A stretch of 63,999 nt of DNA, filler included, from Basidioascus undulatus (taxonomy: Eukaryota), in NCBI GenBank assembly GCA_000826855.1. It is 4 parts of 4 records of this genome, joined end to end, with 100 filler letters (N's around TTAATTAATTAA, not from the genome) between each part and the next. Parts side by side here need not be neighbours in the genome. Positions count along the whole stretch, not along the records: positions 1 to 16,216 come from JTLS01000595.1; 3 more parts are not named here. The stretch is one strand, 5' to 3'. Numbering within the stretch: position 1 is the stretch's first letter; the number at the start of each line of letters is the position of its first letter. Under the pieces are notes generated by a model. It worked only from the letters and a program-made list of their open reading frames with translations, ran no database searches and had not been told where the DNA came from. Below, one piece after another: positions 1-63,999 of this stretch. Both the position numbers and the translations under genes were made by a program.

Positions 1-186
1 TGCAGGGCGCGTAGGGGTGGTGGTGATGGTGGTGCGCGTGGCCGGACGGGTGACCGTCACGGCTGCGGAGGAGACCGGGCATCATAGATTGAGGGGTTTC
101 GCGAGACAGATCCGACGGCGTCGTTCGGTTGATTGACCGAAAGACGGGGCGGAAGTCTAGCGAAGGTTGGCAAGGAGAGCTACGGC
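1..186 (-). CDS. Partial exon of a hypothetical His-tract protein running off the left edge
   Basis: Open frame from a CAG acceptor (187-189) through ATG at 85: MMPGLLRSRDGHPSGHAHHHHHHPYAPC. True start uncertain. Confidence 0.35.
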
Positions 187-2433
187 CTGTCAAAAGTAGG
201 TGAGATGTTCAGCATACGTTCGAGATGTCCACATGAATTGCTGTGCACAGTATATGAAACGCTGTCGTCGTGAGCATCGAGGCTCGAACCGGAATACACC
301 GGGTTACATGAGCGTCTCGACAAGAGGGGAGGTCGCCTACGAACCAGCACGAAAGCTCTCTGCCTCCGACTCGAGATGGGCGCGGTCAAGCAACTCGCCT
401 GAGGCGAGCTGGGAAGGGGACCCAGTGCGTTAGCATCGCCATGTCGATGCGTCCATCTTCTTCGTAACCCATTTCGTGCTCCAGCGCGTTTCCTTCTCAA
501 TCAACCTTTGAGGCCGTGGCCGAACCCAGGTGTGCCGTACGATCGGACCACAATGCAGCCACTGACTGGACACCTCGCACGCACCTTGGCTGAGCTGCTC
601 TTCACCGAAAGTTAAAGCTGTAACGAAGTCGCTACGAGTTGAAGGGTATCCACCGGAAGGGCCGAGGTGAAGTCTAGTCGGTCCTGGAGCGTCGCGGTAA
701 GGTCGGGATGGACGCGTGGCAGTCGGGTGGAGCGCGTCGAGCGAGGTCGTTACGGCGATGTTCGTGAACTGGGAGCGGGGGGAACGGTGGCGGCTGGGCG
801 TCCAGAGGGCGGAGAGTCGCGAGATCAGAGGGGGGACGACGGACACCAGTCAAGGTGTGTCGGGGGAAGAGTGCTGGGTGCTGGGGTTGCCTTTGGGGCT
901 TGCGCTGTAGTAGAGCCCAGACGAGCGCGGCGCGACGACGGAGGACGAGGGCGGGCGGACGAGGGTGAGCAGCGGCGGCGGTGAACGGACGAGTGTGGAG
1001 TGGCCACGAAACGAAAGCTAGAGCCTGGAGATGGGGGACGCGTCGCAAATGAAAGGGAGTCAGCAAGGAGGGACTACACAGCGATTATGATGTCCAACGA
1101 AGGGGAATGTGGGTGTAAATTGAAGCATCTGCTGCTCACCTAGTCAAAGGGAGGAGCACAAGCAAGTGGATTGCAAGCACAGCGACAAGCACAGGCTTTG
1201 GGCGGGAGGAGGGGGAACGGAGGAAGCGCACGCGCTGTGTAGCGGTGCTTCGACCAACGGCGATGCTCTACAGCGGTTTTACGGCTGCGATGCGGATCGG
1301 GACGCTGGAATCGAACGCGACTAGCACGAGTGCGGCGTCGAGAGCGGACGGCGGAGGTGGGGGGAGGAGGAGGTGGAGGGTGGAGAGATGATTCATTTCT
1401 TGATTTCGGGTTTCAGCAGAGAGCATATCGCTGCGGTTGAGTGGCAGGAGCGCCAAAAGCGCGGAAGTGATCGTTCCCACAGTTTGGAGATGTGCATCAG
1501 ATCTCGCTTCATTCGCTGCTCGGACCGCCATTCGGTTGGCACATTAACTGAGCACCGCCCCTTACCGCCTTTCCTTCGAGGAATGAAGCTAATAATCGCT
1601 GTGCGGCCGCTTTTTGCACGCATGGACGTAATGAAGTCGGTGGCAAGGCGACTGCCAAACTCTGACTAAGGCTGATCGGGGCACGTCGCGTTGATGTAAT
1701 TGGCAGTGCGTACAGATATTATCAGAGGTGGTTCGAGCATGCGAGGCACTAACTACTGCTGCTTTCTGACGCGACCGAAGCCAGTGTGCGGCCGGCTTGT
1801 GCCGCAAGATGGGGATCGCACGCTGTATCGCCAGCTTTGCCGGGGTAGTTTCCTCAGACTGTCCAGATGGGTTGCTTCAATGGATTCGGGACGTGTGGCA
1901 GCAGCGCATGCGACTCGCAGTCGAGCACCTGAATCAAAGTGCCGGCGAGCGAAGATGATCCTACTGCAAGCACGCAAGAGACTTTCACAGCTTGTCGAAG
2001 TTTTATGTCTCGGACTCGCCTCAGTAAACCACTACACATCTGGTGGGACCAAGAGGAAAAGCGAGCGGTCGCCCTGGCCAGAGCCGACACACAGTAGCCT
2101 TGTGTCTCGTCTCACTCCCGTCGACGTCTTCCCGCCGCCTTCGAAGCCTCAACGAGACATCGCACAACGCCTTTCCATTATTCTAATACGTCTACTGCTT
2201 TTCATCGATTGTGCATAACGGGTCAGCAGGCCTCGCCGGGAGGCTGCAACAGCATCACTGTCGTTAGCACGCGCAACCGCCTCGCCCCACTCTTTCCACC
2301 TGACGTGCTAGGTTCTACACAAGCTTAGCCCTCCAAAACCCTTGCAATATAACCGAACAAAAACATCCCGCACCACCCCTTTCTCTTCCCCACCCACCTC
2401 TCCCTCCCCCCCGCGCTCGCGCCACACTGCACG

Positions 2434-5400
2434 ATGCGCCCATCCTTTGCAGCAGCCGTCGCACTCGTGCTCCTGGCACCGTTAGCAAGCCCCAAGCCCC
2501 ACTTCGAGGGCCCAGAGAAATCATCACCCGCTCTCGCGCGGCGAACCAGCCCCCGCAGCGCTGTGGCGGGCGTAGCCAACTGGCTGTGGGCGCGCGATGG
2601 GAAGGGCAAGGGCGATGGGAAGGAGGGGAAGGATGATGGGAAGGGCAAGGTAGGCTTCTCGGATTCACAGGCGGTATTGAAGCGAACGTACTGTGCCCAA
2701 TATCTGGACCCCGAATCCTGTAGGACAAGGACGACGACAAGTCCAAGTCTGCACCGGACACGAAGGACAAGAAGGGCAAGGGCGACGACAAGGCAAGTCC
2801 TCCTCCGCTGTACATCCAATGCCTACACTCTAGCTAACACATTCCTTCCCTTCCGAATCAACTGTTAGACTAAAGACAAGGACAGGGTCCGTTTCCCCTA
2901 CTCGGTCGGCCTGGTGCAGCTCACGATGGCCCACTGAACATCTCTCAGCTTTGCCCATACAGAAGTCGGACGCAGTCAAGGCGCCCGAACCGGAGAAGAA
3001 GAAAGACGAAAAGAAAGATGATGCGAAGAAGAAGGACGACGGCAAGAAAGACGACGGCAAGGTAGGTTGCTTTGTGCCCTCCGCTGCGTTGCGCGGCGTG
3101 AGCTCAACTCCTTGCATTCTACAGAAGGACGATGACAAGGTCCGTCTAGCTGAATCGACCGACTCTGATGAATGAGCTCTGACTTGAGGCTTGCCTGCAG
3201 GACAAGAGCCCGAAGGCCGACGTCAAAGCGCCTGAGGCACCCAAGAAGGCCAACGACAAGAAGGATAACAAGAATCCAGACGTTAAAAAGGACGACAAGG
3301 TACGTCCGACTCGTAACGCCGTGTCCTCATCCGTGCTGATCCAGCCGCACTTTTCCCGGTGCTGCAGAAAGACGCAAGCTTCTCATGCCGCTCTCATATC
3401 CGACGTTCCCAGCTCACGCAAGGCTGCACTTTCAGGACCACTCTGATCACTCCGACCACAAGGACGATAAGAAGGACGATAAGAAGGTCAGTCGCTCTGC
3501 AGTGACATGCTGCCATCCTACCTGCCTAACGAGGTGATACCTCAGGTCGAGAAGCCCAAGGTATGCGCAGTCCATAAGCATACCTCACTCTACCCATGCT
3601 GACTTGACAATTTTGTGGGCGGCCCAGGACGATAAGCCCAAGGCGAAGGAAGTGAAACTGGATGAAAAGAAGGACGACAAGAAAAAGGTGCGGGACCCAC
3701 CGACAGCGCTTCAAAACACAAGCAGACGCTGATACCGAGATGCCGTTACGGAGGATAAGCCGAAGGACGAAAAGAAGGATGACAAGAAGGACGAAAAGAA
3801 GGACAAGAAGAAGGTGCGGCAGCCGCGCAGGTTCTTTCGAGACCAACCGGGCAGACGCTGACCTCATAAAATCCGTTTACAGGAGGACAAGCCGAAAGAG
3901 GAGAAGAAAGATGACAAGAAGGACAAGAATAAGGTATGGTAGACGTCGATGTTTCGAATCGGTGCTAGAAGACTGATCTTACGATTCCGTTTACAGGAGG
4001 ACAAGTCGAAAGAGGAGAAGAAGGCAAATCTTTTCCTGCGGTGCATTTTGCGGTTCCACCTGACGTACTCGCTCCTCCGCGGCAGGAGAAACCCGAGGTA
4101 GGATTACAGCTGGTCATCTCGAAACATTCTCTGCTGCTTACAGACCGAGCAACTCTCACAAGGAACAGAAGGTACGTCCCGCCTTGAATCTGCGCTACGT
4201 CCCTTGCTTACATGCCCTACATTCACAGGCCGACAAGCCTGATAACCACAAGGACGAGAAGAAGGACGAGAAGAAGGACGAGAAGAAGGACGAGAAGAAG
4301 GACGAGAAGAAGGACGAGAAGAAACCGGAGGTGAAAAAGGTACGCCATGCTTGTGCCTTACAGACGAACGCCAGCATTTGACATCCGGATTGTGTTGTTG
4401 CGTTGGGCAGGAGGCGCCCAAGCCCAAGCATGAGGAGAAAGTGAGTGTTTCCTGCCTTCTAGCCATGTCAATGCAGGACGACCGCTGAACGACAAGAAGG
4501 TGCGTTTCGATTGGGGATCCCTATCGTCACGATTCAGCTAACGCAATGCCACACCTCAGGACCACTCTGCCCACTCCGAGCATTCCGAACACTCCGACCA
4601 CAAGAAGGAGCACGAGAAGAAGCCGGAGGTCAAGAAGGTGGGTCATAAAGCACGATTCTGATGTTTGAGAACTAGGTCGTTGAATGACGTGGGGTCCAAC
4701 AACACAGGGGGCCAAACACGAGGAGAAGGTGCATTAGAAGTGTCGGTTCCCGAGTCGCACTGCGTGTGTTTATGCCCCCTGACCCTTTCAGAAGAAGGAG
4801 GCGCCGAAGAAGAAGCCCGAGGAGAAGGTGAGTTCTGCTGGACTGTAGGAATACTGCAAAAGTCAGGCGATTGACAGTGATGGCCCAATCCGCAGAAGAA
4901 GGAGGCTCCGAAGAAGGAGGTGCGCCCACACTTTAGGGTGGATGAACGACTGAAGTGCAACTGAACGTGACCGCTGCCAGGAGCACAAGCACGAAGAGCA
5001 CAAGGAGCACAAACCTCACGAGCACCACAAGAAGCCCGAGGAGAAGGTGCGAGTTTGACCGCAGTGTCTAAGCGATACCCGCTCCGCTTGGTCTCCTTAC
5101 TGACCTCGGGCTTACTCTACCAGTTCGAGATCAAGAAGGCTCCTAAGAAACCCGAGGCAAAGGCATGTCGGTCGTTTCCTCCTGACACAACATGCTGATT
5201 GGAGACCTGTGCGCAGAAGGAAGTCCCGAAGGGCGAGGTGCATAAGGTGGTGCGCGAAAGATGTTTGGTCCCAGAAGGACATTCGCTGACGCCTTGCACC
5301 GTTCCTTTGAAAGGTTCCTCTGCCTGCCCCCGAGCGTGTACGCAAGACCTCTCTTCCCTCTCGTCGATCAGTGCTCATGTCCCGCGCCCACCCCAGATCG

Positions 5401-5682
5401 AGTACAAGCCCTCCCCGAAGCCCGAGAAGTTCAAGGCTGCTCCGAAAGCTCACGAGATCAAGAAGCCTCATCACGAATGCGCCGCCGAGAATAAGAAGCC
5501 CGAGATCGTTGAGGTCACGGTTAAGGGCAAGACGTTCAAGATCAAGGTCTGTCACGCTGCTGTTGATCGGGTTGGAAAAATACTGAGGGTGGACTGTCCA
5601 GATCTTCTCGGACCAAAAAGTCGAGACCAAGAAGCAGGGCGTCCTTCACATCACGACGTGGGCTCTGGCGGATGAGCTGTGA
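2434..5682 (+). CDS. Secretory-pathway, highly charged K/D/E/H-rich low-complexity protein (~497 aa), ~28 exons, C-terminal ADEL
   Basis: Signal-peptide-like start MRPSFAAAVALVLLAPLAS. Exons read by eye: 2434-2649, 2724-2792, 2869-2886, 2963-3061, 3125-3139, 3201-3299, 3368-3373?, 3436-3486, 3546-3560, 3628-3687, 3754-3813, 3883-3933, 3997-4023, 4086-4097, 4169-4171?, 4229-4339, 4411-4440, 4497-4499?, 4560-4637, 4708-4728, 4792-4827, 4896-4919, 4981-5046, 5124-5162, 5217-5246, 5314-5337, 5397-5546, 5602-5682. Every length is a multiple of 3; the last exon ends ...TTWALADEL*. Confidence 0.85.
4250..4321 (+). repeat. Perfect coding 12-bp tandem repeat (AAGGACGAGAAG)x6 = (KDEK)6
   Basis: Six exact copies visible in exon 4229-4339. 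Confidence 0.95.
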
Positions 5683-6286
5683 GAGCCATGGAGGATGTCC
5701 TAGCTGTATGTTCGAGTTCGACTTTCCGGCAACATAGGGCGTGTACTGACCGACTTGCAGCATTCTACATGTACAGTGTACAACGGACACTTCACACGTC
5801 TTTACTCATGCGATGTGGCTCAATCCTGTACAACATTCATGCCTTTTGAAGCCTCTGCCACGTGCGTGCCCAACGGAGGGCTTGCTGTCTATCTCCCTGT
5901 TTGCGTTGACTTGCCCGGAACATTTTATCTGGAACATTTAAGTGCGCTTCTCAGCGGTGCGTCCATCAAAGGATAATCTGCGATGACTGTATTGATGAAA
6001 TGTGTTGATGCTGTAGCTGTCACCTGTAATCAAATATGGAGCCCCTTTCCTTGGGAAGGCGGAGCGGTCTTGGCGGCATGAAAAAAGAATATTCTGAAGG
6101 GGAAGTGCAGGCTGTAAAGCACGCACAAAAGAGCATGATCTGGCATTGCGATCCTGAATGGCATCGCAACACGACACTTCTATACCTTCTTCCATCACGT
6201 GTATTGACTACATCTTATTCAAAACGAGGTCAATTGTCGTGCGTTTGACGATTAAAATTGCCCTTCAAAATGTCTTGGATTGAGGT

Positions 6287-7194
6287 CTAAGGGCATGTGC
6301 GCTGTTTGGAGTACCAGTGCTTACGAACGTCTCTGACACAAAAACGGGAAATTTCACCCGAACCTGCGTTGACCTGCAATACATCGTCACCGGGACGTCG
6401 CTGTATACCATTCGTCTCTCTCTGTATCCCAGCATGCGTCCTCTCCCTCACCGTCCAACGATCATCACATTCAGCCGCATCGAGGGTCAGCACGTCGAGG
6501 GCATCGGTCTCCAATTCACCTGAACGCTGCGGGACGAGGCAGTCTGCAGCTCGTGCACCCTCGATCAGTGGCTCGACGAGAGTATTAGACTTGGCGGTGT
6601 ACACACACAGCTGGCGGAGCAGCACGCGCGACTCCCCGACGAACAGCGTGCTGGCGTTCGCAATGCGCTCCGCGGTGAGAAGCTGATGACGCTCGAGCAA
6701 CTTCTCTCGAGCCTGCGGTGCAACATCAAGGACCATTGCTGGTGGGGTTGCAAGTCTTCCCCAATTGATCCTGTCGCTGGTTGACTCAAAAGACATGCGG
6801 CGGGAGTAGCTGCTTCCAGTCCTTCGAGCCCGCCGCGAAGATTTCGAGCCCCAGCATGCTCGTGAGCCGGGCTATACCGAGGAGGAAGCTCTGCGGGACC
6901 ATCTCGAGTCTATTTAAGGTTATGAAGGTGCGCCTGTCACCAGCTGTTTGAGTAGGGCGCTGTGATGGACGTGCGCTCATGAGTCGCGTCTGTTCGCAGC
7001 TTCCCCCCATCCGGCGGGTCGGCCCAGATCCGCTGTCGTGTGACGGGGGAAGCATTTCTGACTAAACATTGTATGATTGGGTGCCTTGAGAATGGCATGA
7101 GCTTACGAGAGAGAGAGACGGACGAGCTGTTGGCGCTGGATGAGACGGAAATGTTGAAGGGACACACGACACGTAGCGTCGGGCACGATCTCAA
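6287..7194 (-). pseudogene. Hypothetical protein with an apparent frameshift
   Basis: ...KQLLPPHVF* continues as FESTSDRINWGRLATPPAMVLDV... in another frame (one extra T near 6790). No family recognised; 5' end uncertain. Confidence 0.3.
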
Positions 7195-7941
7195 AAAGCT
7201 TTGGGTCTGGCGAAGAGGACCGCATTTAACTTCTATAGGTGCAAGCTACACTTTGTGAATGACACATACAACGTCCAGGAGAAGGCGCCCAAGCGTCGAG
7301 TACTGCAACCCAAGTTGAACTCAGAGGGGAAGAGGGGCCGGGAGAGTCCGTCGGGACTGAGTCTTTTACAGTGACCAACTGATTGATAGACCATAATCTT
7401 GATACCAGTAATCAAACCTAAAAATCTGGATCGTCTTCTCATTCTATAGGTATCAAGATCAAGTGGCGGGATGATGGATGCATGAAGCAAATAAAGCGTG
7501 CTTCCGCGCCTCTTTCATTGTCTAGCAATCGCCTTTTCGCTGTCTGACGAATGAGAAAACATGCTTTCATAAAACAATCCTATGGACATATTTGAAATTT
7601 CGCGGATGGGTGGTTGTCTCAAACCTACGGCATGGTCGAGCGCTGAGAACGCAAGTCGAAATTCTCGCGGGTCGTCTGCCATCACCAGTTCTTATGTGAG
7701 CGCATAAGATATCCAATGTGTATGTGTGTGTGTTGTTTATTCTGGAATTCAGCGAATTCACGAAGTTGAGTGTCGCCAAACGCCTTTTGTGAGGCTTATG
7801 AGGCTTAAAAGGGTTCCAGCTGTGACTGTCATCTGACAACTGTAGCTCGTCGGGCGTGGGAAAAGGAAGGCGCCCATGTGAAGTCGAAATCTTGCGTACG
7901 CGTTTTGCCGCTTACCTTTACCAGCTCTCTGCGTATTTCTC

Positions 7942-9340
7942 ATGGCGACGCTCATTCCACCTCCGCGAAAGCCCAAGCGGGCCAAGATCATGCACGACGA
8001 GGACCCAGCCGCTGCTGCACCCGTCGCGCCAGTGCCATCCGTCGTCGTCCAGTTCACCTCGAGCGAGGATGGCTCCCAGGTCGGGCCGGCGGTCAACTTG
8101 CCTGCGGATACTGGGCGGGATGCGTTGGAGCTACTTGTTAACCAACTGAGAGGATCTGTGAGTGTCTGCTTCCAGTCCATAGGGCGGCTCGAGGAGGTTG
8201 GCTGATCAAACGTGAGCCGACGACAGGGCGAAGACCCCATCCCGTTCGCCTTCCATGTGGCCCTTCCCGAACGCGCCCCAGTCGCAGATGGCGAGCCAGT
8301 CCCTTCCTCCCGCCTCCAAATCTCGACCTCCATCCTCGCCGATGCGCTCTCCGCCAAAGTCGCCGCGGCGCACAACCTCAGCGCCGAAGACGTCTTCACG
8401 ATCGTCTGCGAGCCGCAGGCCGTCTTCCGCGTCCGTCCGGCTACCCGCTGCTCCAGCACGATCGAAGGTAAGCAGAGATGGCGTTCTCACTGGAGTCGGT
8501 GACCTAACAACATTCCCCCGCAGGTCATTCTTCCCCCATCCTCTGCGCCAACTTCTCCCCTACCGGCCGCATGCTCGCGACCGGCGGCGGCGACAACACC
8601 GCGCGCCTATGGGATCTGGATACCGAGACCCCGAAGCATACGCTTTTGGGCCACACGGGCTGGGTGCTCTGCGTCGAGTGGGAGGCGCGCGAGCGGATGC
8701 TGGCGAGCGGTGGGATGGACGGAATGGTGCGTGGCATGAGGCTCTTATGCGGCCTGCGGAGGTCTGAGCAAGTCGCCGGGGATAGGTCCGGCTGTGGGAT
8801 CCTTCGAAGGGCAAGCCAATCGGAGAGCCATTGAAGGGCCACTCCAAGTGGATCACGTCGATCGCATGGGAGCCCATACACCTGTTCGTCGATTTTCCTG
8901 TGCTAACTCTCCGTTCTTAAGTTGAAACCAAACATTTCGGGTCTCTGCAGGAATCCCTCTCAACCTCGTTTCGCCTCCTCTTCCAAGGACGGCACCGTCC
9001 GAGTCTGGTCGTCCGCGACGCGCCGGCTCGAGTACACGCTGGGCGGGCACACCGCGAGCGTGAACATCGTGCGGTGGTCGGGCGAGGGCGTCATCTACAC
9101 TGCGAGTCAGGACCGGACGGTCAAGGTCTGGGACGCAAACGGGGTGCGTCTTCCTGTCCAGCCATTTGGACGCGGTCGCTTAATGGATCACGCGTCTCGT
9201 GTAATGCTGGCAGGGCAAGCTCATCCGCTCGCTCAACGAGCACGCCCATTGGGTCAACACGATGGCACTCTCGACGGACTTTGTGCTGCGCACTGGTCCG
9301 TTCGACTGGAAGGGCAAGCCGCCCGCTTCGGACGAAGAAG
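7942..9340 (+). CDS. RSA4: Ribosome assembly protein 4 / Notchless homolog (NLE domain + WD40 repeats), 3'-truncated
   Basis: MATLIPPPRKPKR...; NLE-like domain ending CEPQAVFRVRPATRCSSTIEGH; WD40 repeats GHTGWVLCVEW, GHSKWITSIAWEPIHL, GHTASVNIVRW, HAHWVNTMALSTDFVLRTGPFD. No further RSA4-like sequence after the donor at 9341. Confidence 0.92.
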
Positions 9341-9427
9341 GTGGGTGCCTGCCTTCCTATACCCATCCCCACCGCCTCACGCAGATTCAGTCGCTATGGA
9401 GAAGGAAAAACAGGGAACGCAGCGCAC

Positions 9428-9907
9428 GTCGTCCGCCTCGACATGCCGCGGGACCGTCGAGAGGGGCAGCCCCGCAATCTGCGCGGACGTGAGCCCACGA
9501 ACGAGGACGTGCGTGTGCTGAGGATCGACAGCACCGTCCCACCACGCTTGCTCGCGGTCGATTATGCGCTTGAGCCGCTCGGGAACAGACTCGATCGATG
9601 GCTCGGGAACGAGCGAGGCGGCTTCGAGGTGGATGAGGTATTCTTGGGAGGCGCAAGGCAGGGGAATGAGGCGAATGGGAACCGAGTAGAAATAAGGAAA
9701 TGAAAGCGTACGCAGCCGGGGGAGATGCACGAGCGAATTGAGCGTTTTGCACACTCTGGCCATGCGGAGAAGGGAGCGCAGGTCGAGGTACTCGAGAGCG
9801 TAGCAGAGGATGTCCTCGGGCAGGTCGAGCAGCGCGCGCGCCTAGAGTGCGCAGGGGGAATGTAAGCTACACTCAAAGGAAGTATTGGGAGAGTTTTCAA
9901 ATACCAT
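9428..9907 (-). CDS. F-box protein, 3'-truncated
   Basis: ATG-only first exon (9907-9905), intron, then ARALLDLPEDILCYALEYLDLRSLLRMARVCKTLNSLVH (F-box motif) and YLIHLEAA. The last GT donor at 9427 runs into the RSA4 sequence. Confidence 0.72.
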
Positions 9908-10456
9908 GGTTGGATCGTACGACGCAGGCAGTGTCAGTATGTGGGAACAGCGATCAAGTAAGACAGCCAAGGACGCGCAGACGCGCGCAAAGACGCGTTG
10001 GGCACATTGGCTCTGGGGCACTTCCGCGGACGCCTATCGGAAACGAGTGTCAACTTGAATGAGAATTTACTTCGTCAATGAGGTTGTGATTGCCGTTATT
10101 TCAGATATGGATGGCTATTGAAAGCTGGCACGGCTATGACCGTAAGAAACCATCACTAGTGCCGGGTACGCTCGTTGAAGGCGACGTGCGAACCTTGCCT
10201 CACTCAACGTGTTTATATCTCGGTCCGATCTTTGATCGGACACATTTACGTCAGAACGATTTGTACAATCAAGCCGACAGGCAGCAGGCACACTGCGGCA
10301 GGTGCGAACAGGCGAGCAGAAAGCCTCGGCGGAAGTCATTTTGGCACATTCAACCTGCAGCGCCAATGGTCGCATCAATAGCAATATGCATGACGAATCT
10401 TCCGCCTATTATCAAGCGCGGCTTAAAGCATGAATATGCGCTGAAGTGCACCCTCG

Positions 10457-11203
10457 TCACAGCACCGCAAAGCAATTGTATGATACGAAATCCCCGATCT
10501 TCTGAACTGTCGCGATCAGCAAGAGCTTCGAAAGCCACTGGTATCTGAACAGGTAATGAACCTCGTTGAGATTCAATAATTTCTCCAGGATTGGCTTTCA
10601 AGTGCTTACTTTGGGTGACCGCTCTCGAGCTCGACCCCCGCACGGAAGAGCTCCTTATGTTTGCCGGACGACCCGGCAGTAGCGAACTTCGCAAGGGTCT
10701 ATGCAGCTCAGTGACATTGTGTAGAAACGTAAGTATAGCATGGCATCAGATTGGCTGACTAACTCACCGCATCTGGCCCGATGTCGGTCGCGTTTCCATT
10801 TGTGCGAATGTAGATGCACGCGCCGTCCTCAGTCTTCAACGTGTATCGCGTGTCCACCACAACGTCTACAGGACCTTCCGTGAGTCTTCATTGCCCATGT
10901 CCAAGCCCCAGTCTCCGCCGCCATCACTGTGAATGTGGACCTGCATCAGCGCTTACACTCAGCTGTGCGACTGGCACACTCACAGGATCTCCCCTTTAAG
11001 ATATGGCCCGTCCAATGTCCCCCCTCGGATGGGTAGAGTACTCGCTCCTGGGCACCAGCCCTCGGAGAGCCCATAGAGACTGCTGGATCCACTTGCATTG
11101 CCGGCTGAACACGAACTCGAAGCGCGGGAGGGGGATCGGCAGCAGCGCTGCGTGGGCTGGGGAGGTCATTGGGAAGCGGGGGTGGTTGCAAGCGTTGGTT
11201 CAT
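10457..11203 (-). pseudogene. DUF3237/UPF0311-like gene with about three frameshifts
   Basis: Motifs in family order but in changing frames: PRFEFVFS / RVLYPSEGGHWTG / LKGEIL / GGGDWG / DTRYTLKTEDGACIYIRTNG / ELESGHPK|YQWLSKLLLIATV...VSYNCFAVL*. Confidence 0.65.
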
Positions 11204-11865
11204 GTAGAGATCAACAGACACAAGGGTTTACTTCTCGTGGTGGACCGGCAAATGCAAGCCGAGGTTCCTGGGTTCTGATCGAGGGCAAGCATCGCGGATA
11301 AACTGAAGTTTCGGCGGCTGTGTTTAACACGCACGATCCAATGCTCAAAGATGGGCGTCCGCTTCACTGTGTATATGTAGATAAATTGTCCAGATTCTCG
11401 GCTTGCATTGTCCACTAAGGCCCCTGTCGAGCATCCCTGGAGACTGGGAGCGACTCCACGAGTCCACTGCTTTCAAGGCTAGTTTCGTGGTTTGCCTCGA
11501 AGTACTGACTTGGACAACGTGCAGCGTCTGAGAATCGAGAGGTGAGGCCTGTATGGGTTTCTGTAAAGGAATTATTTCCTCAGATGTTGAGACGCTCATA
11601 ATCTTGCAAAAACCGCTCACCCAGCCGCGGCGAGTGCCACGAACCAGGAAGCCGTCGCTTGGCGTTGGGCTCACTTATCTTATCGTCACCCCGTGATTGG
11701 GGGTCTATTTCTACTACGGCTTCTCAACGGGCACATATCATGGGATTCAAGAGGCTGGCACTCGTCGCAGTCCTCTGACCTTGTCCTCCCTCATCCTCTT
11801 TCTCGACTCTCCGTTTCGATCGCAGTTGGCATCTCTCACAGCTCAACCGTACAATCACCGCAAAT

Positions 11866-13580
11866 ATGGCAGAACCGGTCGCATCCTCTGATCAAGCGAA
11901 GGACTGGAGTCCAAGTGCGATCGGACGCCATAACCGAGGAAGACGACCTCTTCCTGGCTCAAATCGGGAAGGAGGCGGAGCTGAAGCGCAAGTATTCGAA
12001 GCTTTCGCTTCTCGATCTGACGGTGAGCATGCTGGCGTGCGTCTGTTTTTAATAGTCTCTGAAACCTTTCAGATATTGCCCACCCACATGCTTTCTATTA
12101 ATCGCAGGACACGGCCCGCGCTCGCAGCGGTGTCAGCCCCAGTGCTGCTTTCCAGTGGTCCCGTCGTCGGGTCTACGGCTTCATCATCGTCTTCATCTGC
12201 ACTCTTTGCTCTGCTGCCTCCCTCGGAGAGCTTCGCTCGATGTATCTCACGAGCGCTGCACAGGTGAATTTCATTCCAGCTTATGAGGGAGTGACAGAGG
12301 CTGACGCAACCCCCACCTTCAGTATCACTGGGCCGGCATGCTCGCTGGCAAGCGCTGGGAACCGATTCTCTCCTACTACACAGGCTGGTTGAGCGCTGCC
12401 GGCCAGGTCACGTTTACGGCCTCGGTGAGCAGGCTTTTTGGTGGACGGTAGTAAGCAGCTTGACGTGGACAGGCGTCTTTCTCCGGCTGTAAGTCAACTT
12501 TACTTCTGACACTCGACGGAAAACAACATTAACACATGAGCACACCTCTTCATCGCCATGGCCAAGATGTATAACGAAGCGTACATCGACAGCTACCAGC
12601 GCTACCATCAGGTATGTCTTCTCAAGACCATCAGTCTTCCCGTCAAAGCTGAACCGGTTTGCAACCGTCCCGCAGTTTCTGGTCTACGTTGCTCTTCTCA
12701 CCATACCCATAATTTATAACATCTTCTGCTCTCGCGGAATGCCCCTCTTTAACGATGCGGTGGGTAGCCGGCTCGCTGCTGCTAATTAACTTATCTCACA
12801 CGGCAATCTCGAAGGCATGCTTCTCGGTTGCGGCTTCGTCATCTGGTTTGTCACACTGCTAGCAAAGGTGCGCGGCATAGAATCCCAACTCGGGCAGCAA
12901 GCTAAAGCAGCTGTGTACTTTGTCACTCATCGTTCAGACGCATCCCAAAGCAAGCGCCGAGTTTGTGTTCACGCAATTCACCAACGACGCTGGGTGCGTC
13001 CCCAGCACTATACAGTCGCGCAAAACCACCACTCATGTAATTCCTGCAGCTGGAAAACCGACGGGGTGGCGTTTCCTCTTGGCCTGCTCACGGTCAGCTA
13101 GATACGATGGTCCTGCACACGTACGTAAACTCAGGGCTTGGTGCTTTGCATAATATTGATATGAAGCATTACAATGGTCGAGAAGGTATCCACTGTACCT
13201 CCGCACATTCCACATTCCTCAGACAACTAACTTCTGCTCTCGCAGATGGCTCATGCCAGTGTGAACGCCCCGCGGGTCATGGTCTTGAGCGATATGTGGC
13301 GATCTTAGCGGATTCCCGTTCATCATTGCCTTCCTCTTCTGCATCAGTGAGTATTTGCTCGCCAAGTTTTCACGGCGTCATACTGAACTGCTGCCGTTTG
13401 TAGAGGACCTCACCGTCGTTTTGACAAGCCCAATTGGGTACGTCCAACATTGCGAAATGGGATTTATTGGACATCAGTTCTGGACAAACTGAATGAGGGA
13501 TTATTAAGATTGCCGGTCGCAAGCAATTCTATACAATAGCCTGGGTCTGCACACCGCTGGTGGACTCCTGGGTGTCTACC
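11866..13580 (+). pseudogene. 5' half of an APC-family amino-acid/choline/GABA permease (UGA4/HNM1-like), multiple frameshifts
   Basis: LAQIGKEAELKRKYSKLSLL; VYGFIIVFICTLCSAASLGEL..Q|YHWAGMLA..SYYTGWL; ASAEFVFTQFTNDAGW; YDGPAH; ILYNSLG. Ends at the inversion breakpoint ~13580. Confidence 0.8.
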
Positions 13581-13581
13581 C

Positions 13582-14080
13582 CAAACAGGCTCCAACGCGC
13601 GCCTTATCCCAGATAGCATCACGCAGATCGGTTCGCACTACGCGCGGACGCTGCGCGAGTGGCGCGCGCGCTTTCTGGATGCGTTTGAGGAAGGGATTGC
13701 GTCGGCGTTGTTGGAGGAGCACCCGGAGCTGAGGGGTGGGAAAGGAGAGGCGGGGACGACGGTGGTGTTTAGGAGGAAGTGGGTTTACTACTTGTAAGTC
13801 TTTTGATGTGCGTTTTATGGGGAGGAGGGAAGGAGGAGGTGCTGATGAGAGAGGGGGGAACAGCTCGTACTGCGAGGCGGGCTTCGCGATGCGGGCGCTG
13901 GGCGTGAGTCTATCTTCTCTTCTTTTCCCTTACTATCCACCGCTCCATTTCAGGGCCACATCATTACTATTGTACGGCTCTTCTGTCACACTCGTTCTCC
14001 CGACCTTCCCCAAACGGTTCTGACCCGTCTCTTCCCCCCCGCAGACGCGCGATGGCAACGAGGGCTTTGTCTCCTACTAA
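13582..14080 (+). pseudogene. 3' fragment of a cyclopropane-fatty-acyl-phospholipid synthase (CFA) gene, displaced by inversion
   Basis: TGSNARLIPDSITQIGSHYARTLREWRARF...FRRKWVYYF|SYCEAGFAMRALG|GHIITI|TRDGNEGFVSY*, with GT-AG introns. Confidence 0.85.
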
Positions 14081-14417
14081 TTCTAATTAATCGGTAGATG
14101 CAGGTGCCTGTGCGATTGAAGGGATTTCTTGTACACTGCGGATTGATACCTCGACGTAGAATGCGGGCGGCATCTTGATTCTTGGATGTGGGCGAAATGT
14201 ACTGTAAAATGGACCAGGCAAATGTTGGAGCTGTTGCTCGCTTGTGAGTGCTAGAATAGGCTGCAGAAGGCTTTGAATGTTTTCTATCCTGGGGCCGAGA
14301 TGCGTAGACGGTCGGGGATGAGAAGAGATAGACTGTATGGAAGCAGGCTGCCGTACGCCCCGCACCGTAAACTACATTCGAGCGCAAGCGTGCCGCCTCT
14401 TGATGGCATCAAATCAT

Positions 14418-14523
14418 ATGCAGGGGAACCATTTTTTGTCGGTCTTGCATAGAGAAAGATAAGTCAAATCAAATGCAGGGGAACCCTTTTTAATTTTTTT
14501 GTTGGTCTTGCAGAGAGAAAGAT
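14418..14523. repeat. Imperfect ~55-bp tandem duplication in an AT-rich spacer
   Basis: ATGCAGGGGAACC-T-run-GT(C/T)GGTCTTGCA(T/G)AGAGAAAGAT occurs at ~14418 and ~14473. Confidence 0.75.
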
Positions 14524-15231
14524 CAGTCGTGAACGGTGCGTCGTAGGTGAAAAGAAACTTGCCCTGCTTGGCAGCTCTGCTCCCGCGTACAGCTGTGAAC
14601 AAATTTTTTTTAAAAAACTAGCGGCGTCACTGGGCAGGGGGTTTTATTGTTTTTCTGTACAGGGCGGTTGAAAGTCTTTCTTGGGCATTATGAAGTCGCA
14701 CTGAGAAGACAAGCATAGATCAGTCTGTTTTTTGCATCGCATCGTCCGATACCAAGATTGTGGGACCTCTATGGGTGAGGCCTCTCGTATCATCTGCTGT
14801 CTCTCCATTTTTGAGTATTTTCCGAGCCACTCAATAAACACAATGTTTTCCGTCAGCACTCGATCAATGACACCCCGGACATAGTCCAGTTTTGTGCAGA
14901 TTTCTGCTGTAGTTCACTGCTGCGTAGATGTTGTGAAGGCAAATTACCACCACTTGTCCATATGAGTGATGGTTATGTGCTTTATCTTGACGGAACAGAA
15001 GCTGAGAACTGCAACAGGCTTGACCAAACTCCATTACTTCAGAAATCGTCGCTTTCCTTGCACTCTACATAGAAAAACAGTGTGCGGCGGCGTGCGCATT
15101 GATGAGCCCGGAAGCCCGCACTCAAGCATTAATCGTTGAAACCCATCCATCCAATTCCTGGGACAGAGGGCTGCATTTCAGGGAGTAACTGCCTCAAGGA
15201 ATATAAAATGCTGATAAAGTTTGTGGACTTG

Positions 15232-16098
15232 TCAAGAAGATTCCCTCTTTACAGGTTCTCCCTGCATTTTAAGAGCGATGTCCGCGACTTTTGCATCGAT
15301 GACCGGTCCAGCTATACGGAAAAGCGTCAGATGGAGTAACATCCGCCTTGAATAGATAACACTTACTGTAAGTTTTGCGAGAGACCACGGCCCAATACAG
15401 GGTCGCAAAGAGGAACACGGCGGCAAGTACAGCCCACGAGTAGTCTGGAGCACGACGTTAGCCAGAAGTCAGCGGTACGGGCGACAGGCCTGACGGCCAC
15501 TTCCTCATGTTCTGGTCCGTAACAAGGAGGGTTGATGGGAAGAGAAAGATCACGCTCACGAAAGCGCTATACAGAATGGCGACGCTGCAACGGCGACAGT
15601 TCAGTATGCAACCCCGAGTTGGCTATGAGAAGCAGCGCACTGACATGTTGATCAGGTATCCGAAATTGACACCCCAACCCCAGCCGCGGGGAGGCAAGTT
15701 TTTGCGTCCGTGCACGACCACGCAAGCAATTGGCACCAAGTACGAGAAGTTGAGGAGGATGGTTGTGGAGGCACAATGGCGCTGAAAGCTGCTTCGAGAG
15801 CAGGTCAGCAACATTTTACAATCTCTATGATGTAAACGCACTAGCCGAGCTGCCCAAGAAGATGAGTCCAAGAGCGACTTGAACCGCCCAGCAGAAGAGG
15901 AGAGCGGCAATTGGGGCGTCCAGGCGCTTGTCGACTTCGGCGAAAACGGAAGGGAGAGGCCGTCGCGAGCGCAAGCCCAGACTGTGCGACTGTTGGACGC
16001 AAGCATTCCAAATGCGGCAGTGAAACTGACGACTGCGGTGAGAGATGTCAACAACATGCACTTCACCGGAAGAGAAGCTGGGCATTGTCCCACCATAC
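15232..16098 (-). pseudogene. 3' half of the same APC permease, inverted and frameshifted
   Basis: VVSFTAAFGMLASNSRTVWACARDG / FAEVDKRLDAPIAALLFCWAVQVALGLIFLGSSA / TILLNFSYLVPIAC / YSWAVLAAVFLFATLYW...GPVIDAKVADIALKMQGEPVKRESS*. Confidence 0.8.
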
Positions 16099-16156
16099 CG
16101 AGGGTCGTGAGGAGCAGGGTGAGGGTGGGGAGATGGCCGCCGGGGAAAATCCATTC
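16099..16156 (-). pseudogene. Internal CFA synthase exon piece; the rest of the 5' gene is lost at the contig end
   Basis: CAG acceptor then EWIFPGGHLPTLTLLLTTL (the CFA IFPGG motif), which normally directly precedes the 13582 fragment. Confidence 0.8.
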
Positions 16157-16216
16157 CTGTACGGAGGAGAGGGGGGGTGAGTGGGAAGGAGGGGGGGGGA
16201 GGAGAGGAGTGGGGAG

Positions 16217-16316
16217 NNNNNNNNNNNNNNNNNNNNNNNNNNNNNNNNNNNNNNNNNNNNTTAATTAATTAANNNNNNNNNNNNNNNNNNNNNNNNNNNN
16301 NNNNNNNNNNNNNNNN
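16217..16316. other. Artificial contig linker
   Basis: N44-TTAATTAATTAA-N44, giving stops in all six frames. Confidence 0.98.
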
Positions 16317-16419
16317 GAGACTTGAGGGCTGGCCGGACGACGGGGAACTGTGGGCAAGACACGCAGTCTTCAGCACAACACCGCAACGCTGTCATTTGAA
16401 AACCCCAAGTCGAAGTTAC

Positions 16420-17639
16420 CTACGCGACCGTTCGGGGCTGGTGTTCGAGTCTCGGGGTCCGCTCGAGTGAGATTTTTGGGCTCATCGGAGAGCTTCCCCG
16501 GCTGGGGTTGGTGGAACCGTACGAGGGCGAGGGGGGCCGGAGAGGTTCTGCACGCGGCTTCGACATGACGCTGGAGCAGTTGATCGCCGGGTTTGACGTA
16601 GGATCCAGAGAATACAGGGCACTCGCGGAACTCTTAGAAGCGCTCAAAGGAGAGTAAGAACGTTGCCTCGGGCTGAAGTGATTCGAATTGGATGGCGAGG
16701 AGCTTTGCTGGAGGTCACCGCGGGGCGAAGGAGAGCGTGAGCGACTAGAGATCGAAAGACGGGGGTTTGGCATCTGAAAACGGCCCCTATTCTCCAGCAC
16801 TACGGGCGAATATGTCTGTTGATTGAGCCGATGTAGTACGCATTGGCGTGCACCAACTTCTGCTGCAGTTCAACGATCGAGACGCCGAAGCGCGATGGAT
16901 CTTCTAGGGCCACTCTGTCGTGTGAATCAGTCAAAGAAACATCTTGAAACTTCTAGCGTCTTCGGGATCGGCAAGCGATATAGCTGCGACGTCCTGGGAC
17001 CCCTGTGGAGTATAGCTGCCGACCGAGCCAAACGTCTCCATCGCGAGCAGCCGTCTACTCGCCTCCAACCACTCGCAATGCTCGTGCCACACACAGTAGA
17101 CGCTGGCCGGGTCGGTGAGACGGACGGGACCCATCGCGAGAGCAGCCCTAGCTTTCTCAGCGTCGGCGAAGCTGAAAAAGCGCACAATGATGCTGCCGCC
17201 GCTGTGCTGACTCCCTTCGAGAGATAAAATGGGCCCAAAGGTGCCGGAAAGACCGAAGCACCGAGCGATTGCTATCAAGGACCGATCGAAAGGGTTGAGA
17301 CCGACAACGAGGAGCAGCGGAGCTTCAGGTTATGGGTCCGCGCCGTACGGGGACACGCGCAGGATTACCACCCCGTAAGAGAGCTCGCAACCATTCAGGC
17401 AAGCGTAGGCCTTCTCCGCTGTGGGAGATCCAGACGACATGAGGCGTGTTGCAGAGACATGCTCTAAGGTAACTGACCGGCGCTGATAGATCCACGGTCT
17501 GGGACTCCACCTTGGCTTTACATTTTCGGATTCCCGTCGTGCTCGTGCGTGTGTTTGCATCCGGCGGCGAGTGTGGGCAGGTCACGTATATCACGCTATA
17601 ATCCTGAATGCACACTCTCAACGGCGTTAAGTTATCCAT
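16420..17639 (-). pseudogene. Probable RRM-type RNA-binding protein with in-frame stops and a Ser/Pro-rich tail
   Basis: RRM-like pieces AEKAYACLNGCEL...ILRVS and FGPILSL...IIVRFFSFADAEKARAAL, interrupted by stops. Confidence 0.4.
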
Positions 17640-18368
17640 CCATCAGGCTGGACATTTGCTGGAAGTAAAAGCTCCGAGACATGGTCGCGGCAGGACAGCA
17701 GGTGCAGGAGGAGGGCACCGGTCATGCTGGGCGACTGTGGTGGCAAGAGGGAGGGAGAACAGCGTGGAGACAGAACAGGGTGCAAGGGAGGGGTCATTGA
17801 GAAGTTTCAGGAGTGTGTTTGACTTCCTTTTCAGATACCCGCACGTCAAGTTTGCGCTATGAAATCGAATTGAGCGGAGCTTTGTCATGCAGCGAACCGT
17901 CGTCGGACATTGCACTAGGCTTGTTGAATGCGCAACGTCTGCTCTTCATGCTCGGCCGCACTCTGCAAACCAGACAAAGGTCCATAAATCATATGAAGTG
18001 CTTGGTTTGCAAACTACTGCGCAACTCGAGAGAGAAGTCAGCAACGACTTTCTTCGTGCTGCACGCCTGAAATGAAGCCCGAAGCCACGGCCCTGGTGCA
18101 TTGCACGACTCAAGCGTATGCTATATCCGCGGAGAGCGAACAAAGTCTTTCGTCTTTTCCACCGACCAGCTGGGAATGAGGGTGACGGCAGTGAGAAACG
18201 GAACTAGCGACGAACACGACTTCAGCGCGCTGACCTGGATTTTCGTTCCGCTTCAGCGCGGCCATCGTGCCATCGTCTCTTGCTCTCAACCGCCACCAGT
18301 TCGCCTTTACATCCAAAGCCCCACCTCAAGCCTCCGTCTAAAACCCACTCCACATTCTCAAGACCAAT

Positions 18369-19134
18369 ATGTCCTCCAGCGGCCCGTCCAAGACGTCCGG
18401 CCAGTGCGTTGCCTCCTTCTTCCCGCTCCCTACCCGCGCTGTGTGCTCACATGACGCTTGTCGACAGGATCGACTCGACCGTCGGCACGGCCAAGGAGGC
18501 TGCAGGCAACGTTGGTAAGTCGGTCTTTCCTTCTCATTGACTCATGGCTCGTTCTTAGGAGGGGGTGGGAGGATGCAGTCGGCTCGAGCGACCTCCAGCA
18601 GTCGGGCAAGGTGGGTCGCATCCGCGCTCTCTGTCACCTTAATCCAGTCATCATGAGCTCAAAGGCTTTTTGATTTCCTCGGATAACAGGAGCAGCACAC
18701 CAAGGGAGAGACTGAGACCAAGGCTGTTTGTCGTTTCATCCTCTCGGTGGGACTGTAACGCCGCTCGACGCTGACAACTGGTACTTGACCATAGGCTGAG
18801 GCCAAGGTACTTCGCTGTTGAGCGTTATCTTCTGAGTATCTTGCTTACACTACTTGGGCAGGGCTGGGTGGAGGGTCTCGTTGACCGCGTCACTGGTACG
18901 TCCGCAGGCGCTCTCCTCTCCCCCCCCCACGACTGTCGGCTGAGTTGTGAGGAAACAGGCACGAAGGACAGCGTCGTGGGCGCCGTCACGGGCGACAAGG
19001 CACAGCAGACCTCGGGTAAGTCCCTTTTTTCCTCCATCCCCTTCCCGGGGCCCATCGTTAACGTCGGTGCGGACGTCTGATCAGGCAACGCCCAGCAGAG
19101 CAAGGGCGAGGTCAAGCAAAACCTCAACAAGTGA
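18369..19134 (+). CDS. Small CsbD-like / Hmp1-like ('mismatched base pair and cruciform DNA recognition') protein, 8 exons
   Basis: Spliced product MSSSGPSKTSGQIDSTVGTAKEAAGNVVGSSDLQQSGKEQHTKGETETKAAEAKGWVEGLVDRVTGTKDSVVGAVTGDKAQQTSGNAQQSKGEVKQNLNK*. Confidence 0.85.
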
Positions 19135-20633
19135 GCCGCGCGTACGTCGGCCTTGCATGTCTAGCACCGGCATACCCAACAAGATTCTTTGAGATGTGCA
19201 TTATCATGATGAATGGTCATGTGACCCATGCGGATAGAGCGTGCCGTTGAGGGATATGACCGTTACTGGACAGGACGGCCCCATGAGGCCCCATATTACA
19301 GTATTACAGTCCGCATGACTTGGCGGGGCTTCCGCGAATGATGGGCATGAACTGTCGACGCCCCAAAACGTACTTGCAATGAATCCGGAAACCGGTGTAT
19401 AGAAATTTGATGTTGTCGACGAACGGATGGAGCAGGGCGACAAGGTAGAATTCTCGCCGCCGCATGGTAACGACGAGCACAAGCTGCTGCTGCCAGTGCC
19501 ATCGAGCGAAAGCACACAACGACCTCCTGGCGAGCGAATGCGTTCGAGTTACACGAAGATCTTTATCTGTACCAGAAATACCGAAAGTGCTTCTTGAGTG
19601 CTATGGTTCGGGTTCGTTTGGCAAATGCGGATGGCCTCCGCTCCGACGAGAAGGCTGCAAATGATCGCGAATCAACTGCCTCGAGCCTCACCAACCGCGG
19701 TTGTCATTTCCGGGTAGTCTCGGCGCAGTTCGACAGGACAGTGCGCCCGTTCACGTCCTAGATGTGACCACGCCGAGGAATAATGTACTCGCAGACATTG
19801 TGGACGGATTGAAGCCCGCTCGAACGATCCTCCGTTCAGAAGCTGTTCATGCCTCAAGGCCTTTCTCGGCCACGGAAGTAATGACAAGCAACAAGCCGAA
19901 AGGCGCAGGGACTGCAGATAATGCATGAGTGGTAAGGCCGAGAACTAGCTGATACAACCTAGTCGTGGCTTTAACGAGCAAACAGTATTGCCCTGAGCAA
20001 GCTCCACAACAAAGGGAGAGTAGCATGAAAGATGTTTTGGAACTTTGCAGACGGGATCGTCAGGCATGCGCAAACAGTGGCGACGTTGTGGTGCGCACTG
20101 GGGTTGCAGCCCGTCTGGGAGGTGCTGGCGGAGTCATAGCTGCCATGCAGGTCGCTGCAGCGCAGCGCGAGCGCGATGCGAAAGACGGCCGGAAGGCTTG
20201 ACTGCGCCGCAAAATGAAAAGTGAGAGGGGAGAGGAAGATTGAAGTCGAAACCGGCAACATGTCGAGAGCACGGAAGGGAACTCCCGATGTCTGCTAATG
20301 TGGCGTGATCGAAGCGAGATGTGCGGACGTGTCTGGCGCATCTGACAGGGTACTGACCAGAAAGAATACCCCAGCCAGTCGGACAAGTTGGCGTGATGAT
20401 CAGGCGCGCGGCGAGGCTGATCAGGAGGTGAGCCACGCTGTGGAAAAGACACGAGTGTGCGGGCGACAGAACGTACTCGTGCTGAGACGATGCATGGTCA
20501 ACCTTCAAGACTGAAAACCGGAGTACCAACCTGCACACCTCCGAGACCCCACACCACAGCCAAGCGACGAGCCCAATCCGCCCTCTAGCCTCCCTGCCGT
20601 CACGGCGCACAGGCGCACCTCGTCTTTCCCCGC

Positions 20634-21451
20634 TTAATAAGGCTTCTTCGACCGCAGCTTCCCGCCCGGCAGCTTCTTCTTCGCCTCGAGCTCGCGCGCC
20701 TTGCGCGATCCGATATCCGTTTTCTGGATCTTTGTCGTCGCCTTCTCGAGCTTGATTGGCCGGTTGCCGACGTACTTGCCTGTATCACCACGCATAACAA
20801 CAAGTCAGTTTCCATACGCGCCCGTTCGGCTGCAAGGTGCTGGCGGATGAGGGTGGGAGGGAAGACGCACCGTTCATCTCCTTCCACGCCTTCAAGAAGT
20901 CCTCGGGATCCCGGAACGAGACGAAGCCGTACTTGGCCTTGTTCGAGATGCGGTCACGGATGATGCGCGCCTTCTCGAACGTCGGGTACTTGCTGAACGC
21001 GTCCGCCAGGACTTGGTCGCCGACGTCGTTCGAGACGTTCCCCACAAAGAGGCGGAAGTGACCTGCGACCATGAGAAGCGACCGTTAGCTTCAGCGCCTC
21101 GCCACATAACAGCCGGTATGGGGATGGAGTTGAGAGAAACGCACTCGGATCCCACTCCAGCAAGGTCGGGTCCTCCCACTGCTCCCCCGCGCCCTTGCGG
21201 AGCACCGTCGTCCGCTTCTCGCCCTTCCGGAGCGGGCCCGCCGTGTGCTGGGGCTGCACCGCCCCGGGGATGTACGCCGACTGCTGAGCGAGCGCGCCCA
21301 TGTTGTACTCCCAGTCGGCAGTGGAGTACGCCGCTGCGCCAGCCCCGGACGGCCCGGCGGCGGCGGCGCCGTACGAGGTCGAAGGCCCGGCGCCGCTCGC
21401 GCCCGGGTAGGCGGGGCCAGTGGAGTAGCCGTAGCTCGAATAGGGGTCCAT
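20634..21451 (-). CDS. RBM42-like RRM protein
   Basis: RKGAGEQWEDPTLLEWDP-HFRLFVGNVSNDV...KYGFVSFRDPEDFLKAWKEMNGKYVGNRPIKL; three exons. Confidence 0.9.
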
Positions 21452-22020
21452 GATTGGCCTAGAGAAGTGCGGGATTGCGCGGTGGGTGTACGGGAGTGTG
21501 GAAGATGTGTCGGCGAAGAGATTGAGGCGAGCGAGATGATGATGGTCAGGACGAGAGCAGCGACGCGCCACACGCGGGAATCGCTCAACTCGAAAGAGCG
21601 CTCTATCGAAAGCGAACCGCGAATTCCGTCCGTGACTTCTACATGTGACCCGCCCGGAAGCCCGACTTTGTCGAAGTCGCCGGGGTCTCCCACCTCTGGT
21701 CCGTGCCTTTTCGGTGATCAGAATTCACAATCGGACTTCTCACCTGTCCCCACCTCGCCTTTTTCATTGAATTCAAACATACTCTGTTGAAAATAATTTG
21801 CAAGAGCGCCCTGACAGATGTATGATTTTGCCGTACAGCTGTCGCGCAGAGGATAGCAGGCGGCTGTGGACCATTGGTAGGATTGGAGGTAATTTCGTCC
21901 ACCATTTCCTGCACAGTGCGGCTGTACTCAAATTGATTGATTGCAACAATTTCTTTCGTTCCAAAAACCCAATGAAATAGAATATTACGTATGCGCCGAC
22001 CTCGCTGTGCTAACATTAGC

Positions 22021-22620
22021 TGCTGTCAGGAACAGTCTTACAAACTGGAATGAGTGGAGGAGGGAGTGGCTCAGGTGGTGTGGGGAGGAGGGTGATGCAC
22101 TTACCTACTTCCCCAGAGGCTAGGAGTCTCAAGTAAGGGAAAGTGCCAAAAACTGGAGTCAGTACTGGTGCACAGTTCACGAGCCAGGCAAAGGAACTAA
22201 ACCTCTGGCAGTCTGCCTTTGACTCAGCTCAGCAACAGGAACCTCCCTGTTCTCAGTGCCCACAGGGCTTTTGAGGTAAGCCTGTGTGATTGGAAAGGAT
22301 TGATATCCTCATGATTCATTTTGAGAGTGGTGCAACTAGGCAGTGTGGCAGCACAGTTTGAGTGTAAAGTGATTAGGCAGTTCTACACCACTGACTGGGG
22401 CATGACAGGAGTTGCAATATTGTTTGAGTCGGAAGGACAAGATAAGCTTGCATGTCCACCTCTTCCCAGACCTCCTGTGTTACTCTTTCTGCAACAAAAG
22501 GTCAGATTAGCTGCCTTGGCGGCTAACCTGACTGGAGGGGCAGATAGGTGGCAGTTGTGCGCTTCCCTTCCAGCAGCGTGTTCACATTAAGTACATTAAG
22601 TGCATCAGAGTAGTATCTAT
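22021..22620. other. CpG-depleted, TpG/CpA-rich patch (probable methylated repeat relic)
   Basis: About 5 CpG in 600 bp by hand count, against abundant CpG in flanking genes; no convincing ORF. Confidence 0.55.
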
Positions 22621-22977
22621 TGATATAGTAAACAGAGAGGGCTGTAGACTCGAGGAGGTTAGCATAAGCTACGGTGACAGCAATGTTGACTGAACGGGCA
22701 GAAAGGGACAGTGCTTCGATTCCAGTTTCCGCTTTTGCCTTGAGTCCTTCGCCATAGCATTTGTAGAGTTAACGAATTAAAGTTGCAACAAGTTTGATGG
22801 CACGTCAGAGTCGTCAAAGGCTTACTAGCGGTACTTCTGTCAGCATAAAAACAAGTGCAGAGTCGTCGCGCGGCCATCGGCGTGAATCCGGCGTTGGTTG
22901 AGCGAAGTGCCGCTCATCGGCGTTATTTTCTAGTCTTCGAGGCTTCGAGGCTGTCCTCCTTCCAGTCTCTCGTCCAA

Positions 22978-23011
22978 CTGCTCGACCACCTGCTCGACCA
23001 CCTGCTCGACC
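22978..23011. repeat. 12-bp tandem repeat (CTGCTCGACCAC), ~2.8 copies
   Basis: Directly visible in the sequence. Confidence 0.85.
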
Positions 23012-23307
23012 GTTGAATCGATGGATTGAACTGACCCTCCACGTTCACCTTTTGTCCATGTGTGTACAATCTGCAGCGTACAGTTACGTACTCGATTCCA
23101 ATACGGCCATCGGAGCTTTCAACAGGCAACCACCACAGCCATCTCGGGCCCCTCGGAGGGTCGGCGTTCCCAAGTGAAGGCAGGACTGGTTGATTGACTC
23201 GCTGTGCTTCCTCTCTCTCGACTTCCGTTATCATCCTCGAACACCATACCTCATTTCATATGCCGCGGCCGCGCTTTACTCTCAAGCTGACCCATCTCGA
23301 ACGAGCG

Positions 23308-24210
23308 ATGCCAACGTTCCCACTCCCGCATGAGATCCTCTGCGCCATCGTCGACCACTTCCTGCCCGACCACTGCGCTGATCGCAAGGTGCTCTTGGCG
23401 CTATGCAGGACTTCTCGAATGTTCTAAATTGTAAGCACGCCCACCTTCCAGGGCCGGTCGCAGCTCTGACGAAACTTGGACACGCTTTCACTTCCAGATT
23501 GCGAGACCGCTTCTCTGGCGAGACCTTGGTGGACCGCGCTCGGCGGACCCAGTCGGCTCAGGCTGGGTACCAGAAGAGCTCTGCAGCGAACGCACCGCCT
23601 GCATCGAGCTCGCTGAGGCGTTCACCGTCTCGCCGCACCTGGGCCAGCACGTCCGCCGGCTGCTGCTGCACCACCCCTCTCCCAGCGCTCTCCTAATCAT
23701 CCTCACCGCCTCCCCGCGCATCACGCATCTCTGCCTGACATTCTCGCACAACTCTCGCCTCGACACCGCCGCCGGGCCGGGCTGTCCTCCTACGCTGAGC
23801 CTGACGGCAGACGCCCTCGCAGCGCTGCGTCCCACACACGTCCGCGCAGTCTGGGGCGCTCGCACGTCGGGCGGATCCTCGGAGCCTGGCGCCCGTCCCT
23901 CATTATCTCAGTCTCACAGGGTACACCTTCCTTCTCCAGCTCACGCCGTCGCGTCGCTGCCGCGCCTCACCCACGTGCGGCTGTACCCGCGGCATGAGCC
24001 CTGCAGGAGTACGAGCGTGCGCTGATGCTCCTCTTGCGCTGCGCGCCTGCGCTTGAGCTCGTTCAGATCCTCGAGCCGTTTCCGGACATCGACTCGGGGA
24101 TGAGAGGGAAGAGGCAGTGGGTGCCGGACGAGGCGTGGCTTGTATTGAAGGACCCGAAGAGAGTTTGCCGGCTCGTCCAGACCGAGTGGGAGGATCGCAT
24201 GTGGCCCTGA
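23308..24210 (+). pseudogene. F-box-like gene with a premature stop and frameshifts
   Basis: MPTFPLPHEILCAIVDHFL...VLLALCRTSRMF*; later pieces RHLGQHVRRLLL...SPRITHLCL and LLLRCAPALELVQI lie in different frames. Confidence 0.6.
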
Positions 24211-24305
24211 AACTGTACTTGGATCTTGCTTGTGTTTGTTGAGCGCTTCGCCTGAGATTGAGCTCCCCCAGATGGACAATGCACCACGTCGGAAACATAA
24301 CCGAA

Positions 24306-26186
24306 TCAATGCTTGCTGCTCTTTCCGCCTTTCCCCTTCCCAGCCTTGCCTGCCGACTTTCCACCCGCGGGTTCCGGTGCATCCAAAAACCCACCCAGTT
24401 CCAGCGCATCTCGCGCAGCCTGCGAGATAAAGGAAAGGGCAGTCAGAGCGCGCGGGATCGATGGTCGGTCGCTGCGCACCTGATTGATGAGCTTGAACCG
24501 GTCCGGACCGAGATGTATCCCGCCATACTGAAGCAGAAACCGTTAAATGCGTAATGTATACGATATCTCCAGCGAGGCCACTCACCCATCGGGTCACGAC
24601 CACGAGCACGTCTGTTCATGGCCGCGGGCCCACCGCCGTCAGCACTGAGTCAAGTAGGAAACATAGCAAACTGGAAAACTTGCTTGTGATGTCCTATTGA
24701 GTCAAAAATTTGTGGTGAGCGTGATTGTCTCCAGGCAGAGAGCGGGTTTCGCACCAATATTTGCAGCAGGTGTGCTAATCGTCCACCGGCGGCGTTCTCG
24801 CCGTCGTCGTCGTTGTCTGTATCGCGCATTATGAACATGAGCATCGACTCTAGGCAGAAGGTAGCATGGATGCAGTGTACCTTGGTGGACGACACCGTTG
24901 GCACCATCGCATCTCCATGCATCTTTGTCACGCCATCAAACGCGAGTAAGCAGGTCGAACGCCTTGCCTCTGAACCAACACGCAGAAGTCGCTTACTTAT
25001 GATTGGGTGTGTGGCCTTGGCAATTTTCTGCTTGCGAGAAGAGCGGGCGCAAGGAGAGCAGGAGATTTATGAGCGCAGGATACGGTACAGAAAACAGACT
25101 GCGAGCTGCAACGGACCCGATCGGACAAGAGGTAGTTGAGAACGAGGGGAACCTTCGGAGCGCAGCGGACAGGCAGGTGCGTGAGCTATGCGACGTGGAG
25201 GGCAGATGGGAGGAGCGGGGAACCTCGCCAGGGCTGGTGAGCTTGACGGCGTGACCGACTGCGCGGCACCCGACGACTTGTCAGCCCCATTGACCGCTAA
25301 TGTGAGCGAGACCGAGAGACAATACGCACCAAAAGTCGACTTGTTGAATATTATGGGCGGTGTAGACGTGATAATCAGCCCGTCGGGCAACTCCGCCGGC
25401 GACGAAGGTTCCTCCTGTCTTCGTGCCGGGGGCGCAGCCGCCTCCGCCTCCTCCGCTGCGACCTTCGTGACCGCGGCATGCTCCTCCACCCTCACTCTGT
25501 ACTCCTCCTCCCTCATCATCTCCCCAGCGAGCTCCTCGCTCTTCCTTTCCCCAAACCACCGCCCGCACCGCTCGCGGACGTTCTCGACCCCGTCATACAC
25601 GGCGACGTCGCCCGGCGTCCACTCCACGCCGTCCGTGGAGGAGATGTAAATGCGCAGGACCGCCCCAAAGAGGGCGCTGTCTACGCCGTGAGGGCCGATG
25701 TAGCGCGAGAGGAGCTGCAGTTGTGGGGGAGATGAGTCGGGGTAGGTCGGGGGGAGGGTGACGAGGAGGTGGAGGGGGACGTCGGGGTAGGGCTCGGGGA
25801 GTCTTTGGAGAGGGAAGAGCAGTTGGGAGAAGGTGTTCCGAGGTGATTGTGAGACGGAAGGGGAAGAAGATGGTTCAGCCCAGACGCGAGTGCCCGGCAT
25901 CACAACCGGGAGGAAGCACGCACGTCGTCTGCACATCTATCCGCAGCTTCTCCCCCGGTGTCCAGCGCGGCCTTTCCTTCTCTTCCAGCGCAGAAGCAGC
26001 CCCTTTCCTATCCAGCGCATCTCCGTCAAGCGATGACGGCGCCGAGTGAGACGGGTAAAACAGCCCGATGGTGCCCTCCCCATAAATCGCTTCGAGCGCC
26101 TCGAGCTCCATCGCGACCGCATCGAACTCGTTGACCGTCAAGCTTTGGAGAAGCTCAGCGAGCCCGTCTTCGTCCGCAGAAGACAT
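24306..26186 (-). CDS. YIH1: IMPACT/Yih1 protein (RWD domain + UPF0029 ancient domain)
   Basis: ELEALEAIYG and LPPTYPDSSPP (RWD); KSTFVGHA, KIAKATHP, DNDDDGENAAGGRLAHLL, VLVVVTRWYGGIHLGPDRFKLIN. Confidence 0.9.
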
Positions 26187-26333
26187 GGCGCGAGGTCTGA
26201 GGCTGGGACGAGGTGGAATAGCTGAAAGGAAGACGGAGCTGGGAGAAAATCAAGGAGGAAGCACGCGCCTGGCTCGCCCGTTCGGCACGGCCCGTCTTCG
26301 CTCCATCATGATCGATCGCTCTTTGCTCTCTCG

Positions 26334-27131
26334 ATGCGTCGCGAGCTGCTGACCCTTCGCAACGCCGCAAAGGCAGCTTCTGAAACCCTTCGGATAGTTT
26401 CGACCCCTGATCCCATCGTCGACCGGGGATCTCGCTTCATGGGCCATGCTTGTCGACTGACCCGCCCTGATGATGTTCGTCTGTCGCCCACTGCGCTCAA
26501 CTTCTCGTATCTTCTCACATCATTTCGCTCTGGGTTCAGGCAAGTGCAGCACTTGCACAGTTGCTGAACGACCGAGTAATACACAATGTGTCGCATACCC
26601 AGATGAATGCTTACTGCAGCCGTGTTCCCAGAAAATCGCCAAAGCGTCGCATCCGCTCATACTTGCATGGCGATGTCACGACGACGAAGGGAAGCTGCAG
26701 CAAGGCAAGCAAAGACCTTTAGCGCCCTTGCCTATCACCGTGAAACCTATCTGACGCAGACTAGGCAAGGACGACTGCGGTGAGGCCGCGGCGGGTGGGC
26801 AGCTCGCGCACCTCTTGGAGAGTTCTGGCATTGAAAGCAAGTCGACGCTCCATGTCTCTGGAAGATGAAGCTGATTTACTCTCACGTGTTTTTTCAGATG
26901 GGATAGTGGCGGTCACGCGCTGGGTAGCTCTACCGGCTCTACCGAGCTCACTTGGTCCTCATGCTGAATCAGAATGAGCAGTACGGCGGCGTCCCCATCG
27001 GCTCTGCTCGCTTCCGGCATATTACGTCCTGTGCGAAAGAGGCGCTCGAATTGGCAGGAATGCTTCCTCGAGGAGAAGAAAAGAAGGAGGGGGAGGCTGT
27101 AGTGAAGAGTCGGAAGCGAAGGAAGCGATAA
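26334..27131 (+). CDS. IMPACT-family paralog lacking the RWD domain
   Basis: DPIVDRGSRFMGHAC, KIAKASHPLILAWRC, KDDCGEAAAGGQLAHLL, GIVAVTRWYGGVPIGSARFRHITSCAKEALELAG; six exons splice into an intact frame. Confidence 0.85.
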
Positions 27132-27232
27132 ATTCGGTCACTGCATCGCATGGGCGGAAGGTCGTGTGCAAAGAGTAGCCATTCTGAAGAGTCCATTATT
27201 TCGTACAAGAAGTATCCAAGCCCTATCGACAA

Positions 27233-28074
27233 CTATGCCAGCTTCTCCTCGAGGACGTCGTCCGTTAAACCCTCCGCGCCGTCGCGCACCTCGATCACCT
27301 GCGAGGGAGTATAGCAGTGAGCGCGAGCGCCAAAGCAAGATGGTATAAAAGAACGCACTTTGCTGACATCCGCCTGGGGCCGGTAAAGTATGGTCAACAG
27401 GCTGATCAGCTGGACCTAGCGTCCACGTACCGTGTTCTGGAACAATGACAGCGCGCTGTCCGAGAAGGAGTCAGTGCACGGCCGCAGAGTCGAGTGGGGC
27501 AACAAGGAACGCGCTCACCTGGCATGCAGCGTCGACATCTCCGGCGAGGAGCTCGTCGGCATCCAGTTGATCAAGACGAGGGGGACGCTCTGCCTGCCGT
27601 CCTTGTGCTTGATCGGGTAGGACAGGACGACATAGCGAGGGGCGTTCTCAGGGAGCTCTGTGGGTGTTCGGTCAACTCTGCGCCGTTGAATACAGCGCAA
27701 TGTGCGACAAGGCCCACCCTCAGCGAGCTCCTCGACCGAAACACCGTCATACAGCTCGTCCTCCTCGAGGATGAGCTGTGCGTCCAGTCGATTAGCGTGC
27801 GTGATGTGAATCATGGCCGGGAGATGGAAGTCAGCAGACCTTCTGCTTGTTGATCTGGGTGGAACCCCAGCTAAGCGTGTCGCAGAAGGGCAATTGAGAG
27901 CGCATGAAGAGGCGCACCTTGATGACGAGCGCCGCAATCCCATCCCACCGTTTGAAGCGGAACTGCTTCAGCGTGTCCTTGATCTCAACGGGAATGTCGA
28001 TCTACAAGGGCACTTCGATGAGCATTTACTCGTTCTGAGAGTACACGATGATGGTGGCGAACAGTGGAAGTCAT
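27233..28074 (-). CDS. AIM7: Glia maturation factor (ADF-H domain, Arp2/3 regulator)
   Basis: MTST|IDIPVEIKDTLKQFRF...ALVIK|INKQK...EELAE|ELPENAPRYVVLSYPIKHKDGRQSVPLVLINWMP...VIEVRDGAEGLTDDVLEEKLA*. Confidence 0.9.
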
Positions 28075-28225
28075 TGTCAGTTTGTGCGTTTGTGCGAGGG
28101 CGATAGCGAGCTCTTGAGCGGAGGGATCCAAGGGGCAGGCGCGCCAGCGACGCGTCTTGACCGCGCTCGTCATCCTCGCCTGAGCGCTGCGCTTCGTCCC
28201 CCCTGCCCTCGCCTCCGCCGACAAA

Positions 28226-28762
28226 ATGTCCAACACTGTCTTCTCACTGTGGATCCTGAACAAAGCCGGTGGACTGATGTACAATCGCACTTTCTCCGGT
28301 CCGTTCATGCCCGTTCTTGCGAACCCTCCCGACGCTGATGTGGGGTCCTGCCTGCGTAGAGGGTCTCGCGCAGCTCACGTCCAACGAGCAGCTCGTCCTT
28401 GCCGGAACACTGCACGGCATCCACGCCATCACGGCGCGGATCAGCCCCGTCCCGCGCTCGTCCGGGCTCGAGGTCATCGAAGCCGAGAGCTTCAAGATGA
28501 CTGTCTTCCTCACCGCGACCGGTCCGTCCCTCTCCCTGCGGCCCCCATCCTCGCATGCCTGACACGGCGGCACATCGGATCAGGCAATAAATTCGTCCTC
28601 ATCACCACCCCCTCGCACCCCTCCGCCGAGCTCCTCCTCCAGCGCGCGTACGAGGCGTACGCGGACACCGTCATGAAGAACCCGTTCCACACGCCTGAGA
28701 TGCCCATCCGCAGCGAAGGGTTCGACCTCCGCATCGCGCAGGTCATGCACCCCCCGAAGTGA
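28226..28762 (+). CDS. TRS23: TRAPP complex subunit Trs23 (sybindin family)
   Basis: FSLWILNKAGGLMY, LTSNEQLVLAGTLHGIHAI, KFVLIT, YEAYADTVMKNPFHTPEMPIRSEGFD. Confidence 0.93.
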   Translation: MSNTVFSLWILNKAGGLMYNRTFSGPFMPVLANPPDADVGSCLRRGSRAAHVQRAARPCRNTARHPRHHGADQPRPALVRARGHRSRELQDDCLPHRDRSVPLPAAPILACLTRRHIGSGNKFVLITTPSHPSAELLLQRAYEAYADTVMKNPFHTPEMPIRSEGFDLRIAQVMHPPK

Positions 28763-29420
28763 GCGTCGCGCGCTGGGTGGTTCCCGTAATGTCCAGGCGG
28801 CGGAAGAGGCCCGAGCGCGACGCGGCGGGATCGCGAAGCGAGCAGGGCCAGCGCTCCCGCGGCTCTGTGGGCGTGGGTGATGCCTGGTTACATAGCGGTG
28901 TAGGTGGAGCTTGTGTCGTGGGCTATGGGTTGGACGGGCATGGACAGGCGGGTTGGAGGGCATCTGGTCGACGCGCACACGACGTTGCACCCATCCCTTC
29001 AGCGGGGTGCGTTTGGACGTCCTCTGCGCCCGCATTGCATCACTTTGCTTGACTTTAGCGGGGAATTTGCTGGCGAGGAGTACACTTAGGTACCGGTCTG
29101 GCGTGAGGAAAGAACGGGAGATGTGCGCGTGCCTTCCTCAATACTGCCCGTAGCCAAGTACTACTTCCGCTCTCCGACCACGGCATGTAAATGAGCATCA
29201 TGTTCGCATGCATGTTATAATAGCCTTGAGCTTGATGAGACTCTGAGCGTTTGCAGACCTTACAGGCAGGCGTCATTGCGGTTGCCTCGCTATGTGAAGA
29301 TTCAGATGTTTAATGTCATTCAATTCAGGTCGATGCGATGCGTGAACACAACAGGGGAAATGGAAGGGAAAGAGAGATGCCACGGAAGTAAGGACCAGAG
29401 GAAAGGAAAGAGGGGGCAAG

Positions 29421-31619
<2,199 letters not shown>

Positions 31620-32027
31620 TGTAGAAAGACGGCGATGGGGCAGGGGAAGAAGGAGGGGAAGTGAGGGACGTGGCAAGGATGCAGGGGATGGTCGTGGTCA
31701 GAGGGTAAGAGAGCTGCAGAGCGTCGTGCGGGTTAAGAGGGAAGAAGAGACTTTCATCAGGGGCGGTTGGGGGCTGGCCCGGCTGGGACTGGTTCTCACA
31801 GGCTGAGGCTCAAGGCTAACGTCGGCAACGAGTGGGCGGTGCGGGACGACGAGCACGAAGCAGCAGCCGAACCGATACGAGGCGAGCTCGGCGCGGTTAC
31901 CGCAAGTTACCGCACACGATAAGCGAGGATTCCCACGACCTTTGCCGCTGTCCCCTCCCTTCTCCTTCGACCCTCATCACCTCCACATTCAAAATTCAAA
32001 TATCCACCCGGCTTGCATGCAACGACA

Positions 32028-32351
32028 ATGACCGAGCATCCATCGCTGTCGTCGTTGCAGCTATTTGCTTTCATCGTATTCCTCGTCATGTCCGTGCTCA
32101 CCATCCCTCAACTCGCTGTCAACCGCTCTGACCATCTCCCCTTCTTTTCTTCGATCGATCGTGGCTCGCTCAACCCCATCAGCCTCGCTTTTCTCGCATT
32201 CCTCTTCCTCTCCTCGTGTCTCGGCGTATCAATTCGAGAGATGTTGACCACGCCGAGTCAGCCCGGTCGAGGCGCCTACGCGACGCGAAGAGGCGTCGGC
32301 GGACGATACGACTTGGTGGAGGAGCTCGAGATGGAGAGGTGGGGGCGGTGA
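32028..32351 (+). CDS. Small hypothetical two-TM membrane protein
   Basis: Single ORF with two hydrophobic stretches, LFAFIVFLVMSVLTI and ISLAFLAFLFLSSCLGV. Confidence 0.5.
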   Translation: MTEHPSLSSLQLFAFIVFLVMSVLTIPQLAVNRSDHLPFFSSIDRGSLNPISLAFLAFLFLSSCLGVSIREMLTTPSQPGRGAYATRRGVGGRYDLVEELEMERWGR

Positions 32352-32561
32352 TGCGAGCGGGGAGGAGGACGCCGCATGGAGTTAATTGCTGGTGATTATA
32401 CCATCTCTCGGACCTTGAAATGGCTCTGGTGATCGTACGAAGGAGGTCGCAACGGATGAGGTGCCATGGTGACCCTGGAGACGGCACAAGACGTAAAGAG
32501 GGCAGCTGCTAGGGTGTGTGTGGGTGTGGAGGGGGTGGAGGGGGCGCTGTGAGGTAGAATG

Positions 32562-32661
32562 NNNNNNNNNNNNNNNNNNNNNNNNNNNNNNNNNNNNNNN
32601 NNNNNTTAATTAATTAANNNNNNNNNNNNNNNNNNNNNNNNNNNNNNNNNNNNNNNNNNNN
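32562..32661. other. Artificial contig linker
   Basis: N44-TTAATTAATTAA-N44. Confidence 0.98.
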
Positions 32662-34405
32662 GTTCGGGTTCCGACGATTGCGCGGGGGGAGGTGCGGTTG
32701 AGGAGGTTGCGAGTGGGGGTTGAGACGCAAGCTCGGAGGCAGGGGCGGGCGAGGGCGAGACGGTCACGGGCAGCTCTGGTGCAAAGGGCGCGGGGTCGTC
32801 GGTTTGGGAGACTACGTTGGAGGCGGGATCTGCACGGCGAACATTAGGCGCAAATGCCGAGAGGGAGGGGCGGGGGTAGAGGGGGTGAATAGAAAGAGGA
32901 ACGTACGTTCAGCCTCAAGCTGCGGGTCGATCACGCGCTCGCCGAGCTCTTCGGACGGCTCTGTTCCCCGCAGAAATGAGTGAGGATGACTTCTTATCGG
33001 CAACGCAGGAGAAGGTGGAGCAGCGTACCTTGCACCTGCGGCTGCACAGGGAAGCCAAAGATGTCGAACGACTGGGCCGGGGCAGCGGCGGGCGAAGCCT
33101 GGGGCTGAGGGAAGGCATCGAGGGGGAATGCGAAGTTGTGTGTGCCATCGAAGACTGCTCGAGGCCGGCTCCCACATCAACCCCAATTCCTCCGCAAGGA
33201 GAGGGAGGATCAGGGAAGAGGAAAGGGACGCACCAGCCGGCGAAGACGATTCGAGCTCGTCCTCCTCCTCAGCGGCAGCCGCCCACGGAAGCGCCCGCTC
33301 CTCAACGCCCTCCATAGCACTCACTCCCCCCTGGGCGTCCGCCTCCCCGTCGTCGGACGGCTCAGGCAAGTCGCGCAGCGGATGCGGGTGCGGCGACGAA
33401 GGTTCCAACTCGTCGCCCTCCACTTCCTCCTCCGCCTCCTCCTCGTCCGAGTGCGGCGGGTGCACGCGCTCCTCCGCGTCCCACACCGCGCGCGTATCGT
33501 CGTCCACGGGCTCCTTCTCCTCATCCTCTTCTTCCTCTTCGTCATCCCCTTCCTCGGAGCGCTCGGAGCCCGAGAAGAGCTCATCCGACCCGGACTCGAT
33601 GGACTCGATCTCGCCCATGACCTCCGCGACGGCCGTGTCCTCTTCCTCTTCTTCCTCTTCTTCCTCTTCTTCGTCTTCTTCGTCTTCTTCGGAGGAGGTG
33701 TCGCCGAGGCTGACGACGTCGTAGGTGCGTTTCACTGGTTGGGGAGACGGAGCGCGAACGGGCGAGGAAGACGGCTGGACGGCTCTCTCGTCTAGCTCGT
33801 CCTCGTCCTCGTCCTCCTCTTCCACTGTTCCCGCGTGCACTTCCACAACGTCAGCATAACCCACCGTGACTTCCAGAAATACTGAACCCACCTCCATCTT
33901 GCCTCTCAATCCGCTCCCCCTTCTGCTCCTCCCTCGGATCCCACTCTCCCTCCCAGCCATCCTCAAACTCCTCCTCCGCGAGCCCCTCGCTCTCTTGCTC
34001 CTCCTCCAGATCCCCATCCTCCCTACTCTCATCAAACGCCTCCCTCTCCTGTGCGCGCTCCTCAGCGGGGAAGACGAGCTCGTCCTCCTCCTCCTCGGGG
34101 GGCGGGACGAGCTCCTCGCCGAGCCTGGCCGCGTCGGCGTCCGCGTCCTGCCGCACCTGAGGTGTGGGCGAGCCGGGCGTGTATATGGGAATCGGCGGCT
34201 TCGCGTGGTGGATCTTGTGCGTTTGTTGGTGCGAGGGGGAAGGGGCGGCCGCAGCGGAGGAAGGGTCGAGCGCCGAACGGATGCGGGACGTGAGCGACGA
34301 GGTCCACGCGTCCAGCTCGTCCTCGGGCAACGCGTCGTACGGCGAAATCAGCGGCGGGCGCAGGTGCCGTGGTATGCGCGGCGCAGAAGATTTTGGGGTC
34401 GCCAT
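32662..34405 (-). CDS. Acidic (poly-Glu) disordered hypothetical protein, cut at the contig end
   Basis: MATPKSSAPRIPRHLRPPLISPYDALPEDELDAWTSSLTSRIRSAL followed by long E/D-rich exons. Confidence 0.7.
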
Positions 34406-34952
34406 GGCCAATGGCGAGCACGAGCAAGGGAACGGCGTGGAAGGGGAGGGAGATGGCGGTGGGACGCGACTGCCAAGTTGCGCCTGGAAAGTGACGACAC
34501 GCTAGGAGGCTCGCCGCAGCGGCTGGGGACTGGCGGTCGCTTTCAATGTCGAACTGCCTTCATTTAAAAGCATAAAACAAGTCAATAATACGCCTGAATG
34601 TCTCTTTCTATACCGTTGTCGACAAAGGGCGAAAGAACGAGGGGAGTAAACAGTCACCGGTTGTTTGGCAACTGCCTACTCGCTTTCATCGACTGCATAA
34701 AACGCTCTCTCGCCCAGCAATCTCCAGATTAGGCTCATTCATACGCTATTTTACTTTGATATACCCTGATTAGGCTGTCCCGTTTTGAAGCATCCAAGCC
34801 AAAATTGCTCAGTTGGCGTGCGAAGTCCGGTCTGCCGCACATTGAGCCCGTGCTGATGCCCCGACGTGGTCGCCTCAGCTGGTGCAATGGACCACTCATA
34901 AAAGCAACACAAGTAAAAGTAACCCCACCAAAGCGAAGGGGCAAAACAATGG

Positions 34953-35452
34953 ATGAGCAGTTCCATTTCCAGCCGTCCTGCAAACGACGCGCTTTCAGCC
35001 TCGACGCTCACCCCCGCCCAGGTCTCCACCATCCCAATGCCGACCCATAGCAAGGTCAATAATCCTCCTCCTCTCATCCAGCCACAGTCAAAGCTGAGTG
35101 CACTCACAGGTCACCTCCCTCGCCTCCTTCCCCGGCTGGGGCGGCGAGAAGCACGTCGCGTTTGTGTCCGAAACGGCCTCCGAATATTTCACGATGGGGA
35201 AGGGCTTTACCGAGGTATGTTCTCTTTCCCCTCTCCCCACTTCTGCCCAGGGCGAGAACAGAGACTTAAGTACTTCTGAAGGTAATCACCCCCGACGTCG
35301 CGGCGCGCACGGCGGAGAAGCGGGCGATGCACGGCCTCGTCTCGGGGCTACAGGAGAACGAGGGGATCGTCCAGCTCCGGCTGAACTTTACGAGCGGGCA
35401 GGGGCACGTGCTGTGCAATGCGACAGGGGAGAAGGTGGAGCTGCAGAGGTGA
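34953..35452 (+). CDS. Small hypothetical protein, three or more exons
   Basis: Phase-consistent exons 34953-35054, 35110-35214, 35282-35452: ...FPGWGGEKHVAFVSE...|VITPDVAAR...GHVLCNATGEKVELQR. The 3' end is uncertain. Confidence 0.5.
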
Positions 35453-36450
35453 GCAGCGGGGGAGGGGACGTGAAGGTCGAGGGCTACGGTTGATTTGAGG
35501 TCCGGTAATGGGAGGATGGAGAGTGCGATGTGGGTTTTGACTGAACGCGCTAGGTTCTTGAGGATCCAACATCCTGGTGAGGGAACACGTACTGTACTCT
35601 GCTGAAGGCACGCTCAGCGAAGAAGCGATCCCACGCCTGGACCTTGATCATCAACTGGCGGCCGCGACGGGACTGCAGTCATGGGCTTCTGCTTCATGTT
35701 TAGACAGCACCTCCCTCTGATCCCTTTTTTTTACGTCAGTAGTTACCTGACTTGGGGGGCCGCTCGTCAGGCGCTCCTGCATCTTTTTCGACTACTCCCA
35801 GTGCCGTCGGTGCGGAAGACACTCGTAAAACTGCAGCTGGCGGACGGCTTGGGAGTTACTAGTACTGAATGGTGAATGCGTATCCTGCTATCTGATGGAA
35901 ATAACTCGAATTTGTACCCAGGAACATGCACGTCGCGGATGCTACCTAAGACTGAGGGGAGCTCAAGCAACCAGCGGCCTCGCTCTCTGCGCGGGCGTCG
36001 GCGTCTGTTTCAACTCTTGTTTGAGACACCTCAGACAGGTTTTTAGGCCTTAGGAAAGATAATGTTATTTGTGAAAGGTGCCCGTGAACTACCAGGCTCA
36101 CCGACTGCAAGATGTACGCGCGCGCAAGCGCACTGACTGACACACAGCAGTGCAATGTAAGTTGCGGCGCATGCCCTGAGCCCCGCCATTGTGACGGGGA
36201 AACTTTGGGGTATACCCACCTACCGTATAGCACATGGACTCTTATGAACAGACACAATTTGAACCGGCGTGCTCAAAGCGACGCATCGTATACCGCACAG
36301 GTTCGGACGCGGGTACATATCGTCAGGAGCAGAAAGATACACAACAGCTCTTCGAAGACGTCATGTGAATAAATAATGTACGTGCGGTCCGTCGAGCGCC
36401 GGCGCCGATCCTCAAAGTGCTTACAGTCGAGTGCTCCTACCGCCCGAGCT

Positions 36451-38138
36451 CTATACGTGTTCCTCTTCCCACCCCGCATCCGCTCGCCCCCGCTCCTCCT
36501 CCCTTGCCCGCCCCGCCCTCCTCGGCAAGTTTTCATACCTCGGGGGCAGCTCGACCCTCCCCCCCTCCTGCGCCTCCTCCTCCTCGTCCAGCCCGAGTAC
36601 CTCCCCCGCATCATTATGCACCACAAGCTGCGTCGGCATGCTGCCCGCACTCGCAAGCCTGCGGTGCCCCGCACCGGCATACGCCTCGAGCGCCTTGCTG
36701 TTCGGGCACGCCGCCGCGCCTGACTCGCTGGGGGTAGGGCGCAAGAAGTACGGGTCGACCTGCGACGCCTCGGGCGGGGGCGGCACGCCGTCGTCGATCG
36801 AGGAGTCGTCGTCTACGAGGGAGATCGCCGGGCGCGCGGACGCCATGGTCGAGGGCGAGTGCAGGTGGTGCACGTTGGCAGCGGCGCGCACGCGACGGCG
36901 CCGGCGCAGGAGGAAGAAAAGGAGCGCGAGGATAAGGAGCAGCCCGAGGACGCCCCCCACTACACCGCCGATGATCGCGCCTTCATGGTCGCCGCTGAGT
37001 TGAAGCTGTTTCAGCGTTTCAAGATGTTTGAGTGGAGTAGGAAAAACTCGGAACGCACGAGCCGGAGGACGACGGCTTGTCAGCGTCCCGCAAGGGGTTC
37101 GAGATGCACTCTGCGCCGGCGTCGGACGACCCGACTGTGAGGAGGTCGGATGTCCATCCGAGCTTTGGGTCTGAGGAGGTGGACGATTCGGACGAGGTAA
37201 GGATGAGGAGGAACTCGGTGTTAACGGGCAGGGCGACTGTAAGCAAAGTAAGAGTGAGCGTGAAGTAGAGTGTGAGCGGTAATAGAGTTTGGCGGCCATA
37301 CCTGGCCAGTCTGAGGTTGGGACGACGGAGGTCAGGGGTTATTGGAGACGGTGGGATTGAAGAAGAGACTGCGCGGGCGCACTGAAGGTGCGCTCGTCGG
37401 AGAGCGACGGGACGTGAACCGAGTACGACACGCCAAAGACGGGAAGTACAACCATGTTCCACGATCCAATGCCAGACTGCAAAGCGCACGCTCTGGAATT
37501 TAGCCCCGTCCTCATCATCCCACCTGCGAGATGTGAACTCACGTTTTCCGGAAGCTGTACAGTGAGCGGGACGCATTGCCTGGGCGTTTCGTCCAGCGAG
37601 AACCGCAAGGGCCCAACAGCCTGCTCGACCGAGTCGTTCCGAATGCAGTCCAACCCCTCCTCTCCTTCCGGCTCCACAGTCAACACCTCCGATGCACCGC
37701 CTGAGCCGATGCCCAGCCTTCCTCACAGCATCCCGATACCCAGCGCATCAGCCTTCACTGCCCCATCAACTCCTCTCAGGCGGAACGATGTTGACTCACG
37801 CGTCCCCCATGGCCGCGACGAACCGCGTGCCCTCCCCACCGACATCGACCATGTACGGGTACTCCCATCGGAAGGTAGACTCGTTGAAGGACGAGGGCGG
37901 GATGGTGTACCGCGTCGCTGCAGCCGAGAGGCGGGCGACCCAGAGCTGGAACGGGGCGGAGCCGCCCGTCCAGGTCACGGAGACGGTTTGGCAAGGACCT
38001 GACGGAGGGGGGGTCAGTTGTGGGATGGGAGGGGAGGAGCTCGAGTGGGTGTTCCGGATGCGGACGGGGTTCGAGGGGGTCGAATATAAAGTCGAATGCG
38101 CTGACGAGCGGGAGAGCGAGGGCGAACGACCAGAGCAT
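36451..38138 (-). CDS. Single-pass type I cell-surface membrane protein (Mid2/Wsc-like topology)
   Basis: Signal peptide MLWSFALALPLVSA; Cys-containing ectodomain (CQTVSVTWTGGSAPF); TM GAIIGGVVGGVLGLLLILALLFFLL-RRRRR; C-terminal LPPRY motif. Confidence 0.8.
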
Positions 38139-49743: not shown

Positions 49744-52199
49744 TCAGCCCCTCCACGCCGTCGCGCTCCGCCACGCCGAGGCAGTCGTGATCCTCCTCGC
49801 CTGCAGCACCCATTCCCCCATTAGCAAAGCCCAGCCTTGTCCCTGCGTAAGAGAGGTGCAAGCGCACCTGTTCCAAACTGATAGCATCGTGCCTGAACCC
49901 GATCCCGTTCGCGCCGGCCCCTCCGCCGCTGCCGCCCTCATCGTCCTCGTCATCATCGTCATCCAGCATGCTCGGCGCTGCCGTGCTCCGATATGCCGCA
50001 CGCTCGGGTTGACTCGGCAGGTGCTGCACGGGCGTCGCGAACACGGAGGCGCCCGCGCCCGCGGGTGCGCCGGTGAACGCTGCGAAGTCGGAGATGATCT
50101 TGCGCGAGGGCGGGGAGGCGGCGGATGCGCTTGGCCGGGGAGGGACAGGCGGGCCGCCGGGGGACGGGGTGCTGGAGCTCGCGGAGCCGGCGCGGGCGTA
50201 GAGGGAGGAGGAGGGGGTCGAGTAGCGCGAGGCGAGGTAGCGCTCGGAAAAGCGTGAGCCCGTTACCTATAGATGGCGACGCTCAGCCGTCCTCAATGGA
50301 CAGATGGGCAGATGGGGGAACAGACGAACCCGTTTGGTCTGGGACCGACCCTCCTCCACCGAGCCCGCCGTGCTCCACACATGCACATTGTGTCGGGCCT
50401 CGTCCGAATCGCTGCGCCACCATATGTTCAGCTATGAGCATCACCTTGCATCAGGACTCGGCCAAGACGGCCAGGCCGTGCTCACCGATAGATGTTATCC
50501 ACGACCACCTTCTTGGTGCTTTCGTTCCGCAGCATGAGCGTCTCGTGCAGCGCCTTCGCGACGTCGTCGACGCTCTCCTGCCCGCTGTGGATGCGCTGCC
50601 CGACAGCCTCGCCGACCTCGCGAATGAGGCGCTCCACTGTGTCCCGGTATGGTCCGTGAGCCTCGGAAGACTCCTCTTAGCGCAAAAGCGACTGACTGTC
50701 CATCTGCTCCAGCGCCGACCCGACAATGGCATGCGCCAACCTGCAATCCCGCACGCAAACGTAAGCAGTTGAAACGAAGTGGAATGGAGTAACACGTACA
50801 GGTTGGCCGTCGTCAGCGGCAGCATCATCCCACCCGTCAAGTCCGCGAGCGCGCGGAAGAAGTCCGTCGCGTGCTGGTATCCGCTCAGTGCGGGTTCGCA
50901 AGCGACGACGAACTGGAATGCGCATCACCCATCCCGCCCGCCACTCAGCTCCCAGCTGAACTTCTGACGCCCAGACACTGCGCGCGACGCACCAGCGTGA
51001 TACCCCTCGACGCCATCACCCTCACAAGCTGCAGCGGGTCGGCGCCGCACGGGCTGCCATTCGGGAATCCTGTCGCACCGCCACCTCTCCAGCTTCAGCC
51101 TCGCCTTATCCCACCCCACATGCGGCTGAGAATGAAGGGAGGGAGAGGGCGGCGCACCGTCCCCGTACTCCCCGATCCCGTGCGGCGGCGCATCCGCAAC
51201 GAGGACGGCCATCTTGCTCGCGCCCTGGCGCCAGGGCATGTTCTCGAGCGCCTCGCGCAGCGCGGCGGTTACGGCCTCAGGCCCGTCGCCGCCCCCCGAG
51301 GCATACAGTGACGTGAGATTCTCGCGCATCGTGTTGACGTCCGAGGTGAAGCCGAAGTTCTTGAGGATGTCTGAATTCACCACCGTCGCCTCATTAAGTT
51401 TTGTAGAGAAATAGATAAATGAAATGAGACTAACAAGAATGATCTTGGGGAGGGTGATCGCTACCAAGCCCGGCACCGGATGGGTAAGCACTCCGTGCAT
51501 ATCACAGCAGACAGGATGTCCCTCGACTCACCGGTAGGCGATGAGCCCAATCTGCAGTGCAGACGGACTGGACAGCTTCTCAGAGGCGATGATGTTGTCG
51601 CAGATCTCCTGGATGTTCTTGGTCGCGGCCTGCGCCACCTCACCTTTCAGCAACCGCGACCCGCTTTCCCCGGAAGCGTGCGGGACGTACAGCGAGATAG
51701 GACCCCATTGAGCCCGTGGAGTCGAGGATGAAACAGAGATCGCTGGTAGGCCAGGTAGGTGGGTCAGTAACAACGCTTGAAGCCAACCAGATCGACATGC
51801 CGTAGCACTGCTGCTCGAGGGTCACTATCCTTCGCCTCGTGCACACAGCCAGCGCCATCAAACACCAAGCGTCCCCTCGCCGAAGCACCGCTCCCCTCGA
51901 CCGCTCCCATCATATCCGCCAGCGCCTTTCCCAACCACGCCCACGCATCCCAACTTCCCGCCCGCCAAGGCTGTGCGTCATCTCCCCTCCCCTCCGCAAA
52001 CTCACATCGTGTTCTCGTCGAGACCCATACCCATTTCAGCCGGCCCCGCACTGCTCGGAGCGTACGCCGTGTGCGCCTCGACCTGCACGGGAGGCGTGGG
52101 CGTGTCCGACGCCTGGTCCACCACCCGCCATCCATCCATCCGGAAGTCAGCTCAGCTCAGCCTCAACTACCTCGCGGCTTCGTTCTGAGAACGCACCAT
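49744..52199 (-). CDS. von Willebrand factor A domain protein (vwkA-type vWA; no kinase domain seen)
   Basis: DLCFILDSTGSMGSY (MIDAS), IGLIAYRDHPPQD, ASGGGDGPEAV, WRQGASKMAVLVADAPPHG, FVVACEP. Confidence 0.88.
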
Positions 52200-52981
52200 G
52201 ACCCAGTCGTCCATGATGGCTTTCAATCAGGGTTAGTAGCAGCTAGACCTGTAATATAAACCTAAAATTCGGGATGTAAGAATGAGGACAAGGAGGCGGT
52301 GAGCTGTCTAGATGGAGAGAAGGGCAAAGAGCGACGGACGGCGAGCGAGGACCGATTCCGACGCGTGCCCTTGCCAGTCGAGCCGGTCCGTGCTCGAGCA
52401 GTGTTATCACAATCCCTTGAAACCCTGCCTTCTGCTCTGGCGATTCACACTTCACACAGCACGCTGTACATCCATTAAGGTCTGCATTGTGTTGCATGTA
52501 GTTCAGATGTAGAGGGGAGGCAGACTACGGAAGACGGCACTTCCGTGGCCCACTGCGTCATCTTGCCTTTTTCCCACGCTCGCTTGATCACATCTACAAA
52601 AGAGACGGCAGGCAGCACCGCACGACAGCCAACGGTACGGTATGATTGCGCATGGGTGCTAATAGATAAGGCTCATGATGTACTGCGGGGTGCGAGATGA
52701 GACATGCAACACTGTGTGAGGCGAGGAGGATCAACGGCCGAAGGAAAGGAAGCGTGCCGGCCAACGACGAAATCGAACGAAGCAATGAGCGTGGGGCATC
52801 GAAGAAGACCAAGGGGGCAATGCAGTTTGGCGAATGTGAATCTAAACGATAATGTGCAAGTGGGCGCGATGTGATGCGATATGGGAATGGCGATGAAGAA
52901 AAAGAAGCGGCATGGGAGAACGAACGAACCGGACCGAACCGATTGCAGCTGAGCGAACCCCCACCTTTCTCTCAGGCTTCC

Positions 52982-54993
52982 TCATGCCGCCTGCTCCTTC
53001 TTCAACCTGCCCTCCCACCACTTGCCCAGTTTCCTACCGGCATACCGAGCGCTCTTGCCGAGGCCAGCACTAACTATCCCCTTGAGGCTCTGCACCACCG
53101 CCGGGCCGCGCACAGTCTCGGCGATGGCGCGCTCGAGCGTCGCGCTGAACGCCGGGTCCTCGACGACCTTGGACCAGAACAGGCCCTCGTCTAGCGGCAC
53201 GCCAGCGTCGGGCGACCCACCCAGCGTGGGCGCGAGCTTTGGGAGGTAGGCGTGTCGCAGCTTCTCGCGCAGGTGCAGGGGCAGCTTCGTCGCTAGTGCG
53301 ACGCGGTGGCGAGTCGTGTTCGGTTGCTGCTTGCAGGTCAATGTCAATACACAGTTGCATCGCAAGCACGACAGTCGAGGGTGAAGGTGGAAGAGGAGGG
53401 TGCGCGAGGTGCCGACGCACAGTTATCCGACGTTTGCCCTGCGAGATCTTGCGCCAGCCGGGGCGGAACTGGACATCCGAGAACTTGACCGCGAGGGGCG
53501 CATAGAGTCCATGGAACTGTGCGACCTGCGCGCGGACGATGTTGTGCACCTTGTCCGGGTTCTCGCCGACCGTCATGCGCGGGTCACCTGCAAACCCACC
53601 TCGCAAGATATGAGCCAAACGACCTAGAGTGAAGAGCTGACTGTGGGTCAGGGAAGAGGACGCACCAGAATAGGACAGCCCCGCGATGCGCTCATACAGC
53701 TCCTGCTCGGCGAACTCGTCCGGGAGGAGGAGGAGCGCAGTGCGGAGCGCGGAGGTGAGGTTGACCTGCTGCGCCAGGCGGACGCGCGCGTCGTCCTTGA
53801 TTATCCGGACCTGTTTCCGCCCACATTCAGCAGTGCCCGGGAGAGGGAAAGCACAGAAAGAGACGCAACACGCACAGGCTTGTGCATCCGCCCCGACACG
53901 TAGAGCGTCTCCCAGTCCATCAGGTCCCGGCAGAGGTCGTCCACGGAGATGACACCGTATTTCAGGGGCTGCCGCATCCCCCAGTCCCGTCAGCGTCCTC
54001 CATCCGCAACCCTCTACAGCGCAAGGGAAACGCCCAACGCACCACGCCATCAATCTCCACCATGCTGACATACCACACCCGCGCGCCGAACCCATGCTGC
54101 ACGCGCTCGATAGCCCGCGCGCCCGCGAGGCGGGCGTACAAGGGGTAGTGGGACGGGTTCTGGTGCAGGTTGATAGAATGCCAGTGATCCGGATGTGTGA
54201 CGGCTAGGATAAAGTCGACCATTGGCATCTCCTGTTCCCGCATCCTCTCTCTCCAGTTCAGCGACCGGCTTGTCCGCGCAAGTGGAGGCAGCATGACGGA
54301 AAGACGGACCTTAGTGTCGTACCCCTCCTGCTTGAACACCCCGCTCCCGTACGCAAACCCGTACCGCACGGGCGCCTTGAACGTGCTCATGACGCGCTCG
54401 AGCATGAGGCGCTTCTCATCGGGGACATGGATGAGCTGGTTGGAGCCGAAGTCGGCGGGGAGGGAATAGGGCGAGATGGGCGCGCGCGGAATGGGGCGCG
54501 GGAGGGACTTGGGGGAGAGCGGGGACGAGGACGTGCTGCTGCTGCTGGAGGCTGTGGGGTGCTTTGGGGGCGCGGAGGGTGGCGGGAGGGGCGAGTCGGC
54601 GGCGGTGGAGATTGAGGTGGAATGGGAGCGGAGGAGCGGGGAGGCGGATGCGTGCGAGAGAAGGGGAGAGCGGCAGCGCGCAAGTCGCAATAGCTGGTGG
54701 GCGGTGTTGGACTGATGGAAGTACGATTGGGTGTCAGTATGCGCTTAGGCGAGGGGTCGTTGTAAAAGCGTGTCGTCGGTCTGGGTCGGCACTCGCTGCC
54801 GTTCCAGAGCCAAACCTCTGTCCGCACACGCTCAATCGTGCAGATCGAGCATCCTCTTCAAACAGAGCCTCTGAAACAAAACGCTTTCCCCTCCGCCGTC
54901 CAAGCTTCCCATCACCTCCGCCGCTTCGCACCCCAGGCCCGCGGCGCGCAAGAGAGAAGAGAAGACAGCGAGCGACACGGCACTCACGTGCAT
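52982..54993 (-). CDS. TAM41: Mitochondrial phosphatidate cytidylyltransferase Tam41/Mmp37
   Basis: MH|SNTAHQLLRLARC...; FKAPVRYGFAYGSGVFKQ, MVDFILAVTHPDHWHSINL, NLTSALRTALLLLP, IAGLSYSGDPRM..GENPDKVHNIV, QSLKGIVSAG. Confidence 0.95.
54758..54905 (-). ncRNA. Candidate box H/ACA snoRNA in TAM41 intron 1
   Basis: Hairpin, then AGAGGA (H-box pattern, 54857-54852), then hairpin 54831-54768, then ACA (54763-54761); pocket-to-box spacings 15 and 14 nt. Confidence 0.45.
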
Positions 54994-56043
54994 GCTGGCA
55001 GTCAGAAGGGTGTAACGAGGGCGAGAGCGAGTGTCTATGATCCGTCTGAGGATTGTATGTGGTGTAGTGGTAGGGCGTATGCGTGGTGTGGGTGTGCGAG
55101 CAGGTGGGAGTCTGTGGGAGAGAGGGGGGAGAGCGTGAACGAGCGCTGCGAGGCGAGGCGAGTTCGGGGTCGGGCGGTGAGACAACCGGCCTGTCGGCTA
55201 CTATACTGACTATGTAGATTCAGGATGACAGAGTCTGTCACCTGCTTCGACATGAATGATGACAGACGGCCGCGGCCGTTGCCAACACTTTCCGTTTCCT
55301 GCGAAAGTTTCATTGCAGGAAAGACCTTCCTTCTGTCTTTATGTTTGAAGTCTGAATCGAGAAATCTCTATACGGCATGATACGACATGCTTACAGAAAC
55401 AAGCAGAACCCACCGGTGCTGGTATCTAAGACGGAGGAATGGGTGGGCAGGCTGCAACGTACCGTCTGGGGCCCAGTGGGCTTTACCAGCCTCATGACAG
55501 ACTCCATGAAAAGCACGGTATACGCAGTATCCGCATACACATACCACACGGGGAGTAGCGATTCAAACCCGATAAAGAGCAACGGCTCCACACCTGCCTT
55601 CCAGCAACGTCTGTTCTTTCCTGCTGCATCCAATGGCAAACAGTGCGTTCAGACTTCCCAGGGCCTGGACGATTCAATGGAACAATGGAACCCCCCAAAA
55701 CGTTATGCTTCGTGCAGTGAGAGACTGGCTGAAACGAGGCCACTGCCGGCACTGAACCGCATTGGCTCAACGCTGCGTGGTAGTGGCTGGTGAGCTCGAC
55801 CGCTGCGCATGCGTCGTAAACCTGCCCAAACTCATTTCGGTAGGTGTGGTGCAGGCCGTGTTGGTCGCACAGCCTATCAATCCAAAACAGCTGGAATCTG
55901 TCCACGGTATACAGCACTCCGCCGATATCGGACTACATTTCACTTCCAGTCACTGCCCACAGTACGGGTGCAGTTCCACGGTCACCTCTATCATTCAATT
56001 CATTTCATTCCTCTCATTCGCTCAATGCGCCGTTCCCAGCTCT

Positions 56044-57590
56044 TTACTTCTTGCCCTCAGTCTCCAGGATCCAGTTAAGGACGAGCGCGTCGGTTTCCTG
56101 AAAAGCCAGCATCAAGGTTTAGCAGACGGGGAGCCGGAAACCACATAGCGGGGGTTAATCACCTTCGGGTGGGACGCGCTGAGGAAGTGGCGGCCGCCCT
56201 CGATGACCTCAAGCTTGACGGAGGGGGCGTTGACAAGCATCTTGGCGTACCTGGAGTGCGTATTGTGTCAGACTTCAAGATAGTTGGGTTAAAGAGTGGG
56301 GGGCGGAAAAGAAGACGCACTTCTCAGCGACCTTGACGGTGTAGACGGCGTCCTTGGTGCCGTGCTACACAAGCCAACGCTGTCAGAACCGGCTTTTCCG
56401 CGGCGGGGGAGGATGAAAGCGGATAGACGAACGGGAATGAGAACAGGGCAAGTGATCTCGCCCAAGCGGTGCTCAAGCGAGTCGCGCTCGCCCAAGCAGA
56501 CGGTGCCTGCATCGCATCATGCACAGGCGGATCAGCCTCAACATTCAAACATGAGCGCACTCTCGGGACAAAACTCACACATCAGAATTTTCTTGCGCCC
56601 GGCGTCACCGCGGTACACATCCCGGATCTGCTGCGTCCAGTACGCGTGCTGCTCCTTCGAGATGGACTCGCCGAAGCCGACGCCGAGGAGGTCGTCCGAG
56701 AAGCGCGAGGGGACCTCGAAGTCCGGGGTCGCCTTGGTCGAGACGAAGGACTCGTACCACTTTTCGGGAGTGTAAGTTTAATGAATATGCCTGGAGGGAA
56801 AGAGAGAGACGTACGGGAGGGAAGACGGTGTTCACGTCCCAGCAGCCGAGCTGGCGCGTCTCCTCGGTCTCCGAGAACATGGAGGAGCCAATCGGGATTA
56901 TGCCGGCCATCTGGGAGTTGTTTTCAGTATACTTCGAACTTAAATGCCCTGAGTACTCCAGAAAGCATACCTTGTCAGGGCGCAGGATGGCCATGCGGGC
57001 AACGATGAAGCCACCTGCAGGTATCCCCGGCTGTGAGTCTCGGTTTTGCTTCGACTTGTTAATGTGCGCGGCTCATACCCTGAGAAGTGCCAAGCGCGTA
57101 GACCTTCTTGATGCCGAGAGCGTCCTGTATGCAGGTATTTTAAGGTCAGCCACGTGTCTTGCGACGGGTCTCGAGTCGAACGCACCGTCACGTCAAGAGC
57201 CATCTGAGCGGTAGTCCAGTAGCTCCTATAAAAGCCATGAGCTTCAAATTTCAATGCAATGAACGTGTGTCAAATTCCACGAACCATCCGGTGGGGCCCT
57301 CAGTCTGGCCGTGACCCTGCAGCGACAGCCGGCGATCGAAGTGTCGCACAATCAGCTCACGATGATCTCAGCAGTAGGAGGCACTAAAGAAAACGTACGA
57401 CTTCGTCGATGGCGAGGAGGTTGACCTTGGAGGTGAGCTCCTTGTTCTCGTACTGGGGCCCGTAGAGGTTGAGGTTGGTCGTGAACGAGTGGAGCAGGAC
57501 GAGCGTCGGGTTCGCCGGGTTCGGCTGCTCGGGGACCTGCTTGTAGGCAGCCTTGATGCCCGACGGGAGGGAGACGAACTTGGTAGCCAT
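56044..57590 (-). CDS. Alpha/beta-fold hydrolase
   Basis: PTLVLLHSFTT, LLAIDE..GHGQT, nucleophile motif ALGTSQGG, HGTKDAVY, IEGGRHFLSASHP. Confidence 0.88.
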
Positions 57591-58259
57591 GGTGAGCGAT
57601 ATAGAAGGTAAGTGTTAGTGTGTGTGTTGGTTGTTAGAAGCGAAACAATGAGAGGAGTGAGTGAGGAACGTTGTGACAGCCAGGCTTTATACGATCCAAC
57701 TTGCCCCTCTCTTGAGCCTCGCGCTTCCGATAACGCAGGCAGGTGACCTTCTCAAGACCCTTTATTTCACGGATAGCACAGGCCTTACGCTCGGACTCCG
57801 GAGAACTGTGCGAGATTGCAGGACGCTACGCGCTCGACGGTGGAGGTCGCTTAGGAGGAGGCCTGCTCTGCATCATGAGACGAAGAGCCGAACGGCTGGA
57901 AACTAGCAGGATAGACTTCGGCGCAACTTTCTCCCAACATCTGCGACTTGGATCGATGTATACGGTCGAGCGGTAGCAGTCTGTCGCTATGCTCGCCCGA
58001 GACGGAAGGACGGGGCACCCGCCCCGAGTATCGCCTCTTGAACAGTTTCAACACTGCGTTCGTCTCTTTCGCCGCCCATTGGATCACAACGTTGAACATT
58101 CATGAAGAAACAGCAGCTTCGTCAAGAAAGCAGTCCAGCGAGGATCTTCTACAAGACGGTCCAGCATGCCTGACGCTCGGCATGTCCACACCGGCCTGCA
58201 ACCGTTGCCCGAGCGACATGAACATCAAGCGGGGTCTGCGTGAGGATGGAACAGACCTA

Positions 58260-59105
58260 CACCTAGACGGGGGTCGAGGACGTCATGGCCTTCTTGTTCA
58301 TGAAGCGGCGCTCGTCGGCGTCGCTGGGCGTGCGGAAGCGGAGGGTCGCGCCTTCCTCCACCTGCGAGCCCTGCACGCAGCAGCAGTCGTCGCTGGCGCC
58401 GGGAACCTTCAGCGATTAAAAATACCCACAAGCACTTGGGGGGGACTCACAGCTTGTCCGGCTTCAGCGTGCCTGCCCAACCAACGCGTCAGACACGCCA
58501 CACTCCGACAGGAAGGGAGACAGACGCAGCGCACCCTTGTCGAACACGCAGCAACCTAGCTCCTGGGCCCGACATCCTTGTCGACAATCTCGAGCTGGGC
58601 GTGAGCGTGCATCTGCCCGACGTGGAGCTGCTCCATGTGGTCGGCGAGGATGACGGCGACGTTGTGCTTCGGGAAAGCAGCGCTGCGTATCATACCCGTC
58701 CGCCGATGTCAGCATCGCCACTGCAGCACGCAGAAACGCAGTCGTCGGAGCTCACCTGATGTCCTTACAGAGCTGGGAGATAATGTTGGCGCAGTCGCCC
58801 CTGGTGCCCTTGACGCCGTCGCAGAGGGCCTTGAGCTTGCCGACGTCCTCCGCGGCGGTCGAGCACGACTCGGGGGAGCCGCAAACCTCGCAGCTGTTGG
58901 CGTTCTTGGAGAGCGAGCACTGCATGTCGATGACTAGAGAGGGTGTTCCTGGAGGTTGGTGGGGCAAAACTGCAGTGGAGAGTGTCGACGGTTGGTCCAA
59001 TGTGTGGGATGAGGTGAAGAAGAGCTTGGGGGAGAAAACCGGGCGGACGGTTGTTTGCGCAAGAGACGCTGCTGCCACGACTGCCGCTGCGGCTTGCCGA
59101 AGCAT
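58260..59105 (-). CDS. Secreted Cys-rich hypothetical protein, possibly frameshifted
   Basis: Signal-like MLRQAAAAVVAAASLAQ; Cys-rich exons (CSLSKNANSCEVCGSPESC, GCCVFDKG, DCCCVQG); frame change near 58565; 3' end uncertain. Confidence 0.55.
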
Positions 59106-59237
59106 GACCGCCCCATTGGGGTTGATTTTCTCTCTCCGAACTTTAGCTGATACGTCCCGAAAGCAGCACAGTGGCGCAAGCCAGGCTATCATATGCTCAA
59201 GAACCTCGAAGATTTTCCCATCCAAGCGACTACCCGC

Positions 59238-61402
59238 CTACGCCGGCCGCTGGTATACAAGCTGCAGCACCTGTCTGTGATCAGCCCCCTTGTAAACGGC
59301 CTCGACTACTTGACCCGATGGCACCGCGTCTGCTGAGAAGTCGGACGAGCCTTGGTAGGCAAGGAGGAGGCCCATGGAGATGGTGGACTGCAAGCGAGGC
59401 ATTCGCCCATTTAGAACATGAAGGCATACAGAAAGATTATGATAAGGACGCACGTTGGTGAACTCGGCTGCAAATCCGTCAATAGCGGGGCAGGCGAGTG
59501 AGCCGTCGGAGGAGATGCCGCAGACACCCTTGGAGGATTTCAGCACGACTGTGTCGGCAGAAGAGCCCGGCTGGGGGCTGAAGGTGGCGCAGGTTTGCTG
59601 GAAAAAAGGAAGTGGTTTGGGTTCTTTGAATGCAACTACAGAAACGGTCCCGTGAATGCCACTTTCTGAAACGCACAGTGCTCCACGTTCCCTTGGAGAG
59701 GAGACAGCCGACGTTGCTTCCCTCGGCCTGGAAGACTTGAATCAGGCCCTTGTTCTCGTCGCTGGGTGCGCCCGTCTAAAAATTATAATTGGGGTGAGAT
59801 ATATCCTTTCCGAGGAGTAGCGGGGAGCTCGAGCCTGCGAAGGAGCCGCATCGGACGACGAGGTAGGCGTGGCAACCGGGACGCTGTTGGGCTGATAAAT
59901 GATGCCCTCCTCGGCGCAGCCCGACTTGGGCCCGTCCGGGTCCGTGTGCACAAAGATCCGTTGATGACGCTCCCCTTGGTCTCGTAGTGATACCTTCAGC
60001 GCGGAGATGGAGTTTTAGCATCACAGTTGGGTCGAACGAGTAGAGCCCGCGCGCCCGCGATGCACGTACCAGATCTCGTGCAGGTATTTGCGACCCGAGC
60101 CGTTGCATTGGATGGTAGGGACGTGGCCCTGAATGGAATTTACCGGAATGAGTGTTATAAAGTGATCCAACGTTTAGGAGAGGAACTGACCGTTGCAGCC
60201 TTCAAGGCGTCTTGGATCTGGGCTAGAGTGTACGTCTTCTCGGTGCTAGGCACAATTCCGCGCTTGGCAAGAAACTTGGCGGAGGGGAGAGTCTGAGCAG
60301 GTAAAGGTGATCAGAAGAAATCCCCATCTGTATGTAAAAAAAACTAAGTCCTCTTACTTGGTGAAGCATGACCGTCTGGGCCGAGCCCAAGAAGAAACCG
60401 TTAGACATAGGGCACGATGTCACTGCACGGTGAACATACCTTCTTGAAATAGATGACAACCTACATTAGAGGAAAGGGTATGTGAGTGCACTGAACAGAT
60501 CAACCGACAACTCTACATTCACATCGAGGTTGTCCTTGAAGTTCCGAATACACTGCGGCTCGAGGGTAGAAATGCAAGTGCCGTGCTATCCGCCCCGTCT
60601 GGGGTCAGGCTCTTCCGGTTCAAATGTTTCAGGTAATTTTCCCTGGCACACCTTGTTGAACTACAAAGACAAAGTTGGAATTGGAATGGTGAGTCCAGCG
60701 CATGCTGCAGAGATTGTGCCATGGAAGCTTACCTCGTGCTCCCAGAACGACTCGTCGTCGCCTTTGTTGTCTTTCCAGTGTGTGTGCATGTACTCCAAGA
60801 GAACATCTTCTCCGTGGGCCTCGAGGATCTTCACAGGTTTTGAGATTGTGCTTCATGTCAGCGTATATTATTGGATTGCATAGGCGGAAGCGTGGATACC
60901 TGAGTAATGTTCTGCACCTCCCGTTCCGGTGCACAGTACGCATCGTAGGACCCATCTGCGGTGCGTTTCAGCCTTCCAACCGGTTTATAACCCTGTCTAA
61001 GCAGATTCAGCTCACCGCAATGGTCAGGCCACAGACCGTGAACCGTCCACGAGTCCTGCGGTCCGGCGTATTCGAGGGAACTCTCGTAATCCCAGAACTA
61101 GTCCCAGCTCATCATGCCGTCAGCAATCCGTTCAACCAAGCTCATCCTTCAAGGTCTCTATGGCCTACCTGGGTAAGAAGCAACTGCCCACCAGGGGAGT
61201 TGAAGCAGCAAAGGTCCTCCTGCACCGTCGTGTTGGAGCACGAGAGCGGCGAGAAGAATCCGCGAAGGGTGCAGGTCGAAAAGGCTGGCACGAGGAGGGA
61301 TGGGTCTAGGAGAACATCACTATCCCGAGCGTTGAGGTCAACGCTGGGTGCAGCGAGTGCCGCAGCCGGAAGAATGGCCGCGAGGGCCGCGAGAGAGAGC
61401 AT
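59238..61402 (-). CDS. RNY1: Secreted ribonuclease T2 with a C-terminal extension
   Basis: Signal peptide; SCSNTT..DLCCFNSPGGQLLLTQFWD; CAS I WTVHGLWPDHC; CAS II ESFWEHE|FNK|HGTCISTLEPQC. Confidence 0.93.
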
Positions 61403-62459
61403 TTTGGAGAGGAGAGAGGCTGGAGAAGGAAGACGTCGGCCGCCTCGACGTCTTTGTGTGATCCTATCGCCTGCTTCCATCCCAGGAACGGCTACCTTCC
61501 TGTAATGTTCGATCACAAGGCACGCGGAGGAACACAAAATGAAAAGGTTGGGCAGCAGGCAGGCCTGCCGATTCGGTGTGCAGTTCAAAGCGGAAATTTC
61601 AGCGCACGTGTCGCCATTCGCATGGCGAGGGGGTTAGCGCCCAAGCCTCATGGTGGGGTGTCCAATCGCCAGCAGGAGCAATGGCAGGTGGGCTCAGTGA
61701 TCACTGATATGAGGAAGGACGCACGGGGCTACCGGATCCGAGGTGCGCAGGATGTGATGGAGGTACATAACGGGGTTTGTGAATGCCGAACCACGGTCAA
61801 ATTGGAGAAGCAGTGCCAGTGGTGCCAGTGCTTCTGGAGCAGCAGAAAGTTTCGTAAAAACGTCAGCGCTTCTGCGCCTGACTATTGAGGTTCTAGATTT
61901 ACGGATATTACGGCTACCAGCTACCGTGAGAAATGGCGACCGAGTTTCCGAGGAAACCCCTTTTTCATCTCTTTCATGTGCGGAGCTGCTCAGCTTGCAG
62001 CGGACCGCCTGTCAATAGTGATCCCCAGTCACCTTCGGAACCTTGGAAGGTTGCCAGCACCGAATAGTAACACATGTCCAAGCGCATGACCACATAAACC
62101 CCCCTTTTCCGGTGGCTGTGCCGGGAGTCTTTGGGAGTCTCCCAATTTCACCCTTTTCTTGCTCTTCCAAGTTCACCCCATCCCCGCCCTCACCCTTCCC
62201 AGAGAACCTCTTCTGCTCCCTACGCCTTCCACCGATTCGCTTGAGCTTACTTGCTGCTGCGCCATGCCCTTCAGAGTTCAACTCAGACCATCAACGGCCC
62301 CGTGTTGCCAGCAGAAGGCCGCGCACCAGCGCGTGTCCTTTTCGATCTGAGGGGCTACCAAGCCGTCTGGTTTTCCTGCGCTGGAAGCGTGAACCTGGCT
62401 TCTCCTACCCGTGGCCCCCAAGGATCTACCAGGAAGTGGTTGCTGCCCTTTCATTTCGA

Positions 62460-63320
62460 GCAAGAAGCGATACGCGCTCCTTCGCTTCGCACTCCTTCGC
62501 TTCGCGCTCCCTTCCGCTACCACACCCACGCTGATGAGGCAGCATTCGGGGAGGACCACGTCGAAGTCCTTATCTTCCAAATCGGCAGCGGTGAACGAGT
62601 TCGCGGCTGGCTACTCCGGGCTCTTGGGCGCAACCCTGGGCACGTCTATGTTGACGGAGGAGTTCATTGAAACGATGGAGAGCGCGTCTTCCGCACTGCC
62701 TGGCGGGGCATCTCGGTCTCCATTCGCGTCCAGCCTGACGCCTTGCCCTCTGACGCTGTGTGGCTCGATTCGATACCCGGGACCATCACTATCCCCCGGG
62801 CACTTGAATCCGGCCGATCGGCCCGCCTTTCGTTCACTTCGAATCACGAAACAAACCTGTGCTAGCCTCGTGTCTTTTACCGTTCCCTGCGGAGCTGAGC
62901 GTGTATTTGGCCGCTACTCGACCCTCTGTTCCCAATCACGTGCAGTACTCCTAGGGCATGCGACCCCCTCTGCGGCTTGAGGACTCGGTGAGGCTATTAT
63001 TTCGCCATTGCCGCCTGGGCACGCCACGCAAAGAGATCGCCCAGTTCTTCAATAGCCTTGTCCCGCCCGAACTCGCTGAAGCATTCCGTATCGCGTTCGT
63101 TGAACTCGACAGTGTCTTCTACGATTTCGGCGGCGGCAGAGCTCACGGTATCGCTCCCGCCTTCCATATCTTCTGGCAGTATGCCGATGAGCTCGCCCAC
63201 TTGAAGCCGCTCTGCGAGGTCTGCGATATGCCCTGCGCGTCGTCGTGCAAAGCCTGCATGAGGGCGTACTGGAGCTGAGCACCAGAAGCATGACTGACCG
63301 AATCATCGGAAGGTGAGCCA
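62460..63320 (+). pseudogene. Degenerate MYND zinc-finger gene
   Basis: CEVCDMPCASSCKACMRAY, then a frameshift to AEHQKHD*PNHRK with TGA at the conserved Trp position. Confidence 0.65.
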
Positions 63321-63999
63321 CACACCAGTTTCCAGATGTTCAGTGCTGATGAGATCCTCACCCTCGAATTTCGACGCAGTGGTGCAAGAAGTATAGGCTG
63401 GCGGCGAAAGCGTAGTTGGTTGTTCAAGGCGTCTGGTGGACCGTGAAGGGAGACTACGGCAGTGGTATCTAGTCAAAAGGTGGCATGCCTCGCATAAAAA
63501 CTTGCAATTTGATCCACGTCTGCCTTTGCAATGATGCGGAGTCTGCGCGTAGATTTCGCTCCCCGTACAAACGCACTCGTAGGGATCAGCAAGCCGGACT
63601 TCTCGATGACCGGCTTCTCGATGACCCCGCCAATACGGTGTCCGAAACCAAAGAAACGATAGATACGGATCTTGGAAACGATACTCTTCACGCATCTTGT
63701 GCGTTTACGACGTAGGCCGGTTGCGGCTGCTCGGCAGGTGGCCATCAATCGGCTTCGCAGGACTACTAGGTCAAGTTGTCTGCTGCGTTGGAACAACGTC
63801 AGTCCGGCGAAAGTAGTCAGAGACATAACAGAGCACCAACCATCCTCCACGCCCTCGCAGCGTACAAATCAACAACGCCTTGCATAAATGACACAGCACT
63901 GTGCCCCCACAGGTATCCACATAACCATGGGTATCTTCCCCTCCCACCATCCGCATCCAAACCATAAGATACCCCTGCACCCCACCCCCACCCCTCTCC

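Follow-up and report, generated by a model that had tools for sequence, protein, structure and literature searches.

The closest described systems to the gene presented here are the micro-exon genes (MEGs) of schistosomes and the PEVK region of titin. In MEGs, very short exons, each a multiple of three in length, lie between an exon for a signal peptide and a last exon of greater length; such genes are hard for automatic gene finders and are lineage-restricted, and in each of these respects the gene at 2434 to 5682 of our 64-kb window (the whole stretch of DNA analyzed) is like them. According to parts of a recent preprint (bioRxiv 10.1101/2023.06.21.545858), MEGs have 10 to 20 exons, mostly of ~15 bp, with introns of 0.1 to 5 kb and proteins of ≤189 residues, whereas this gene has a median internal exon of 36 nt, introns of 54 to 119 nt (up to 136 nt if doubtful exons are dropped), and a predicted product of 498 residues. 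Most MEG coding sequence (CDS) lies in micro-exons of 6 to 81 bp; here, exons of ≤81 nt hold 50% of the CDS and exons of ≤36 nt hold 18%. The N-terminal signal peptide that characterizes MEGs has a putative counterpart here in a hydrophobic core after a basic residue. In contrast, this gene has no gene family in the window and no detected sequence relationship to MEG proteins; its host is basidiomycete-like rather than a member of Schistosomatidae, and searches with exons 1 and 26 gave no homologue. Titin PEVK is likewise a disordered, P/E/V/K-rich region, its coding sequence spread over many consecutive short exons; in the account given in part of PMC6469411, this run was expanded by exon duplication and loss. 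KKPEVKK-type motifs also occur in the product predicted here. However, titin undergoes regulated, tissue-specific skipping in an organism that uses exon definition and has long introns, whereas the introns here are short fungal ones and the predicted secretory-pathway product has no homology to titin. In the open-access literature, searches for fungal micro-exon genes and for phase-0 tandem exon duplication in fungi did not turn up any array of this kind.

The CDS of the manual gene model is 1497 nt (498 codons plus a stop codon), extending from an ATG at 2434 to a stop codon at 5680 to 5682 on the + strand (Table 1). The preliminary description had reported ~28 exons. The array is real, with a count of 24 to 27: the model has 27 exons, of which 24 are firm and 3 are doubtful, and 26 introns. 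The other structural claims of that description are borne out with small corrections. In the simplest predicted model, none of the 26 introns departs from phase 0 and the length of each exon is divisible by 3, so that any internal exon (6 to 111 nt) could be removed without a frameshift; 18 of the 25 internal exons are ≤60 nt (13 are ≤36 nt); AAG ends 20 of the 26 exons that precede an intron; and the array is flanked by an exon 1 with a hydrophobic, signal-like segment and by two nonrepetitive last exons. The intron density of the predicted model is ~15 to 17 per kb of CDS, and the Tam41 gene in the same window has ~3 introns over the ~1.05 kb that could be aligned to homologues.

Table 1. 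Features of the predicted gene, with positions along the window
Feature	Position	Strand	Description
Whole coding span	2434..5682	+	Manual gene model, partly reproduced by frame-free dynamic programme
Exon 1	2434..2649	+	216 nt; manual model; ATG is the first after an in-frame stop; RR dibasic site, WLW motif, G/K/D repeats; donor AAG/GTAGGC
Exon 2	2724..2792	+	69 nt; followed by textbook GC donor AAG/GCAAGT
Exon 3	2869..2886	+	18 nt; manual model
Exon 4	2963..3061	+	99 nt; exact in frame-free dynamic programme
Exon 5	3125..3139	+	15 nt, KDDDK; manual model and dynamic programme
Exon 6	3201..3299	+	99 nt; manual model and dynamic programme
Exon 7, doubtful	3368..3373	+	6 nt, KD; weak GC donor GCAAGC; if dropped, single 136-nt intron 3300-3435
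Exon 8	3436..3486	+	51 nt; His cluster DHSDHSDH
Exon 9	3546..3560	+	15 nt; manual model and dynamic programme
Exons 10-13	3628-3687, 3754-3813, 3883-3933, 3997-4023	+	Tandem exon-intron modules
Exon 14, model Y	4086-4097	+	12 nt, after GC-AG intron 4024-4085
Exon 16	4229..4339	+	111 nt; 12-nt unit AAGGACGAGAAG in six perfect copies
Exon 17	4411..4440	+	30 nt; manual model and dynamic programme
Ghost exon	4477..4499	+	23 nt, in-frame TGA; within 119-nt intron 4441-4559; upstream mini-intron only 36 nt if used
Exon 18	4560..4637	+	78 nt, His cluster; manual model and dynamic programme
Exons 19-22	4708-4728, 4792-4827, 4896-4919, 4981-5046	+	Manual model; exon 22 His-rich
Exon 23	5124-5162	+	GC donor GCATGT
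Exon 24	5217-5246 or 5217-5249	+	Manual model
Exon 25	5314-5337	+	Manual model
Exon 26	5397..5546	+	150 nt, nonrepetitive
Exon 27	5602..5682	+	81 nt including stop, nonrepetitive; C terminus ...WALADEL

Several lines of support for this model are independent of the splice sites chosen by hand. For 25 of the 27 exons, third-position GC (GC3) is best in frame 0 when the count begins at the first nucleotide of the exon, with values of 0.67 to 1.00 in those 25 (the coding frame of the neighboring Tam41 gene has 0.79 to 0.86); the exceptions are the 6-nt exon 7 and one 24-nt exon. A frame-free dynamic programme, with a codon bias trained on the other ORFs of the window, recovered 17 of the 27 manual exons exactly and placed 19 to 25 introns, of which 17 to 23 were phase 0, depending on the intron penalty. 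Introns and exons also differ in T content (25% and 8%, respectively). An earlier dynamic programme that lacked a coding score was rejected because it over-split the gene: of the 25 introns that it placed, some lay in an Arg-rich frame. That frame is disfavored by GC3, and the fact that exons 8 and 18 are paralogues also speaks against it; the training ORFs showed no strong avoidance of AGA or AGG, so codon choice alone cannot settle the matter. Seven minus-strand ORFs that overlap the gene were scanned against Pfam with no match; the scarcity of T on the + strand is all that keeps them open. We regard the locus as a real-looking, lineage-restricted, protein-coding gene of a basidiomycete.

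The phase of the introns can be accounted for by the codons of the gene. Of the 78 AG/G sites in the spliced CDS, 77 coincide with a codon boundary because AAG is the codon of almost every lysine (131 AAG codons versus 22 AAA); aspartate and glutamate are biased as well (50 GAC versus 18 GAT and 53 GAG versus 11 GAA), and the direction of the bias agrees with that of the other ORFs of the window. Although the excess of phase-0 introns is far beyond the one-third expected by chance, it is explained by this codon composition, and selection for exon skipping need not be invoked to account for the symmetry. As a lysine AAG mostly precedes a G-initial codon of Asp or Glu, almost all usable AAG/G junctions coincide with codon boundaries, introns are all or nearly all phase 0, and exon lengths are multiples of three, making the symmetry a probable by-product of composition rather than a design for skipping. 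The preliminary description had read the same layout as a possible sign of MEG-like combinatorial splicing, a step that is not supported, as the symmetry follows automatically from AAG-rich coding and the introns are short.

Parts of the array carry evidence of duplication. Exons 10 to 13 and their introns form tandem paralogous modules of ~125 nt (3627-3908 versus 3750-4022, 68% over 297 columns), and introns 11 and 12 have the common ending CCGTTTACAG. Exon 8 is paralogous to exon 18 with the end of the upstream intron included (3410-3458 versus 4535-4582, 82% over 49 columns), and the intron that follows exon 7 is paralogous to 4500-4559, the second half of intron 17. Exons 20 and 21, both encoding KKEAPKK, are a further pair of paralogues (4789-4815 versus 4893-4919, 93%). 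At least three module sets share intron ends along with exons. The 23-nt segment at 4477-4499 is a ghost exon, whose GTGCGT donor, together with the intron after it, has its paralogue in intron 7; 4144-4171 and 3368-3373 are possibly ghost exons also, and the three point to exon birth and death. We propose that the low-complexity middle of the gene grew through repeated tandem duplication of short exon-plus-intron modules, probably accompanied by the occasional decay of modules. The combined explanation, in which a lineage-restricted gene for a secretory polyampholyte was shaped by module duplication and decay, has its intron phase forced by composition, and is spliced constitutively, is the one that we consider probable, with appreciable doubt. 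Overall, we see here an unusual orphan gene whose mini-exon array was built by known processes.

Once their ends were stripped, the intron bodies had no detectable similarity to one another: of 325 pairs, none scored above the shuffled maximum and only 2 above the 99th percentile. Duplication is therefore demonstrable for some modules only, and other introns were possibly gained independently. Extended to the gene as a whole, this becomes an alternative in which introns were gained independently at AAG/G proto-splice sites of an intron-poor, low-complexity ORF, possibly in an introner-like burst, with module duplication playing a minor part. The junctions are consistent with such insertion, as most follow AAG and the next exon begins with G at 15 of 26. 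However, introner-like elements are recognized by their mutual similarity, which is absent among these introns, no copy of any of the introns was matched in the rest of the window, and the intron ends shared by paralogous modules argue against separate insertions. We consider independent gain of the whole set unlikely.

The possibility that the gene is decaying or that the model is locally wrong, so that frameshifting exons (4144-4171, 28 nt; 4477-4499, 23 nt) or retained stretches (4024-4085, 5247-5396, and 5547-5601) alter or truncate the product, is a further alternative. For 4024-4228, there are two local models. In model Y, the intron after exon 14 reaches 4228, and an exon of 3 or 9 nt that ends at 4171 may interrupt it. 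The rival model X joins 3997-4097 into a single exon and has a 46-nt phase-2 intron between it and the 28-nt exon 4144-4171. This exon has strong signals, namely the best acceptor of the stretch and a good donor, and intron 13 read in frame has a GC3 of ~0.79 (hand count) and, with the 28-nt exon, restores the frame. When the 28-nt exon is added to the all-phase-0 frame, on the other hand, the frame shifts into a TGA of the next exon. The paralogous His exons 8 and 18 lie in the same frame on either side of 4024-4228, which argues against this alternative. At the 3′ end, an ORF from 5199 to 5672 is open over 158 codons, and 5247-5396, if unspliced, is a 150-nt open stretch. Yet GC3 in this stretch is ~0.58 (hand count), and in exon 27 it is 0.78 in the spliced frame versus ~0.33 (hand count) in the frame that results from retaining the 55-nt last intron. 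Splice signals are otherwise good: CTRAY is found 6 to 40 nt upstream of the acceptor in 14 of the 26 introns and YTNAY in 7 more. The donors are 22 GT and 4 GC, two of the GC donors are weak (GCAAAT and GCAAGC), and there is one weak AAG acceptor. GC donors are typically ~1% of introns, so 4 of 26 is far above the usual proportion and may reflect either local mis-modeling or weak sites open to regulation. The rest of the exons are strongly biased in codon use and have clean signals, and we find it improbable that decay or mis-modeling explains the gene, with the ADEL C terminus and the all-phase-0 pattern being partly artifacts.

The same weak sites enter into the proposal that the mini-exons are MEG-like or titin-PEVK-like cassettes, skipped combinatorially to give length variants of a secreted polyampholyte. 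Every internal exon is phase 0-0 and cleanly removable, 13 of them are very short, the hydrophobic N terminus is consistent with a signal peptide, and the ghost exons are evidence that single exons can be dispensed with in the course of evolution. Skipping a micro-exon would, moreover, create a combined intron of only ~130 to 150 nt, and introns of 119 and 136 nt are apparently already used. Against this reading, the symmetry is accounted for by composition, the window holds no gene family or paralogue and our searches found no homologue, and neither the long introns nor the sequence relationship of MEGs was found when we looked for them. In fungal alternative splicing, intron retention makes up 61% of events and exon skipping 3%, and intron definition has been proposed as the mechanism, as stated in portions of PMC3925392; short introns combined with intron definition would make skipping rare. 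Very small exons are not foreign to fungi, as ~9% of the gene models of Coprinopsis cinerea contain exons of ≤15 nt, and there are even exons of 1 to 3 nt, according to part of PMC12230235. Because the introns here are short, as is typical of fungi, recognition across the intron and constitutive removal are expected. We predict one main mRNA, and the likeliest minor forms would be intron retention or 3-nt shifts of the acceptor rather than cassette skipping. Of length and charge, the two properties that skipping was suggested to tune, length would change and charge hardly so, because all exons have a net charge of −2 to +3. Cassette skipping is, in our assessment, quite unlikely to be the basis of the array. 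A more elaborate version, in which ~20 mini-exons are regulated cassettes that set how long the product is and how many His clusters it carries, while 4144-4171 and 4477-4499 act as poison exons that downregulate the gene, we regard as very improbable.

Returning to the gene as predicted with constitutive splicing, ~370 of the 498 residues of its product are K/D/E/P/H low complexity; the product as a whole has 31% K and 27% D+E, its net charge is +28, and it carries three His clusters. A hydrophobic core at residues 5 to 18, preceded by a basic residue, gives a signal-like N terminus (the Kyte-Doolittle 11-residue mean peaks at 2.87 at residues 5 to 15), through which the product would enter the secretory pathway. 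In the spliced model, the nonrepetitive C terminus ends in ADEL; this depends on removal of the 55-nt last intron, which is favored by GC3. The PROSITE pattern for ER-retrieval tetrapeptides is [KRHQSA][DENQ]EL, and the signal-like N terminus together with the C-terminal tetrapeptide of the spliced model conforms to the K/HDEL retrieval class. As reported in part of PMC8248988, ADEL is a working retrieval signal in Schizosaccharomyces pombe, where BiP carries it, and the receptors of most organisms reject it, which makes ER retention uncertain. For ADEL to be accepted, the receptor would have to carry gatekeeper residues like those of S. pombe. The tail would nonetheless suit an ER resident better than an exported protein subject to diversification, and ADEL may hold the product in the ER lumen. 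The product shares a signal peptide and a C-terminal xDEL with S. pombe BiP and the K/HDEL ER residents but differs from them in lacking a chaperone or enzyme domain and in being almost wholly low complexity. It would be a disordered polyampholyte with a small, beta-rich-looking tail. Hydrophilins, dehydrins, and His-rich lumenal ion-binding proteins are also highly charged, with K-rich blocks and His clusters. Their likeness to this product, with its net charge of +28, is compositional only, and no dehydrin, LEA, or hydrophilin profile of Pfam matched exons 1, 4, 16, 18, 26, and 27 scanned singly. The product may act as a hydrophilic molecule that buffers or retains metals, ions, or water. 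Its positive net charge argues against a Ca2+ buffer of the acidic, calsequestrin-like type.

The fungal assignment in the preliminary description agrees with the Tam41 ORF of the window, whose best match is in Wallemia mellicola (59% identity), followed by other Basidiomycota. Wallemia is a xerophilic genus. Searches for relatives of the gene itself were negative. The protein collections that we searched contained neither its own product nor any relative; a word-index protein search with exons 1 and 26 found no homologue, and no Pfam family matched the six exons scanned singly. No particular function has support from a homologue, a Pfam family, or a structure. HMMER with exon 26 against 1.84 billion representatives gave four matches at E ≤0.001, which we dismissed as chance because they are multi-stretch matches to unrelated proteins of 974 to 2281 residues; the two of these proteins that were examined in part bear repeats. 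A scan of JGI metagenomes with exon 26 gave 218 pattern matches, none of which was confirmed, and the ESM Atlas gave no usable match to this exon. There is no second gene of this kind in the window. Only one further tract is AAG-dense and purine-rich, at 45.9 to 46.5 kb, and it is simple polypurine inside a minus-strand dehydrogenase gene.

If the model holds, the intron density of this gene is extreme for a fungus, and the gene is a clear natural example of codon composition (AAG/G) forcing intron phase. Such forcing bears on the long-debated question of why phase-0 introns are in excess, for which exon shuffling and proto-splice sites are the competing explanations. Genes of this type are probably overlooked by automatic annotation. 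Cassette skipping, if found in cDNA, would matter much more, because it is rare in fungi and the array would then be, as far as our literature searches show, the first MEG- or PEVK-style system described in them. An ADEL-tailed polyampholyte that serves as a stress or metal buffer in the ER lumen would likewise carry greater weight in a lineage for which the nearest match, in the single search made with Tam41, is the xerophilic Wallemia.

Between 2434 and 5682 on the plus strand, purine-rich, T-poor blocks (mostly AAG, GAC, and GAG) are interleaved with blocks of ordinary composition that are 54 to 119 nt long, start with GT (sometimes GC), and end with AG. The manual model treats these as 27 exons and 26 introns, with base contents of 37% A and 8% T in the exons versus 20% A and 25% T in the introns. 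The 1497-nt coding sequence (CDS) encodes a predicted 498-residue product (K 153, D 68, E 64, P 41, A 37, H 25). All exon lengths are divisible by three and all introns are in phase 0; AAG is the final codon in 20 of 26 exons, and internal exons have a median length of 36 nt, with 18 of 25 no longer than 60 nt. These counts bear out the layout in the preliminary description (phase-0 introns, mostly short exons, AAG ends), while its exon count of ~28 is not exact.

Features of the gene model and of the surrounding window
Feature	Position	Strand	Remarks
Modeled CDS	2434 to 5682	+	ATG 2434, first after in-frame stop; TGA 5680-5682; manual model
GC donors	2793; 3374; 4024; 5163	+	GCAAGT; GCAAGC; GCAAAT; GCATGT (4/26 modeled donors)
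Doubtful exon, 6 nt	3368-3373	+	donor GCAAGC
Ghost exon (exon-like remnant inside a modeled intron), 23 nt	4477-4499	+	in-frame TGA; just 36 nt of intron upstream
WD40 match	8907-9518	+	
F-box match	9380-9841	-	
ARAGORN tRNA calls	45394-45474; 42823-42900	-	
Polypurine tracts	45950-46160; 46370-46470	+	CT-rich on -
Tam41/Mmp37 gene (mitochondrial phosphatidate cytidylyltransferase)	53015-54465	-	protein homology

The model was checked in ways that are independent of which junctions were picked: a frame test using third-position GC (GC3), codon choice, a frame-free dynamic program scoring window-ORF codon bias and generic splice signals under four intron penalties, splice signals, and the effect of intron retention. 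In 25 of the 27 exons, GC3 is highest in the frame that begins with the first base of the exon (frame 0), the exceptions being the 6-nt exon and exon 25 (24 nt), and exon frame-0 GC3 is in line with the neighboring Tam41 coding frame (0.79 to 0.86). The modeled CDS contains 131 AAG versus 22 AAA, 50 GAC versus 18 GAT, and 53 GAG versus 11 GAA codons, and five long ORFs elsewhere in the window are biased in the same direction. Across the four penalties, the dynamic program places 23 of 25, 21 of 24, 19 of 21, and 17 of 19 introns in phase 0. It recovers 17 of the 27 manual-model exons exactly and 3 more with one boundary shifted in frame, makes evident errors in exon 1, and drops exon 19. The 26 modeled introns have 22 GT and 4 GC donors; 6 to 40 nt upstream of the acceptor, 14 have a branch-like CTRAY, 7 more have YTNAY, and 5 have neither. 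Retention would introduce an in-frame stop for 16 introns; just 2 are both free of stops and divisible by three in length. The all-phase-0 model is the simplest for this gene, and we count at least about 20 phase-0 introns as robust.

The phase symmetry has a simple source. In the spliced CDS, 77 of 78 AG/G sites and 55 of 55 AAG/G sites lie on codon boundaries, because the Lys codon is AAG and the next codon is in most cases one for Asp or Glu, which starts with G. Therefore, any intron of this gene that lies at the typical exon-junction sequence is in phase 0, and the symmetry is explicable without selection for skippable exons.

Some stretches of the model are doubtful. The 6-nt exon may instead be part of one 136-nt intron. 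At 4024 to 4228, the manual model relies on the weak GC donor GCAAAT and a 12-nt exon, after which comes one intron of 131 nt or, as an alternative, a further exon of 3 or 9 nt that ends at 4171. The dynamic program prefers a single exon at 3997 to 4097, a 46-nt phase-2 intron, and a 28-nt exon at 4144 to 4171, which restores the frame; this intron lacks a branch consensus, and including the 28-nt piece in the all-phase-0 frame would bring a TGA into frame in the following exon. Unspliced, 5247 to 5396 is open, with a GC3 of ~0.58 (hand count), near the intron GC content of 0.55. The last intron (5547 to 5601) is open if retained, with a downstream-frame GC3 of ~0.33 (hand count) versus 0.78 in the spliced frame. 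An unbroken 158-codon frame runs from 5199 to 5672 (+) across exon 24, intron 24, exon 25 (shifted), intron 25, exon 26, and the last intron; it is probably open by chance, because third-position GC is low in its intron parts. GC donors usually account for roughly 1% of donors, and their share in this model is far above that; two are weak and may mark mis-modeled or decayed introns. In introns 3, 4, 11, 12, 13, 16, 19, 20, 21, and 23 (10 of 26), a second AG lies three bases past the acceptor (CAG/AAG or CAG/GAG), so frame-neutral one-codon acceptor shifts are possible.

The stretch from 3627 to 3908 matches 3750 to 4022 at 68% over 297 columns; exons 10 to 13 are mutually similar, and introns 11 and 12 have their last 10 nt in common. 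Intron 7 plus exon 8 has 73% column identity with exon 18 together with the adjoining half of intron 17, and the two introns have the branch region CAGCTNACGCAA in common. The similarity between exons 20 and 21 is 93%, and exon 16 contains six perfect 12-nt repeats. This module paralogy and these exon repeats point to tandem module duplication and slippage. The array would have expanded by tandem duplication of exon-intron modules and grown within exons by slippage, with some exon loss, to which ghost exons point. Similarity was not detected among stripped intron bodies (0 of 325 pairs above the shuffled maximum, 2 above the 99th percentile), which counts against generalizing module duplication to the whole array: either the majority of modules are old or a large number of introns originated separately. 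No intron copies matched elsewhere in the 64-kb window and, given this and the mutual dissimilarity, an introner-type burst is unsupported.

Residues 5 to 18 of the predicted product form a signal-peptide-like hydrophobic core preceded by a basic residue. Each array exon encodes a balanced polyampholyte block (net charge -2 to +3, charged fraction 0.5 to 1.0), the total net charge is +28, and His clusters occur in exons 8, 18, and 22. The final 76 residues are non-repetitive and, in the spliced model, end in ADEL. According to PMC8248988, ADEL is an ER-retrieval signal in S. pombe but is excluded by the receptors of most organisms, so ER residence is only plausible. We infer function from composition alone. 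No homologues of exon 1 or exon 26 were found in a word-indexed collection of 5.8 billion clusters, an exon search of JGI metagenomes and the ESM Atlas found nothing, and no Pfam family matched exons scanned singly. Four HMMER matches of exon 26 among 1.84 billion representatives were dismissed as chance.

The Tam41/Mmp37 ORF best matches Wallemia mellicola (59% identity, with 35% of the query aligned), followed by other Basidiomycota (41 to 49%), indicating a basidiomycete source without a close relative in the database searched. Tam41 has ~3 introns of 50 to 77 nt in roughly 1.05 kb aligned to homologues; relative to this single local reference, the 15 to 17 introns per kb of the gene at 2434 to 5682 represent an ~5-fold higher density. 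The 64-kb window contains six ORFs that span 300 codons or more from stop to stop and no second gene of this kind. The upstream flank has no Pfam match, and the WD40 and F-box matches downstream are in overlapping ORFs; these flanking ORFs are irrelevant to the gene. The polypurine tracts are inside a minus-strand short-chain dehydrogenase gene and look like simple-sequence introns. ARAGORN identifies a tRNA-Leu(AAG) at 45394 to 45474; its other call, at 42823 to 42900, is tRNA-like with an anticodon of four bases and may represent either a tRNA with an intron or an artifact.

The preliminary description likened this gene to schistosome micro-exon genes (MEGs). As presented in bioRxiv 10.1101/2023.06.21.545858, MEGs are restricted to Schistosomatidae, have 10 to 20 exons of 6 to 81 bp, most of them 15 bp long, with introns of 0.1 to 5 kb, encode signal-peptide proteins of ≤189 residues, and generate isoforms by splicing of central exons. 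Compared with that account, the analogy holds only for exon symmetry and the predicted signal peptide; it breaks down for intron length, protein size, kinship, and the micro-exon share of the CDS (exons of ≤36 nt make up 18%). The titin PEVK region, which PMC6469411 describes as a disordered P/E/V/K spring of ~100 short exons, expanding by duplication and differentially spliced, is a closer functional analogy, although titin is spliced in an exon-definition organism, unlike the fungal setting here. In fungi, retained introns are 61% and skipped exons 3% of alternative splicing events, and recognition across the intron has been put forward as the reason (PMC3925392). In ~9% of C. cinerea gene models, at least one exon is ≤15 nt long, and there are exons of just 1 to 3 nt (PMC12230235); exons this short are not unusual among basidiomycetes. 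Micro-exons by themselves need not mean regulation. Putative combinatorial splicing of this gene is disfavored, and we consider it quite improbable. We found no description of a comparable fungal exon array in the open-access literature. We conclude that the architecture of the gene at 2434 to 5682 is real and unusual and that known processes produced it.
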